Below the pieces are notes generated by a model. The model was given only the letters and a program-made list of their open reading frames with translations, was not told the DNA's origin and searched no databases. A stretch of 64,000 nt of DNA from Candidatus Binatia bacterium. Its GTDB lineage: Bacteria; Desulfobacterota; Binatia; Bin18. The DNA lies in NCBI GenBank assembly GCA_963664395.2, contig OY761159.2:3936001-4000000 (forward strand). The letters run 5' to 3'. Shown here piece after piece: positions 1 to 64,000 of the stretch (position 1 is the stretch's first letter; each line of letters opens with the position of its first letter). The position numbers and the translations under genes were made by a program.

Positions 1-428
1 AACATATTCGGCCACATCTCTGTTTCAGTGAAAAAGAATACCTGCGGCTCGATACGCCTGAGGACGTGACGATTCACCAGTGGATAGTCCAGCGGGAAAT
101 AGAACACCCCATCTGCTTCGGGACACCGTTCGGTCGCGGCCTGGTACGCCGTCGCCGTGTGCACTGAAACCAGAAGCGGCGTGTTTGGAAAGCGTTCCTT
201 CAGCGCCCCTAAGAATGGCCGGGTTGCGAGGAGTTCGCCAACGGAAGGGGCGTGGAGCCAGAATGGCGAGGCGTGCCGTGTCAGTTGGATGACGGCTTGG
301 GGCAGCCGCCCGAGTCGTTGCCCCAAGCCGATGCGATAGCGTGACCTCAGCATGAGCGCAAGGAAGGCAAAGGGAAAAGCGATGACGATGAGCGCGGTCA
401 AAAGAACGTTGTAGACAATAAGGCTCAT
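1..428 (-). CDS. waaA: Kdo transferase (3-deoxy-D-manno-octulosonic acid transferase), N-terminal part; runs off the window
   Basis: Not in the ORF track. Manual translation from the ATG at 428 gives MSLIVYNVLLTALIVIAFPFAFLALM..., with WLHAPSVGE, YFPLDYP and FTETEMWPN, typical WaaA motifs. Lies at the end of the lipid A operon. Confidence 0.9.
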   Translation of the reverse strand, partial: MSLIVYNVLLTALIVIAFPFAFLALMLRSRYRIGLGQRLGRLPQAVIQLTRHASPFWLHAPSVGELLATRPFLGALKERFPNTPLLVSVHTATAYQAATERCPEADGVFYFPLDYPLVNRHVLRRIEPQVFFFTETEMWPNM

Positions 429-452
429 GATGGGCTCAGGGTTGGCTCAGGA

Positions 453-1190
453 TTACGAGAAATACGCGTCAGCCTGTTCTGTGATGGTACATAAACGCTC
501 TTCCAGTTCTTGCCGTTTCTGTTCCATTTGTTCGGGGGTAGCATCTGCTGGAACGGAAATGGGTGCCCCCACCACGTAGACGACTCGACTAAAAGGAAAG
601 GGGAGAATGAGACGATCCCAGCTCTTGATGCTGGTATGCCACGCAGCACTATACGTGGTCGGATACACCGGGGCGCCTGTGGCTCGGGCAAGCTGGAGCA
701 CGCCGGACTTGGCTTGCTGACAAGGCCCGCGGGGCCCATCCGGAACAACGATGAGATCGTAGCCGAGTCGATATGCCTCGACCATGCCTTTGAGACCGCC
801 GACCCAACCGCGAGAAGACGAGCCGCGGATCGCTGCAATACCGAAGCGCTTGAGAACACGGGTCGTAATTTCTCCGTCGCGGTGGATACTATTCATGACG
901 CAGGCCTTGGGGCCGTGATAGCCAAAGCGCATGAGTATAATGCGGCTATGCCAAAACGCCATGATGACCTGCTCACCACGGTTCCAGCGAGCAATCAAAT
1001 CATCCGCTCCGATTTCATGTTTTCTTGTCGTCACCTTGAGAAACCAGAGGAGGGCGGAAGCGAGGCCGGCCCACAAACGAATTTTTATCTCTGCCCCTAA
1101 TGGGAAGAGCGGCTGCTTGCCGAACGGGTGTGGCCGCTGCGAAGAGTCAGCGGCGGCAGGGACGGCAGGGCGCCGAGTTGAATTCAGCAT
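453..1190 (-). CDS. DUF374 / lysophospholipid acyltransferase family, LpxJ-like lipid A late acyltransferase
   Basis: FWHSR, SIHRDGE, RGSSSRG and PDGPRGP motifs; sits between msbA and waaA. The true start may be downstream. Confidence 0.8.
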   Translation of the reverse strand: MLNSTRRPAVPAAADSSQRPHPFGKQPLFPLGAEIKIRLWAGLASALLWFLKVTTRKHEIGADDLIARWNRGEQVIMAFWHSRIILMRFGYHGPKACVMNSIHRDGEITTRVLKRFGIAAIRGSSSRGWVGGLKGMVEAYRLGYDLIVVPDGPRGPCQQAKSGVLQLARATGAPVYPTTYSAAWHTSIKSWDRLILPFPFSRVVYVVGAPISVPADATPEQMEQKRQELEERLCTITEQADAYFS

Positions 1191-1196
1191 AACGCA

Positions 1197-2936
1197 TTAG
1201 GCAGCCGAACGTGGCACGGCGCGGAATTGGAGCTCATACAGGCGTCGGTAGTGGGTATTCTGTGCCAAGAGTTCTTCGTGCGGTCCTTCTTCCATGATGT
1301 GTCCGTTGTCCAAGACGACAATCCGATTGGCCTTCTGAATCGTTGATAAACGGTGGGCAATCACCAGCACGGTCCGCCCAACCATCAGCTGTTCGATGGC
1401 GTCTTGGACCAAGCGTTCCGATTCGTTATCGAGTGAAGAGGTTGCCTCATCAAGGATTAACACCGGCGCGTTTTTCAAGAGCGCACGCGCAATGGCGAGT
1501 CGTTGGCGCTGGCCTCCGGACAGAATAAGCCCCAGCTCGCCAATCTGGGTCGCATACCCCTCCGGTAGCGCCATGATGAATTCGTGGGCATGGGCGGCCT
1601 TGGCCGCGGCAATGATCTCCTCCTCAGGCCGTTCAGGCATGCCGTAGGCAATATTGTTGCGCACCGTGTCGTTAAACAAAAAGATAGTTTGGGTGACAAC
1701 GGCAATCTGAGAGCGCAGTGAGGCCAGCGTCAGGTCGCGGATGTCTGTTCCGTCAATGGTAATCTGTCCTGCACTGACATCGTAGAAGCGTGGAATCAAA
1801 TCGGCCAGCGTACTCTTTCCGCCACCACTGGGGCCGACTAAGGCCACGACCTGACCGGCGGCTATTGTGAGGTTGACATGCTGTAAGACCCACTCCTCTT
1901 GATAGCGAAAGGAGACGGCGTGGAACTGGATACGTCGCCGAAAGCGAGACAGGCCGTACGCCTGCGGCCGTTCTTGGACATCGCTGCGCTCGTCCAACAC
2001 CTCGAACAATCTTTCTGCCCCAGCCAATCCGCTTTGAACCGCGGTATTCGTTCGGGTGAGATGTTTGAAGGGTTGATAAATGAGCAACATGGCAGTCAGA
2101 AAGGCCACAAACCCGCCTTGGGTACGCTCTCCCTCAATGACGCTCATACCGCCATACCACACAACTCCGGCAATGCCGCAGGCGGCGAGGAGTTCAACCA
2201 TGGAGGGCACGAATGCCTTGAGGCGTCCAGCCCGGATGGCGTGTGTGTACAGCCGATGATTTTCGGCGGCAAAGCGTTCTCGTTCATAGCCTTCCATGCC
2301 AAAGGCTTTGACCACGCGCGTACCCTGGATCGTCTCTTGTAATAATGCCGATAAATAGCCCAGTGAGCCTTGGCCTTTTCGACTCAAACGACGGACCTTC
2401 TGATAGATCCGCATGAGCGGCAGTATGGTTGCGGGAAAGGCAATGAACGCGATACTGGCGAGAACCCAATCCTTTACAAACGCAACCGTCACCAAGACAA
2501 TAAGCGTAGTCGCGTCACGCATCATTGACGCCGTGGCTTGGGTGATCGCTTGGCGAACGAGCAGCGTGTCATTCGTCACCCGAGATATGAGGGTGCCGGT
2601 TGGGTGGCGCTGAAAAAAGGACAACGATAAGGATTGGAGATGGGCGTTCAGGGTATTGCGTAAATCTTCAACGATCCGTTGGCCGACGTATTCCATCAGA
2701 TAGATATGGCCAAAATTACACGCGCTCCGAAAGCTGAAGGTGATGATAATAATGAGGGGGAGGGTCTTGAGGGCAGCCAGATTCTTCTCGGCAAAAATAT
2801 CATCAAAAACATGTTCAACCAGAAAGGGCAGCACGCCGTTTGTGGCGCTGAATAAGATCATACACCCGACTGCGGGAAGAAACGCGCGGTAGAAGTACGG
2901 GCGCAAATACAACAGCAGGCGCCGATAAATATCCAT
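1197..2936 (-). CDS. msbA: Lipid A export ABC transporter permease/ATPase
   Basis: TM domain followed by GPSGGGKST, LSGGQRQR and ILDEATSSLD; directly after lpxB. Confidence 0.9.
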   Translation of the reverse strand: MDIYRRLLLYLRPYFYRAFLPAVGCMILFSATNGVLPFLVEHVFDDIFAEKNLAALKTLPLIIIITFSFRSACNFGHIYLMEYVGQRIVEDLRNTLNAHLQSLSLSFFQRHPTGTLISRVTNDTLLVRQAITQATASMMRDATTLIVLVTVAFVKDWVLASIAFIAFPATILPLMRIYQKVRRLSRKGQGSLGYLSALLQETIQGTRVVKAFGMEGYERERFAAENHRLYTHAIRAGRLKAFVPSMVELLAACGIAGVVWYGGMSVIEGERTQGGFVAFLTAMLLIYQPFKHLTRTNTAVQSGLAGAERLFEVLDERSDVQERPQAYGLSRFRRRIQFHAVSFRYQEEWVLQHVNLTIAAGQVVALVGPSGGGKSTLADLIPRFYDVSAGQITIDGTDIRDLTLASLRSQIAVVTQTIFLFNDTVRNNIAYGMPERPEEEIIAAAKAAHAHEFIMALPEGYATQIGELGLILSGGQRQRLAIARALLKNAPVLILDEATSSLDNESERLVQDAIEQLMVGRTVLVIAHRLSTIQKANRIVVLDNGHIMEEGPHEELLAQNTHYRRLYELQFRAVPRSAA

Positions 2937-2953
2937 AACTCCGCAAGACTGAA

Positions 2954-4078
2954 CTAGCGCTGTGCTAACAAATTGAAAATCAAGCCGGCCGCACGTTTGG
3001 CGGCCCCAGGTTCTCCGAGCTTGGTCCGGACCTCTCGTAATCCTTCTTGCGCAACGCTATATGCCCGTGCATCTGTTAGCAACTGCCGCGCTTCAGCGGC
3101 AATCCGCTCGGGGGTGACTGCGCTTTGCATCAACTCGGGCACAACCTGTCGCTCGGCAATGAGATTGGGCATGCCAATGAACGGGACGCGGACAAACAAA
3201 CGGGCCAACGCATAGGTCACTGGAGCCAGACGATACACAATCACCATGGGCCGTTCGAGCAAAGCCATCTCCAGTGTGGCCGTGCCCGAGGCGACGACAG
3301 CGAGGTCAGCGGCATGCGCAACGTTATAGGTATCTCCTTGAACAACCTGAATTGAGGCTGAGTACGCGCGGACTGTGGCTTCGATTTGGCCGGGGTCAAG
3401 CGTTGAGGCGACGGCGAGAATAAACTGATAGCTGTCTCCCAGAACGGCTGTTGCTTGCAGCAGCGGCGGGAGTAAATAGCGGACCTCTTGGGTCCGACTG
3501 CCCGGCAGCAGGACAATCGTCTTTCGACCGGGATTGAGGTGATACTGTCGGAGTGTATCGTCCCGGGAACGGGTTGGCCGTACGCGATCAACCAGCGGAT
3601 GCCCAACAAACTCAACTGAGCAGCCATGCGCAGCATAAAAGTCCAGCTCAAACGGAAACACTGCGGCAAGCAGGTCCACCCGCTTTGCAATAGTATAGAC
3701 ACGCTTCCTCCGCCAGGCCCATACCTGCGGGCTGATATAGTAAAAGACGGGGACGTTGACGTGCTGTGCGACTTTTGCCAGCCTCAAATTAAACTCCGGA
3801 AAATCAATCAGCACTAGCAAATCCGGGGGATGCGTACGCAGGATATGGGTCAGTGCACGATAGGTCCGCACGATAGCAGTGATCTTATCGGCTGCCTCGA
3901 ATAAGCCCATGCCGGCGATGGTTGCAGAATCAACCAGAATCCGCGTGCCTACCGCCCGCAGGGCCGGTCCCCCCACCCCAAAGATGTCAAGCTGCGGTTG
4001 CCGTGTCTTCAGGGCTAAGACAAGATCGGCTCCGTGCACGTCACCCGAAGCTTCCCCGGCAACGAGCAGAATCCGCAC
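2954..4078 (-). CDS. lpxB: Lipid-A-disaccharide synthase
   Basis: AGEASGD, IDFPEFN, SPQVWAWR, LLPGSR and SGTATLE motifs. Confidence 0.97.
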   Translation of the reverse strand: MRILLVAGEASGDVHGADLVLALKTRQPQLDIFGVGGPALRAVGTRILVDSATIAGMGLFEAADKITAIVRTYRALTHILRTHPPDLLVLIDFPEFNLRLAKVAQHVNVPVFYYISPQVWAWRRKRVYTIAKRVDLLAAVFPFELDFYAAHGCSVEFVGHPLVDRVRPTRSRDDTLRQYHLNPGRKTIVLLPGSRTQEVRYLLPPLLQATAVLGDSYQFILAVASTLDPGQIEATVRAYSASIQVVQGDTYNVAHAADLAVVASGTATLEMALLERPMVIVYRLAPVTYALARLFVRVPFIGMPNLIAERQVVPELMQSAVTPERIAAEARQLLTDARAYSVAQEGLREVRTKLGEPGAAKRAAGLIFNLLAQR

Positions 4079-5061
4079 TAGGAAATCTCCAGGCTCTCGA
4101 TAATGCGTTCGGCCTCTTCCAGGGCTTGGAGGCCGTCCAGGCCACTGACGAGCGGTGTGCTGCGGTCGTGCACGGAACGGACAAACGCTCTGATTTCTTC
4201 TTCCAGCGCATCTTCACCACCTACTGTGCGCTCTTCAAAAGAGAGGTTGGGCAGGGCTGCATCGCTTTCTGCCGGCTCCCGGCGACAAATGCGAATGGTA
4301 TGCGCGCCATAATCTACAACAAGATAGGTGTCAGGCTGGAAAACGCGCATCTTCCGTTCTCGCTTGAGTGCCACCCGGCTGGCAGTAATATTCGCAATAC
4401 AGCCTGAAGCAAAGCGCAGGCGGACGTTAGCGATATCTGGCTCGTCCGTCAGGACTGGTACGCCGAACGCCTCGCGTGACACAACGGGCGAGCGGACCAG
4501 GCTGAGAATAACGTCCAAGTCGTGAATCATTAAATCCCGCACGACGTCAACGTCTGTCCCCCGCTCAATAAATGGCGCGACTCGATGACATTCAATAAAG
4601 CGTGGTGCAGTCAGTATGCCAGTCAACGAACGGAGCGCTGGGTTAAAGCGTTCCAAATGTCCGACCTGTAGTATGCGGCCGTGCTTATGTGCGAGGTCAA
4701 CGAGTTGACGGCCTTCAGCGCCGGTTGCTGCGAGGGGCTTTTCAACCAGGACGTCAATGCCCTGCGCGAGGAAATCTCGGGCCACTGCACAGTGTAATTG
4801 GGTGGGCACGGCTATGCTCACACAGTCTACGTTTCCAAACAGCGCGCGATAATCGGTCTGGGCTGAGGTCTGGCACTCCTGTGCGACTTCTTCGGCCCGG
4901 GCGGCATCGGTATCGACAACGCCCACTAAATCGACGCTCTCTAAATTGGCATACTTTTGGGCATGAAAGCGTCCAAGATAGCCAACCCCAACAATGCCTG
5001 CCCGAAGCGAAACGCTCTGCGTAGATGCTGCGTGTGACGACGGAATCAGCGGGCTGGCCAT
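4078..5061 (-). CDS. gnnA: Gfo/Idh/MocA oxidoreductase, probable UDP-GlcNAc 3-dehydrogenase (GnnA-like)
   Basis: GVGYLG, VEKP, GHLERFNP and DLMIHDLD motifs; overlaps the lpxB start by 1 nt. Confidence 0.7.
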   Translation of the reverse strand: MASPLIPSSHAASTQSVSLRAGIVGVGYLGRFHAQKYANLESVDLVGVVDTDAARAEEVAQECQTSAQTDYRALFGNVDCVSIAVPTQLHCAVARDFLAQGIDVLVEKPLAATGAEGRQLVDLAHKHGRILQVGHLERFNPALRSLTGILTAPRFIECHRVAPFIERGTDVDVVRDLMIHDLDVILSLVRSPVVSREAFGVPVLTDEPDIANVRLRFASGCIANITASRVALKRERKMRVFQPDTYLVVDYGAHTIRICRREPAESDAALPNLSFEERTVGGEDALEEEIRAFVRSVHDRSTPLVSGLDGLQALEEAERIIESLEIS

Positions 5062-5204
5062 CAGCTAGTTCTCCCAGTGGTGTGACATGCCATGAGGCAG
5101 AGCGCATGTCATCCGCAAACGGTATCCATATCAACACAAAGTGGGGAACAATGCCTGTGACACAGGACAAGAATGATTTGTCTGATGAGCATCAATTCCC
5201 GCAA

Positions 5205-5786
5205 TTAAGACGTAACCTTTTCAGTCAGGGCTTGTGACGATTGCTCCTGTGATGTCTCTCCTGCTTGCGTACCGGGTAGACTCAGCGAGCTTGTCGGGGG
5301 ACCTTTCATCAGGTTGAAGTAGAGCTGAGGAAAGGCATCGGGTTTATCTGTCGAGATTGGCTTCCAGTCGCCGCCGCGGACATAGGTCGCTCCGCCAGCG
5401 TACTCCCACCTGTTTGCTTTCCACTCATAGGTTGCCCGACACGGGATGAGGCGTGGAATCATATTTTTGATGAGAGCCTGTTCAGCTTCCTCCTTAGTCT
5501 CAAAGAAGTCGCTCTGCGTTACTTTGCACGTAAAGGTGACGATACCAAGGGTCTTTTCTGGGTCACGGGTGTCCACAATATAAGTCATATGCCGTATACC
5601 AAAGGTGAGCTTTGCCCACCGAAGCAAGATGTCATCTCGAAAAACGGGTTCCGTCTGTTCTATGACCTTTTGGATATCTGCAATAAATTCCTCCAGGTTT
5701 TTTTTTAAGGGTTCCTTGGCAAAGGCGAAGGATAGGGGCTGAATAAAGAGAAGCAGGTTGACGAGGATAACAATTGTACGCTTCAT
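5205..5786 (-). CDS. Hypothetical secreted protein
   Basis: 193-aa ORF with a Sec signal peptide (MKR, hydrophobic core, AFA); no family recognised. Confidence 0.7.
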   Translation of the reverse strand: MKRTIVILVNLLLFIQPLSFAFAKEPLKKNLEEFIADIQKVIEQTEPVFRDDILLRWAKLTFGIRHMTYIVDTRDPEKTLGIVTFTCKVTQSDFFETKEEAEQALIKNMIPRLIPCRATYEWKANRWEYAGGATYVRGGDWKPISTDKPDAFPQLYFNLMKGPPTSSLSLPGTQAGETSQEQSSQALTEKVTS

Positions 5787-5906
5787 TATAACTTACTCAT
5801 TTCGCTCAGTATCCCGTGCAGCCCCTATTACTAAAACGCTTCTTTGACAATGTAAACAAGCCGAGAGTGGAGACGGTGTTCTGTTGGCTGGCTTGCGGCT
5901 GGCTTG

Positions 5907-5923
5907 ATTCGCCTTTTGTTCGC
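5907..5923 (+). promoter_or_regulatory. Candidate LexA operator (direct repeat ATTCGCCTTTTGTTCGC)
   Basis: One mismatch from GTTC-N7-GTTC; 26 nt upstream of the lexA ATG. Confidence 0.5.
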
Positions 5924-5949
5924 TGGCATAAAGTTGACAGGAGGTCATT

Positions 5950-6561
5950 ATGACACTGACCCGACGGCAAAAGGAAATCTGGGATTATCTGGCAGCCTAT
6001 GCTGAAGAATATGGCTATTCCCCGACACTTGAGGAAATTGGTGCCCACTTTGGCCTCTCCTCTCTGGCGACAGTCCACAAGCATTTGAGTAATCTCGAAC
6101 GCAAAGGTCTGATTGCCAGAAAGTGGAACCTCAGCCGTGCCATTGAGCTCACGCCGCCTGAGCATCCAGTCGAAGCCGTTGAACTGCCGCTGCTTGGAGA
6201 AGTTGCGGCCGGTGCGCCTATTGAGGCCATAGAAACCGAGGCGAGACTCGCTGTTCCTGTTGATTTCGTCCGCCGCCCACACGACGCGTTTACACTCCGT
6301 GTACGGGGCGAATCGATGGTCGGCGAGGGGATTCTCGATGGTGATTTTATTGTGGTCGAGCCGCGTCCCACTGCGGATAACGGAGAAACCGTTGTTGCTC
6401 TTGTCGATGGCGATGCAACGGTCAAGAAGTTCCACCGAGAAGCGGATGGCATGATTCGTCTCCAACCCGCCAACCCGAGCATGGAGCCGATTCTTGCGCA
6501 GGAAGAGGCTGTAGAGGTGCGCGGCATTGTGGTCGCCGTACTGAGAAAATATGGGAAGTAG
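5950..6561 (+). CDS. lexA: SOS response repressor LexA
   Basis: N-terminal wHTH (LTRRQKEI...SPTLEEIG), cleavage site VAAGAP, catalytic Ser in GESM and Lys in TVKK; GGAGG RBS. Confidence 0.97.
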   Translation: MTLTRRQKEIWDYLAAYAEEYGYSPTLEEIGAHFGLSSLATVHKHLSNLERKGLIARKWNLSRAIELTPPEHPVEAVELPLLGEVAAGAPIEAIETEARLAVPVDFVRRPHDAFTLRVRGESMVGEGILDGDFIVVEPRPTADNGETVVALVDGDATVKKFHREADGMIRLQPANPSMEPILAQEEAVEVRGIVVAVLRKYGK

Positions 6562-6569
6562 GCTGAGTC

Positions 6570-7715
6570 GTGCTCTTTTCCCTCTACGTTCATATTCCCT
6601 ATTGTCTCAGCAAATGCCCCTACTGTGACTTTAACGCCTACGCCGCCCAAAGCTGGCCTGAGGCGCGTTATATCGACGCCCTGTGCAAAGAGTTTGCCTC
6701 CTATATGCAGGCTCCGCCCTGGCAGGGCGAAACGCTTGAAACGATCTATTTCGGCGGCGGAACACCGTCGCTCTTTCAGCCCGAATCGCTGGAGCGTTTT
6801 CTCACTTGCGTCTCCGATCACTGTCCGCTGTCTCCTGACGTAGAGATGTCTCTTGAAGCCGACCCGGCTACTGGTTCGCTCGAAACACTCTCCGGATATC
6901 GGGCGCTCGGGATAAGCCGGCTGAGTCTCGGCATCCAATCATTTGAGCCGTCTGTGCTACGGACGCTGGGCCGACTCCACACGGGAGAGGAAGCGCTACG
7001 GGCAATCGAACTGGCGAGGGCAGCCGAGTTTTTCAACCTGAATATCGACCTCATATTCGGTGTACCAAATCAGACGACGGACCTGCTTGCGCGCGACCTC
7101 AACCAGGTATTCGGCTGTGAACCGGAACATATTTCGCTGTATGGTTTGACCTATGAAGAGAACACTCCATTTTATGCAATGAGGCAAAAGGGGGTATTGC
7201 AACCGGTGGATGAAGAGACCGAGATCGCCATGTATGCTCAGGTCCAGGCGGCATGTGCCGCCCACGGCTATGAGCGATATGAGATCTCCAATTTTGCCCG
7301 CCCTGGGTACGCGTCTCAGCACAATCTGCGCTATTGGCAGGGCGGGGCCTACCTCGGGCTGGGAGCCGGAGCGCATTCGTTCTCGTGTACGCCAGGCTGG
7401 GGGACGCGCTGGAGCAATATACGGAATCCAAAAACCTATATGGACAGGGCGCTCTCTACGGGCCGGACAGACCACTATGTCGAGCAATTGACCAAAGAGC
7501 AGGCGCGTGGCGAGTTTCTCTTTCTCAATCTTCGCCAGAGGGATGGCATGTCCCTGAGTGGATTTGCTCGGCGGTTCGGGCGGCCATTCTTTGAGCAGTT
7601 TCCGCACGCGGCTGACATGATAAACGAAGGGCTCATGACCCAGAGCTCGGGAAAGATCAGACTCACCCCCAAGGGCTTGCTGGTGGCTGACAGTGTTTTT
7701 GCGAGCTTTTTTTAG
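6570..7715 (+). CDS. hemW: Radical SAM heme chaperone HemW (HemN-like)
   Basis: LYVHIPYC-x3-C-x2-C-DFN, YFGGGTPS, YEISNFA and HNLRYW motifs. Confidence 0.9.
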   Translation: MLFSLYVHIPYCLSKCPYCDFNAYAAQSWPEARYIDALCKEFASYMQAPPWQGETLETIYFGGGTPSLFQPESLERFLTCVSDHCPLSPDVEMSLEADPATGSLETLSGYRALGISRLSLGIQSFEPSVLRTLGRLHTGEEALRAIELARAAEFFNLNIDLIFGVPNQTTDLLARDLNQVFGCEPEHISLYGLTYEENTPFYAMRQKGVLQPVDEETEIAMYAQVQAACAAHGYERYEISNFARPGYASQHNLRYWQGGAYLGLGAGAHSFSCTPGWGTRWSNIRNPKTYMDRALSTGRTDHYVEQLTKEQARGEFLFLNLRQRDGMSLSGFARRFGRPFFEQFPHAADMINEGLMTQSSGKIRLTPKGLLVADSVFASFF

Positions 7716-8239
7716 CTTTCGGGGTCCGTCTCCTGGCTAAAATGCCGATACAACACGTTCATATACGGGCCGCAGGGACGACGCGCCTTAAAAAAGTCGC
7801 GTGCTTCTTCGAGTGACAGGGCGTGATGGACATGCAGATAGGCAATCGCAACCGTAGGGGCACGATTGCAGCCAGCATTACAGTGGAGGAACACCCGCCT
7901 GCCAGTCTGGAGGCTGGCCTGGAGCAGCTCAAGAGCCTGGGGCAGAGCCTCGGCTAAGCTGTCACAATCATAATCAGCCACGGGCGTTCGTAAGAATGCC
8001 ATCTGATTGTCGCGGTAGGCAGTGTGTAGCGCCTTTATATCCAGCCCCTTAAGGTTGAGATCCTCAGCATCCTGGAGGTTTAAAACGGCAGAAATTCCAA
8101 AGGTTTGTCTGAGCCAGGGGACATCTTCAACTCGAGGATATTCTCCAACAAAGAGGTTGGGGAGAATTTCACTGACTTCAGGACGGCGGGCGCGAATAGC
8201 GCCCGCCGTTGGAGCAAACGGATGATAAAAATCAACCAT
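7712..8239 (-). CDS. Dual-specificity phosphatase (laforin/SEX4-like DSP domain)
   Basis: CX5R loop HCNAGCNR; also ILPNLFVG and GISAVLNLQ. Confidence 0.85.
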   Translation of the reverse strand: MVDFYHPFAPTAGAIRARRPEVSEILPNLFVGEYPRVEDVPWLRQTFGISAVLNLQDAEDLNLKGLDIKALHTAYRDNQMAFLRTPVADYDCDSLAEALPQALELLQASLQTGRRVFLHCNAGCNRAPTVAIAYLHVHHALSLEEARDFFKARRPCGPYMNVLYRHFSQETDPES

Positions 8240-8245
8240 CCGTGC

Positions 8246-8274
8246 AAGGTAAAGAAGGGTGACACCGGCGTCAA
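8246..8274 (-). promoter_or_regulatory. Sigma70-type promoter, leaderless arrangement for the DSP gene
   Basis: TTGACG-17 nt-TACCTT-6 nt-ATG on the minus strand; no SD sequence. Confidence 0.6.
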
Positions 8275-8407
8275 CACAACCTGAAAGACAGAATGAGATA
8301 GAGGCTTGCTATTCATGGCCTATTTCCGATAGGAATAACGGGGCGGCTGGGGTCCCAGCGTCCAACCAAGGTCGAACAAGAGTGCAAGACTGAAGGAGGG
8401 TCGAGTG

Positions 8408-8779
8408 ATGAGCGCAGAGAACGAAAAATTGGTCACGGATTTTTGTAACGCCTGGTCCAACCTCAACGTGGACGAACTGTTGGGCTACCTGAGCGCAGAG
8501 TGCTTCTATCACAATATCCCTATGGAGCCGTGTGTCGGCCATGCGGCAATCCGTGCCTTTGCCGAGCCGTTCTTAAAGAATGCGCAGAGCGCGCAATTTG
8601 AGATCAAGCACACCACCTCGTCTGGGAACGTGGTGATGAACGAGCGGGTTGATACCTTTGTCATGGGGGCAAAGACGATTTCCTTACCGGTGGCAGGCAT
8701 ATTTGAAGTGACTGAGGGCAAAATCTCTGCCTGGCGTGATTACTTTGACCTCGCATCATTTAATAAACAAATGGGTTAA
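8408..8779 (+). CDS. Limonene-1,2-epoxide hydrolase / SnoaL-like family protein
   Basis: YHN, NERVD and WRDYFD motifs. Confidence 0.85.
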   Translation: MSAENEKLVTDFCNAWSNLNVDELLGYLSAECFYHNIPMEPCVGHAAIRAFAEPFLKNAQSAQFEIKHTTSSGNVVMNERVDTFVMGAKTISLPVAGIFEVTEGKISAWRDYFDLASFNKQMG

Positions 8780-8850
8780 GAGCGCAGATGGGCTAAGAGC
8801 GTGTCCTGGCGTGAGTGTGGAAGATTCGTGAACGCGTAGAAAGGCTGATT

Positions 8851-9984
8851 ATGGAGAAACTGGTACCCGGACTTGAAGGGGTGCCCATTATGGAGTCGGA
8901 AATCGGCTTCATTAATGGTCTGGAGGGCGTCCTGGAATACCGCGGCATCTCAATCGAGGAGCTGGCCGAGAAGAGCACCTATGAAGAGGTGGCGTATCTG
9001 CTCCTGTTTGGGAAACTGCCCACTCATAACGAACTCAAGAAATTTGACCAAGATCTGCGCACCCACCGGCGGGTCAAGTATCGCATTCTCGACATGATGA
9101 AATGTATGCCGGAAAATGGTCACCCCATGGACATGCTTCAGGCCGCGGTGGCCGCCATGGGTATGTTTTATCCGGCCCGGGATATCCGAGATGAAGCGCA
9201 GCGCTATTGGTCAACCATCCGCTTAATTGCCAAAATGCCGACCATTGTGGCGGCATTTGAGCGTATGCGCTACGGTGACGAACCAGTTCGACCGCGAGAC
9301 GATCTGTCTCATGCGGCTAATTTTCTGTGGATGTTGAACGAGGAAGAGCCCGACCCGCTTGATGCGCGCATTATGGACGTGTGTCTGATTTTACACGCTG
9401 AGCACACGATGAATGCTTCGACGTTCAGTGGCTTGGTCGTCGGGTCCACCGAGGCTGATCCGTACACCATGGTATCGTCGGCTATTGGCGCTCTGACCGG
9501 CCCGCTCCACGGTGGAGCCAACGAGCAAGCCCTCAAGATGTTTCAAGAGATCGGGACGGTGGACAACGCCAAACCTTTTATCGAGTCGCGCCTGGCGGCC
9601 AAACAAAAAATCATGGGTATGGGCCACCGGGTATACAAGGTCAAAGACCCACGGGCGAACGCCCTGCAAGGTCTTGCCCTCAAGCTGTTTGAAGCCAAAG
9701 GCGAGCATCCGCTGTACAAGGTCGCCCAAGAGGTTGAGAAGGTGATTAGCGAGCGGGTCGGGGCAAAGGGGATTGCCTCGAACGTCGATTTTTACTCCGG
9801 CGTAGTCTATGACAAGCTGGGTATTCCCATTGACCAGTTCACCCCGATTTTTGCCATTGCCCGGGTTGCCGGCTGGTTGGCCCACTGGCACGAGCAGCTC
9901 AAGAACAATCGTATCTTTCGACCGACGCAAGTGTACACTGGAAGTCACGGATCTCCGTATGTCCCAGCAGAGCAGCGGTCGTAG
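8851..9984 (+). CDS. gltA: Citrate synthase
   Basis: GLEGV, LHAEH, GPLHGGAN, MGMGHRVYK, NVDFYSG and RIFRP motifs. ATG at 8851 preferred over 8815. Confidence 0.95.
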   Translation: MEKLVPGLEGVPIMESEIGFINGLEGVLEYRGISIEELAEKSTYEEVAYLLLFGKLPTHNELKKFDQDLRTHRRVKYRILDMMKCMPENGHPMDMLQAAVAAMGMFYPARDIRDEAQRYWSTIRLIAKMPTIVAAFERMRYGDEPVRPRDDLSHAANFLWMLNEEEPDPLDARIMDVCLILHAEHTMNASTFSGLVVGSTEADPYTMVSSAIGALTGPLHGGANEQALKMFQEIGTVDNAKPFIESRLAAKQKIMGMGHRVYKVKDPRANALQGLALKLFEAKGEHPLYKVAQEVEKVISERVGAKGIASNVDFYSGVVYDKLGIPIDQFTPIFAIARVAGWLAHWHEQLKNNRIFRPTQVYTGSHGSPYVPAEQRS

Positions 9985-10009
9985 GCCGATTATTCAGTGA
10001 CCTGATACG

Positions 10010-10041
10010 AGGCGGAGAGTATAAAACTCTTCGCCTTTTTT
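10010..10041 (+). terminator. Rho-independent terminator after gltA
   Basis: AGGCGGAGAGT-ATAAA-ACTCTTCGCCT followed by a T-run. Confidence 0.75.
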
Positions 10042-10080
10042 ATTTCCAGGCTCAGAAACGCGAAGCCTATGAAGCGACTT

Positions 10081-11046
10081 TTACCCCTGCGGCTTCACCT
10101 CTGCGTTCACGCAGTTCAGGGGCATGTCACCTCTGCGCAGCCGGTTCACATTCTCAGCCACGCGCTTGGCAATGCCTTGGAGGCTGACGTCGGTTGCGCC
10201 ACCAATGTGGGGGGTGGCCAGGACGTTGTGCTGGAAAATTTCGTCGTTCGGATCAAAGGGTTCGGACCAGAACACGTCAAGGCCGGCGCCCGCAATACGG
10301 CCTTCCCTCAGGGCGGTAAGAAGTGCAGCGTAATCTAACACCGGTCCACGGGCGACGTTGATCACAAAGGCTTCCGGCTTCATGCAGGCGAATTCAGCCT
10401 GGCCCATGAGGCCGCGCGTTTCGTCATTGAGGGGCGGGGCGGTAATCACAAAATCGGCCGCTCGCAGTACCGCGTGCAGCTCGTCTTGGGCAACATGGGT
10501 GATGAGCAGACCGTCGTCCGGCTTGTCTGGCGTCGGCCCTCGGCGGGAAACGGCGAGAATGTCCATTTCAAAGCCGGACAAGCGCCGGGCAAGCGCCCGC
10601 CCAATTCCACCATAGCCGATAATGGCTGCTGTTTTGCCCTTGAGCGCCTGTCCCATTGGCGAACCCAGGACTTTGTTTTGGATACTCGCTTGAGCCTGCC
10701 GATATTTTCTGGCTAAGCCGAGCATGAAAAGCAGGGCGAGTTCAGCAACGGATTCGGCATTGCCGGTTCCCGCCGCCGGCACATTGGCAACATAGATCCC
10801 TGCGGCAGTGGCGGCTGGAATATCTACCGAGTCCAAACCCGCGCCATACTGCTGGACGAGCTTCAACCGGGGCGAGCGCATCGCTTCTCTCCCGATTGGC
10901 GAGACCGTTGGGATCAATATATCCGCATGCTGTGCTACTTCCGGAACGGTATCGGGTGGACAATCACGAATTTCGTCCTCAGGAAGTTCCTGCTGAAGAA
11001 TCCGGCACACATAGGTCAAGCCCTCTCGGCAAAAGTAAATCCGCAT
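10081..11046 (-). CDS. D-isomer-specific 2-hydroxyacid dehydrogenase
   Basis: GYGGIG, INVARG, GAGLDV and TPHIGG motifs. Confidence 0.92.
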   Translation of the reverse strand: MRIYFCREGLTYVCRILQQELPEDEIRDCPPDTVPEVAQHADILIPTVSPIGREAMRSPRLKLVQQYGAGLDSVDIPAATAAGIYVANVPAAGTGNAESVAELALLFMLGLARKYRQAQASIQNKVLGSPMGQALKGKTAAIIGYGGIGRALARRLSGFEMDILAVSRRGPTPDKPDDGLLITHVAQDELHAVLRAADFVITAPPLNDETRGLMGQAEFACMKPEAFVINVARGPVLDYAALLTALREGRIAGAGLDVFWSEPFDPNDEIFQHNVLATPHIGGATDVSLQGIAKRVAENVNRLRRGDMPLNCVNAEVKPQG

Positions 11047-11148
11047 AACGCCTTCCCATACTCACTTGATCGTTTGTGCTGCCTGGCCGATAATAGGCCG
11101 CCCCGATGATAGGCTGCCTGGGCCAAGAAGAAAAGAAGGGAGATCCTA

Positions 11149-11937
11149 ATGGACTATAGCCGCTATGAATGTCTCAGCGCAGAGCGTGAAGGGAAGGTGC
11201 TGACTGTCTCATTCAATCGTCCGCAAGCACTGAATGCCATTAACGCTCAGTTGCATACCGAACTGTCTCGGATTTTCGCCGATATCGCCCAGGATACAGA
11301 GACGGAGGCTGTGGTGTTGACCGGCAAAGGCCGCGCGTTCTGCGCGGGTGGCGATATCAAGTGGTTTCAGGATATGACGTCCGCGCAGTTGGATGCGTTG
11401 TTCGCCGAGGCGCGCAAAATTATTATCGACATGCTGGAAGTGGAACAGCCGATTATCGCTGCGGTCAACGGTCCGGCGACCGGTTTGGGCGCGACCCTGG
11501 CGCTCTTCTCTGATGTCATTTATGCGGCGGATAACGCAAAAATTGGTGACCCGCATGTCCGCGTCGGTGTGGTCGCCGGAGACGGGGGAGCCATTATCTG
11601 GCCCTGGCTGATTGGGACGGCCAAAGCCAAAGAGTTTCTCATGACCGGCGACTTAGTGAAGGCAGAAGAGGCCGAGCGCATTGGTCTAGTCAACCATGTT
11701 GTTCCTGCGGATCAGTTAATGGAAGCAGCCATGGCCTTTGCTACCCGAATGGCCAATGGCCCGCGTATGGCGATTCGTGGGACCAAGGTCTCGGTGAATA
11801 AAATCCTCCGCGATACGGTAAACCTGGTGCTCGATACTTCGCTGTCGATAGAAAAACATTGCTTTCATACGCAAGACCATAAAGAAGCGATTCAGTCTTT
11901 TGTGGAGAAACGGGCGCCCCGATTTACAGGGAAATAA
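11149..11937 (+). CDS. Enoyl-CoA hydratase/isomerase (crotonase) family
   Basis: [14 protein letters not shown] and AERIGLVN motifs. Confidence 0.92.
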
Positions 11938-11969
11938 ACACCGCCACCCCTTGGGACCCTTCGTGCTTC

Positions 11970-12407
11970 ATGGCCGCTGTCACGCAAACTCAGCCCCGCT
12001 ATCCGTCTCGCCCGACACGTCCGATTATGGTGACCGTTGCCGCGTGTCTGGTGGCTGCCTATGCGGCCGTGTTTATTGTCTGGGATATTATTGCTCCGTT
12101 TGAGCGGCCCTATGCTGAAGGCCCTGTCAGTGTCATTTTGGGCTTTCGCGTGTTCGGCCTGTCTGCCCAACTCATGCACGCCTTGCAACTCATGGTCGCG
12201 GGCAGCCTGGCGTATCGTCTCTGGAAGATGCAGCGCTTTGGTTGGCATTTGGTCGTGTTTAGTGTTGGTTATATGCTGGTCTCATACATGATATGGGCAC
12301 AGGTCTATAACGAGTCTGAGCACATCGTTGGCTTTGGTCTGTTCTATGCTGTGATACTCCTTATTCTGCTGGCTCTTACCTTTCCGCACCGAAGAAAGTT
12401 TATGTGA
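11970..12407 (+). CDS. Hypothetical 4-TM membrane protein
   Basis: Four hydrophobic segments; co-oriented between the crotonase and fabI. Confidence 0.7.
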   Translation: MAAVTQTQPRYPSRPTRPIMVTVAACLVAAYAAVFIVWDIIAPFERPYAEGPVSVILGFRVFGLSAQLMHALQLMVAGSLAYRLWKMQRFGWHLVVFSVGYMLVSYMIWAQVYNESEHIVGFGLFYAVILLILLALTFPHRRKFM

Positions 12408-12450
12408 CGTGTCCCAGGGCGTGAGGATCGCATGGGGTTAAACTGGAGGG

Positions 12451-13275
12451 ATGATGGCTGATCGTACTGAAAATGTGGGGAGCTTCCTTGATTTCTCCGG
12501 GAAAACCGCACTGGTGGCGGGTGTGCTGGACGAAAATTCCATAGGCTGGCCCATTGCGAAGATGCTTAACGACGGTGGCGCTCGGATTGCGCTCTCCATT
12601 CAGCGTAAGGCCGTCCGGCGTATGATGGGAGACATCCCGGACCAACTCAATAATCCCCTGATTACTGAGTGCGATGTGAGCAAGGACGAGCAGGTTGAAC
12701 GGCTTTTCTCACAGGTGGAGCAGGAGTTTGGGCACCTGGATTATCTTATTCACTCTATTGCGTATGCCCCGCCAACGTCTTTTGGGCAGCGTTTCATTAA
12801 CATCGCGCGCGCGGATTTCGCCCTGGCCATGGACGTCAGCGCGTATTCGCTTATCACGTTGGCCCATGGTGCTTTCCCGCTCATGAAGGACCGTGGCGGG
12901 TGCATTTTGGCCATGACCTATTACGCCGGCGAAAAGGTCATCCCTGGCTATCAGTTGATGAGTATTACCAAAGCGGCGCTCGACAATATCATCAGGAATC
13001 TTGCCTTTGACCTGGCTCCGCATCGCATCCGAGTGAATGGTCTTTCCCCTGGTCCGACTGCAACCAAGGCCGGAACCAGTATCCCTGGTTTCGAGCTCAT
13101 GCAGAATCATATGCGCGAATATGCGCCGTTGCGGGAGGAAATTCGGAACACCGACGCCGGCAAAGCCGCCCTTTTCTTATGCAGTCCAATGGCTGAAAAA
13201 ATTACCGGCGAGATCGTGCATATTGACGGTGGCTATAACATCATGGGGATGACGCTGAAGCCGCCTGAGGCATAG
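12451..13275 (+). CDS. fabI: Enoyl-ACP reductase (FabI family)
   Basis: SIGW, CDVS, HSIAYA, DVSAYS, Y-x6-K (YQLMSITK) and VHIDGG motifs. Confidence 0.88.
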   Translation: MMADRTENVGSFLDFSGKTALVAGVLDENSIGWPIAKMLNDGGARIALSIQRKAVRRMMGDIPDQLNNPLITECDVSKDEQVERLFSQVEQEFGHLDYLIHSIAYAPPTSFGQRFINIARADFALAMDVSAYSLITLAHGAFPLMKDRGGCILAMTYYAGEKVIPGYQLMSITKAALDNIIRNLAFDLAPHRIRVNGLSPGPTATKAGTSIPGFELMQNHMREYAPLREEIRNTDAGKAALFLCSPMAEKITGEIVHIDGGYNIMGMTLKPPEA

Positions 13276-13326
13276 CGGGGGCGTACCGGAAGTCCCCCTG
13301 TCACCCATTAAAACAGAAGATTGAGC

Positions 13327-14490
13327 ATGCAAACAGTTGAACCCCAAGCAGTTGGTATGGACCCGGCCCGTGTCGAGCGTTTCTTTTCAGTGGTGGAACG
13401 TAAAATCGAGGCAGGCTGGTTGTTTGGCGGCGCGTTTCTCCTAGCCCGGCGCGGAAAGATTGCTGCCGCGCGAGCGCTTGGCCACGCCCAACCGCGGGAG
13501 GGTCGGACGGCTAAAACAGATGACATCTTCTGCCTCTTTTCAACCACCAAGCCCATTACGGCTACGATGTTACTCATGAAGGTTGACCAGGGTGAGGTCC
13601 AACTGTTTGATAAGGTCGCGGATTATATCCCGGAGTTTGCTGCTGCCGGCAAGCGGAGTGTTACCGTCTCTCAAGTGATGACTCACACGGCCGGATTCCC
13701 AACAATGGCACTGGACTGGCCTATGTCAAAGTGGGGAGATTGGGAGGCGACGATCGCGCGCATCTGTGCGCAGCCACTGGAGTTTGAACCGGGAACAGCC
13801 GTCCACTACCACGCGCTTACGGGATCGTGGATTTTAGCTGAGATCGCCCGTCGGGTAGATGGCGGCAAGCGAAGCTTTGCCCAAATGTGTGAAGCAGACC
13901 TGTATGGCCCTTTAGGTATGAACGACTCCTACATGGGAGTCCGGCCCGACATGCAAGAACGCCGTGTTCCAGTCCAGGCGTTGGATGCGGGTGGTGTGCC
14001 GTTTCCCATGTCATTTCTGGAAGCGTTTAACGCTCCTGAAGTGCAGGCCGCTGCTATTCCAGGTGGTGGCTCGTATTCCACTATTCATGATCTGGCCCGC
14101 TTCTACCAAATGTGGCTCAACGGAGGCGAGCTTGACGGTGTCCGTTTACTCAGCCCAGCCCTGGTTGATGTGGCGACCACGATTCATACCGGCGCTATGG
14201 AAGACCGACTGCTCGAACCCATTCGGGTGGCAAAACAGTGGCCGTTTGCCCCGGCGAATCGAGGCCTGGGGTATTGGGTCCGCGGCAGCGGTATCTTCCC
14301 CACATATTTTGGCTCGCTCGCCTCGCCACGGACGTATGGACATGCCGGAGCAAGTAGCATCATGGCCTGGGCTGACCCGGTTCGGGCACTGACTTTCGTG
14401 GGTCTGACAAGCGGTCTTATTGAGGAGCCGCGGAGCATTGAGCGCTGGGCGTTGTTTTCCGATTTGGCTCAGGCGTGTGTTGTTGACTAA
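13327..14490 (+). CDS. Serine hydrolase, beta-lactamase fold (family VIII esterase / EstB-like)
   Basis: SxxK (STTK), MTHTAG, PGTAVHYH and YGHAG motifs; no signal peptide. Confidence 0.88.
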   Translation: MQTVEPQAVGMDPARVERFFSVVERKIEAGWLFGGAFLLARRGKIAAARALGHAQPREGRTAKTDDIFCLFSTTKPITATMLLMKVDQGEVQLFDKVADYIPEFAAAGKRSVTVSQVMTHTAGFPTMALDWPMSKWGDWEATIARICAQPLEFEPGTAVHYHALTGSWILAEIARRVDGGKRSFAQMCEADLYGPLGMNDSYMGVRPDMQERRVPVQALDAGGVPFPMSFLEAFNAPEVQAAAIPGGGSYSTIHDLARFYQMWLNGGELDGVRLLSPALVDVATTIHTGAMEDRLLEPIRVAKQWPFAPANRGLGYWVRGSGIFPTYFGSLASPRTYGHAGASSIMAWADPVRALTFVGLTSGLIEEPRSIERWALFSDLAQACVVD

Positions 14491-14523
14491 CTGGAGTATT
14501 GGCTTGCCGGAGTACGGAGCCCT

Positions 14524-15219
14524 ATGAAACCAAAGCTGACCTCAGCCGCTATTCTGACAATTATCCTGCTTATCGGTGTCCTAGCGGCTGGGAATTACGC
14601 CGTCTTGCACAACGGACCCCTTGGCCAAGTCATTGTGAGCTGGCTTAAGAGTATGGTTGGAGCAGGCTGCTCTGCTTCGCTGGTGTACTTTATTGGAGCG
14701 CCCGTCATTGTTGGACTGCTACTCCTGCTTATTGTTCCGCGCTGTGTGGCACTTGAAGAGGACGCGCAAGAGCCGGCTGAAGAGCGGCCGCTGGCACCAA
14801 AGCAGCCGTACAAACCACCCGTACCGACAAAGCCCTCTGCGGATGCCGCTGTCCAGCTTTTGGCGCTCCTGCAGCGCGAAGGGCGGCTGGTTGATTTCCT
14901 GCGTGAAGATATCGGGGCGTATGACGATACGCAGGTTGGCGCTGCAGTACGGACCATTCATGAGGCGTGTCGAAAAGTTTTGACTGAGCACCTCAACATT
15001 GAGCCGGTCTTAGACGGAAGCGAAGGGGATACGGTCACCGTTCCTGAAGACTTTGATCCCTCTGCTGTTCGCCTGACCGGACATGTCAGTAGCGAAGCAC
15101 CCTTTCGAGGGGAGCTGCGCCATGCCGGATGGAAGGCCACCTCTGTGACACTGCCCGAACAGCCAAAGGGCCAGGATCCCCAGGTCATTGTGCCAGCAGA
15201 AGTGGAAATCCCAGAGTAG
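14524..15219 (+). CDS. DUF2760 domain protein with N-terminal TM segments (GrpE-like)
   Basis: LLALLQREGRLVDFLREDI, FDP, LRHAGW and PAEVE motifs; upstream of an Hsp70 pair. Confidence 0.85.
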   Translation: MKPKLTSAAILTIILLIGVLAAGNYAVLHNGPLGQVIVSWLKSMVGAGCSASLVYFIGAPVIVGLLLLLIVPRCVALEEDAQEPAEERPLAPKQPYKPPVPTKPSADAAVQLLALLQREGRLVDFLREDIGAYDDTQVGAAVRTIHEACRKVLTEHLNIEPVLDGSEGDTVTVPEDFDPSAVRLTGHVSSEAPFRGELRHAGWKATSVTLPEQPKGQDPQVIVPAEVEIPE

Positions 15220-15265
15220 GCATTCAGCCTTTCGGGGTACTATCAGCAAGGTCGGAGAGCCAAAT

Positions 15266-15293
15266 GTCGGGGCGGTTCGCGAGCCGTCCTGAC
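15266..15293. repeat. Degenerate REP-like palindrome
   Basis: GTCGGGGCGGTTCGCGAGCCGTCCTGAC forms an imperfect hairpin in the intergenic space. Confidence 0.45.
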
Positions 15294-15325
15294 GAACAAT
15301 TGTGTCATTGTTATAGGCGAGTATT

Positions 15326-17140
15326 ATGACAACACCCTCACGTTACATCGTTGGTATTGACCTGGGTACGACAAATAGTGTGGTGGCCTATGTCGATACG
15401 CAGGACGAAGAACTACCCATACGGATTCTGCGCATTCCTCAGCTTACGACCCCCGGCAATGTTGAGGAACGGACGACGCTTCCCTCCTTTCTCTACATTC
15501 CGACGAAACAGGAATTCCCCGAGGGAAGCTTGGCTTTGCCGTGGACGGATGAGTTGAGCTTTGCTGTCGGGACGCTTGCTCGAACGCGTGGAGCTGAAGT
15601 CCCGGGACGCCTCATTTCGTCTGCCAAGTCGTGGCTGTGCCATACCGGCATGGATCGCACTACCCCCATCTTGCCCTGGGATGGCGGCGATGAAGTCCAA
15701 AAAATGTCGCCGCTCGAGGTTGCCGCCCAGTACCTTGCCCACATCCGCCAGGCATGGAATGCACAGATGGTACGCGCTGACTCGGAAAACAGTCTGGAAC
15801 AGCAGGATGTTTTCCTGACGGTCCCAGCCTCTTTTGATGCGGTTGCACGCGAGCTGACGGTTCAGGCTGCTGAGCACGCTGGCTTCGTGAATGTGACTTT
15901 ACTCGAAGAACCCCAAGCTGCCTGTTACTCCTGGATTGACCAATCCGGCGACGCCTGGAGAAGGCAGGTGCGCGTAGGCGACATCATACTGGCCTGCGAC
16001 ATTGGCGGGGGGACCACGGATTTCAGCCTTATTGCAGTAGCTGAACAGGACGGAGAGCTGGAACTCGAGCGTGTTGCTGTCGGAGATCATATTCTGCTGG
16101 GCGGCGATAACATGGACCTGGCCCTTGCGTATGCCGTCCAGCAACGCCTGGCGCAAAAAGGGACCAGACTTGATGCGTGGCAGCTGCGTGGGCTGTCGCA
16201 GAACTGTCGAGCGGCCAAAGAGAGTTTGCTCCAGCTCGATCACGAGCAGAACTATCCCCTGACGATTCTTGGACGAGGAAAAAGTGTGATTGGGGGGGCG
16301 CTACGGACCGAACTTTCGTACGACGAGGTTGAGAAGGTATTGGTCGATGGGTTCTTTCCTTACTGCACTGCGGACGAACGCCCCCAGACGAGCCGTCGCG
16401 TTGGATTTCAGGAAATAGGGCTCCCCTATGCGGCTGATGCTGGTGTGACGAGACATCTTGCGAAATTTCTGGCTCAGCACGTATCAATCGACGCGGAAAC
16501 GGGAACCTTTCTGCACCCTACGGCCTTGCTGCTTAACGGAGGGACGCTGAAAGCTGCATTGCTACAGGACCGCTTGGTGAGAGTGGTCAATACCTGGCTT
16601 GAAAAGGACGGTGGAGAACCGCTCCGGGTCCTTGAAGGGATTGACCTTGACCATGCCGTTGCACGTGGAGCGGCTGCGTATGGGCGCGCCCGACGTGGGC
16701 ACGGTGTGCGTATCCGCGGGGGAACCGCTCGTTCCTATTACATTGGTATCGAGAGTTCCATGCCGGCTGTTCCTGGCATGCCGGCTCCACTCAAAGCCTT
16801 GTGTACGGTCCCGTTTGGTATGGAGGAAGGAACTGAGTGTGATATCTCCGGCCAAGAGTTCGGGCTGATTGTCGGCGAGCCGGCCGAATTTCGATTTTTT
16901 GGCTCAACGACGCGACGAGAAGACCGCCTCGGTGACCTGATTGAAGCGCCGGATGAGGAGGTCGAAGCTCTTTCTCCTTTGGAAACGACACTGTCATGGG
17001 CGGGGCGAGAAGGGACCCTGGTCCCAGTTCGGTTGCGCGCACATGTAACCGCAGTTGGGACGATAGAGCTCTGGGCTGTAGCGACAGACGAAAATCAGCG
17101 TTGGAAGTTGGAGTTCAACGTACGAACAACGGAAGGGTAG
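15326..17140 (+). CDS. Hsp70/DnaK-related protein (non-canonical)
   Basis: GIDLGTTNS, TVPASFD, EEPQAA, DIGGGTTD and LLGGDNMD motifs. Confidence 0.92.
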   Translation: MTTPSRYIVGIDLGTTNSVVAYVDTQDEELPIRILRIPQLTTPGNVEERTTLPSFLYIPTKQEFPEGSLALPWTDELSFAVGTLARTRGAEVPGRLISSAKSWLCHTGMDRTTPILPWDGGDEVQKMSPLEVAAQYLAHIRQAWNAQMVRADSENSLEQQDVFLTVPASFDAVARELTVQAAEHAGFVNVTLLEEPQAACYSWIDQSGDAWRRQVRVGDIILACDIGGGTTDFSLIAVAEQDGELELERVAVGDHILLGGDNMDLALAYAVQQRLAQKGTRLDAWQLRGLSQNCRAAKESLLQLDHEQNYPLTILGRGKSVIGGALRTELSYDEVEKVLVDGFFPYCTADERPQTSRRVGFQEIGLPYAADAGVTRHLAKFLAQHVSIDAETGTFLHPTALLLNGGTLKAALLQDRLVRVVNTWLEKDGGEPLRVLEGIDLDHAVARGAAAYGRARRGHGVRIRGGTARSYYIGIESSMPAVPGMPAPLKALCTVPFGMEEGTECDISGQEFGLIVGEPAEFRFFGSTTRREDRLGDLIEAPDEEVEALSPLETTLSWAGREGTLVPVRLRAHVTAVGTIELWAVATDENQRWKLEFNVRTTEG

Positions 17141-17199
17141 CGGGCCGCCCGCCGGCTGGCCTGTGCCCTCAATTCTCTGTTTCACGAGATACTAGAATA

Positions 17200-20085
17200 A
17201 TGACGACTGCTGAGGCGGCGCAGCCGCGCTACATTGTTGGCATTGACCTGGGCACGACAAACTGTGCGGTCGCGTATATTGATACCGCCCGCTCGGCCGA
17301 GATCCTGCCCTTTTCCCTTCTGCAATTAATCAACGAAGCAACGGTTGCTGCTCAACCAACGCTTCCGTCGTTTCTGTATTTACCCGGCCCGCGCGATCTG
17401 CCGGAGGGCAGTCTGAGCGTACCGTGGGACCGTGAGCCGACGTTTGTTGTGGGGCAGTTTGCCCGGGTCCAAGGCGCGCGCATACCCGGCCGTCTCGTCT
17501 CTTCAGCCAAGTCGTGGATGTGCCATGCCGGTGTGGACAGACAGGCCGCTATTTTACCCTGGGATGGACTGTCTGAAGTAAAAAAAATATCACCGGTTGA
17601 GGCGGCCGCTCGCTATCTGCTGCATCTTCGTCAAGCGTGGCGGCACGCAATGGGCAAAGCCTATCCGCTGGAAGAACAACAGATCATCCTGACCGTTCCC
17701 GCCTCCTTTGATGAAGTCGCCCGCGAACTGAGCGTAGAAGCGGCCGGGCGCGCCGGGCTCTCTCAACTGACGCTCTTAGAAGAGCCCCAAGCGGCCTTAT
17801 ACGCCTGGGTAGGCGCGCATACGGACTCATGGCAGACGCAACTCAAGGCAGGTGACGTTATTTTGGTGTGTGACGTTGGTGGGGGGACGACTGATCTCAG
17901 TCTGATGACGGTCACACAAGGCAAGAATCAGCTCGGCTTGGAACGGATCGCTGTCGGCGAGCATCTGTTGCTTGGGGGCGATAATATGGACGTGGCGCTG
18001 GCACGTCTGATCGAAGGTCGTCTCAACGCGGGCAAACGGCTGGACTCCCAACGCTGGCATCTATTGTGTCAGTTGTGTCGGACGGCCAAAGAAGATCTGT
18101 TTGCAGATGCGTTGGAAGAAACGGTGCGGCTGACCTTGCCCGGTCGAGGCAGCTCGGTTGTGGGCGGTACGCTGAGTGACGGCCTGACCCGAGCAGACAT
18201 TGAACAGATCGTCCTTGGCGGGTTTTTCCCCAGCGTCGAAGCTGAGGCGACACCCCGGCGAGGCGGACGGGCCGGACTCCAGGAGTTCGGGCTTCCATAT
18301 GAAACAGAACCGGAGATATTACGCCACATCGCATTTTTTCTGAGACAGCATGCCGACGAGGTGGCACAGACGTCCCTGGGGTTAGCACGTCCTGATGCCA
18401 TCTTGTTTAACGGTGGAGCGCTGACTCCGCTGGCCATACGCGAGCGGATTGCACAGACGGTTGCGGCCTGGTTCCAAAGCGAAGAATCTCACGGCCAAGA
18501 CGATTGGCAGCTCTCCGTCCTTTCCCATTCCAATCTCGATTTAGCCGTCGCCCATGGAGCGGCCTATTACGGCTTGGTGCGGCGCGGCCACGGGGTCCGA
18601 ATTGGCGGAGGGAGTGCCCGTTCGTACTATGTTGGCGTTGGCGGAACGCCCCGGAATTGGCAGGCCAAACAGGCTGACGCTTCAGTATCTGCTGTCTGCC
18701 TCGTACGCAGAGGCATGGAGGAAGGCGAGGAGATTCATCTGACGGAACAGGAGTTCGAGGTCCTGGCCAATCAGCCGGTGAGTTTCCCCCTGTATGCCTC
18801 CAGTACTCGAAGCGGTGACCAACCAGGAGAACTGCTCAGGCTGGACTCGGACGAGCTTGCGTTCTTACCTCCAATCAAAACAGTCCTGCGATTTGGCAAA
18901 AAAACCGGGGTCACCAAAATTCCAGTACAAGTCTCCGCTCGTTTTACTGAAGTCGGGACGCTCGAACTGTGGTGCGAAGCGCGTCAGACTGGCCACCGTT
19001 GGCGCTTGCAGTTTCAGTTGCGCGGAGAAGGGCAGAGTGTAGCGCCGGCGTCCCAAGCGATAGTGAGTGAAGAACAGGTCCTTGATGAAACTCGTTTGAC
19101 GAATGCAACGACTCTTTTGCGGCGTGTGTTTGTGACAGGAAAAACAGAGGGAGAGGACAGTGGCCCCCAGACCCTTCCCCGGCAGCTTGAAGAAATTCTT
19201 GGAACAACGAGAGACAGTTGGCCGCTGAGTGCTATTCGCGCCTTGTGGGATGTCTTGTGGGACGTTCAAAAAGGACGGGCGAAGGGGCCTGAGTATGAAG
19301 CCCGGTGGCTGAATCTTATTGGCTTTCTGTTGCGTCCGGGTTTTGGCCATCCAACGGATGAATGGCGCATGCAACAAGTCTGGAAACTCTACGGTTGGGG
19401 AATCACGCATGCCAAGGCTACGCAATGTCGGGCTGAATGGTGGAATATGTGGAAGCGAGTAGTGGGTGGCTTGAGCCGACAGCAGCAGACGGTACTCCAG
19501 CACGAGATTGCACCTCGCATTCTGCCTATTTCGTCTAAGGCAAAAAATCAGAAGCAATCCGGTAGCCGGAAAGCCGGTCCGCAGGAAGTACGCGAGATGT
19601 GGCAGGTGGCGGCAAGCTGTGAGAGGCTTGATGCCGAAGCTAAAAATAGTATGGGTGAGGCTCTGGTCCGACTTATCGAAAAAGGGAAGGCGTCAGAGCA
19701 GGAAATCTGGGCGCTGTCTCGTCTCGGAGCGCGGTCGCTCATGTACGGCCCGGCCAACTGTGTGGTCCGTAAAGAAAAAGCGGCCCGGTGGGTCCAGCGT
19801 CTGCTTGAAAAAACCTGGCGTCAGCCCGAGGCGACCGCGTTCGCGCTGACGCAAATCGCCCGCTGTACGGGCGACCGCACGCGCGATCTTGATGACGCAT
19901 TGCGTGAACGAGTTGCCGAGCGACTCGCATCCTTTTCGTTCGGCCAGCGGTGGGCTAAGCAGGTCCGAGAGGTCGTTCGGCTTGAGGCCAGGGAGCAGGC
20001 GCGTATTTTGGACGAGACGCTGCCGGCCGGCTTGCAGATCAAGAACATTGAAGACGAGGAGGGCGATACGCGCAGGCTGTCTTGA
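17200..20085 (+). CDS. Hsp70/DnaK-related protein with C-terminal DUF3731-like extension
   Basis: Same NBD motifs as its neighbour, plus a Trp-rich helical C-terminal region. The ATG at 17200 aligns with the paralog N-terminus. Confidence 0.9.
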   Translation: MTTAEAAQPRYIVGIDLGTTNCAVAYIDTARSAEILPFSLLQLINEATVAAQPTLPSFLYLPGPRDLPEGSLSVPWDREPTFVVGQFARVQGARIPGRLVSSAKSWMCHAGVDRQAAILPWDGLSEVKKISPVEAAARYLLHLRQAWRHAMGKAYPLEEQQIILTVPASFDEVARELSVEAAGRAGLSQLTLLEEPQAALYAWVGAHTDSWQTQLKAGDVILVCDVGGGTTDLSLMTVTQGKNQLGLERIAVGEHLLLGGDNMDVALARLIEGRLNAGKRLDSQRWHLLCQLCRTAKEDLFADALEETVRLTLPGRGSSVVGGTLSDGLTRADIEQIVLGGFFPSVEAEATPRRGGRAGLQEFGLPYETEPEILRHIAFFLRQHADEVAQTSLGLARPDAILFNGGALTPLAIRERIAQTVAAWFQSEESHGQDDWQLSVLSHSNLDLAVAHGAAYYGLVRRGHGVRIGGGSARSYYVGVGGTPRNWQAKQADASVSAVCLVRRGMEEGEEIHLTEQEFEVLANQPVSFPLYASSTRSGDQPGELLRLDSDELAFLPPIKTVLRFGKKTGVTKIPVQVSARFTEVGTLELWCEARQTGHRWRLQFQLRGEGQSVAPASQAIVSEEQVLDETRLTNATTLLRRVFVTGKTEGEDSGPQTLPRQLEEILGTTRDSWPLSAIRALWDVLWDVQKGRAKGPEYEARWLNLIGFLLRPGFGHPTDEWRMQQVWKLYGWGITHAKATQCRAEWWNMWKRVVGGLSRQQQTVLQHEIAPRILPISSKAKNQKQSGSRKAGPQEVREMWQVAASCERLDAEAKNSMGEALVRLIEKGKASEQEIWALSRLGARSLMYGPANCVVRKEKAARWVQRLLEKTWRQPEATAFALTQIARCTGDRTRDLDDALRERVAERLASFSFGQRWAKQVREVVRLEAREQARILDETLPAGLQIKNIEDEEGDTRRLS

Positions 20086-20142
20086 GTAAAAGAGCTTGAT
20101 ATTCAGCCGGAATTTCTACCGGTCGAGTCCTGGGAGCCGCGC

Positions 20143-22488
20143 TTACTCTGCCTGTTTCACCGCTCCTGCTTGCATCAACTGATCAATCCGGTCCGGATCG
20201 TATCCAACAACTTCTCGGAGGACTTCTCGTGTATGCTGGCCCAACATCGGCGCAACGCGAGGAATACTCGTAGGGGTCCGGGAGAATTTGGCAAAGAGAC
20301 CTGTTTGTCGCACTTCTCCCCACTCCGGATGGGTATGGGTCGCGATCAAGTCGTTTGCTGCGATGTGTTCATCCTCAAAGAGTTCTGCGATTGATAACAC
20401 CGGGGCGCAGGGGACCCCGGCTCGGTCGAGTTGAGCGATCCAGTCCGCGGTTGGCTGTTTTGCAAAGATGGTGGCGAGAGATTGCGCCAGTGGCCCTTCG
20501 ACCTCGCCTGCGCGTGCTGTGTTGAACGAAAAATCTCGGAATAGGGACGGGTAGCCTACTGCCTGACCAAGTTTCTGCCAGTGGGCAGCTTCCATCACGG
20601 CCAGGAAGAACGAGGAATCAGCGCTCGGATAAATGCGATACAAGGGGCTCTTCCCCCATAGATCAGCTCCACCGTTTTCACAGTCCGGTCGGTTGGGATA
20701 GAAAATAAAATCACCGGATTGGACGGCCATGGCGGCATTGGCCAAAGAGGTCTCAACATGTTGTCCCTTGCCCGTTCGAGTCCGCGCGTACAGCGCCGCA
20801 CTCACACCATAGGCGGTTAAGGTCGCCGCGGCGTAATCGCATATCCCACAGGTCAAATAGAATGGTGGCTGGCCATGGCCGCCTTGCGCACGCATCACGC
20901 CGGAGCGTGACTGGAGGAGGGGGTCAAATCCCGGCTGATTGTAATCCGGGCCGTCCGCTCCAAAGCCGGTGACAGAGGCCTGAATAATGCTCGGATTGAT
21001 GCTGCTCAAGGTCTCGTAATCAAGGCCATAGCGCTTTGTTGCGCCGGGCCGCAAATTCTCGACCACAACGTCAGCGTTGCGTACCAGGTCATAGACGACC
21101 TCTTGTCCTGCGGGCGTATTCAGATTGACTGCTATCCCGCGCTTCCCTTGGTTCCAACCCAAAAAGCCAAAACCAAAAGTACGGAACGCATCACCAGAGA
21201 AAGTCTCAACCTTAATGACATCCGCGCCAAGCTGGGCCAGGACCATCGGTCCTAAGGTTCCGGCGATATAGCTGGAGAAGTCAAGCACGCGAACACCGGC
21301 AAGCGGTGGGGAAGAGAAGGTTGTTTTCCTGGATGCTGAGACAGCTCTGGGAACATGCCGGGGCTCTGATTGCCACAAGCCGGCTTGCAGTTCGTCCGTA
21401 TGTTGCCCTAACACCGGCGCGGGACGAGTGATGGAACCTGGCGTATCAGACATCCGTATAGGCACACCCATTTGGATGGTCGGTCCGAGTTCCGGGTCTT
21501 CCACTTCCACTCGCATGCCGTTGTGAATGACTTGTGGGTGCGCAATGAATTCTTGACGACTCATGACCGGTGCTGAAGGAACATCATGCTCACGCAGAAT
21601 GCCCACCCACTCTTCGCGTGACTTGGTCTCCATAATGGCGGAGATGGTATCTGCAAGTTCTTGGCAGTCTTCTGGCCGGATGCCCCAGGGTGCTTTTTCA
21701 TAGCGCGGGTCTGCGGTCCATTCCGGATGTTCCAGCGCCAGGCAGAATTTATTCCAAAAGGTGGCATTCCCACAGGCGACAAACAGCCAGTCGTCAGAGG
21801 CTTTATACAGGCGGTAGACAGGAATAGGCCCGAGCGGGTCTTGACGACTGCTAAACAAGCGCAACATATCAGGGTGGTAGAGTGTCGCCCCAGTTTGCAT
21901 CGCAAACACGCCGGCTAACCACGAGACTTCGAGGTGCTGGCCTTGCTGGCTCTTCTGGCGCTCAAGCAACGCGGCGCAGATAGCGCTCGAAGCGATAAAC
22001 GCCGCTCCATAACTGGCAATGGGTACTACGAGATACACGCCGCCAGCACGATGCGACCACTGACTGCCGTGGAGTCCGCCGCATGCTGCAACCAGGGCAT
22101 CGTCCGCATACCGCTCGGCATGTGGCCCCGTAGTCCCAAAGGCCGGCATGTGGCAGTAGATGAGACCTGGATTTTCCTCGCGGAGTGCAGCATACGCAAG
22201 ACCGCGGGCTGTTTCTGTCCCAGGCTTGTGATCGGTAATGAGGATGTCAGATTCTGCGACAAGCTGCCGAAGCGACTGCCGGCCGGATTGAGAAGAAAGA
22301 TCGGCCACAATGCTCCGTTTACTCCGATTCCAAATATGAAATCCGGGCGTGCCGCGCATGGAGTCGCCCTGTGGGTGTTCGACCTTGATGGCCTCAGCCC
22401 CTTGCTCGGCAAGGAGCATGCCCGTGTACGGGGCTGCTATGCCTTGGGCACATTCAAGGATGCGTATGCCTGCGAGTGCTCCTGCCAT
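20143..22488 (-). CDS. Tandem two-domain family III CoA-transferase (CaiB/BaiF)
   Basis: Two copies of LAG(I/V)R(I/V)L...LAxxGA(E/D)xIKVE...N(R/Q)xKR. Confidence 0.92.
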   Translation of the reverse strand: MAGALAGIRILECAQGIAAPYTGMLLAEQGAEAIKVEHPQGDSMRGTPGFHIWNRSKRSIVADLSSQSGRQSLRQLVAESDILITDHKPGTETARGLAYAALREENPGLIYCHMPAFGTTGPHAERYADDALVAACGGLHGSQWSHRAGGVYLVVPIASYGAAFIASSAICAALLERQKSQQGQHLEVSWLAGVFAMQTGATLYHPDMLRLFSSRQDPLGPIPVYRLYKASDDWLFVACGNATFWNKFCLALEHPEWTADPRYEKAPWGIRPEDCQELADTISAIMETKSREEWVGILREHDVPSAPVMSRQEFIAHPQVIHNGMRVEVEDPELGPTIQMGVPIRMSDTPGSITRPAPVLGQHTDELQAGLWQSEPRHVPRAVSASRKTTFSSPPLAGVRVLDFSSYIAGTLGPMVLAQLGADVIKVETFSGDAFRTFGFGFLGWNQGKRGIAVNLNTPAGQEVVYDLVRNADVVVENLRPGATKRYGLDYETLSSINPSIIQASVTGFGADGPDYNQPGFDPLLQSRSGVMRAQGGHGQPPFYLTCGICDYAAATLTAYGVSAALYARTRTGKGQHVETSLANAAMAVQSGDFIFYPNRPDCENGGADLWGKSPLYRIYPSADSSFFLAVMEAAHWQKLGQAVGYPSLFRDFSFNTARAGEVEGPLAQSLATIFAKQPTADWIAQLDRAGVPCAPVLSIAELFEDEHIAANDLIATHTHPEWGEVRQTGLFAKFSRTPTSIPRVAPMLGQHTREVLREVVGYDPDRIDQLMQAGAVKQAE

Positions 22489-22526
22489 GGCCGATTTTCC
22501 TCCTACCAGATTCCCGCTTCTGTATA

Positions 22527-23609
22527 TCAGGCGTCTCTCCCGACCGCGTCTCGCAGATGGGAGAATCCTTCTCTCTCCATAATCTGTATCAGCCCACGAA
22601 CAATCCGCTGGGCGAGAAAAGGGCCTTCATAAATCATCCCAGTATAAATCTGCACTAATGATGCCCCGGCACGGATTCGCTCGTACGCATCTTCTGCTGA
22701 GAATATTCCGCCCACACCAATAATCGGCAGCTTGCCTTCAACTGCGCGATACATGCTGCGTAGCACTTCGCGTGCTCGCCCAGCGAGTGGTCGGCCACTC
22801 AGTCCCCCTGTTTCATGTGATGCCGGGCGGAGTCCGGGGCGCGCAACGGTTGTATTTGTTGTAATCAAGCCAGAGACGCCAACCGAGAGGGCAAGCCGGG
22901 CGATTTCTCCAATTTCAGCCTCGCTGAGATCTGGCGCGATTTTGACTAAGAGTGGTTTTTGAGAGGTGTGCTCTGTCTCGGCTCCCTGTCGAATGTGGGC
23001 AAGGAGTGCCTCGAGTATTTTACCCAAGCGTTCCGTCTCTTGCAGTTTGCGGAGCTCCGGCGTGTTGGGGGAGCTGACATTCACGACGAGATAGTCCGCA
23101 AACGGGAGGAGTTTTTCGCAACTTTCGAGGTAGTCCCCCACGGCATCTTCAAGCCGGGTGACTTTTGATTTGCCGATATTGAACCCCAGAGGAACAGGCC
23201 GAGGACGCTGCGGAGACAGCAAGGCTGGCAAGCGCTGGGCGATGGCGCAAGCGCCATCGTTGTTAAAACCCAAACGGTTAATGAGCGCGCTGTCTTGAGC
23301 AAGACGAAAAATACGCGGTTTTGGATTGCCCGGCTGAGCTTTGGCTGTGACTGTTCCTAATTCAGCAAACCCGAATCCCAACGTAGACCAGACCAAGGGA
23401 ACCGCCGCGTTTTTGTCGTAGCCAGCCGCCAGACCGACAGGGTTGGGGAAGCGCAGGCCCCAGAGGTCTTGTGCAAGAAGTTGATGGCTGCATGCCGGTG
23501 TTGGTCGCCGCTGAGATGCCTGGAGCAGTTTAAGGGCATGGATTGACAGCTGGTGGGCGTGTTCAGGGTCGAGAGTAAAAAAGAACGGGCGCAGGAAGGA
23601 GTAGAACAT
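22527..23609 (-). CDS. pyrD: Quinone-dependent dihydroorotate dehydrogenase
   Basis: NPVGLAAGYDK, NRLGFNN, NVSSPNT, KIAPD and GGLSG motifs. Confidence 0.97.
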   Translation of the reverse strand: MFYSFLRPFFFTLDPEHAHQLSIHALKLLQASQRRPTPACSHQLLAQDLWGLRFPNPVGLAAGYDKNAAVPLVWSTLGFGFAELGTVTAKAQPGNPKPRIFRLAQDSALINRLGFNNDGACAIAQRLPALLSPQRPRPVPLGFNIGKSKVTRLEDAVGDYLESCEKLLPFADYLVVNVSSPNTPELRKLQETERLGKILEALLAHIRQGAETEHTSQKPLLVKIAPDLSEAEIGEIARLALSVGVSGLITTNTTVARPGLRPASHETGGLSGRPLAGRAREVLRSMYRAVEGKLPIIGVGGIFSAEDAYERIRAGASLVQIYTGMIYEGPFLAQRIVRGLIQIMEREGFSHLRDAVGRDA

Positions 23610-23617
23610 ACACCGAC

Positions 23618-24331
23618 TTATGCGTCTTTAAGAGACGCGAGATTTGTATGCTTGAGCAATTCGAGGGTCTGAGACGCTGCTGCCTGATGAGCGCGTTTTT
23701 TACTGCGCCCCTCGCCACTGCCGTATATTCTTCCAGCGATGAAAACTTGGCTGACAAAACGTTTTTCGTGGTCTGGTCCGTTCACTTCAACAACTTGATA
23801 AGAGGGCGTTTCCTTAAATATTTTCTGGGTAATCTCCTGCAAACGCGTCTTGTCATCAAATGTGGCAATCCGCTCTGTCTCCAGTAGGTCTTCGGCAAAA
23901 TGCGCGGCAATGAGTTGGGTTGCCGGCAGAAAGCCGCCATCAAGGTAGATCGCACCCAGCATGGCCTCGTACGCAGCGGCCAGAATGGACGATTTCTCTC
24001 GACCCCCACTGCGCTCTTCGCCCCGCCCCATACGCAGCCAATCGCCTAGAGAGAGGGTATGGGCCTTGACTGCGAGTACTTCCGCATTGACCAGCGAGGC
24101 GCGCATTTTTGATAAATCTCCCTCGCGGTATCGAGGAAACTTGCGGAAGAGCAGGTCACTCATCACAAGTCCTAAAACGGCGTCGCCTAAGAATTCCAGC
24201 TTTTCGTTTTGATCTTCGCCCTCCTCACGTTGGACAGAACGGTGCGTTAAAGCGAGTTGGAGGAGGTCCGGGTTGGTAAACGTATAGCCAAGTATGGACT
24301 GAAGCGCACTGATGTCGGTCGGATCAGGCAT
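23618..24331 (-). CDS. rnc: Ribonuclease III
   Basis: NEKLEFLGDAVL signature plus a dsRBD. Confidence 0.97.
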   Translation of the reverse strand: MPDPTDISALQSILGYTFTNPDLLQLALTHRSVQREEGEDQNEKLEFLGDAVLGLVMSDLLFRKFPRYREGDLSKMRASLVNAEVLAVKAHTLSLGDWLRMGRGEERSGGREKSSILAAAYEAMLGAIYLDGGFLPATQLIAAHFAEDLLETERIATFDDKTRLQEITQKIFKETPSYQVVEVNGPDHEKRFVSQVFIAGRIYGSGEGRSKKRAHQAAASQTLELLKHTNLASLKDA

Positions 24332-24336
24332 ACGTT

Positions 24337-25731
24337 TTAAGGAGCGGGAACGGTTCCTGCTGAGGTATCCTGAAGAATAGTACCGGACAGGAGCCCGTCG
24401 GAGGCCCGAGTAATTTTTACTGGAATTTCTCGGTTCATGTACTCATCGCCGCCGTCGGCATAGACTCTGACATAGTTGCGGCTATAGCCTTTGAGCCGGC
24501 CGCTGGCCTTGTCACGCGCGTGCTCAAAGAGGACAGGCAAAGTCTCATCCTCAAATTGGCGGATAAATGCCGCTTTCTTGCGTCCGCCGAGTTCGCGGAC
24601 TTGCCTCGCTCTCTCCTGGATAATAGCTGGAGGGACTTTGTCTGTGAACTTGGCCGCGGTGGTCCCGCTACGGACTGAGTAGGGGAATACGTGAAAATAC
24701 GTGAACGGACTTTCTTCCAAAAAGTTCATCCCCTGGGCAAATTCCGCTTCGCCCTCACCGGGAAAGCCGACAATGAGGTCCGTTCCCAACGCGGCGTAGG
24801 GTAAATGTACGCGCAGTTCGGTTAAAACGTCCTTGGCCAGGGCAGTGTCATATCGCCTCCGCATCCGAGCCAGGATTGAGTCTTCTCCCCACTGTAAGGG
24901 GATGTGCAGATGTGGGCACAGAATCTCAGACTGGGTGAGGAGTTGCACCAAAGATGGGTTGATTTCATGGGGATCAAGTGAACTCAGGCGAACGCGCGGA
25001 ACAGGTTTTCGCTCTTCTATGGCTGTGAGCAGCCAGGTGAGATCGATCTGAGGATCGAGGTCTTCCCCATAGCCGCCAAGATGAATGCCGGTCAGGACGA
25101 CCTCTTGAAAGCCCTGGTCGGCCAAACGGTCGAGCTGGTCCAGGATTGTCCGTGGCGCAACACTGCGACTTTTTCCGCGTGACATCGGAACAATGCAAAA
25201 CGTACAGAACAGATCACAGCCTTCTTGGATTTTAAGAAACGCCCGAGTCTGGCCCTGAAAGGTGACAGCACCAAATGTATTGATACCTGGTGGGGCTTCG
25301 TGTTTGGAGGTCCGCAGGTTACTGACAAAAATCTTCTGGTGTGGAGGCTGATCGGTTGGATGCCCCTGAGAGACCAAGCTGATCAGATCATCCAGTCGAT
25401 TGAGACCGACAACATAATCTACTTCGGGCATTTGAGACACGGCGTCAGGACTCACCTGAGCATAACAGCCGGTCATAATGACGTACGCATCCGGATTGCG
25501 CCGCTTTGCCCGGCGCGCCAACTGGCGACTCTCGACGTCAGCTTGATTTGTTACTGTGCAACTATTGACGATGTACACATCAGCCGGATCGCTAAAAGGA
25601 ACACATTGATGGCCCGCAGCAGATAAGCGTTCTTGCAGTGAGGCTGAGTCGTATTGGTTTACTTTACAGCCCAGCGTGGTGATCGCAACGCGCCGCGAGG
25701 TTTGAGGAGAGGGGGGAGAGTCAAGTGGCAT
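24337..25731 (-). CDS. mtaB: tRNA t6A37 methylthiotransferase
   Basis: TLGCKVNQYD, NSCTVT and KIQEGC-x3-C-x2-C motifs. Confidence 0.93.
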   Translation of the reverse strand: MPLDSPPSPQTSRRVAITTLGCKVNQYDSASLQERLSAAGHQCVPFSDPADVYIVNSCTVTNQADVESRQLARRAKRRNPDAYVIMTGCYAQVSPDAVSQMPEVDYVVGLNRLDDLISLVSQGHPTDQPPHQKIFVSNLRTSKHEAPPGINTFGAVTFQGQTRAFLKIQEGCDLFCTFCIVPMSRGKSRSVAPRTILDQLDRLADQGFQEVVLTGIHLGGYGEDLDPQIDLTWLLTAIEERKPVPRVRLSSLDPHEINPSLVQLLTQSEILCPHLHIPLQWGEDSILARMRRRYDTALAKDVLTELRVHLPYAALGTDLIVGFPGEGEAEFAQGMNFLEESPFTYFHVFPYSVRSGTTAAKFTDKVPPAIIQERARQVRELGGRKKAAFIRQFEDETLPVLFEHARDKASGRLKGYSRNYVRVYADGGDEYMNREIPVKITRASDGLLSGTILQDTSAGTVPAP

Positions 25732-25743
25732 GAATGCGTGTCC

Positions 25744-26856
25744 TTACTGTAGCGGCCCTTCAATCCAGCCGCCGCCTAGTACGAGATCGCCATCATAAAA
25801 CACGACCGCCTGCCCTGGTGTGATAGCTGGATACGCTTCTTGAAACCACACCTCGGCTGTCTGGTCGGCTTTGGAGATGACCGTTGCGGCAATTGGGGTA
25901 TGACGATAGCGGATTTTGGCCGTGACTTGGATTTCAGCAGGCTGATCACCGGATACCCAATTGATATCTTTGGCATGGAGGCCGTGCATCTTGAGCTGTT
26001 CCTTGGTTCCAACCGACACACGGCCCGTTGCCGCGTCAATATGCGTGACATAGTGCGGCTGGGTATAGCCACCGAGTCCTAACCCGCGCCGCTGACCGAC
26101 CGTGAAGCGATGGATGCCGTCATGCGAACCTAAGACTTGTCCAGTCTGATCAATAATCTCACCTGGGATGACGTGTTCAGGGTCTACGCGCTGTTCAATG
26201 AAGCGCGCATAATTCCCATCCGGGACAAAACAAATATCCTGGCTTTCCGGCTTCTCTGCCACGCGCAGGTCTCGTTCGCGGGCCATGGCTCGGACTTGCT
26301 CTTTGGTCAAATGACCAACCGGAAAGAGCGTTCGCTTGAGTTGGGCCTGATTAAGCGTAAACAGAAAGTAGGACTGATCTTTATACAGATCTGCCCCGCG
26401 TAAGAGCTGGGCGGTGCGGGTCGCTTCATCCCAGCCAATCCGGGCGTAATGGCCGGTGGCAATATACGCGGCATCGAGTTCGCGCGCGCGCTGCCACAAC
26501 AGGTCAAACTTGAGATCACGATTGCACAGCAGACAGGGATTGGGCGTACGGCCGCGCTGGTATTCTTGTGTGAAAACGTCAATGACGCGCGTTTGAAAGG
26601 CCTCTTTGAGGTTGAGGACGTAATACGGAATGCCGAGATGTTCGGCCACGCGGCGTGCGTCCTGAAAATCGTCAATGGAGCAACAACCGCCGGCATGACC
26701 CTCGGCTGAGCCGGCGAGCAACATGGAAATAGCAATCACCTCGTAGCCCGCTTCGACAAGCAGGGCCGTTGCGACCGCGCTATCCACCCCGCCACTCAGC
26801 GCCGCGAGGACGCGTTTACCCTGGTTCTCTTGATTGGTGTGGATAGGATTTGTCAT
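25744..26856 (-). CDS. mnmA: tRNA 2-thiouridylase
   Basis: SGGVDS, TPNPC, ATGHY, KDQSYFL, SQDICF and TPGQ motifs. Confidence 0.97.
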   Translation of the reverse strand: MTNPIHTNQENQGKRVLAALSGGVDSAVATALLVEAGYEVIAISMLLAGSAEGHAGGCCSIDDFQDARRVAEHLGIPYYVLNLKEAFQTRVIDVFTQEYQRGRTPNPCLLCNRDLKFDLLWQRARELDAAYIATGHYARIGWDEATRTAQLLRGADLYKDQSYFLFTLNQAQLKRTLFPVGHLTKEQVRAMARERDLRVAEKPESQDICFVPDGNYARFIEQRVDPEHVIPGEIIDQTGQVLGSHDGIHRFTVGQRRGLGLGGYTQPHYVTHIDAATGRVSVGTKEQLKMHGLHAKDINWVSGDQPAEIQVTAKIRYRHTPIAATVISKADQTAEVWFQEAYPAITPGQAVVFYDGDLVLGGGWIEGPLQ

Positions 26857-26876
26857 AGCAAATTCAGCGGCTGTTT

Positions 26877-28040
26877 CTATCGCCCGGACCGACCCGCCTT
26901 CCGGACTCGTTCTACGATACGGGGAAGCCTCTGTATAACCGATTCAATGCCTTCTTCCGTCGTATCTTTCCCGGCGCTAAACCGAATTGCACTCTTGGCG
27001 TCGGCTTCGTCGCAGCCCACGGCCAAAAGAACGTGAGACGGTTCAACCGACCCTGCCGCACACGCGGAGCCGGTGGAGACCGCAATACCTGCGAGATCAA
27101 GACCCATCATTAAGCCTTCACCCGAGGCTCCGGCAAAACCGACATTTAAGGTGTTCGGCAAACAGGCGTGCGTCGGCGTGTAACGGACCACATCCGAAAT
27201 ATGCCTCTGTATGCCGTCCCACAGGCGAGCTATGAGATGTATCAGACGCAGGCTGGTTGTTTCAATGTCTTGGGCGCAGAGCTGAGCCGCGAATCCAAAG
27301 CCGACGGCAGCAGCCACATTCTCCGTGCCCGGCCGTTTTTCACGTTCTTGTGGGCCGCCATGAAAAACAGGATACAACGCGGTCCCTTTGCGCACATACA
27401 ATGCGCCGATCCCTTTTGGACCATAAATTTTATGCGCGGACAGTGATAATACATCGACCCCGAGCTGGTTCACATCAACGGGGATTTTCCCCGCTGCCTG
27501 GACCGCATCCACATGGAACGGAATAGCTCGTTCACGGATCGTGTGGCTCAACTCTCGAACAGGCTGGAGGGTGCCAATCTCGTGGTTGGCAAGTCCGATA
27601 CTCACTAAGGCGGTGTTTGGGGTAAGGGCTGCTTCAAGATCTCTCGGACTGACTCGTCCTTGGCCATTAACCGCGAGTGTCACTATTTCAACAGGCGCGC
27701 CAGCAGTGCCGAGGGCTTTGACTGTTTCCAGGACAGACGAGTGTTCGATGGCAGTGGTCACGATGCGGGAAGAGGCTTCTCCCCTGGGCTTCAGTAGCCC
27801 GTGCAAGGCGAGATTATTACTTTCCGTACCCCCACTGGTAAAAAGTATTTCTGAGGACATGGCTCCAATCAGGGCTGCAACCTGATCGCGGGCCGTTTCC
27901 AGAGCTTGTTTGGCTTGCCGCCCAGCCCAGTGCAGGCTTGACGGATTGCCGAAATTCCCTACTAAGCAGGGCAGCATGGCCTCTACGACTTCCGACCGTA
28001 TGGGCGTCGTTGCATTATGGTCAAGATAGATCTGCTGCAT
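26877..28040 (-). CDS. iscS: Cysteine desulfurase (IscS/NifS family)
   Basis: YLDHNATT, FTSGGTE, SAHKIYGPKG and STGSAC motifs; ATG at 28040 preferred. Confidence 0.92.
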   Translation of the reverse strand: MQQIYLDHNATTPIRSEVVEAMLPCLVGNFGNPSSLHWAGRQAKQALETARDQVAALIGAMSSEILFTSGGTESNNLALHGLLKPRGEASSRIVTTAIEHSSVLETVKALGTAGAPVEIVTLAVNGQGRVSPRDLEAALTPNTALVSIGLANHEIGTLQPVRELSHTIRERAIPFHVDAVQAAGKIPVDVNQLGVDVLSLSAHKIYGPKGIGALYVRKGTALYPVFHGGPQEREKRPGTENVAAAVGFGFAAQLCAQDIETTSLRLIHLIARLWDGIQRHISDVVRYTPTHACLPNTLNVGFAGASGEGLMMGLDLAGIAVSTGSACAAGSVEPSHVLLAVGCDEADAKSAIRFSAGKDTTEEGIESVIQRLPRIVERVRKAGRSGR

Positions 28041-28050
28041 AGGTTGCCCC

Positions 28051-28803
28051 TTAGCGCCAAGGCAGCCGGACGTCTTGGATGGCTTCGAGTGCACGATGGT
28101 GGGTGAGGTCCGCGCGTAAGGGAGTGACCGATATATAGCCGTCCTGGACGGCGACGCAGTCTGAGCCCTCTATGGGATCGAAGCCCAGAGCGTCGCCCCC
28201 GATCCAGTAGTATTTTCTGCCTCTCGGATCCGTGCGTACGTCAATATTCTCGCCGTAGTGTCGCTTGCCCTGGCGCGTAAAACAATAGCCTCTGATCTGG
28301 TCACGCGGCAGGTTGGGCACGTTGACGTTCAACAGGCTATCCGCTGGAAACTGAGGGGTCTGAATTTCCGCCGCCAGCATAGCTGAGAACTCGGCAGCCG
28401 CTTGGAAATGGTAGGGAGCCGTAAATGTCACCAGCGAGACGGCAATAGCTGGAATGCCTAAGAGGGCTCCTTCGAGCGCAGCGGCAACCGTACCCGAATA
28501 TGTAATATCGTCTCCCATATTCGGTCCTTTGTTGATGCCTGAAACAACCAGGTCGGGACGAACGGGTAAAAACCCTTTGACTGCAATATTGATACAATCG
28601 GTTGGCGTCCCGTTGACTGCAAAGCGTCGTGGTGCAATCTCTTCGATCCGCAGGGGCCGATGTAATGTCAGAGAATGACTGACCGCACTTTGCTCTTTGT
28701 CGGGAGCAACGGTATAGACCTCACCAACGCTCGCGAGTGCTTCTTCGAGGCAACGAATGCCTTCTGACTGGATACCGTCATCGTTCGACACCAGAATCAC
28801 CAT
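28051..28803 (-). CDS. surE: 5'/3'-nucleotidase SurE
   Basis: SNDDG, GTPTDC, SGINKG and YSGTVAAA motifs. Confidence 0.97.
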   Translation of the reverse strand: MVILVSNDDGIQSEGIRCLEEALASVGEVYTVAPDKEQSAVSHSLTLHRPLRIEEIAPRRFAVNGTPTDCINIAVKGFLPVRPDLVVSGINKGPNMGDDITYSGTVAAALEGALLGIPAIAVSLVTFTAPYHFQAAAEFSAMLAAEIQTPQFPADSLLNVNVPNLPRDQIRGYCFTRQGKRHYGENIDVRTDPRGRKYYWIGGDALGFDPIEGSDCVAVQDGYISVTPLRADLTHHRALEAIQDVRLPWR

Positions 28804-28826
28804 AGTGATATTTCACCAGAAAGCTG

Positions 28827-28861
28827 AAAAGAAGAGAAGGCGATCACCTGCGTGATCGCCT
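28827..28861 (-). terminator. Hairpin/terminator downstream of tRNA-Pro
   Basis: AGGCGATCAC-4 nt-GTGATCGCCT followed by a pyrimidine run on the minus strand. Confidence 0.6.
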
Positions 28862-28879
28862 CCCCTAACGTAACCAACA

Positions 28880-28956
28880 TGGTCGGGGTGAGCCGATTTG
28901 AACGGCCGACCACTCGCACCCCAAGCGAGTACGCTACCAGACTGCGCCACACCCCG
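28880..28956 (-). tRNA. tRNA-Pro(GGG)
   Basis: Cloverleaf CGGGGTG...CACCCCGACCA; anticodon loop TTGGGGT; CCA encoded. Confidence 0.95.
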
Positions 28957-29090
28957 CTCTGCTCCCTCATATCGCTTGGGGGCTGAAAGGGTCAAGGGCC
29001 TGGTGGCTTCTCTGATTCGTTGTTTCTTGTTATGCGGAAGAGAAATACTGAGTCCTCCGAGTAGAATTCCGAGGATGATGAGAGGCGAAT

Positions 29091-29465
29091 ATGTCAACGT
29101 ACACAGGTGGTTGTCATTGCGGGCGAGTCCGGTTTGAGGTCTCTGGTCAGATCGAGCGGGTGTTGAATTGTAATTGCTCAATCTGTCGCAAGAAGGGTTT
29201 TCTGCACTGGATCGTCGAACCTGAGCGCTTTCACTTACTGTCTTCTTCAGACGCCCTCAGCCTGTACGAATTTCATACCAAGACGGCCAAGCATTACTTT
29301 TGTTCTACGTGTGGTATCTCCTCGTACTATATTCCACGTTCACACCCCAATATGATCGATGTGAATGTGCGCTGTCTGGATAAGGTAAATCTGGAAGAGC
29401 TGGAAATCGAACGTTTCAACGGTCAGGACTGGGAGCAGGCCCGGGCGAATCTTGATGACACGTAA
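29091..29465 (+). CDS. GFA / CENP-V family Zn protein
   Basis: GGCHCG, CNCSIC, FCSTCG and VNVRCL motifs. Confidence 0.92.
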   Translation: MSTYTGGCHCGRVRFEVSGQIERVLNCNCSICRKKGFLHWIVEPERFHLLSSSDALSLYEFHTKTAKHYFCSTCGISSYYIPRSHPNMIDVNVRCLDKVNLEELEIERFNGQDWEQARANLDDT

Positions 29466-29477
29466 ACCGGGTGCCGG

Positions 29478-29738
29478 TTAATCCACAAAGTGTCCGATGT
29501 CGAGCGTAATAAACCGATAGCCCAGGGCCTTGCCATGTTTAATCAACGGCTCACGGATTGTATCTTCGAGTAAACGCGGACAATCCGCTGCTGGGGCCAT
29601 AATGCAGACCATGTCGTCATCTACCCGAACAGGATAGGCTGGAAAGCCAAGCTCCTGAAATATCTCGACCCAGGCTGCGGACGGATCATTTTGATCGGCG
29701 TGCAGGGACTGGGAACGGTCTGGATTCTGATCCTTCAT
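29478..29738 (-). CDS. Small hypothetical protein resembling the LarE C-terminal subdomain
   Basis: ELGFPAYPVRV...KALGYRFITLDIG; a TTCAGT-17-TACACT promoter lies 8 nt before the ATG. Confidence 0.55.
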   Translation of the reverse strand: MKDQNPDRSQSLHADQNDPSAAWVEIFQELGFPAYPVRVDDDMVCIMAPAADCPRLLEDTIREPLIKHGKALGYRFITLDIGHFVD

Positions 29739-29802
29739 GGCTAGCGAGTGTACTACAAAACAGGCAACGACTGAATCGTGTGTTTGAGAAAGCGAGTGAG
29801 GG

Positions 29803-30450
29803 ATGGCAGACGCTGGCGTCATCTTTGATCTTGATGGGGTCCTCATTGACTCTGAGGGGTTGTACTACCGCGCGTATACCGAAGTGCTCAAGCCGTATGG
29901 CGTCACAGTGACGCAGCGAGAATATGAAGAGTACTGGATCGCCCAAGGAATCGGACCGGAATACATTGTAGAAAAGAATAATTTGCCGGTCGCGCCTGAT
30001 ACCTTGCGCAAGCTTCGCTCGCCTATTTTTCTTAAATTGTTGGAAACGGAAGTCACGCTCATGCCCTATGTGGAGGAAACCCTGACGCATTTGTCCGAGC
30101 ATTTTGGACTCACCGTCGCAACCAACAGTAACCGTGAACATTTGGACTTTGTGCTGAAGCGTTTCGGCATCGACCGTTTTTTCGATCGAACTATCGCACG
30201 TCAGGATTATGAAAAAGCTAAACCTGAGCCGGATGCCTTCTTAGCTGCGGCAAAAAAACTCGGCCTGGCCCGAGAGCGGTGCGTGGTCGTGGAAGACACG
30301 TATCGTGGTGTCACGGCGGCTGCCCAAGCCGGCATTGCCTGCATCGCCGTACCGAACGCATACACCCAAAACAACGACTTTAGTCAGGCTACACTCGTCT
30401 TGTCCAACCTTGGAGAATTAACGCCCGAGGTGGTGCGGTTACTGCTCTAA
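29803..30450 (+). CDS. HAD-family phosphatase (beta-PGM-like)
   Basis: FDLDGVLIDSE, KPEPD and VVEDT motifs. Confidence 0.92.
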   Translation: MADAGVIFDLDGVLIDSEGLYYRAYTEVLKPYGVTVTQREYEEYWIAQGIGPEYIVEKNNLPVAPDTLRKLRSPIFLKLLETEVTLMPYVEETLTHLSEHFGLTVATNSNREHLDFVLKRFGIDRFFDRTIARQDYEKAKPEPDAFLAAAKKLGLARERCVVVEDTYRGVTAAAQAGIACIAVPNAYTQNNDFSQATLVLSNLGELTPEVVRLLL

Positions 30451-30528
30451 TCCCTTTCCAATATGCAGGTTTTCCTTTATTGTAGCCCCTCGATAGTGCC
30501 GGGGAAGCACTCCAAAGGAGGAGGATGC

Positions 30529-31404
30529 ATGACGGTCCAAGAAGTAAACCTAGACGCGAAACAGTTCACGGATAACTATGTTCAGGCCAACGGACTGACG
30601 TTTCACTATCTCGACTGGGGCAGCCCGGAAAAGCCCTCATTAGTACTACTCCATGGAGTAGGGCAGACCTGCCATACCTGGGATTTGTTTGCGGCGGCCA
30701 TGTCTGAACATTTTCACGTCATGGCTTTTGATCAGCGCGGACATGGGGATACGGACTGGGCTGCGGATAAAGACTATTCACGCGCAACCATGGTCGAGGA
30801 CGCCGATGCCTTCACCGCTGCGCTCGGTCTGGATCACTTTTTTTTGACAGGCATGTCGATGGGGGGAGCAAACTCGCTCGCATTCACTGCAAAGTATCCT
30901 CACAAAGTCGAAGCCCTGGTCGTTGTTGATGTCGGCCCGCGTGTGGAGCCCAAAGGCGTGAAGCATATTCGTGATTTTATGAAAAACTACCGTGAATTTG
31001 ACTCCCTGGATCAAGCTGCGGAAGTGATTCACACGTTTAATCCAAGGCGGCCACTCGAAGTCATACGCACCTACACAGTGGTGTATAACCTCAAAGAGAC
31101 TCCAGCGGGCAAGTGGACCTGGAAATACGATACATATTTCAGCGACGGCCACCGTAAGGTTGATGTCAAACAGATGCAGGAAGAGCTGTCTGTGGCAGTC
31201 AAGAAAATCCAGTGTCCGACTTTAGTGGTCAAGGGCGGCGAGAGCGATGTCTTTTCACTGGATGGCGCACGAGGCTTACAGGAACTGATTCCCGGTGCGG
31301 AGTTTGCCGTAGTGCCCAAGGCCGGCCACTCTGTCATGGGAGACAATCCGCAAGGTTTTGAGTCAGCGGTTCGTGGGTTTTATGAGAAAAAGGGCTATCT
31401 GTAG
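30529..31404 (+). CDS. Alpha/beta hydrolase
   Basis: LLHG, DQRGHG, GMSMGG and AGH motifs; strong RBS before the ATG at 30529. Confidence 0.9.
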   Translation: MTVQEVNLDAKQFTDNYVQANGLTFHYLDWGSPEKPSLVLLHGVGQTCHTWDLFAAAMSEHFHVMAFDQRGHGDTDWAADKDYSRATMVEDADAFTAALGLDHFFLTGMSMGGANSLAFTAKYPHKVEALVVVDVGPRVEPKGVKHIRDFMKNYREFDSLDQAAEVIHTFNPRRPLEVIRTYTVVYNLKETPAGKWTWKYDTYFSDGHRKVDVKQMQEELSVAVKKIQCPTLVVKGGESDVFSLDGARGLQELIPGAEFAVVPKAGHSVMGDNPQGFESAVRGFYEKKGYL

Positions 31405-31447
31405 GCCCCACGAAAGACCCAGTGAAAACGAATGGGGAGATACACAT

Positions 31448-32239
31448 ATGGATCTCGGTCTCAAAGATAAAGTTGTCATTGTCGGCGGTGCAAGTAAGGG
31501 CATTGGTCAGGCGACTGCGTTGGCGTTTGCCAAAGAGGGCGCAAAAGTCGTGGTCTGCGCCCGTAACCCGGAACTATTGGAAAAGTCTGCGAGCGAGATT
31601 CAAAGCGAAACAGGAGCCGAGGTGCTGGCCGTGGCCGGAGACCTCTCGCAAGCCGAAGCAACCGAAAAGCTGGTCGATGAAACTATTGCAACATTCGGCA
31701 CCGTTCACGTCCTCGTGCCTAATACTGGCGGCCCTCCATTAGGTGGCTTTGGAGACATGGATGACGCCGCCTGGGAAAGTGCTTTTGCGCTCAACTTCCT
31801 CAGCACTGTTCGGCTGATCCGCAAGGCTCTGCCATATATGCAAAAGCAGCACTGGGGCCGTATTGTCAGCGTCATGTCTATGTCAGTCAAAGAACCGATT
31901 GACGGTCTCATCTTATCTAATGGCGTGCGCCCGGCCGTGATCGGTATGGCCAAGACGCTGTCACGCGAGGTTGGGAAGTATAATATTACGGTCAACACGG
32001 TATTACCCGGCCGTATTCTCACCGACCGTCTGAAAGGGGCGCTGGCCATCCGGGCTGAAAAAGCTGGCATCCCCTTGGAACAAGCCCTGGAAGAGAGTGG
32101 CAAAGATGTCCCACTCGGCCGGATTGGTGAGCCTGTAGAAATGGCCAACGGCATTGTCTTTCTCGCTTCGGAGGCGGCCAGTTATATTACTGGAACGAGC
32201 CTCCAGATTGATGGCGGCGCGATTCGGGGCTTGCTGTAG
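31448..32239 (+). CDS. Short-chain dehydrogenase/reductase
   Basis: GASKGIG, NTGGPP, NTVLPG and IDGG motifs. Confidence 0.9.
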   Translation: MDLGLKDKVVIVGGASKGIGQATALAFAKEGAKVVVCARNPELLEKSASEIQSETGAEVLAVAGDLSQAEATEKLVDETIATFGTVHVLVPNTGGPPLGGFGDMDDAAWESAFALNFLSTVRLIRKALPYMQKQHWGRIVSVMSMSVKEPIDGLILSNGVRPAVIGMAKTLSREVGKYNITVNTVLPGRILTDRLKGALAIRAEKAGIPLEQALEESGKDVPLGRIGEPVEMANGIVFLASEAASYITGTSLQIDGGAIRGLL

Positions 32240-32240
32240 C

Positions 32241-32999
32241 GTGGACCCTATTCTCCAAGCTGCCGTTCATGCTGCTCACGCTGCTGGCGACATTGCCCGG
32301 CACTATTTCAAAACCAACCTGACGGTTGAGATCAAAGCTGATCGTACACCAGTAACCAAAGCCGACCGGGAGTGTGAAGCGTGCATTGTTGACGTGCTAC
32401 GCACGCAGTTCCCGGACTATGGCTTTCTGGGTGAAGAGCTCGGCGAGCAGCCGGGAAACAGGTCAGTCCGGTGGATTATTGACCCCATCGACGGCACTAA
32501 AAATTTTATTCGTGGGATTCCCTTTTTTGCCACCCTCATTGCCCTTGAAGAAGACGGAGAAGTCACCGCCGGCGTGATGTACGCGCCAGCCCTTGACGAC
32601 CTGCTGTATGCCCAAAAAGGGCAGGGCGCGTTTGCCAATGGTAAACAGGTGTATGTCTCAGACGTGAACCGGCTGCAAGATGCCATGCTGATTCACGGCG
32701 GTCTGAATGATCTGAAAGCCCGTCCCTGTTGGCATCCTTTTTTGCGCTTGGTTGATGCGACCTCTCGACAGCGAGGATTTGGGGATGCGTTAGGGCATAG
32801 TTTGGTGGTGCAAGGGCTGGCCGAGGTCGCCCTGGAGCCGGAAATCAAACCCTGGGATGTCGCAGCAACCAAGATTATTCTCACCGAGGCGGGCGGACGG
32901 TTTTCTGATTTTGCCGGAACGCCGTCTATTTACACAGGTGACGCGGTGATTTCAAACGGACAGGTACACGACCAGATTATACGTATTGTGCAAGGTTGA
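32241..32999 (+). CDS. hisN: Inositol monophosphatase family, probable histidinol-phosphatase
   Basis: PVTKAD, GEE, IDPIDGTKNF, RGFGD and WDVAA motifs; GTG start right after the SDR. Confidence 0.75.
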   Translation: MDPILQAAVHAAHAAGDIARHYFKTNLTVEIKADRTPVTKADRECEACIVDVLRTQFPDYGFLGEELGEQPGNRSVRWIIDPIDGTKNFIRGIPFFATLIALEEDGEVTAGVMYAPALDDLLYAQKGQGAFANGKQVYVSDVNRLQDAMLIHGGLNDLKARPCWHPFLRLVDATSRQRGFGDALGHSLVVQGLAEVALEPEIKPWDVAATKIILTEAGGRFSDFAGTPSIYTGDAVISNGQVHDQIIRIVQG

Positions 33000-33068
33000 G
33001 GAGCCAGCTTGGAGACATATCTTTGTCCCAGAAGGCTGTGCTCCCCTCGGCACCCCGCACTACTTCTA

Positions 33069-34187
33069 TCAAATACCGTAAAACTTTGCGGCATTTGTTC
33101 CCAGGATCTTATCTACCGATGCCGTTGGTAAAGAGGAAAGTACCTCACGTGCCTTCCGGACCGGATCGACAAATCCTTCGGCATGCGGGTAGTCGGAGCC
33201 GATAAAGAAGCGGTCGTCGCCGGCAAACTGAACCATAAGGGGAAACATCTTTTCCTCCGGATCACCGTTAACCCAGATATTACGGGCAAAATACTCGCTT
33301 GCCGGTCGTTTCATCTGTGAAGTGTGGCCCATATACTTGTAGCGATAATCGACCCGCTCCAGCCACTCGCCCACCCAGCCGACCATGGCTTCAATGGTCC
33401 CGACGCGCAGCTTTGGAAAGCGCTCAAACACGCCATCATACATCATCGCCGTGACAGCCTGACGCGGGTCTTGGATGATACTCATGGTGATATACATGAA
33501 GCCGGGATTGCGGTCGCGAAACCACTCACTACCGGTGTAGTTCGGATGACCGACGAGGTGGAGACCAACGCTGAGATTAAGATCTTGGGCTGCGGCCCAA
33601 ACTGGATCGTACTCCGGCAGGCCAAAGCTCTTGCCATCGATCGGTGCAGCCGCGATGAAGATTGTCCGGCCGCCGAGCTTGGCGATGCGCTCCATCTCCC
33701 GCACGGCCAACTGCGGATCACGCATCGAGATATGAGCGGCGGGGTAGAGACGATTTTTATGCGGGGAACAGATCTCGAATGTCCAGGTGTTATAGGCGCG
33801 GCAGTGGGCATCGGCCAGGTAAGGGTCGGCTATTTCGCCCTCCCAAAACAGGCCGAGGGTCGGATAGATGACTTGGGATTCCATCTTCTCGTCATCTAAG
33901 AACTGCACCCGCTTGTCCATGTCTTCCCAATCCGCACTATAATAATGGTAGCGATCGAAAGTGCTCAGGTCCTGGCCCGCCTCTTTTTGGCCATAGCCGA
34001 CAACACCGCCCAGAAATTCCTCGACATCAAAAACATTCATGGGCTTGTCATCAACCAGAAATTTCTTCTCGCCACTCACGGGGTCGGTCGCGCTTTTCAT
34101 GGCTCGCTCTCGATAGGCCGGATCAATATAACGCTCAAACAAGTCTAAGGGCTCAATAAAATGGGCATCTCCATCAACGACTTTCAT
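33069..34187 (-). CDS. Amidohydrolase family 2 protein
   Basis: DGDAH, GVFERFPKL, GSDYPH and ILGTNA motifs. Confidence 0.9.
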   Translation of the reverse strand: MKVVDGDAHFIEPLDLFERYIDPAYRERAMKSATDPVSGEKKFLVDDKPMNVFDVEEFLGGVVGYGQKEAGQDLSTFDRYHYYSADWEDMDKRVQFLDDEKMESQVIYPTLGLFWEGEIADPYLADAHCRAYNTWTFEICSPHKNRLYPAAHISMRDPQLAVREMERIAKLGGRTIFIAAAPIDGKSFGLPEYDPVWAAAQDLNLSVGLHLVGHPNYTGSEWFRDRNPGFMYITMSIIQDPRQAVTAMMYDGVFERFPKLRVGTIEAMVGWVGEWLERVDYRYKYMGHTSQMKRPASEYFARNIWVNGDPEEKMFPLMVQFAGDDRFFIGSDYPHAEGFVDPVRKAREVLSSLPTASVDKILGTNAAKFYGI

Positions 34188-34338
34188 ATACAGCCCTCCT
34201 TTCGTATGGTTTTATCGTGTGTCTCTTATGGTGGTACTGCTGTCTGTGAGGAAATGCAAGGGAACTGAACCGAATGGACCTGTGGTAGGCGCAGGGTATT
34301 TAGGCTACAACTGGGGCAACACAAGAGGAGGCAGCAGT

Positions 34339-34959
34339 ATGGATACTCCAATTGAAATCATCGAGTTCTCAGATTACCTGTGACCCTGGTGCTTTCCGGC
34401 CGCGGAGCGGCTCCGAAAGATCAAGGAACGCTATGGTGACCGGGTAACCGTCAAATGGCAGCCCTTTGCCTTGCGCCCGCACTATGAGGCCACCCCGTTC
34501 CAGTTTAAGGACAGCTATGTGGAGCACGCCTGGCGTAAGGCATCGGCACTGGCTGAGCCAGACGGTCTGGCATATTCCATGTGGCCGCATGAAGAATTCC
34601 CACGCTGGAGCATGCCTGGCTTGGAAGCTGGTATGGCCGCTCAGCGTCAGGGGGAGGATGTCTTCCTCCGTTTTCACACGGGATTGTTTCGTTCTTTTTT
34701 CATTGAGAACAAGAGTCTGATTGAAAAAGAGACCTGTGTTGCTGTTGCCCGGCACGTTGGCCTCGATATGAACGCCTTCCTGCGTGATATTGAAGATAAA
34801 GCCTTACAAGACCAGGTTCGTCAGCAATGTGAAGACGCGGTGAATACGTATTTCGTGAGTGCGGTTCCTACTGTCCTCATTGGCGGTAAAACGCGCCAAA
34901 TCGGCATGGTACCGGCTGAAGCCTACCTGGAAGACCTTGCGAGGCTCGGAGTCGCATAA
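34339..34959 (+). CDS. DsbA/FrnE-family selenoprotein (UxxC)
   Basis: GAGGAGG RBS and ATG at 34339 give MDTPIEIIEFSDYL-U(TGA 34381-34383)-PWC, in frame with ORF 34471..34959; cis-Pro loop AVPT. Confidence 0.88.
34392..34419 (+). promoter_or_regulatory. Bacterial SECIS-like hairpin
   Basis: CTTTC..GCCGC-GGA-GCGGC...GAAAG, with a G-initiated apical loop 20 nt after the TGA. Confidence 0.65.
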
Positions 34960-34968
34960 AGGCCGTAT

Positions 34969-35223
34969 ATGGCAGACAAGGATGAACATACATTTCACTT
35001 GCGCTTCTCCCTGAGTACTCAAATTCCCCTGGAATCGTGGGATGATGAAGATTTTGAGGGAGACGAGTGGTTGAACGAATGGGAAATAAAAGTAAAGCCG
35101 GGTCTGGTCCGAGAAGTTTTTACATATTTGCGCCAGTTTGAAGGTTGGAGTTGCCATATCCGCAATCGCGGTGTGTCTCCGATTGATGAAATTGAAATCG
35201 TGATGCACAAAGAGGAGGGGTAA
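34969..35223 (+). CDS. Small acidic hypothetical protein
   Basis: 84 aa, 9 nt after the seleno-DsbA stop; contains WSCHIRNRGVSPIDEIEI. Confidence 0.75.
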   Translation: MADKDEHTFHLRFSLSTQIPLESWDDEDFEGDEWLNEWEIKVKPGLVREVFTYLRQFEGWSCHIRNRGVSPIDEIEIVMHKEEG

Positions 35224-35271
35224 GACTCACAATAGTGCGGCGCTTTCGCCTATACGCATACTGTCTGGGGC

Positions 35272-35310
35272 AAGACAAAAGGCAGGCATTATGCCTGCCT
35301 TTTGTCTTTT
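35272..35310. terminator. Bidirectional terminator
   Basis: 18-bp inverted repeat AAGACAAAAGGCAGGCAT / ATGCCTGCCTTTTGTCTT between convergent genes. Confidence 0.85.
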
Positions 35311-35337
35311 AAGAGATTGCTCTCTGTTATCAGACAA

Positions 35338-37026
35338 CTAGACTTGAGTTGAGCCCAATAAGTTCCCACCAAGCGATGGATGACCAACGCTCTTATCGCC
35401 GAACACGTTAATCAGCGAGGTCTTGCCGGATTTGAGTGCGCGCTCCAGAGCAGGCACGATTTCATCTGGCTGCTCCACATGCTCGGTGTATACACCCATG
35501 GGTTCAAAGACCTTGTCGTAGCGGATGTCCTTAACCATATCGAACGGATCGGTGCGGCCCTTGAGCAGGGGCATCGACTCAAACGTTGGACCCCACGAAC
35601 TATTGTTCCACAACAGGGTAATAATCGGGATGTTGTATTTGGCTGCGGTTTCCATATCCATACCGCCGATACCCAGACCACCGTCGCCGCTGACAACGAT
35701 AACTTGCTTGCCCGGACGACCGAGTTGGACACCAATACCCATGCCTACGCCGTGTCCGACTGGGGCAAGTGGCCCGGCGTCTACAATCTGACCCGGTTCA
35801 TGAGCGGTAAACCACTGACTGGTGTAGCCACTCAGAGTGAAGCTATCGATAATCAGGGTTGCGTCTTTGTCGATCACCGAGGTGAGGTCTTTGGCCAGAC
35901 GGTCAGGATGGATCGGACTTGCGCTATGGTTTTGCTGTTCACGGTCGTTGATGAGCTTGTTATAGTTCTCGCGTACCTCAACCATGTTTTGGAGCCACGG
36001 ACTCTCGCGCTTGGCACTAAAGTCCAGCTGCATTTCTTTGATTTTGTCGATCATCTGACGGAGTACGAGCTTGGGATCACCGACGATGCCGACTTCTGCT
36101 GGTACATGCCAGCCTACACGCTGGGGTGTGGCATCAACCTGGATATAGGTGGCTTTGTCGCTCCATGTAGGAGGCTGGCCGAACTTTTCTCCGCTCCAGA
36201 ACTTGAATCCAACGGCTAAGACAACGTCAGCTTCGCCTGTAAACGGCTTTTTCCACGCACCACGAACGGCGAGCGGATTATCTTCGTCAACCGCACCTTG
36301 ACCGGCACGACGGCAATAGACCGGGGTGCTGGTGAGTTCAGCCAGTTCTTTCAGTTCAGCCTCGGCACCGGACCAGAAAATACCGTCTCCACCAGCGATG
36401 AGCGGCTTTTTCGACTGAAAGATGAGTTCAACGGCGCGCTCAATCTGGCGCGGGTCGCCTTGGAAACGGAGTTCATCCGGACTGTAGACTTTTGCGCCTT
36501 TGCGCTGCTTGGATTCGTCACCCTGGTGGTAGAGAATATTGGTTGGAATTTCGAGCAGGGAGACGCCCTGGGGTGCTGAGGTGGCTTCACGAAATGCCTG
36601 ACGCAGGTCGATTTCAATCGTCGACCAGTCAAGCACGCGCTTGGCAAACTTTGAGAAAGAGCTGACCACGTCAGAGCCATAGGCTTCTTGGAAGGAGCCG
36701 ATAAGGTCCTCGGTTGTGGGGTGCTGGCCAGCGAGACAGATGACGGCGCTATTTGTCAGGCCAGCGACGCAGAGGCCGGTCACTGCGTTGGTCAGGCCAC
36801 ACCCGGCAGTGACACAGCAGATGCCGGGTTTTCCTGTCACACGGGCATAGCCGTCTGCCGCGTAAGCGGTCGCTTGTTCGTGGCGCATGTGGATAAGTTT
36901 GATACCATTATCTCTGAGGGTAGCCAGAATGGGGAAGGTATGCCCGCCATTCACGGCAAACATATATTCAACCTTTTGTTCCTGTAAGATACGTCCAATA
37001 AGCGTCCCACCATCAACTGTTGCCAT
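35338..37026 (-). CDS. Thiamine-diphosphate-dependent enzyme (IlvB-like / 2-hydroxyacyl-CoA lyase-like)
   Basis: MRHEQ catalytic Glu and GDGG-x-NN ThDP motif; ATG at 37026 with RBS. Confidence 0.88.
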   Translation of the reverse strand: MATVDGGTLIGRILQEQKVEYMFAVNGGHTFPILATLRDNGIKLIHMRHEQATAYAADGYARVTGKPGICCVTAGCGLTNAVTGLCVAGLTNSAVICLAGQHPTTEDLIGSFQEAYGSDVVSSFSKFAKRVLDWSTIEIDLRQAFREATSAPQGVSLLEIPTNILYHQGDESKQRKGAKVYSPDELRFQGDPRQIERAVELIFQSKKPLIAGGDGIFWSGAEAELKELAELTSTPVYCRRAGQGAVDEDNPLAVRGAWKKPFTGEADVVLAVGFKFWSGEKFGQPPTWSDKATYIQVDATPQRVGWHVPAEVGIVGDPKLVLRQMIDKIKEMQLDFSAKRESPWLQNMVEVRENYNKLINDREQQNHSASPIHPDRLAKDLTSVIDKDATLIIDSFTLSGYTSQWFTAHEPGQIVDAGPLAPVGHGVGMGIGVQLGRPGKQVIVVSGDGGLGIGGMDMETAAKYNIPIITLLWNNSSWGPTFESMPLLKGRTDPFDMVKDIRYDKVFEPMGVYTEHVEQPDEIVPALERALKSGKTSLINVFGDKSVGHPSLGGNLLGSTQV

Positions 37027-37088
37027 GTCTACGATCCTCCTTTGATTCATCCTTGGGCAATGCCAGAGCGGCATCTTCCCATATTTCA

Positions 37089-37136
37089 AGCAAAGAAAAA
37101 AGGGAGGTCTCCTCACGGGGCACCCCTTTTCTTGCT
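37089..37136 (-). terminator. Imperfect hairpin with T-run downstream of the coiled-coil gene
   Basis: AAAAAAGGGAGGTCTCC...GGGGCACCCCTTTT. Confidence 0.5.
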
Positions 37137-37153
37137 CGGCTTGGTTGCCGAAG

Positions 37154-37714
37154 TTACAGCAGATTCAGGCGTTTGAGAATGGCGGCGATTTTCTCGTCGC
37201 GTTGCCCCAGGGATTGAAGAGCGTCGAAGATGACGTCCAGGCGGTGGCCTTTGGTTGAGAGATCGTCTTCCAGACTTTTGACCTTGTCTGTAAACGGCCT
37301 GACCATGGTCCGGCGGTCCCAAATGGCGAAACCGAGGATACTCATGAACATGAGGGTAAAGGCACCCAGTACGCCGAGGATGAGTTGAAAGTGACGATCC
37401 AACTGGCTGTTCATGTCTTCCCGGAGTTGCTGCATGTCCTCGCGCAGATGCTGATTCTGGAGATTCATGTCCTCGCGCATATTTTTGTTCTGGAGATTCA
37501 TGTCCTCGCGCAGTTGCTGCATATCTTCGCGCAGTTGTCTGATGCCGTCTTCCAGTCTTTTCAGTCCTTCGTCCAGCCGGGTTTCCACGCGGGTCAAGCG
37601 CTCGATAATTTCGCGGTCGGCTGATTCAGCCGTGCTGTCTTCGGCCCATACGAGAGCGGGCAGGACGAAAAACGTCCCGCTCCAGAGTATCCAGGTGAGA
37701 AGAAAGCCCCTCAT
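37154..37714 (-). CDS. Membrane-anchored coiled-coil repeat protein
   Basis: Signal/TM, five (L/M)REDM repeats, a TM helix, then WDRRT and a cytoplasmic coil. Confidence 0.8.
   Translation of the reverse strand: MRGFLLTWILWSGTFFVLPALVWAEDSTAESADREIIERLTRVETRLDEGLKRLEDGIRQLREDMQQLREDMNLQNKNMREDMNLQNQHLREDMQQLREDMNSQLDRHFQLILGVLGAFTLMFMSILGFAIWDRRTMVRPFTDKVKSLEDDLSTKGHRLDVIFDALQSLGQRDEKIAAILKRLNLL
37412..37537 (-). repeat. Intragenic 21-nt and 33-nt tandem repeats
   Basis: Repeated CATGTCCTCGCGCA cores encoding QLREDMQQLREDMNLQNKNMREDMNLQNQHLREDMQQLREDM. Confidence 0.85.
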
Positions 37715-37788
37715 AAATTCATACAATGCGGGGAAGGCCGGAATGTCAAGCGACTGTCAACATAGGTGCTCGACATGTGTCTAAATGT

Positions 37789-37823
37789 AAAACGGGAGGT
37801 CCCCTTTAGGAACCTCCCGTTTT
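37789..37823. terminator. Terminator downstream of the DUF1302 gene
   Basis: AAAACGGGAGGT...ACCTCCCGTTTT. Confidence 0.8.
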
Positions 37824-37838
37824 CAGACTGAGTTTGTA

Positions 37839-37866
37839 GGAGAGGTGAAACATGTTTCACCTCTCC
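37839..37866. repeat. Perfect 28-bp palindrome
   Basis: GGAGAGGTGAAACA|TGTTTCACCTCTCC, 6 nt past the DUF1302 stop. Confidence 0.9.
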
Positions 37867-37872
37867 GGTTGT

Positions 37873-40176
37873 TTACAGCAGGTAGTACTGGAGACGAATC
37901 CAGAACAGATCGCGGTCCGCCCACAGGTTTAGCAACGTACCATCGACATCGTTGCGACTGCCCATATACATGACCGTGCCGGCATACAGGTCGAGGTTGC
38001 GGAAGAACAGGCCGTGCCAGTAGGTCTGGGCCAGAATCAGCGGCTGCTTGGCGTTCACCGAGTAGGCGAATGCAAACAACGGCTCCAGCTTGCCCCGGAA
38101 GTAAAAGCCCGACGTGCCAAAGGTGTACAACTGATTCCAGCGATGGTGCCGGTCTCGCGGCGCATTGGTGAAAGCGTTGATACCAGAGGGGCGGTTGTTG
38201 TTCTGGTAGGTGGTCAGCGCCTGGAAGGTGTAGAAGGTTGCCTGGTCGCCGATGCCACCCGGCAGGCCGCGCGTCCAGCCCATGCCCGGAAAGGACTGAA
38301 AGGACTGAATCAGGTCAAACCCGATCATGCTCCGCCACACAGACGTGCCAGTCTTAATCCGATCGCGGTTGATCTTCTTACCGGGGCACACGTTCACGCC
38401 CGGTACGCAGGGATTGCCCTCAGCGTCGCCGTGGGGGCCGGTGATGAGCGGGTCAACGCCCTCTGCGCCAAAGACCGCAGTACGACGGTCAACCCCGTGG
38501 TCGGTGGCATACTGATCAACCGCCGTGGCGTACTCCGGGTTGTCATCCAGGCCGGTCAGGTAGTTCTCCCGGGCAGCCTGCAACTTCGCATCAAAGTGTG
38601 CTTGAGACCTGCCGCCGTAGTTCGAGCCACCGTAGTTGCGCGGCTCATTGGTCGACCAACTCTGCTCCAGGCGGAACACCGCGCCGGTATAGTCGAAGTC
38701 GTTATAGGTGAGCGTGAAGCCAAACACGTTTGTCCACGGCATCCAGTGACCGACCTCAAAGCATGCCGTCGAATTCCGGTCGTTGTTCAAGTTACCATCC
38801 TGGCTGTAGCCTAACGAATCGACCCCACTGAAAAATGTGGCTTTATTCTCTCTGAAACACCGGTCCAGGGCGCGGCGGAAGGCTAACATATTGTCCGGGT
38901 TGGTCTGGTCATGCGCAAAAAACCCTCCCTCTGAACCCAGCAGAGTGTTGCTGAAGGAGCCGAGTCGCCGGCCGTATTGGTCCAGCCTGCCGAGGCCGTC
39001 ATCGTGGTCTCGGCCAAAGAAGGACGGCAGGTCAAACACGGCGGCCGCGTCGGTGCGCTTGAACATATAGTTCAGGGTGAAGTCAAAGCTGCCGAAGATC
39101 TTGCCCATCATCCGCACGCCGACCATGCTGTTGCTAAACTTCGTGCCCCGAATGTGGTGGGTATGGTGACCGCCGCCAATCCGGTACAGGAAGTTGCCGT
39201 TCCGGCCTGCGGCGTCGTCCGTACACGGAACATCGGCATTACAACCGCTGTCGGGCGCCATAGTCCCCAGGTTGCGTCCGACCCGGAACAGCGACCACGG
39301 ATGACGAATCCGAGCGTAGTCATTATATGGCCCCCAAGGCACGCCCTTGGTGGTCAACACGCCCGGTGAGGTCGGCGAGTCAAAGTAATCACTCGTATCG
39401 CCAACATAGTTCGGGTCATCGTAGCGCAGGCCGCCCCAGCCACCTTCCAACACCAGGTGTTGGTTGATGGGTCGCCAGCGTGGAGTGTAGAACGTCTCGA
39501 TCCCCACGTTAGACAGAAACGACCCGACGTTCCCGATGTCATACAGGAATTTGATGGCCCAGATGGGCGTCCGAAAGTCTTCAAATGCCTCTCCCACCGC
39601 CTGGTTCTGGTCCAGCCGCAGCGGGTTGGCAATATCAATCGAGCGGAACAGGTCCGATTCTCCCCACACGATTTGTTGCTTGCCCAGCCTCATGGACAGC
39701 CGATGCCCCATCACATCCCCAAAGCTCACGTCCAGGTTCATCTCCCGAAATCCGTTCTCGGGAAAGGCGAAGGATTTGAGCTGGTTCTTGATGCGGTGGG
39801 GATACATTTCGTCGTATTTGTCGCGCACCATGTACACCGGGTCAAAGCGGCCCCGATACATGAACGAGAAGTCGGCCCGGCGCACACCTGGAATCTTGAT
39901 GTTCTTATCGAACAGCCCGCCTTCGGTCGTCACCAGGTCTTGATACTCATACTCTACGCGCAGCTCGTTGCGCCACTGTACCCACTCGAAGTTATCTCCA
40001 GGGCTGCCGTCAAATTGAAACGAGTGTTGCATCTCGTATACGACTTGAACCTCTGAGTTCCCAACCCGGATCACCGCTTGCGCGGGGCTCGTTAACCAAA
40101 CGAGTCCCGCTACTACGAATAGCCCGGCCAAAAATCCTCTCAGGCACGACCTCCGCTTCCTGTCGTGTTCGATCAT
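37873..40176 (-). CDS. DUF1302-family outer-membrane beta-barrel protein
   Basis: Signal peptide (AQA), RLGKQQIVWGESD...DIANP motif, amphipathic strands and C-terminal FWIRLQYYLL; clustered with DUF1329, YCF48 and RND genes. Confidence 0.8.
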   Translation of the reverse strand: MIEHDRKRRSCLRGFLAGLFVVAGLVWLTSPAQAVIRVGNSEVQVVYEMQHSFQFDGSPGDNFEWVQWRNELRVEYEYQDLVTTEGGLFDKNIKIPGVRRADFSFMYRGRFDPVYMVRDKYDEMYPHRIKNQLKSFAFPENGFREMNLDVSFGDVMGHRLSMRLGKQQIVWGESDLFRSIDIANPLRLDQNQAVGEAFEDFRTPIWAIKFLYDIGNVGSFLSNVGIETFYTPRWRPINQHLVLEGGWGGLRYDDPNYVGDTSDYFDSPTSPGVLTTKGVPWGPYNDYARIRHPWSLFRVGRNLGTMAPDSGCNADVPCTDDAAGRNGNFLYRIGGGHHTHHIRGTKFSNSMVGVRMMGKIFGSFDFTLNYMFKRTDAAAVFDLPSFFGRDHDDGLGRLDQYGRRLGSFSNTLLGSEGGFFAHDQTNPDNMLAFRRALDRCFRENKATFFSGVDSLGYSQDGNLNNDRNSTACFEVGHWMPWTNVFGFTLTYNDFDYTGAVFRLEQSWSTNEPRNYGGSNYGGRSQAHFDAKLQAARENYLTGLDDNPEYATAVDQYATDHGVDRRTAVFGAEGVDPLITGPHGDAEGNPCVPGVNVCPGKKINRDRIKTGTSVWRSMIGFDLIQSFQSFPGMGWTRGLPGGIGDQATFYTFQALTTYQNNNRPSGINAFTNAPRDRHHRWNQLYTFGTSGFYFRGKLEPLFAFAYSVNAKQPLILAQTYWHGLFFRNLDLYAGTVMYMGSRNDVDGTLLNLWADRDLFWIRLQYYLL

Positions 40177-40430
40177 AACCTTCCCTCCTGTAACCAAAGG
40201 TTGTCCTCCCTAGACAGTACACATCTCTCTGTCTCACTCGCTGTTTTCCCAGTTGTGGCAGGTCACCCCCTTTCCCAAATGTTCCACATACAGGTCAAAG
40301 TACAGAGATGGTTCATTAGTAACCCTTGCCGCTTCTAGCGCTATTCAATACATTTTGCAACTGCCCAAGCTGTATTTTTTCCTGTTTCTGCCCTTGACAA
40401 ATGCGGCGGCTTTCTTTAATAAACCGCTCC

Positions 40431-40706
40431 ATGCAAGATAAATTTTCTTATTACGGCAAATGGCTGCGGCAAGGGCTCGTCGCGTGTGGAATTGGGTCGG
40501 TTATGGTGCTGGGTGGATGCCAGTTAGGGGAACCTCCCATTGATGAGGTTAAGGACGCCAAGCCCAAGACGTCTTTGGTTGACCAGTATAAGCAGGCCAA
40601 CAAGGACAGCCGAGACCCCGGATTGGCTGCGAACCCAAAGGCTCTTGGTGATTCCAACCCTGAAGAGGCGATGAAAAAGGGTGGTGATGATCCGGGAGAA
40701 GAATAA
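40431..40706 (+). CDS. Small putative lipoprotein
   Basis: Hydrophobic stretch, lipobox LGGC and a charged tail; TTGACA at 40394. Confidence 0.65.
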   Translation: MQDKFSYYGKWLRQGLVACGIGSVMVLGGCQLGEPPIDEVKDAKPKTSLVDQYKQANKDSRDPGLAANPKALGDSNPEEAMKKGGDDPGEE

Positions 40707-40900
40707 CAAAGCACTCTGCTTTATTCTCCGGATTTCTCCTTCGCAGTTCAGCGATAACTCGCGCGCAGTGACTCCTGCTGCGCGCTTGCCCTTACTAGCC
40801 GTCCTTCCCAATATACGAAGAGACAGGCTTCTCTGAGCGGTCTTGACGCTGAAGTGTTGTCACCTTCGTAGAGTGTATCCTGAGTCCGTTCGGCGTTGTG

Positions 40901-41116
40901 TCAGCCCCGCTCTTCCAGGAGCTTTCGGAACCCCGCCATTTGCATATTCAGAGCATCCGTGTGGGCGCTCAGCGTCGTCATTTGTATCGTGCTTTCCTTT
41001 TGCAACTGCGCAATCTGATCACTCCGAGTGGAGGCTGCGTGCTGCATCTGCCGGAGGCCCCAGCCGATCATCACGAGCTGGCCGATCCCGATGCCGGCTT
41101 GTATCCATTCACTCAT
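40901..41116 (-). CDS. Small single-TM coiled-coil protein
   Basis: MSEWIQAGIGIGQLVMIGWGLRQM followed by a helical tail; fills the intergenic gap. Confidence 0.5.
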   Translation of the reverse strand: MSEWIQAGIGIGQLVMIGWGLRQMQHAASTRSDQIAQLQKESTIQMTTLSAHTDALNMQMAGFRKLLEERG

Positions 41117-41150
41117 ACTCGTCAGTTTCTTCCAACTTCTTCCAACGGAC

Positions 41151-41185
41151 AAAAAAAGAGGCAGCCTCATGAGGCTGCCTCTTTT
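41151..41185 (-). terminator. Terminator after RND1 (perfect 32-bp palindrome)
   Basis: AAAAGAGGCAGCCTCA|TGAGGCTGCCTCTTTT with a 7-T run on the minus strand. Confidence 0.85.
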
Positions 41186-41211
41186 GCCTTCAGAAAGAAG
41201 GGGTACGGGTT

Positions 41212-43602
41212 TTAGGCAATAATACCTTCTCTGGCGGCTCGGACGAAGAATTTGGGATGCCACAGAACCAAGGCAGCCGGCACGAAGGTACAGGCGCCAA
41301 GGAAGCTGATGCCCATCCACAGCGCCAGCAGCAGGCCCATTTCCGAGCAGAAACGGATGTTCGAGAATGCCCACAGGGCGGTCGCCAGGATAAGAGTCGT
41401 TGCGGTAAAGGCAACGGCTTTACCCGCTGTCGAGATCCCTAATCGGACTGCATCGTTGATATCGCCGTCATATTCTTCCACCGCTCGGCTGACGATGTAC
41501 AAGGCGTAATCAATGCCAAACCCGACTCCGACGGTCACCACCGGCAGGGACTGCAGGTTAATGCCAATATTACGCACACTCATATACGCATTCACAACTC
41601 CGTCGGCCAGGAACAGGCCGCTTATCATCACGAGTGCGGCGACTGGGGAACGGTAGGTAAACATCACGATCAAGAAGATCGTGCCAAAGCCCAGGGCGTG
41701 CATATACAGGTCGTTTTTCAAAATCTCTTCATTTGCCGCCGCCGTCACACCAATCAAGCCACCAGCCAGACGCCAGTCCGCATTTGGCAGGGGATTGGCC
41801 GCCACGAATTTTCGCGCTTCCTGAATAATCCGGGCGATATTATCACCCTGGTGATTGGCGCAGTAGAACGTCACACGCGAGACCGTATAGCTCGGGTCCA
41901 GAAATTTCGACGACTCGCCTGGCGGTGTTCCTGCAAAGTAATAAAAGAAGAGCGAACTCACCCGTCGCGGGCTGGCCGGAATAGATCCCCAACGTGGCTG
42001 CATGTCATAGAAGGTCATATTAATGGCCTGAATAATGTCAGCCAGCGAGAAGCTGTAGCCGATGTCTTTATCGCGTTCCATGTGACGCTGGAATTTTTCG
42101 AGTTGTTTTAACAACTCGGGGTTCTTGAGCACTCCTTTGTCACGCCCCTCAACCACAATGATAAGTGGTTCAATCCCACCGAAGTACTTTTGAATCTCAA
42201 TGTGGGCCTGATTATATGGGGACTCCAAATGCAACAACGGTGTGGCCGCGGTCGGATCGCCAATGGTGAGGTGGCGAAGCTGGGTGATAGAAACCAGAAA
42301 GGCGGCCACCCAGAAAATAACAATCATCCTGGAATTTTTGGGAGTGGTGATCCAGACTGCGCAGCGGTCAACAAAGGTTTGCAGCCAGCCATTCTCGCGT
42401 TTCATGACCTTTTCCGGTTCAGGCGCTTTGAGATAGTAGTACACAACTGGGTTCATGAGCAGTTCGCTCACCGCAACCGAGGCGACCCAAATCGAAGCCG
42501 AGATAGCGATCTTTTGCAGGATGACCACCGGCACGATCACGATGACGAGCATGCCCAGCGAGTCGGTAATAATACCGCTCAGGGTGGGCACGAACAGTTC
42601 TGCAAACGCGGCAACAATCGCCTTTTCTTTATTCCACTGCCACTTGCGATATTCCTCGTAATAGCGCTCGTGCATCTGCACCGAGTGACTCACGGCTCGG
42701 GCCGTGACAAAGAAGGGGATCACCAGGGCAAGCGGGTCCATGGAGAAACCCATCATGGCCTGAATACCAAGGCCCCAAAAGGCCGACACAATTCCGGTGA
42801 TGGTCGGGCGCAATGCACCCCGCCAGTCGTGGAAGTAGAGGTAGAGCAAGATCCAGCACACCATAGTGGCGGCGAGGAAGATGTAAAACACCTCGTTCGC
42901 GTAGTAGTATACCCAGCCGTAGAGCTGGGGCTCGCCGGCCACCCAGATCGACTCCTCCGCGGTCTCAAACGGCTCTTTGACCGTCCGGCGAATCTGATCA
43001 AAGACGGTCTTATAGTCGAGCTTGCCCTCAATAAAATTGGCCTTCAGCAGGAGGGCCTGACCGTTCAAGGCTACCAACTGGCCGTAAATGGTTTCGGTGT
43101 TGTAGCAAATCTCCTTGATATCATCGACCTCTCGGTCTGATTTGGGTGGACGGCGCATGACCGGTGGGGTGGCAATGGTCCCTCCTGACACCGTGAGATA
43201 GCGCGTCGTGCGATGGCCGACCGACTCGATCTGGTCGTGGTTCACCCCGGTGACGCGGTCCATGGCCTGCGTCATCGCGTAGATTTTTTTGAGCGTGTTT
43301 ACTGTGAAGACATCGCCCTTATCCACTTTCAACATAACGTTGACGTTGTTCGCCCCTCCGAATTGATCGGCAAAGCGGAAATGGACGCGGACGAACGGAT
43401 GCCGATAGGGAAGGAGGTCGTTAAAGCTGGTGGACATTTCAATCGATAACGCCTGCCATGCCATGAAGCCGGTTACAAGCAACACGCCGAGCGTGATAAG
43501 AAAGCGGTTTTGGATCAGGCCCTCTCCCAAACGATAGAGGGCGGCTCGTTCGCTGGAATGCGCTTCGAGCTCTTCAAGAGTCGGCATTTTTCTGTCAGCC
43601 AC
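41212..43602 (-). CDS. RND/MMPL-family transporter (copy 1)
   Basis: Two-fold 1+5 TM topology; FGG motifs, ARAVSHSVQ, GVGFGIDY and TAGKAV. Confidence 0.9.
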   Translation of the reverse strand: MADRKMPTLEELEAHSSERAALYRLGEGLIQNRFLITLGVLLVTGFMAWQALSIEMSTSFNDLLPYRHPFVRVHFRFADQFGGANNVNVMLKVDKGDVFTVNTLKKIYAMTQAMDRVTGVNHDQIESVGHRTTRYLTVSGGTIATPPVMRRPPKSDREVDDIKEICYNTETIYGQLVALNGQALLLKANFIEGKLDYKTVFDQIRRTVKEPFETAEESIWVAGEPQLYGWVYYYANEVFYIFLAATMVCWILLYLYFHDWRGALRPTITGIVSAFWGLGIQAMMGFSMDPLALVIPFFVTARAVSHSVQMHERYYEEYRKWQWNKEKAIVAAFAELFVPTLSGIITDSLGMLVIVIVPVVILQKIAISASIWVASVAVSELLMNPVVYYYLKAPEPEKVMKRENGWLQTFVDRCAVWITTPKNSRMIVIFWVAAFLVSITQLRHLTIGDPTAATPLLHLESPYNQAHIEIQKYFGGIEPLIIVVEGRDKGVLKNPELLKQLEKFQRHMERDKDIGYSFSLADIIQAINMTFYDMQPRWGSIPASPRRVSSLFFYYFAGTPPGESSKFLDPSYTVSRVTFYCANHQGDNIARIIQEARKFVAANPLPNADWRLAGGLIGVTAAANEEILKNDLYMHALGFGTIFLIVMFTYRSPVAALVMISGLFLADGVVNAYMSVRNIGINLQSLPVVTVGVGFGIDYALYIVSRAVEEYDGDINDAVRLGISTAGKAVAFTATTLILATALWAFSNIRFCSEMGLLLALWMGISFLGACTFVPAALVLWHPKFFVRAAREGIIA

Positions 43603-43669
43603 GGTTCTCTCCTTTTTTACAATTTCTTACTCGACGTGATGCTGATGTGGGAAGCGCACAGGCGCCGCG

Positions 43670-44806
43670 CTAGTGCGCTTCAGCCGACTCCTTGACGGAT
43701 ACCTGCTCGACCAGCTTCCAGCTCTTGCCTCCATCGCTGGTGGTCATGATGGTGCCTTTCCCGCCCACCAGAATACCCTTGCCGTTTTCTCCAAACGTAA
43801 CCGAGTTGATCCAGGTGAATACCCCCTCCGGTGTATTGGCCGGGCTCCAGTTGACTCCACTGTCAGTGGAGTCAAGCACGACCGCATTCATGCCCGCGAG
43901 GACGAGGCGACCATTCTCGCCCGGCGTATCAACATCGTACAGATGCAGCGCCGGAACATCCGTATTGCTGCCCTCACGCGCCACCCAGGTCCAGGTCTGA
44001 CCGCCGTCACTGGTTTTCGTAACGGCCCCACCAGCGCCGACCATCACACCATTATTGGCATCGCTGAAGTGAACTTTGAAAAACGCACCCATCACCATGA
44101 CGTCCCGCACGCCCCCTTGCTCGACTAGCTCATCGAGCAAACTCCCGTGCTGCGAGCCCCAGGTTTTGCCGCCATCTGTGGTGTAGCGCACGTTGCCGTA
44201 TTCACCCACTATCCAGCCGGTGTTTTTGTCCAGAAACTGTACGCTGTAATAGATGATGTCAGGCACGGCTAGACGGGTGCGCTCGGACAAGCCGATCTGA
44301 GACACGTCCATCATCTCGACGTTCCAGGTCTCTCCGCCGTTGTCGGTCCACAGCCAGGTTGATTCATCTCCACACGCCCAGCCATGCAGCTGGTCAACAA
44401 AGGAGACCGCCATTATGGTTTTGTCCGTATCGACGCTCTGCGCAGCCCACGTTTTACCGCCGTCCCGGGAATGGATGATGGTACCGTTTTGGCCGACTGC
44501 CCAGCCATGCTCGCCCGAGAATTTGACGTTGTTGAGCGACCAAATCACATCGCTAGCAACGTCTCCCCACGTGGTTCCCGCATCCTCAGTCCGCAAGATG
44601 CGTCCGGCGTAGCCCACGGCAACAAAGGTGTCATCTGTTACGTGTGCAACGCTAAAAAATTTGTCGGTCCGTGCAAGCAGCGATGTGCTCCATGCGGTTG
44701 GCTGCTCTCCGTGGCATCCCGCCAATCCGAGCAGGGTCGCGGCGGTAAACAGCGTGGCGAAAAGGCTAACACATCTCTGGGCCAAGCCGGCCCTGTAAGT
44801 ATTCAT
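43670..44806 (-). CDS. YCF48-like BNR-repeat beta-propeller lipoprotein
   Basis: Lipobox LAGC and multiple (S/T)xDGGxTW Asp-box repeats. Confidence 0.9.
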   Translation of the reverse strand: MNTYRAGLAQRCVSLFATLFTAATLLGLAGCHGEQPTAWSTSLLARTDKFFSVAHVTDDTFVAVGYAGRILRTEDAGTTWGDVASDVIWSLNNVKFSGEHGWAVGQNGTIIHSRDGGKTWAAQSVDTDKTIMAVSFVDQLHGWACGDESTWLWTDNGGETWNVEMMDVSQIGLSERTRLAVPDIIYYSVQFLDKNTGWIVGEYGNVRYTTDGGKTWGSQHGSLLDELVEQGGVRDVMVMGAFFKVHFSDANNGVMVGAGGAVTKTSDGGQTWTWVAREGSNTDVPALHLYDVDTPGENGRLVLAGMNAVVLDSTDSGVNWSPANTPEGVFTWINSVTFGENGKGILVGGKGTIMTTSDGGKSWKLVEQVSVKESAEAH

Positions 44807-45001
44807 AACGTACTGGCCTCCCTTGTATGTTGGACAACCTGCACCAAAGGATCTCCCCAGCAGGATTTCATGCCTTCCGTCCTTTGCATTTTTTTGCGAT
44901 AAAAGTCAAGGGACGGTAGGGTGTGATATTGACCTTGCCGCCGCCGCCATACTCGAAAAATTTAACCGTCTCTCTGCCGAGAAAACTTCTCTCATCAAAA
45001 T

Positions 45002-45034
45002 AAAAATCCCCCGTACAACCCTGTACGGGGGATT
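45002..45034 (-). terminator. Terminator after DUF1329
   Basis: AATCCCCCGTACA-4 nt-TGTACGGGGGATT followed by a T-run on the minus strand. Confidence 0.8.
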
Positions 45035-45068
45035 CTCCGAGTCACAACAGGGCAGGGGGCTGTGACGT

Positions 45069-46370
45069 TTAGCGAGCGCTCTGGATCAGGAAGTTCACGG
45101 TGAACGCCTCGGGCGTGTTCCATTCCTTGGCGGTATTGAAGTACCAGTCGTACTTCGGCACATAGTACTCGTCATACCCCGGAGGGCAGTCCCATTTGGA
45201 GCTGTGGGTAATCTGCATATCGACCACCTGACCGTTGTGGGTAAATACCTGTTCCTCGTCGTAATCTGCGGCAATATACTTCGGTGAGGGCTTCGTCGAG
45301 ATGTTCATGAGCTGAGTCCAGGTTTTCCAGATCTCACCACCCTGGTCATACGTCTCTGACCATGAGGTGTTGAAGTACTCTTTATCGAGGTAGATAATCC
45401 GCTTGGAGTAGGCATACTGGCTATACCCGGTCGGGATGCCTTCGACGACCCATACCGGCCGGCGTTCCCAGTTCACCGAGTCTGACCACAGCATGGAGGT
45501 CACACCGCTGCGGCCGTCCGGTGCAGCAGCCCATACTTCACGATCTTGATAATGGCCGGAGTGGGCAGACATGAGGGTCTCTTTCTCGGCCAAGATGCGC
45601 CAGGTCCAGTATCCGGGCTTGGCGTTGAAGCCCCAAATCGAGTCGATATCGATGTCCGTGCCCCAGAAGGCGTCCGAGCGGTTCGCCACGCTGATACGAC
45701 GCACGCGGCGCAGCTCAGGCAGATACATATACGAGTCGTCCGGATTTTCGAGCGGGGTATACCGGAAGTTCAGCACCCCAGCGCCCTTCAGATCGTTTGG
45801 GGCGTACATCGGGCCCCATTGTTCCGTATAGGTAATCTGTGGGTTAAACGGCGCGAGCGGCTTCGGGTCCATGTGCAGCCGACCTTCCCACTTCATACGC
45901 CGCCAGAAGTGCGATGCGTAGAAGCGTTCCATCTCGCCCTTGTAGTTCACAAGCTCCATAATCCAGGGGCAGCCCACGTTATCCGTGAAATCCGGAAAGT
46001 ACTCGTGGTTCCACATCGCCTTGGCACCACCGAGCGGATCGTTGACGTCGATGCTGGGAAACGGGCACCCGGCGACGTAGTTGAACATCTGCCGACCATC
46101 TTCTGTCAACTGCACCTGGCCGGCAAATTTTTCTGTGGCCTCTGCGTACACCCTGGGCCATTCATACTTGCGGTACTCGATGACCTTCATGCTCATGCCT
46201 TGGTTGATCATCCAGTTTGCGGTTGGATTGAGGACATCGGCAGCCTGAGCCATATTACTCTTATCGACGACATCACCTGCTTGAGGGAAGTCAGCGGCGG
46301 ATGCTGGGACCACCCAGCTTACTACCGCCGCGCATGCGATCGCGGCAAAAAAATGTACTTTCAGCTTCAT
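45069..46370 (-). CDS. DUF1329-family periplasmic protein (LolA-like fold predicted)
   Basis: Sec signal (ASA); PFP, KAMWN, YLPELRRVRR, YSKRIIYLDKE and YDQGGEIWK motifs. Confidence 0.88.
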   Translation of the reverse strand: MKLKVHFFAAIACAAVVSWVVPASAADFPQAGDVVDKSNMAQAADVLNPTANWMINQGMSMKVIEYRKYEWPRVYAEATEKFAGQVQLTEDGRQMFNYVAGCPFPSIDVNDPLGGAKAMWNHEYFPDFTDNVGCPWIMELVNYKGEMERFYASHFWRRMKWEGRLHMDPKPLAPFNPQITYTEQWGPMYAPNDLKGAGVLNFRYTPLENPDDSYMYLPELRRVRRISVANRSDAFWGTDIDIDSIWGFNAKPGYWTWRILAEKETLMSAHSGHYQDREVWAAAPDGRSGVTSMLWSDSVNWERRPVWVVEGIPTGYSQYAYSKRIIYLDKEYFNTSWSETYDQGGEIWKTWTQLMNISTKPSPKYIAADYDEEQVFTHNGQVVDMQITHSSKWDCPPGYDEYYVPKYDWYFNTAKEWNTPEAFTVNFLIQSAR

Positions 46371-46517
46371 ATAGAAGCCTCCTTTCGAGAGCCCCTGCCC
46401 TTAGTGAAATTTCCGACCTTCCAACTGTATATGAAGTACGGGGGCAACGATCAATAGCTCAGCGGCAGGTTTTTTTCTACTACTGCGGAAGGGGAGGAAG
46501 GAAATGCCTTTTGCAAT

Positions 46518-46554
46518 CCTCTTATAGAAGGTGTTTTTGTAGTCCTATAAGAGG
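46518..46554. promoter_or_regulatory. Inverted repeat, candidate operator upstream of DUF1329
   Basis: CCTCTTATAG-N17-CTATAAGAGG. Confidence 0.45.
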
Positions 46555-46559
46555 TATTT

Positions 46560-47186
46560 TTAGGAAGACGGGTCAATGGCAAATCCTTGGCTTGGGGTTG
46601 GGGGTGCGAGGGGGTGTTCGGTTGGTGTGTCCGAGGCCAGACCGGCTTCACGGAGCAGCCGCGCAAGAGCGGCAAGAGCATCCGAGACCGAACGCTGCGC
46701 CTCTAGCAGCTCCTCGTTTGCCCGAGAGAGCTGAATATAGTCCTGTCGTTCAACGGCATCAACGACCGACACCAGAGCAAATTCATGGGCGCGCCAGGAT
46801 TCGATATAGCCTTGATGTACCTGCGCCAGGGCCGGGGACTTTGGTTCATAGCGCTCTAATTCGACGACATACTCCCGGGCGATCCCGATCGCCGGGCGCA
46901 TAGTTTCTAGCACAAAGTCATCATGAACGAACTGATCTTCTCTGGCGCTTGCAATCGCGTTATTAATTTTTGCTTCGGTAGCCGCCCATAAGCGGGCCTG
47001 GTCCATATAGGTGGTGAGTTCGCCCTGGACGTTCACTTCTTCGACCTGACATGCAGACAGCAGGGCGATCCCGGCAAAAAAACCGAGCAATATCGGCCAC
47101 GGTTGCCCGCGTGTCCAGATTGGCCGCCACCAAGTTCGCGGCCAGTCCAAAGCTGAACAGCGGCTATGAGTTTTCTTCCTGGGCAC
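46560..47186 (-). CDS. Hypothetical helical lipoprotein
   Basis: Lipobox LSAC and amphipathic helices; overlaps the end of DUF4340. Confidence 0.7.
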   Translation of the reverse strand: MPRKKTHSRCSALDWPRTWWRPIWTRGQPWPILLGFFAGIALLSACQVEEVNVQGELTTYMDQARLWAATEAKINNAIASAREDQFVHDDFVLETMRPAIGIAREYVVELERYEPKSPALAQVHQGYIESWRAHEFALVSVVDAVERQDYIQLSRANEELLEAQRSVSDALAALARLLREAGLASDTPTEHPLAPPTPSQGFAIDPSS

Positions 47187-47760
47187 GTTGAGTCACCTGA
47201 AAAATAAGCTCTTCGTAATACTTGACATTGTATCCCAAGAGAACAACTTCGGGAGAGCCGTCTTTGCGTGCATATACGGCCGTTTTTGTCGGATTATAAC
47301 TCCCGATAAAAACCGTTTCTTTGCCCTGCTGTCCATTGCCTTCAATGACAATGGTCGAAGTCGGTGGGGCAAGGCCATACGCAGCAAGGTTGTCCGGGGC
47401 CTCGTGAACGATGGGGACTTTTCTGTTCGGGGTGAGATTTTCAATAAAACTGATCACGAGCGCAGAGGTGACCGGTGCCCCTGACGGCTCAAGGGTCCGC
47501 CACTCCGCCTGAGTCTCACCCGGCCGCGCCGCGCTGCGCTGCGAGGTGAAGGTGTGACCCTGGCGCTGGATGGAGAGTTTATGAATTGTGTCCCGTTTCA
47601 TCACCAGAAAAGTGCTCTCCTGGACTGGACGCGGTTCAAAAATGGGCGCATCGGGACCACCCGGACGCCACTCAAAGAGGAGATAGTATCCCCCGAGTAC
47701 AACGGCAAGAACGTAATATATGCCAATGCGTTTCCACGTCATCCGCGGTACCTCCGCCAC
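47164..47760 (-). CDS. DUF4340 domain protein
   Basis: N-terminal TM; LAAYGLAPP and IGSYNP...YAR motifs; follows the GldG-like gene. Confidence 0.78.
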   Translation of the reverse strand: MAEVPRMTWKRIGIYYVLAVVLGGYYLLFEWRPGGPDAPIFEPRPVQESTFLVMKRDTIHKLSIQRQGHTFTSQRSAARPGETQAEWRTLEPSGAPVTSALVISFIENLTPNRKVPIVHEAPDNLAAYGLAPPTSTIVIEGNGQQGKETVFIGSYNPTKTAVYARKDGSPEVVLLGYNVKYYEELIFQVTQRAQEENS

Positions 47761-49103
47761 GTAAAGATGCCTACCCCGAGTAGCAAGAAGGAGCCTGGCA
47801 GGACGACGGTGCTCGTCACAAGAACGGTTTGGATTTGATCCGAGGTCAGAAAGAGTTGATTGACGCCTGACTGCTGCGTCTCAGGTCTGGCTGCCATTTG
47901 GCCGGGGTCCTCAGCCAACCAATTCACCGCATTGATAAAGAGGTCTTTATTACCGCCCTGTTCCACCAGGGTATTATTGACGAAATCAGCATCGCCGAAC
48001 ACCACAATACGTCCAAACGCCTCCCCAGTCTGCACCAGCATCTCGCCGGCGATGGGAATTGGGCCACGAAAATCTTGTTCCTCATCAAACTTTCTAATTC
48101 CGGTTCGCGGAATGTTTTCCGGCTCACTGGCCCAGCCCTGGGGCGAGGTGGCAAGAATGGCTTGGGCGCTCAACCCCCTTTTTTCATCCGACTCCATATC
48201 GACCATGCCGGCCAGTGAAAAAATTGGCGGCGCATTGACAGAGCGGACCATCGGGTGTGGTTTGTTTGTTGCTGAGGCGCGGAACGTCAACATCTCGCCT
48301 GCAAACAGGCGCTTGGTGGGATCGACTGCAATGAGGCGCGGAAGGGAAATTCCATACCGCTCAAGAAAAGTGCTGAACGAAGGTGAGCTGTCCGGGTCCA
48401 GTAAGACAAAGAGGGCACCGCCACGCTGAATATACGCCTCGATCGCTTCCAGCTCAAAGGGCAAAAACTTTGCCTTTGGGCCAAAGACGACAACAACCGT
48501 CGCATCGTCCGGCACAGCACCGCTCTCTCCGAGCGAGAGGGTTTTCTCGTCATAAAACTCGTCAACGAGGGCTCCGCGCAGCCTAGTATAGCCCCTCGTT
48601 GGGGACGCATCGCCGAGAGATGCTTCCCCATGTCCGGTGAGAAAATAGATAATCTTGTCTCCCGGCGCACGCGAGACCTGGAGCAAGGCGGTAATGGCTG
48701 AGGATTCACCCCTGCCGAGCAGGGTGCCTTTGCGCAGACCCTCCGATTCGAATACCAGGGTCCCGTACTGGGTCGCTTGATATTCCCGTGCCAGGGCAGG
48801 ATTTCGATTGATATCAACAATCTTGTGGTGGAAGTGTGGCGACAGGGCGGCCATCCGACCCAGCATGTCCTCAATGAAGAAATTTTCGGGTCGATCACTG
48901 TGAATAAAGGCCGTCACCTGGACATCGCGTTTGAGGCTCGACACAACCTGCTGGGCGCGCGGCGACAGGGTAAACTTTTTTTGTTGGGTCAGATCAAGCC
49001 GTTGATTGTGTTCAATCAAGATGGACTGGACGGCAACGAGCAGTCCAAAGAAGCCCAGGGTGCCAAGCACAAGTTTAAACGTATTGCGGACAGTGGCATT
49101 CAT
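47739..49103 (-). CDS. GldG-family ABC transporter auxiliary component
   Basis: RLDLT...FTLS, YFLTGHGE, VVFGDADF and NAVNWL motifs with a C-terminal TM; alternative start at 49127. Confidence 0.88.
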   Translation of the reverse strand: MNATVRNTFKLVLGTLGFFGLLVAVQSILIEHNQRLDLTQQKKFTLSPRAQQVVSSLKRDVQVTAFIHSDRPENFFIEDMLGRMAALSPHFHHKIVDINRNPALAREYQATQYGTLVFESEGLRKGTLLGRGESSAITALLQVSRAPGDKIIYFLTGHGEASLGDASPTRGYTRLRGALVDEFYDEKTLSLGESGAVPDDATVVVVFGPKAKFLPFELEAIEAYIQRGGALFVLLDPDSSPSFSTFLERYGISLPRLIAVDPTKRLFAGEMLTFRASATNKPHPMVRSVNAPPIFSLAGMVDMESDEKRGLSAQAILATSPQGWASEPENIPRTGIRKFDEEQDFRGPIPIAGEMLVQTGEAFGRIVVFGDADFVNNTLVEQGGNKDLFINAVNWLAEDPGQMAARPETQQSGVNQLFLTSDQIQTVLVTSTVVLPGSFLLLGVGIFTWRRYRG

Positions 49104-49108
49104 CGGAT

Positions 49109-49858
49109 TCACCGGCGTCCTTTCCACTGTCGTGCTTCCAGAGAGCGGAGGGTGAGAAAACTGAAAAAGATAATAAACATCAGAAAGAAAGTGATTTCTT
49201 TTGAATCGACTAAGCCGCGCGCAAAGTTCTGAAAATGTGTGACCATGGAGACGGAGGCAATCGTGCTGATGAGCCCGAATTGGGTTGCGCCGTCATTCCA
49301 ACTGAGAATCCAGAAAAAGAGGAGCACGCCGAGGGAGCCCAAGCCCGCGACGACAATGTTATCCGTGAGCGACGAAATAAACAGGCCACAGGCAATAAAC
49401 GATAGTGCGAGCATCACCAGGCCGAGATAGCCAGGCACGACCAGCGTCCAGTTGAACGGCTGCAGGGTAAACATCAACACGGGATAGATGAGGGTAAACG
49501 ACAGCATAAACAAGGTGGCAATAGCGCACGCAACAAATTTCCCCCAGAAGAGATCGGTATCGCGCATCGGATAGGTGAGCAGCAGTTCGATCGTCCCGAG
49601 TCGCTTTTCTTCAGCGAACAGCCGCATGGTCAGGAAGGGCACGGTCAGCATAATAACCAAGCGCAGGTCGCTAAACATCAGCTGCCAAAAGTTTTCCATG
49701 ATATTGAGGCCGAAGCCAAATTGGACATAGAAAACCAGATCGGTGTAAAAATAGTAGCCGCTCAGCAAGAGGAAGACCGCAGAGATCATGTAAATAAACG
49801 GCGACAGAAAGTAGGAACGTAACTCTTTGCTCAGGACGGCCGAGAAGTTCACGAACAT
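49109..49858 (-). CDS. ABC-2 permease (GldF-like)
   Basis: KELRSYFLSP and TMRLFAEEKRLGTIELLLT motifs. Confidence 0.9.
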   Translation of the reverse strand: MFVNFSAVLSKELRSYFLSPFIYMISAVFLLLSGYYFYTDLVFYVQFGFGLNIMENFWQLMFSDLRLVIMLTVPFLTMRLFAEEKRLGTIELLLTYPMRDTDLFWGKFVACAIATLFMLSFTLIYPVLMFTLQPFNWTLVVPGYLGLVMLALSFIACGLFISSLTDNIVVAGLGSLGVLLFFWILSWNDGATQFGLISTIASVSMVTHFQNFARGLVDSKEITFFLMFIIFFSFLTLRSLEARQWKGRR

Positions 49859-49944
49859 ATGCCCACCTTAGTGTTACAAGGATGCCTTTCTCGCGATTTG
49901 CTACGCCTGATTGCTACGGTCCACGGACCGTGTGCTGTGACTAT

Positions 49945-50901
49945 TCACGCTGCCTCCTGCCGCTCTTCTCCGGTCAACCGGACAAAGAGAGATTCGAGAT
50001 CAAGCGTGATTGGTCTGAGTTCATGCAGCGCCCAGCCGTTATTGATAACGACATGTGCAATCTCGCGGGCGATGTCTTTATTTGAGGAACGAACCGTAAA
50101 AACATTGCGCTCCTGGTGCTCTTGCCCGATGCCGGCTTGCTGTGTGACCTGACTGACTTCATTGAGTGTGCGCAGAGCAGCCAGAATGTCTTGACCGGGT
50201 CCGCCCACTCGGACCAGCACGCTTGCTGTGCCCTGGACTCGCTCGCTCAGGCGTTCTGTGGTGTCCTCGGCAATGATACGACCCCTGTCGATAATGACCA
50301 CCCGTTTACAGGTCAATTCCACTTCGTGCAGAATATGACTTGACAGCAGGATGGTTGCTTTACCCGCAAGGCCCTTGATCAACTCTCGCATGTCGATCAC
50401 TTGGTTCGGATCAAGTCCGACGGTTGGTTCATCTAAAATGAGGACCTCGGGCGCACCCAGTAGTGCCTGGGCTAACCCCACCCGCTGGCGGTACCCCTTG
50501 GACAGCGTCCCCATTTGACGATGAGCCATATCCTCAAGCGAGCACTCGCTGAGGACGCGTTCGACATTGGTGCGCCGTTGTGACACTCCATTGATCTTGA
50601 TCCGGGCGCAGAAGTTCAGAAATGCTCGGACCGACATGTCCGGGTAGAGGACGACGTTTTCCGGCAGATAGCCCAGCCGGCTGCGGACTGCAAGCGAAGA
50701 CGTTGAGATGTCAAGCCCGGCCACTTGGACTGTCCCTTCAGTCGCCGGAAAAAATCCGGTCAGGATACGCATGAGCGTTGTTTTGCCCGAACCGTTTGGT
50801 CCGAGCAGGCCGACGATTTCCCCGCTCTTGACGTCAAAGGAAATCCGGTCAAGGGCGCAAACTCGCCCATAATATTTGGTAACGTTCCGAACTCCGATCA
50901 T
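49945..50901 (-). CDS. ABC transporter ATP-binding protein (GldA-like)
   Basis: GPNGSGKTT, LSKGYRQRVGLAQA and LDEPTVGLDP motifs. Confidence 0.92.
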   Translation of the reverse strand: MIGVRNVTKYYGRVCALDRISFDVKSGEIVGLLGPNGSGKTTLMRILTGFFPATEGTVQVAGLDISTSSLAVRSRLGYLPENVVLYPDMSVRAFLNFCARIKINGVSQRRTNVERVLSECSLEDMAHRQMGTLSKGYRQRVGLAQALLGAPEVLILDEPTVGLDPNQVIDMRELIKGLAGKATILLSSHILHEVELTCKRVVIIDRGRIIAEDTTERLSERVQGTASVLVRVGGPGQDILAALRTLNEVSQVTQQAGIGQEHQERNVFTVRSSNKDIAREIAHVVINNGWALHELRPITLDLESLFVRLTGEERQEAA

Positions 50902-50931
50902 AAAACCCCTACAAAAATCTTGTTGGCTAGG

Positions 50932-51131
50932 CTATGGCGGCGAGGGCGTGGTCAGTGCTGCGGGCGTCGCTTTTAATCCATCAATTTCGGCCTCAAGTTC
51001 CCGCTGGACCCGTTTCAGCTTGTTCACCTCAACCTCAAGTGTGTTGCGTGTTTTCGCAGCGCGGTCCCTGGCGTGGGTGAGATCCTTGTCGGCACCCTAG
51101 CAAAAAAGGCACTAGAGAGAAAGCCGCCAGC
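50932..51131 (-). pseudogene. Probable remnant of a coiled-coil lipoprotein gene
   Basis: Start-less 54-codon frame (GADKDLTHARDRAAKTRNTLEVEVNKLKRVQRELEAEIDGLK...), preceded in another frame by LAAFSLVPFLLGC. Confidence 0.4.
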
Positions 51132-51143
51132 TAGTCTGTAATG

Positions 51144-51179
51144 AGCGAGAGAGGTAACAGCCCTGTTACCTCTCTCGCT
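51144..51179. repeat. 17-bp inverted repeat after the DUF1329 remnant
   Basis: AGCGAGAGAGGTAACAG-CC-CTGTTACCTCTCTCGCT. Confidence 0.85.
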
Positions 51180-51190
51180 GGCTCGCAGGG

Positions 51191-51395
51191 TTAACGGGCG
51201 CTCTGAATCAGGAAGTTCACCGAGAATGCTTTGGCGGTATTAAATTCAATCGCCTCGTTGAAATATCACTCGTTGATCCAGTCTTCCTTCTTTGTCATAA
51301 CCGGACGGCGCATCCCACTTGCTGAAGTGGGCAAGCTGGAGGTCCATCTGCATCCCATGCGGAGTAAAGGCCCAGTCATCCGTGTAATTGTATGA
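51191..51395 (-). pseudogene. C-terminal remnant of a second DUF1329 paralog
   Basis: YNYTDDWAFTPHGMQMDLQLAHFSKWDAPSGY / frameshift / KKEDWINE*YFNEAIEFNTAKAFSVNFLIQSAR* aligns with the end of 45069..46370. Confidence 0.85.
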
Positions 51396-51461
51396 GGGCG
51401 GCATAGCCAGGGGAATAGTCTCTTTCAGTTCTTCTCCACAAATTTTTCAGGGACAAAACGG

Positions 51462-53894
51462 TTAAGGCACGGATTCGGCTGCATGCGCCGTGACAAAGCG
51501 CGGCTTAAAGAGCGCGACCAGAACGGGTAAGAGCGTCATGGTCGCCAGGAAACTTACCCCCATCCAGAGGGCGAGCAGCAGCCCCATCTCTGCGCTGAAG
51601 CGGAGGCTGGACATAGTCCAAAACAGCGTCCCGAGGATCATGGTCAGCGCGGTAAAGGTCACTGCTTTCCCGGACGTTGCGAGCGCCGTCCGTACCGCGT
51701 CATCCAGCCCTGTACCCAGCCGGTGTTCTTCGATAATACGGCTCACAATATACAGGGCATAGTCGATGCCAAATCCGACTCCGACAGTGACCACCGGAAG
51801 CGTATGGATATTAATGCCAATATCACGGGCACCCATATACGCGTTAATAACGGCATTTGCTACGAGCAGAGGGATAATCATATACACCCCGGCCATGACC
51901 GAGCGGTAGGTGATGACCAGGACTAAGAAGATGGTGCCGAAACCAAGAACGTTGACCAGAATATCATTCCGAAACAGCTCTTCGTTGGCAGCGGCTAACA
52001 CGCCAATAGGGCCACCGGCGAGCCGGAACTGCGCAACGTCACTGGGATGGGCAGCGATATACTCGCGGGCCCGCTGAATAACCCGCCGAATGGTCTCCCC
52101 CCGATGGTCGGTCATAAAGAAGCGGATGGGCGCGGAGCGATAGCGGTGATCAATAACCTGCGCGCTTTCCTGGAATGAGGTGCCGAAGAAGTAAGATGCG
52201 AGCAGAAGCTGCACTTCACTCTTGCGTCGGGGGAGAACCTCCCATTTGGGCTCTTGTTCATGAATGGCCCCGTTTACGACAGACAAAATATCCACAAATG
52301 AGAAGCTCAACCCTACCGATGGGTCGCGTTCGAGGTAGCGCTGAAAGTGTTCGATCCAGGGCAGGACCTCAGGGCTTGCCAGCGAAGGCTCTTGGCTTTG
52401 TTGGCGAAATCGGTCCAGCGCACTCATGCCTGTGCCTGCATCTGCGGCCTCTTCTTTTTTCTCAGGCTCCTTGCGTTCGACCACAACCATGAGCTGCTCG
52501 ACCCCGCCGAATGTGTCCTGAATGCGGGCATGGGCGGTATTGTGCGGGGAGTCTCGGTACAGGAGCGGGGTCGCCGCGGTCGGATCACCAATTACCAGGT
52601 TTTGCCAGTAGTAGACGCTTACGACCAAAACCATAGCCCAACCGGCCAAAGTGATGCCTTTGCCTACGGGAGAGACGAGAACCTGGGCGATTGAGGAAAT
52701 GATCCGTTTGAAGGGTCCGGTTTCGCGCCGTTCAACGACTCGGATGTCAGGTGCACGCAGGTAGTGGTACACGATCGGGTTCAGCAAGAGCTCGCTCACG
52801 GTAATGGCGAGAATCCAGACGGCCGCACTAATGGCGAGCTTCTGCAAGAGCACGATGGGCACGAACAAGATCACGAGCAGACCCAGGGCATCAGTCAGGA
52901 TACCTGAGAGCGTTGGAACAAAGAGTTCGGCGAATGAGGCAATAATAGCCGGCTCTTTTTGCCAATTCGCCTTGCGATATTCCTCATAATAGCGTTCATG
53001 CATCTGGACGGAGTGACTGACCGCTCGGGCGGTAATAAAGAACGGAATGACGAGGGTGAGTGGGTCTAGGCTGAAGCCTATCATCTTGATAAAGCCCAAC
53101 CCCCAAATGGCTGAGATAACACCGGTCAGTGTGGGCCGGAGTGCCCCTCGGATATCGTGAAAGTACCAATACAGCAGCAGCCACATCAGCGCGGTCGTAG
53201 CCAAAAAAATGACGTAGACCTGCTTGGCATAGAAATACACCCAGCCGTACAGGGCCGGTTGGCCCGCCATATGAATACGCGTGTTGTCATCTTCATAGGG
53301 TTCAACGACAGAGCGCTGGACTTCTTCAAACAGCCGCCGATAGTTGAGTCGCTGCTCGATAAAGGTGGCATTCAGCAGGGCGGCCTTCTCATCCAGCGAA
53401 ACGAGCACGCCGTATAAATTGCGCGAGGAATGTACGATGCGGCGCACGCGCTCAACTTCTTCCTGGGTCTCAGGTGCCCGTCCCATGACAGGTTCGACTT
53501 CCTGCATACCTCCACTTTTCATGATCACGCGGCGGTTGGTCCGGTGGGCAATGGAGTTGACCAATTCATTATTCACGCCATACACCCGCTCCAATGCCTG
53601 GGTCATGTTGAAAATCTTGGTCAACGTGTCTTGATTGAAGATGGTGCCTTCTTGGACCTCCAGCATCAGCATGATGGTGTTGGCCCCGCCAAAGGTAGGT
53701 GCGTACGCTTTATGGACCTGAATGAAAGGGTGGTTCTCGGGCAGTTGTTCGTCGAAGCGGGTGACTAAGTCAAGCCGAACGGCAAATGAGGCAAAAACCA
53801 GGGTAGCGACAACAACGAGCAGCAAAACAAGCTTACGCCGTGCAATAATCTGCCCCCCCAGCGTATACAAATAACCGCGCTCTTCAGTGCTCAT
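51462..53894 (-). CDS. RND/MMPL-family transporter (copy 2)
   Basis: Paralog of 41212..43602; shares ARAVSHSVQMHERYYEEYRK and GVGFGIDYALYIVSR. Confidence 0.9.
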   Translation of the reverse strand: MSTEERGYLYTLGGQIIARRKLVLLLVVVATLVFASFAVRLDLVTRFDEQLPENHPFIQVHKAYAPTFGGANTIMLMLEVQEGTIFNQDTLTKIFNMTQALERVYGVNNELVNSIAHRTNRRVIMKSGGMQEVEPVMGRAPETQEEVERVRRIVHSSRNLYGVLVSLDEKAALLNATFIEQRLNYRRLFEEVQRSVVEPYEDDNTRIHMAGQPALYGWVYFYAKQVYVIFLATTALMWLLLYWYFHDIRGALRPTLTGVISAIWGLGFIKMIGFSLDPLTLVIPFFITARAVSHSVQMHERYYEEYRKANWQKEPAIIASFAELFVPTLSGILTDALGLLVILFVPIVLLQKLAISAAVWILAITVSELLLNPIVYHYLRAPDIRVVERRETGPFKRIISSIAQVLVSPVGKGITLAGWAMVLVVSVYYWQNLVIGDPTAATPLLYRDSPHNTAHARIQDTFGGVEQLMVVVERKEPEKKEEAADAGTGMSALDRFRQQSQEPSLASPEVLPWIEHFQRYLERDPSVGLSFSFVDILSVVNGAIHEQEPKWEVLPRRKSEVQLLLASYFFGTSFQESAQVIDHRYRSAPIRFFMTDHRGETIRRVIQRAREYIAAHPSDVAQFRLAGGPIGVLAAANEELFRNDILVNVLGFGTIFLVLVITYRSVMAGVYMIIPLLVANAVINAYMGARDIGINIHTLPVVTVGVGFGIDYALYIVSRIIEEHRLGTGLDDAVRTALATSGKAVTFTALTMILGTLFWTMSSLRFSAEMGLLLALWMGVSFLATMTLLPVLVALFKPRFVTAHAAESVP

Positions 53895-53989
53895 GCCGCC
53901 CCCTTTTTGCGTTGCACTGTGGTCCTGCCGGATGCCGGCTAATAGATAGTGTCTCCCCAGACGGTCAAAACGTCAGCGCTCCTTTGGGC

Positions 53990-54643
53990 TTACTGTTTCC
54001 CCTGTTTACGCTCAAGTAATCCGCCAATAATCGCTTCGATGTTCTCAGGAGAGAGGTCGCTCACCCGTATCCACCCGTCTACGATCATGGTCGGGACGCC
54101 CTCAATATGATAGCTGTCCCCCAGGGCAATGGTTGCTTCAAGCTCAGCCTTCCCCCCGTCTGCATCGAGCTGGCTCAGGAGCAGTTCGGGATCGAGGCCA
54201 ATGCGGTGGGCGACATGGGCGATGCCGTCTCGACTGCCAGTATTAATATTTTCCTCAAAACGCGCCTGAAACAGCGCGCGCTGCATCTCTTCACTCAACC
54301 CCAATTCGTGAGAGATCGCATATGCCCGGGCTGGAATTTGAGAAGACGCGTGGACAACCGGGACCGCGCGAAAGCGGATGTCCAGCTTGTTTGGATATTT
54401 TTGCTTGAGTGTGGGGATGAGTGTGGAGAAGACAGCGTAGCAATGTGAACACAGAAAATCCTCAAAGACGGTCAGTACGATCTTTTCTGATACCGTTCCC
54501 TCCGGAGCCCGCCGTACGAAAGAAAAGGCGCCTGATAAAGAGAGATACCGATCCATCAGGTCAGGTGTGGGCCGGCCCTGTGGCGGGAACGCGATACCGA
54601 CGAGGAGGAAGCTCAGAAGAAAAGAGAGGGTTCTGAAGACCAT
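53990..54643 (-). CDS. DsbA-family thiol:disulfide oxidoreductase
   Basis: Signal/TM, FEDFLCSHC and GVPT; start chosen from the upstream TTGCAA-17-TATGAT promoter. Confidence 0.82.
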   Translation of the reverse strand: MVFRTLSFLLSFLLVGIAFPPQGRPTPDLMDRYLSLSGAFSFVRRAPEGTVSEKIVLTVFEDFLCSHCYAVFSTLIPTLKQKYPNKLDIRFRAVPVVHASSQIPARAYAISHELGLSEEMQRALFQARFEENINTGSRDGIAHVAHRIGLDPELLLSQLDADGGKAELEATIALGDSYHIEGVPTMIVDGWIRVSDLSPENIEAIIGGLLERKQGKQ

Positions 54644-54735
54644 ACGTGGCTGGATCATAGGAAGCAAATGGACACTTTGCAAGTGCGCAAAATGTAAGCG
54701 GGCCGCGTGCAATAAGCGTCTGTGTATGTGTAAGG

Positions 54736-54757
54736 GGGGCGATTCGAGAATCGCCCC
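54736..54757. repeat. REP-like hairpin after acnA
   Basis: GGGGCGATTC-GA-GAATCGCCCC flanked by GTA/GTAG. Confidence 0.6.
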
Positions 54758-54763
54758 GTAGCC

Positions 54764-57481
54764 TTATGCAACCAACTGCCGCAACACGTACGGCAAAATG
54801 CCACCATGCCGGTAGTATTCGACCTCAATGGGAGTATCAATGCGAACGGTGACCTGCACGTCTTCTGACTGTCCAGTGGCACGGTGGACGACTAAGGTCA
54901 CGTCCTGGCGAGGTTTGAGGTCAGCGTTGAGTCCCTGGAGATCAAAGGTCTCAGTGCCGTCAAGACCCAGCGACTGAACGCTCGTGCCCTCTTTGAACTG
55001 ACAGGGCACCACACCCATAAATACCAAGTTGCTGCGGTGAATACGCTCAAAGCTTTGGGCTACGACTGCTTTCACCCCAAGCAGTCGCGTCCCTTTGGCG
55101 GCCCAGTCACGGGAACTTCCAGTGCCGTACTCCTGCCCGGCTACCACTACTAATGGGGTGCCCTCGGCCTGATACCTCATGGCGGCATCGTAGATAGCCA
55201 TTTGTTTGCCACCATTCCCGTTGGCCGCATGATACTGCGTCACGCCGCCCTCAACTCCAGGCACCATCAAGTTCTTGATCCGCACGTTGGCAAACGTGCC
55301 ACGGGTCATGATGCGATCGTTGCCGCGCCGTGAGCCATAACTGTTGAAGTCTTTCACCTCAACACCCTGCTCTTGGAGATATCGTCCGGCTGGCGCATCC
55401 GGCTTAATCGCTCCCGCGGGACTGATGTGGTCGGTGGTGACGGAATCGCCAAGCACAGCAAGCGGACGTGCGCCGATAATGTCCTGGATCGTCCCTGCCT
55501 GGAGGCCAAAGGAATCAAAGAAGGGCGGTTCCTGAATATAGGTCGATTCTGCGTTCCACTCGTATATTGCACCGGTTGAACTTGGAATGTCATTCCAGAG
55601 CGGATTTTGCTCTTCAAAGTCGGTGTACAACCTGCGGTACGTATCCGGGTCCATGGCGGACGCCATGAGGTCTTGAATTTCATGCCCGCTCGGCCACAGG
55701 TCGCGTAAATAGACGTCAGCCCCGTCTCTGTCTTGGCCCAGAGGCTGGCTGGCCAGATCAATATCAACTCGACCCGCCAGGGCAAACATCACAACGAGCG
55801 GTGGGCTCATCAGAAAATTGGCCCGAATGTTCTGATGGACTCGCGCCTCGAAGTTGCGATTACCGCTCAATACACTGGCGACCACAAGATTATGCTGTAG
55901 CACTGTCTGTTCTATAGCCGGGTTGAGGGGCCCGGAGTTCCCGATACAGGTTGTACAACCATAGCCGACCGTCTGAAAACCGACCTGGTTGAGATACTGT
56001 TGCAAGCCGGTTTTCTCCAGATAGTCGGTCACGACACGCGAGCCGGGCCCAAGAGAAGTCTTGACCGTTGGTTTAACCGTCATACCGCGCTCGACGGCCT
56101 TCTTGGCCACTAACCCCGCTGCCAACATCACACTGGGGTTTGAGGTGTTGGTACAAGAAGTAATGGCGGCAATGAGCACATCGCCATGTCCAATATCGCC
56201 GAAATGTGAGGCAGCGCCATTTGGCACGGCATGGCGCTGGTCGAGCGTGGACTGGTCGGCATTAAAACCACCGTCGTTGAGCGGCGTTGTTAAGAGCTTC
56301 TGAAATGTCTCCTTAATATCCGGGAGATTGATCCGGTCCTGTGGGCGGCGTGGACCGGCCAGACCGGGCTGAATGTCGGCCAAGTCGAGTGCGAGCACCT
56401 GGCTGTAGTCTACCTCGCCCTGGCGCGGGATGCCAAACATCTGCTGGGCCTGGAAATAGCTCCGGAACGCATCAACCTGCTCCTCAGTTCGACCGGTCGC
56501 GGTCAGGTATGTACACGTTTCCTCATCAATGGGAAAAAAGCCCATAGTCGCGCCATACTCCGGCGCCATATTGGCAATCGTGGCTCTATCCGTAAGGGGC
56601 AGGGAAGTCACGCCTTCACCAAAATATTCTACGAATTTTCCTACCACCTTGGCCGCGCGCAGCATCTCGGTACAGTGCAGCACGAGGTCAGTCGCGGTGA
56701 CGCCCTCACGCAGGCTACCGGTCATATGCACGCCAACGACGTCTGGAGTGAGAAAGTAAACCGGCTGACCTAACATGCCGGCCTCTGCCTCAATCCCTCC
56801 AACACCCCAGGCAACAACCCCAAGGCCATTAATCATGGTGGTATGCGAGTCTGTTCCTACGAGGGTATCCGGATAGTAGACGCCCTCTCCATTGAGGACG
56901 CCTTTGGCCAGGTATTCCAGATTGACCTGGTGGACGATGCCGATACCCGGCGGCACGACCTGAAAACTGTCGAACGCCTGCATGCCCCATTTCAGGAATT
57001 CATACCGGGGCTGGTTGCGCTCGAATTCGATCTCCATATTTAGTTGTAAAGCATTCCCCACCCCCGAGTAATCGACCTGAATGGAGTGATCGACCACCAG
57101 GTCAACGGGCACGAGAGGCTCGATCAGTTTGGGATCTTTGCCCAGATTGGCCACGGCTGAGCGCATGGCGGCCAAGTCGACGAGCAGGGGAACGCCGGTA
57201 AAGTCCTGCAAGATAATCCGTGCCACCACAAAGGGAATTTCCGCCGTGCGTGTCTCTGTCGGCCCCCAGGTAGCGAGTGTACGGACGTCATCTTCGGTAA
57301 TCTTTTGGCCATCATAGTTGCGCAAGACAGACTCAAGCACGATTCGGATACTGACCGGAAGCCGAGAAATCGGCCCGACGCCGGCCTGCTCGAGTTGGGG
57401 CAGGGCGTAAAACTGGCCGGTTTTTCCCGCCGCGGTTGTAAAGGTTTGCAAAGAATTAAAAAGGTTGTGCGCCATATACAA
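54764..57481 (-). CDS. acnA: Aconitate hydratase A
   Basis: [41 protein letters not shown] and [10 protein letters not shown] motifs. Confidence 0.97.
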
Positions 57482-57667
57482 ATCCCTCCACGTCTTTGTC
57501 GCTTAGTGCAAAATGATAACGCTGTGCTTGGCTAAGCGGATATATTCTCTCGTCAATCAAGGCAAGGGAGCGGCGCCGGACAGGAAGGCTCAACCGGGGT
57601 GTTTTTTCGGCATCTTGTGCTGTGGCCAGCTCAGCGCGTATATATCTGGTGTGGGAGAGGAAAGCCA

Positions 57668-59575
57668 ATGCAATGGATTCGGAACAAGAGACTGAGTAGG
57701 CTCGTAGGCAGGGTAGGGACTACAACCTGTATCCTGCTCGTCCTTATTACGCCCACCCTTTTTGCCGAAGAGGTTCGTCCACCGAAGAATCTCCGGGCTG
57801 GACCACCGGCATGGACGGGCGACCTCACGCCCATCACTGCCCAGGAATGGAGCCGGGACCGGGCCGCCCATCTTTTGGAGCGGGCCGGCTTTGGCGGACC
57901 ACCCCAAGAAGTTGACCAAGTGGCGGCGCTGACGCCAGCCGCCGCCGTCCGCCACCTCGTTTCCTATCAAGACATAGACAATAGCCATCTAGCGGCGTTT
58001 GACGAGTCGGGCGTGTTCGATCCGACGCTTGATCCTTTTCCTAAAAGCCGCGCGGATGCGGTGCGTATTGCCCGCGCCAACGGCGAGTCCATGGGAGTGA
58101 AGGTTAAACTCGGTGGCAGTCGCCCGCTCCAGCCCGTTGTCGATCGTTTTTTCTATTGGCTGCGGGCCGACGCGCTGGAAATGCGGCGGGCCGGACAGTG
58201 GTGGGCCCACCGCATGCTGGTGACGAAGCGCCCGCTCCAGGAAAAGCTCGCCCTGTTCTGGCACGGCCATTTTGCGACATCAGACACCAAGGTCCGGGAC
58301 TATCGCAAGCTACTCAAACAACTCGAATTATTCTGGCAACACGGCAATGGGAATTTTCGTGATCTCCTCATCGGGGTAGCCCAGGACCCGGCCATGCTCG
58401 TTTATTTAGACGCCGGTGAGAATATCAAGGGCCATCCCAACGAGAACTTCGGTAGAGAAATCCTCGAACTCTTTACCCTGGGTGTTGGTCATTACACTGA
58501 GACGGACATTCGTGCAGCCTCGCGGGCGTTTACCGGCTGGACCCATATTGGTTTGGACTTTGTCGTCAAACCTGAGCTGCACGACGAAGGGGAGAAGACT
58601 TTTCTTGGACGCACCGGGAAGTATGACGGCGTCAATATTATTGATGTTATCCTGGAACAGGATGTATCTGCCCAGTTTATTGCGGCAAAGTTATATCGCT
58701 ATTTTGTTCGGCAAAATCCCTCGCCCGAGCTTGTGGCTCAACTTGGAGCGGTCTTTCGAGAGAACCAATACGAAATCGCGCCACTGTTGACGACGATTTT
58801 TCTGTCGCGGGACTTCTACAGTCCGCCAGCCTACGGCACTCAGATCAAAAGCCCGGTGCATCTGGTGGTTTCGACCTATCGCAAGCTCGGGCTGACCGAC
58901 ATTCCAGGGGTGCCTGATTTCAACACTACGACCCGCGACCTTGGCCAAGAACTATTTCATCCGCCTAATGTTGCTGGCTGGGAAGGGGGACGGAGTTGGG
59001 TTACTCCTGCTTTGCTGCTTGAACGCGGGAACTTCGCCCGCGCGGTCTTCTTTCCCGATATGGCCAATTTTCAGCCGCCGGACCGGTGGATGCCGGTGAC
59101 GAATCAAAAGGTGGCGGCCAAGATTGATCAAGGCTATGAAATTACGGCGGCAACTATTGAGGCCTCTGATAATGCCATGTCCAGCAACGCCATGGACCAG
59201 TCAGGTTCCGAGTCCATGTCAATGTTTAATATGATGGCGGGGGCGGACGAAGACTATAACACCCGGTACGGCAGTACCCACGGCTGGCAGGAAGCTTTTC
59301 GTCGGGTGAAACCCATCCCCCGCTACGCCGCACAGCTCACCCTGACCAGTGTCGTCACCCAAGCCGGGCTCACAACAACGTCTGAGGTCGTTGATTATTT
59401 TCTTGGCCGTCTGCTGCGAGCTCCCCTTGCGGAAGAGGACCGTCAAGCGCTTATTGATTTTCTCACCCAAGAGTTAGGAACGGATAAGATCAAACTGACG
59501 CTGACCTATTTGGAAGAGCCCGTCCGGCATCTGGTCCATCTTATTATGAGTGCGCCGGAATATCAGTTGGGCTAA
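57668..59575 (+). CDS. DUF1800 family protein (exported)
   Basis: AAHLLERAGFG, FWHGHFATS, PNENFGREILELFTLG, PPNVAGW and PEYQL motifs. Confidence 0.9.
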   Translation: MQWIRNKRLSRLVGRVGTTTCILLVLITPTLFAEEVRPPKNLRAGPPAWTGDLTPITAQEWSRDRAAHLLERAGFGGPPQEVDQVAALTPAAAVRHLVSYQDIDNSHLAAFDESGVFDPTLDPFPKSRADAVRIARANGESMGVKVKLGGSRPLQPVVDRFFYWLRADALEMRRAGQWWAHRMLVTKRPLQEKLALFWHGHFATSDTKVRDYRKLLKQLELFWQHGNGNFRDLLIGVAQDPAMLVYLDAGENIKGHPNENFGREILELFTLGVGHYTETDIRAASRAFTGWTHIGLDFVVKPELHDEGEKTFLGRTGKYDGVNIIDVILEQDVSAQFIAAKLYRYFVRQNPSPELVAQLGAVFRENQYEIAPLLTTIFLSRDFYSPPAYGTQIKSPVHLVVSTYRKLGLTDIPGVPDFNTTTRDLGQELFHPPNVAGWEGGRSWVTPALLLERGNFARAVFFPDMANFQPPDRWMPVTNQKVAAKIDQGYEITAATIEASDNAMSSNAMDQSGSESMSMFNMMAGADEDYNTRYGSTHGWQEAFRRVKPIPRYAAQLTLTSVVTQAGLTTTSEVVDYFLGRLLRAPLAEEDRQALIDFLTQELGTDKIKLTLTYLEEPVRHLVHLIMSAPEYQLG

Positions 59576-59588
59576 TAAGGAAGGGCGT

Positions 59589-60881
59589 ATGGCCAACAAA
59601 AAGTCATGGATAAAGACATCTTTACTGAATCGGCCACTATCGCGGCGTGATGCGCTCCGAGCGGGCGTGTACGGCCTCGGCGTTGGGGCGGGCCTTCTCA
59701 GTACTCCTTTGGTGCCCTTTGGACTGTCCTCAGCACTGGCAAAGCAAACGGATGCTGCGATGTCACCCCATGTGCATCCAGAGCGTATTCTTGTCGTGGT
59801 AGAACTCTCAGGTGGTAATGATGGTGTGAATACGATCATTCCCTATGGCGATGATGCCTATTACCAACAGCGCCCGACCATTGGTATTCCGGAGCACGAC
59901 GTACGTAAGATCGACGCTCACTTTGGCTTTCATCCGGCCATGGCCGGCTTTGAGCATTTGTATAAAGACGGCAAGTTGGCTGTCGTACACGCCTGCGGGT
60001 ATGAAAACCCGACCCTGTCGCACTTTGCTTCCATGGGCTTTTGGCATACGGGCAGTCCTCATGCGGGAGAAAAGCTCGGCTGGTTAGGCCGCTTGGCCGA
60101 TACGCTCGACCCCGAAGTACAGCGCAACTATTTGGTCAATGTTGCCAGCGCACAATCACTCGCTGTTCGGAGTCGTACTCACTCGCCCTTGGTCTTCTAT
60201 GATCCCGAAGGGTTTAAACGGAATGGCGTTCACCAGCAACAACCGCTCTTCCCCCGTCTGAGTGACAGGCGGGAAACACACAATGATTCCTTGAACTTCC
60301 TGACCGGCTTGGCTGAAAACGCAACAGAAAGCGCGGCCTTTGTCCGTCAGGCGTGGGCGGACTATCAGACCCCGATCGACTATGGCGTGCGGGCTGCGGG
60401 TCTCGGGCTTGATTTGCGCAAAGTCGCGGCGCTGATCAAAGCCAAGATGCCAACCCGACTGTACTATGTCAGTTATGCGGGTAATGTCTTCGATACGCAT
60501 GTGCATCAAAACGATCTCCACTTCCGCCTCCTGACCTACACCACCGACGCGTTGCGTGGATTTATGGAAGACCTCAACCACATCGGTCGTGCCGGTGACG
60601 TCGCTATCATGGTCTTTACTGAATTTGGCCGGCGTGTACCCGAGAACGCCAGTAAAGGCACCGACCACGGCACGGCAACTCCAGTGTACGTCATCGGTGA
60701 AAAAGTCAAAGGTGGCTTATACAGCACCCCACCAAGTCTGACTGATCTGGACGATGGAAACCTGCGCTATACGACCGACTTCCGTCGGGTCTACGCCACG
60801 CTGATTAAGGAATGGCTGGGCTACGATGACACGCAGTCGTTGCTGCGAGAAGAGTTCGAGACTTTGGGAATGTTTGTGTGA
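59589..60881 (+). CDS. DUF1501 family protein with Tat signal
   Basis: SRRDAL, LSGGNDG, FDTH, TEFGRR, GTDHG and DFRRVYAT motifs. Confidence 0.9.
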   Translation: MANKKSWIKTSLLNRPLSRRDALRAGVYGLGVGAGLLSTPLVPFGLSSALAKQTDAAMSPHVHPERILVVVELSGGNDGVNTIIPYGDDAYYQQRPTIGIPEHDVRKIDAHFGFHPAMAGFEHLYKDGKLAVVHACGYENPTLSHFASMGFWHTGSPHAGEKLGWLGRLADTLDPEVQRNYLVNVASAQSLAVRSRTHSPLVFYDPEGFKRNGVHQQQPLFPRLSDRRETHNDSLNFLTGLAENATESAAFVRQAWADYQTPIDYGVRAAGLGLDLRKVAALIKAKMPTRLYYVSYAGNVFDTHVHQNDLHFRLLTYTTDALRGFMEDLNHIGRAGDVAIMVFTEFGRRVPENASKGTDHGTATPVYVIGEKVKGGLYSTPPSLTDLDDGNLRYTTDFRRVYATLIKEWLGYDDTQSLLREEFETLGMFV

Positions 60882-60887
60882 GGAAAG

Positions 60888-60962
<75 letters not shown>

Positions 60963-60984
60963 ACAGTGGATTGTGAAAGAAGAA

Positions 60985-61057
60985 TGAGCCGACCGGGGCT
61001 CGAACCCGGGACCCTCTGCTTAAAAGGCAGATGCTCTACCAACTGAGCTATCGGCTC
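60985..61057 (-). tRNA. tRNA-Lys(TTT)
   Basis: GAGCCGA...TCGGCTCA; anticodon loop CTTTTAA. Confidence 0.95.
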
Positions 61058-61165
61058 AGCCCGACGCACCTTAGCTGATGCAGTACAAGAACTCAAACCC
61101 CCTGCGTCGTTTGGGAAATTCGTACGGATAACAGGAGTCGAGCGCCTGCTCTGCCCCACACGGCG

Positions 61166-61193
61166 TTGACTTGTAGGCTGCCCGTGGTAGCGT
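61166..61193 (+). promoter_or_regulatory. Sigma70-type promoter, leaderless arrangement for gltX
   Basis: TTGACT-16 nt-(TGG)TAGCGT-6 nt-ATG; no SD sequence. Confidence 0.55.
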
Positions 61194-61199
61194 TCGGGC

Positions 61200-62615
61200 A
61201 TGCCGTCTGTTCGTTCACGTTTTGCCCCGAGTCCGACCGGCGCCTTGCATATCGGCGGTGCCCGGACCGCCTTGTTTGCCCTCCTGGCTGCGCGCCAACA
61301 GGCCGGAACCTTTGTGTTGCGTATTGATGACACGGATGTGCAGCGATCGACCCAAGAATTCCACGACGATATTCTGGATTCGATGCAGTGGATTGGTCTG
61401 GCTTGGGATGAGGGGCCGTATTACCAAAGCCAACGCTCTGTGCAGTACCGGGAAATGGGAGAGCGGTTCCTCAGCCAAGGGAAGGCCTACCGCTGCTTTT
61501 GTACTCCTGAGGAGCTGGATGCAAAACGGAAAGCCGCACTCGCCGAAGGGCGAAGCCCGGCCTACGACGGGACCTGTCGGGACTCTCGGCCCGAGCCGGG
61601 CGAGTCTCGTCCCTACACCGTGCGTTTCCGAAGTCCCAAAGAAGGCGAAACGGTTGTTGACGATCTACTGAAGGGACGGGTGGTCTTTCAGAATCAGGAG
61701 CTGGATGATCTGATTCTTGTGCGTTCCGACGGCTCCCCAACGTATAATTTCTGCTCGGTTTTCGATGATGCCGATCTTCATATCTCCCATATTATTCGAG
61801 GCGATGATCATCTGACGAATACGCCGCGTCAGGTCCTGATCTTTCAGGCGATGGACGCTCCGCTCCCACATTTCGCTCACCTGCCGCTAATTTTAGGCAG
61901 CGATCGGGCACCGCTCAGTAAGCGTCATGGAGCGACCGCCGTACGCGCGTATCGAGAAGCGGGTTATTTACCGGATGCGCTGATTAATTTTCTTGCACGT
62001 CTAGGATGGGCGCATGGAGATGACGAAGTCTTTTCGTGGCAAGAGCTTGAGGAAAAATTCAAGCTCGAAGATGTAGGTACATCGGCCGGTGTCTTTAACG
62101 CGGAAAAGCTAGCATGGCTGAATGCGCACTACCTCAACGCGCGGGCTGCCGAGCAACTGACGCAAGAAGTGAAGCCCTTTCTCCCGGAGACGGAACGGCC
62201 GCTGCCTGATGACGACTGGCTGGCCCGTATGGTGACCACGCTTCAACCACGGGCGAAAACGCTGGTAGAGTTGGGCGCGCAGTCCCATTTCTACCTGACT
62301 GACAACATTACATTGGAAGAGAAGGCGGCGAAGAAGTTTCTGAAAGCTACCACTCTTCCGCTGCTGGCGCGTTTGTGTACCCAACTGCATGACGTGACAG
62401 TATGGGATGAACCGACACTCCATGGGGTATTCACCGCATTCATGGAAACCGAGCAGGTCAAATTAGGTAAAATTGCCCAACCGGTCCGGGTCGCGCTCAC
62501 CGGCAAGACGGCGAGCCCTGGGATTTTTGAAGTCATGGAGGTGTTGGGAAAGGAACGCTGTCTTGCCCGGATTGACCGCGTCTTAGCGGAGCAGCCGGTC
62601 GCAGCTGAATCTTGA
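61200..62615 (+). CDS. gltX: Glutamate--tRNA ligase
   Basis: RFAPSPTGALHIGG, LRIDDTD, IIRGDDH and LSKRHGA motifs plus an anticodon-binding domain. Confidence 0.97.
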   Translation: MPSVRSRFAPSPTGALHIGGARTALFALLAARQQAGTFVLRIDDTDVQRSTQEFHDDILDSMQWIGLAWDEGPYYQSQRSVQYREMGERFLSQGKAYRCFCTPEELDAKRKAALAEGRSPAYDGTCRDSRPEPGESRPYTVRFRSPKEGETVVDDLLKGRVVFQNQELDDLILVRSDGSPTYNFCSVFDDADLHISHIIRGDDHLTNTPRQVLIFQAMDAPLPHFAHLPLILGSDRAPLSKRHGATAVRAYREAGYLPDALINFLARLGWAHGDDEVFSWQELEEKFKLEDVGTSAGVFNAEKLAWLNAHYLNARAAEQLTQEVKPFLPETERPLPDDDWLARMVTTLQPRAKTLVELGAQSHFYLTDNITLEEKAAKKFLKATTLPLLARLCTQLHDVTVWDEPTLHGVFTAFMETEQVKLGKIAQPVRVALTGKTASPGIFEVMEVLGKERCLARIDRVLAEQPVAAES

Positions 62616-62640
62616 CTTCCTCTGGTTGCTTATCTATTTT
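62612..62640 (+). promoter_or_regulatory. Sigma70 promoter for tRNA-Gln/tRNA-Glu
   Basis: TTGACT-17 nt-TATTTT, 9 nt before tRNA-Gln. Confidence 0.65.
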
Positions 62641-62649
62641 GAACAACAC

Positions 62650-62722
62650 TGAGGTGTGGGCTAATTGGTAAGCCACCTGACTCTGGATCAGGCGATTGTA
62701 GGTTCGAGTCCTACCACCTCAG
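62650..62722 (+). tRNA. tRNA-Gln(CTG)
   Basis: TGAGGTG...CACCTCAG; anticodon loop CTCTGGA. Confidence 0.93.
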
Positions 62723-62732
62723 CTCTCAGTGC

Positions 62733-62807
<75 letters not shown>

Positions 62808-62874
62808 TCCTCAGAGGAAGCGGTGGTAAGTAACTGTCAACGCAACTCGTCGGACTCATACTAAGGAGCTCTCT

Positions 62875-64000
62875 ATGGCACCAGAACAAAATGTCTTTGA
62901 GCGGATGATCAAGGCAGACCGTGAAAATCAAGAGAGCAAACACTGGAGCGGGACCTTCATCGAGTATTTGGAAAAGATCCGAAAAGACTCCTCGCTGGTG
63001 AAGCACGCCCATGCCCGGACCTATGATATGATCATGCGCGAAGGGGTCTCTCAGATCAACGAGACGGATGATCCACGCATCGGACGGCTGTTCAAAGACG
63101 AATCCCTCAAAGTGTATAATTTCTTCAAGGACGAATTCTTCGGCATTGAAGAAGCCCTGGCCCAGATCGCGCGCTACTTCCAGTCCGCAGCCATGCGCGG
63201 CGAAGAGAGTCGCCAAGTGCTGTATCTCATGGGGCCGGTTGGGGCCGGAAAGAGTTCGCTGGTTGAAAAGCTACAGCGTGGACTTGAAGGGCTTGATCCG
63301 ATCTACGCGATTGCGGGCTCACCCATGCAGGAAGAGCCGCTCTTGCTCATCCCTCGCCATTTGCGGAAAGAATTCGAGAAAATGCTCGATGTGCGGATTG
63401 AGGGCGACCTCTGTCCGGTCACGCGCTGGCGCTTGCGTGAGGAATTCAAAAACCACTATGAAGAGATGCCGATCACCACGGTTGGATTCTCAAAACGCAA
63501 TCGGCGCGGGATTGGCGTTGTGCCGCCGGTTGATCCGAATAATCAGGACACTTCAGTCCTGGTCGGCTCTGAAGATATCTCAAAACTGGACCGCTACTCA
63601 GAAGGCGACCCGCGTGTGCTCGAACTGAACGGGGCGTTCAACGTCGGCAACCGCGGCATGGTCGAGTTCATTGAGGTCTTTAAGAACGAGACCGAATATC
63701 TGCACGCGATGATTACGGCTACGCAGGAGAAATTCGTGCCGGCGCCGGGTCGGCATGGAACGGTATTTGTTGACACGGTCATTGTTGCCCACTCGAACGA
63801 AGCCGAATGGCAGAAGTTCAAGGCCGATCATACCAACGAGGCGATTCTCGACCGTATCGTCGTGGTCAAGGTGCCGTATAATTTGCGTCAGTCGGAAGAG
63901 GTCAAAATCTACCAGAAGATGCTACACACTTCCGACTTCCGAGCCAGCGTGGCGCCGCATACGCTCGAAATAGCGGCGATGTTCGCCATCCTGTCACGTT
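62875..64000 (+). CDS. prkA: PrkA/YeaG-family serine protein kinase (AAA+), runs off the window
   Basis: Not in the ORF track. AAGGAG RBS and ATG at 62875 give ...WSGTFIEYL...FFGIEE...YLMGPVGAGKSS...PMQEEPL...GAFNVGNRGMVEFIEVFK. Confidence 0.93.
   Translation, partial: MAPEQNVFERMIKADRENQESKHWSGTFIEYLEKIRKDSSLVKHAHARTYDMIMREGVSQINETDDPRIGRLFKDESLKVYNFFKDEFFGIEEALAQIARYFQSAAMRGEESRQVLYLMGPVGAGKSSLVEKLQRGLEGLDPIYAIAGSPMQEEPLLLIPRHLRKEFEKMLDVRIEGDLCPVTRWRLREEFKNHYEEMPITTVGFSKRNRRGIGVVPPVDPNNQDTSVLVGSEDISKLDRYSEGDPRVLELNGAFNVGNRGMVEFIEVFKNETEYLHAMITATQEKFVPAPGRHGTVFVDTVIVAHSNEAEWQKFKADHTNEAILDRIVVVKVPYNLRQSEEVKIYQKMLHTSDFRASVAPHTLEIAAMFAILSR

Follow-up and report, generated by a model that had tools for sequence, protein, structure and literature searches.

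Gene organization of the locus

In the window, the whole 64,000-nucleotide stretch of Candidatus Binatia DNA analysed here, three adjacent genes encode a DUF2760 protein and two Hsp70-like ATPases, the longer of which carries a DUF3731 tail (Table 1). The three co-oriented genes described in the initial annotation are present as open reading frames on the plus strand with matches to PF10816, PF00012 (twice) and PF12531, and they lie in the cassette order DUF2760, Hsp70-like, Hsp70-like–DUF3731. The reading frame of the long gene opens at 16996, but ATG 17200 is the likely start, because the N-terminus then matches those of relatives in an alignment with 38 homologues.

Table 1. Features of the DUF2760–Hsp70 locus (positions within the window).
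Feature	Position	Strand	Basis
DUF2760 gene, 231 aa	14524..15219	+	ORF; PF10816 match
N-terminal hydrophobic helical hairpin, residues 7–75, predicted membrane anchor	14542..14748	+	AlphaFold2; Kyte–Doolittle
Pro-rich, low-confidence linker, residues 76–105	14749..14838	+	Model; proline count
Conserved DUF2760 C-terminal alpha/beta domain, residues 106–231	14839..15216	+	150-sequence alignment; model
Spacer between DUF2760 and short Hsp70 genes, 106 nt, GC-rich hairpin	15220..15325	+	Sequence
Short Hsp70-like ATPase gene, 604 aa	15326..17140	+	ORF; PF00012 match
Long Hsp70-like ATPase gene with DUF3731 tail, 961 aa	17200..20085	+	PF00012 and PF12531 matches
DUF3731 domain of long Hsp70	19288..20040	+	PF12531, residues 698–948 (counted from the ATA codon at 17197, not from ATG 17200), E 1.8e-83

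The hairpin in the first spacer is kept in three close relatives without covariation. We rejected this spacer as a candidate structured RNA, given an unremarkable fold z-score of −1.64 and compensatory changes in 0/16 pairs. Promoter and terminator scans of positions 14300–20300 gave counts no higher than the shuffle expectation. Contigs from four metatranscriptome runs of a single study cover parts of the three genes and span both gene junctions, which is weak evidence of expression (DNA can be present in such libraries), and the parts of the long gene that they leave uncovered are uninformative on the expression of those parts.

The composition of the locus carries no island signal, and the flanking genes have metabolic or housekeeping annotations (enoyl-CoA hydratase, enoyl-ACP reductase, beta-lactamase-family hydrolase, CoA-transferase III, dihydroorotate dehydrogenase and RNase III). 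Since synteny of the flanks is confined to at most three of the closest relatives (loci L031, L032 and L033), and L047 and L092 each add no more than one weaker match, the flanking genes were rejected as parts of the system.

The DUF2760 protein combines a predicted membrane anchor with a conserved domain

The DUF2760 protein matches PF10816 at E 1.8e-50 (170.4 bits, cut-off 25) over residues 106–228, which cover profile positions 2–124 of 124. The family is large, with 1411 near-length homologues and 1892 cluster representatives at E<=0.001. Upstream of the domain, helices were modelled by AlphaFold2 at residues 7–30, 32–45 and 51–75, and the Kyte–Doolittle profile (19-residue, at or above 1.6) contains two hydrophobic segments, an arrangement in which both ends of the protein would be cytoplasmic. 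The linker that follows is modelled without secondary structure at a pLDDT of 62–80; nine prolines occur among the 40 residues preceding the domain, and linker length differs across the family. The two N-terminal hydrophobic helices and Pro-rich linker reported at the outset were thus recovered. The further proposal of an inner-membrane tether fares well for this member, which has a predicted two-helix hydrophobic anchor, but does not extend to the whole family: at least one hydrophobic segment was found in 113/150 representatives and none in 37/150, some of which may be truncated gene calls, so that tethering is frequent without being universal.

Nine residues of the C-terminal domain (Q117, R121, D124, R143, G186, G196, H200, G202 and W203) are invariant in 150 DUF2760 sequences. 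When modelled on its own, the domain reached a pLDDT of 94.9 and begins with a helical hairpin, after which come four short strands. Structure comparisons revealed no clear structural relative. Searching PDB sequences with the single DUF2760 sequence returned no matches at E<=10, and the ESM Atlas, queried with the C-terminal domain, gave no usable match once PF10816 was left out. A likeness to FlaA was judged to be chance and set aside, as the DUF2760 profile hit only three chains in the PDB (E 0.13–0.15) over 30 residues. Among proteins longer than 405 aa there was no informative fusion, a blank that is weak evidence; the one example, of 453 aa, matched PF10816 only.

Resemblance to GrpE is at chance level

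The initial annotation read the C-terminal half of DUF2760 as a series of motifs in the same order as the hallmarks of GrpE. The translation does contain the quoted string, but its order does not go beyond chance. A greedy profile alignment pairs, in order, DFL with DNL, FDP with FDP, G.L with GY and PAEVE with PAxVxV, and scores 13.9, as against a mean of 12.8 (sd 2.7) for column-shuffled GrpE, with 36/120 shuffles reaching the real score. Profile comparison, which had been suggested as a check, was run with hhalign against a profile of 30 GrpEs and assigned a probability of 0.15%, or 0.4% with domains only. PF01025 is absent from the Pfam matches at E<=0.01 and also from the 25 families listed for 150 DUF2760 members at E<=10. 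Our own GrpE HMM scored 269 DUF2760 proteins no better than the same sequences reversed, although an HMM of this family recovers the GrpE proper of the source genome at E 1.7e-51. GrpE is described as having a long, dimerising N-terminal coiled-coil stalk (PMC4753570), and no stalk of this type is seen in DUF2760, whose N-terminal half is formed by the hydrophobic hairpin and the unstructured linker. As far as these comparisons go, the resemblance appears no stronger than chance, and the proposed relationship to GrpE is not supported.

A very remote relationship may nevertheless exist, given that the greedy alignment is co-linear and that one GrpE-type chain appears at rank 43/48,161 in the structure comparison. 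In the reading of the initial annotation, the C-terminal domain would promote nucleotide exchange as GrpE does, whether as a very diverged homologue or by convergence, opening the nucleotide cleft of one or both Hsp70 paralogues in addition to tethering them to the membrane. We regard this as improbable.

Both ATPases are divergent, lid-less Hsp70s

PF00012 matches the short ATPase over residues 125–310 only (67.4 bits, cut-off 20.6) and the long ATPase over the nucleotide-binding domain (NBD) core only (66.5 bits, same cut-off). The short protein comprises an NBD (approximately residues 1–455), an RRGHGVRIRGG linker and a C-terminal domain of approximately 140 aa, without a lid; its best matches in the PDB are DnaK NBD structures. 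In a three-way alignment with the DnaK of the same genome, the equivalents of DnaK D8, K70, E171, D193 and T198 are identical in both ATPases, and these positions do not vary among 51 homologues of the short protein and 39 of the long one. By this alignment, both proteins retain the Hsp70 catalytic residues. Against the NCBIfam DnaK and HscA models, the ATPases score 57–93 bits where the cut-offs are 620–1019, and the best matches are to HscA models (83.2 and 93.3 bits, cut-off 620). Judged by these scores, neither is a DnaK or HscA orthologue. The tail of the long ATPase matches PF12531 with 280.7 bits (cut-off 25) over profile positions 2–248 of 248.

DUF2760 is linked to the Hsp70-like genes

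A neighbourhood survey, also suggested at the outset, was carried out on 80 loci retrieved with the DUF2760 profile, of which 69 were usable after excluding 11 with less than 2 kb downstream. An Hsp70-like gene lies directly downstream of DUF2760 in 56/69 loci. These linked loci comprise 39 full triads, seven with DUF2760 and the long gene only or with fragmented genes, six at contig ends and four without DUF3731 within 7 kb. The cassette therefore recurs in bacteria as claimed, and records of DUF2760 loci are labelled as more than 10 phyla. In the remaining 13 loci, mostly from Planctomycetota, there is no Hsp70 gene within 7 kb; five of these were sampled, and all five genomes carry PF12531 elsewhere. 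Within the phylum of the source organism, PF10816 and PF12531 each occur in 7/61 genomes, the same seven, and neither occurs in the other 54, a count that overstates independence, as relatedness runs through the sample and one genus contributes two of the seven. GrpE is found in 61/61 genomes, and in the source genome it adjoins DnaK as a pair separate from the cassette. The claimed tie of DUF2760 to these Hsp70 paralogues is thus supported, and the co-occurrence data justify treating it as a private partner of these ATPases.

Three genomes have the long paralogue only. The sister genomes of the source lineage have lost the short ATPase, and the loss is clean. Since the short Hsp70 is dispensable in these lineages, the minimal functional unit narrows to DUF2760 and one such ATPase. 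This bears on the idea that exchange or regulation takes place within the ATPase pair and that DUF2760 is an anchor only, with the long protein acting on the short one in the manner of Hsp110, or with the DUF3731 tail acting like HspBP1 or Sil1. The full triads keep two paralogous Hsp70-type genes side by side, and there are precedents (PMC4753570): nucleotide exchange is promoted by Hsp110, itself an Hsp70 paralogue, and by the armadillo-repeat proteins HspBP1 and Sil1. However, the two-gene forms lack one member of the pair, and a profile of 38 DUF3731 tails found no relative among PDB sequences, including those of HspBP1, Sil1 and Fes1 (best E 0.22, to an unrelated enzyme). We consider regulation within the pair to be unlikely.

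The patchy distribution in the phylum might instead point to an anti-phage defence or conflict system, with DUF2760 as a membrane effector and the Hsp70-like ATPases as sensors. PADLOC returned weak matches of both ATPases to the candidate PDC-M61B (E 2.3e-5 and 1.3e-4), but these amount to only 21.3 and 18.8 bits over approximately 100 residues of the common ATPase fold, and DUF2760 has no PADLOC match. The metabolic and housekeeping neighbours, which are syntenic in sister genomes, and the unexceptional composition also speak against it. Neither gene context nor PADLOC thus backs the defence role that had been put forward, which seems very improbable.

Comparison with known systems

In its families, gene order, catalytic residues and usual N-terminal anchor, the locus agrees with the cassette of DUF2760, Hsp70-like and Hsp70–DUF3731 proteins catalogued in Pfam; nothing essential differs. 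With the DnaK–DnaJ–GrpE system it has in common an actin-fold Hsp70 ATPase, the catalytic residues and a small partner protein encoded alongside. Unlike the DnaK of the same genome, to which they are approximately 27–29% identical, the cassette ATPases lack the helical lid, and the hydrophobic interdomain linker of DnaK is replaced by RRGHGVRIRGG. Moreover, the partner has no detectable relationship to GrpE, and no J-protein gene was found within the cassette by Pfam search. HscA and HscC, which are described as specialised, GrpE-independent Hsp70s of Escherichia coli (PMC4753570), resemble the cassette ATPases in being specialised paralogues alongside DnaK, but differ in their C-terminal domains and partner protein, and the HscA scores fall far under the cut-off.

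Our literature search with the domain names and Pfam accessions found no paper naming DUF2760 or DUF3731. Two experimental systems may nonetheless include counterparts. MXAN_5323 of Myxococcus xanthus is a 925-aa ‘cd10170’ Hsp70 whose deletion is reported to reduce sporulation and oxidative resistance and which failed to complement a dnaK mutant of E. coli; the paper mentions neither DUF2760 nor an operon (Pan et al., 2021, PMC8265645). Judged on length and its NBD-only annotation, MXAN_5323 is probably the counterpart of the long paralogue. A myxobacterial triad in our survey (locus L098) has a long gene of 929 aa. In Vibrio cholerae, the candidate counterpart is VC1373–VC1375, described as one operon in a screen for biofilm-repressed genes, in which VC1374 is a ‘DnaK-related protein’ (PMC9201469). 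HapR is reported to bind and activate the VC1375 promoter in vivo and in vitro (PMC10328515).

A candidate membrane-tethering partner of lid-less Hsp70s

Overall, the locus represents the catalogued cassette, carried here on the chromosome, and we think it reasonably probable that DUF2760 is a membrane-tethering, dedicated partner of lid-less Hsp70s. DUF2760 would sit in the inner membrane via its two-helix hairpin, and the flexible Pro-rich linker would present a cytoplasmic alpha/beta domain without a recognisable fold. This domain may dock one or both of the ATPases at the membrane, so that DUF2760 would serve as a dedicated partner, in the role of anchor or specificity factor, rather than as a detectable relative of GrpE. 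Complex prediction with the short Hsp70 (604 aa, 51 rows) and the DUF2760 C-terminal domain (132 aa, 150 rows), run with no controls, gave ipSAE values of 0.15 and 0.16 (mark, 0.32), which weigh neither way on binding. A bolder possibility, which we hold to be unlikely, is that the C-terminal domain represents a new kind of bacterial co-factor for Hsp70, with a sequence and perhaps also a fold unrelated to those of GrpE, and that it controls the nucleotide cycle (exchange or ATPase) of the lid-less Hsp70s while keeping them at the inner membrane.

What the analysis chiefly adds is a useful negative: ‘DUF2760 = GrpE’ is an attractive shortcut, but with a resemblance no better than chance it should be kept out of annotation. 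The co-occurrence data still favour reading DUF2760 as a private partner. The cassette is widespread, catalogued in Pfam and functionally unstudied, and among the unexplored branches of Hsp70 biology in bacteria it is one of the larger. If DUF2760 did prove to be a new co-factor, the cassette would amount to an Hsp70 machine close to the membrane that needs neither J-proteins nor GrpE and is present in many phyla.

A conserved cassette of DUF2760 and two Hsp70-like ATPases

The three co-oriented genes of the initial annotation were confirmed as plus-strand open reading frames carrying PF10816, PF00012, and PF00012 together with PF12531 (DUF3731), separated by gaps of 106 nt (DUF2760 to short Hsp70) and 59 nt (short to long Hsp70). 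The start of the long gene was set to match the N-terminus of 38 relatives. The locus is a true instance of the catalogued but uncharacterised DUF2760/Hsp70/Hsp70-DUF3731 cassette. In the literature library searched, DUF2760, DUF3731, PF10816 and PF12531 each drew no paper.

Features in and around the cassette (window coordinates)
Feature	Position	Strand	Assignment or remark
Hydrophobic protein, 145 aa	11970-12407	+	No Pfam family
DUF2760 gene, 231 aa	14524-15219	+	PF10816 full-length match, E 1.8e-50, residues 106-228
DUF2760 stretch with H146, C149, H200	14959-15123
GC-rich hairpin GUCGGGGCGGUUCGCGAGCCGUCCUGAC	15265-15293		Spacer 3' of DUF2760
Short Hsp70-like gene, 604 aa	15326-17140	+	PF00012, 67.4 bits, residues 125-310 only
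Frameshifting 22-nt absence	15803		Short gene; RNA-library contigs, one run
Frameshifting 11-nt absence	16944		Short gene; RNA-library contigs, two runs
Long Hsp70-like gene, 961 aa	ATG 17200; ORF listed from 16996	+	PF00012, 66.5 bits; PF12531 DUF3731, E 1.8e-83
Protein, 781 aa	20143-22488	-	Two stretches match CoA-transferase family III

The nearest NCBIfam models of both ATPases are HscA and DnaK, with scores of 57-93 bits against cut-offs of at least 620. Both are Hsp70-superfamily proteins and neither is a DnaK or HscA orthologue. Alignment with the genome's own DnaK showed that equivalents of D8, K70, E171, D193 and T198 are kept in both, and these are invariant across 51 short and 39 long homologues. 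Whereas DnaK has a hydrophobic interdomain linker, the short ATPase carries RRGHGVRIRGG in its place, and the DnaK helical lid is absent from both ATPases. A domain of about 140 residues leads directly to the C-terminus of the short ATPase, and the long ATPase runs on into DUF3731. A rival reading is regulation from within the ATPase pair, which by analogy might be Hsp110-like or work via a helical tail acting like HspBP1 or Sil1 (excerpts of PMC4753570). The DUF3731 tail profile found no HspBP1/Sil1-type relative by sequence. We consider this reading improbable, about as much so as exchange-factor activity in DUF2760. Elsewhere the genome encodes a canonical DnaK adjoining GrpE, plus one more Hsp70.

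In RNA-library contigs from a near-identical strain, the short gene lacks two stretches (see table); these deletions could mean that the gene is decaying in that population, or could be errors of assembly at a depth of 3-8.

DUF2760 and the comparison with GrpE

Hydropathy scanning of DUF2760 showed two hydrophobic segments, in line with the initial annotation, and its AlphaFold2 model has helices at residues 7-30, 32-45 and 51-75. The proposed linker was also borne out, residues 76-105 being Pro-rich and unstructured, and the C-terminal motifs quoted previously were found in the translation. Among 150 family representatives, the predicted hydrophobic anchor is frequent but not universal, with two segments in 79 proteins, one in 31, three in 3 and none in 37. 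Although overall identity among the 150 sequences is only 32-53%, Q117, R121, D124, R143, G186, G196, H200, G202 and W203 of the C-terminal domain are invariant. In the same set, H146, C149 and H200, alongside R143, E167 and D178, are nearly or fully invariant, and might together form a metal or redox site. Modelled alone, this domain gave a confident prediction (pLDDT 94.9, pTM 0.79), in which a helical hairpin precedes four short strands and PAEVE closes an ordered segment at the C-terminus.

The initial annotation had read the order of the C-terminal motifs as that of GrpE hallmarks and proposed an exchange factor. We compared DUF2760 with 30 GrpE sequences from genomes of the window's phylum. 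A greedy alignment did reproduce co-linear motifs (DFL/DNL, FDP/FDP, G.L/GY, PAEVE/PAxVxV), but 36 of 120 column-shuffled GrpE profiles reached the real score of 13.9 (shuffle mean 12.8, sd 2.7), so that the motif order is at chance level. Profile-profile alignment gave a probability of 0.15% with only the last 14 columns aligned; with the domains alone it scored 13.9 locally (P 0.17, probability 0.4%), where a reversed GrpE profile scored 9.5. The GrpE HMM scored 269 DUF2760 proteins no differently from their reversed sequences (best 5.9 vs 3.7 bits; means -2.2 and -2.3), and the DUF2760 HMM showed no gain on the 30 GrpEs over reversed GrpEs (2.8 vs 3.8). Moreover, PF01025 was absent from the 25 most frequent Pfam families in a scan of the 150 members at E<=10. 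On these tests, homology to GrpE is unsupported. The fold comparison gave a signal at noise level, which favours neither side, and DUF2760 has no counterpart of the long dimerising stalk of GrpE (excerpts of PMC4753570). That DUF2760 has exchange-factor activity seems unlikely.

Linkage of DUF2760 to the Hsp70-like ATPases

The DUF2760 profile retrieved 80 loci, whose records carry the labels of many phyla, and exclusion of 11 with less than 2 kb downstream left 69. An Hsp70-like gene lies immediately 3' of DUF2760 in 56; these comprise 39 full triads, 7 loci with the long gene only or fragmented genes, 6 truncated at a contig edge and 4 in which no DUF3731 lies within 7 kb. In the other 13, mostly Planctomycetota, no Hsp70-like gene was found within 7 kb, and they have no neighbour of any kind in common (L039, L041, L049, L053, L054, L065, L072, L079, L082, L086, L092, L097, L100). 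DUF3731 is present elsewhere in the genome in all five tested among them; in two of the five, this match is broken into pieces or interrupted by stop codons. Of 61 sampled genomes in the window's phylum, seven have both PF10816 and PF12531 and the remaining 54 have neither, while GrpE is present in all 61; two of the seven are congeneric, and related genomes are not independent. This genomic evidence points to DUF2760 as a partner of the Hsp70-like ATPases.

Two-gene variants, expression and neighbours

At three loci (L031 and L032, the closest relatives, and L040) the long ATPase directly follows DUF2760, and no second paralogue was found in these genomes at E<=1e-20. Compared with window 15220-20085, L031:7679-10644 and L032:7664-10629 hold a single long gene without the short Hsp70; long-ATPase identity to the window is 85%, and L031 has the same flanking genes. 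The spacer before the single gene is homologous to that between DUF2760 and the short gene, and its product starts like the short protein (MT..SRYIVGIDLGTTN), the remainder matching the long one. This hybrid pattern fits recombinational deletion of the short gene, which may have occurred between conserved 5' coding stretches of the two paralogues. The spacer hairpin is kept in both loci; it shows no compensatory changes and an unremarkable fold energy.

Four metatranscriptome runs, all belonging to one study, yielded contigs with 95-99% identity to the window that span parts of all three genes and cross both junctions, one entering from the upstream gene; this is compatible with co-transcription but not proof of it. 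A role in defence is unsupported: flanking genes are metabolic or housekeeping, with synteny in closest relatives only, composition is flat, and PADLOC gave weak partial matches for the ATPases only and none for DUF2760. Among nearby genes, the 781-aa protein is apparently a tandem fusion of two CoA-transferase family III domains, and the 145-aa protein occupies the same position in three fetched loci (L031, L032, L033).

A probable counterpart of the long paralogue is Myxococcus xanthus MXAN_5323 (925 aa), deletion of which reduced sporulation and oxidative resistance (excerpts of PMC8265645). For Vibrio cholerae VC1373-1375, candidate relatives only, the operon is listed as biofilm-repressed (excerpts of PMC9201469) and HapR activates the VC1375 promoter (excerpts of PMC10328515).

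Overall, the GrpE-likeness that was the new element of the present finding fails its tests. We rather favour a model in which DUF2760, with a cytoplasmic domain of no recognisable fold, would tether the lid-less Hsp70 ATPases to the membrane as their dedicated partner.
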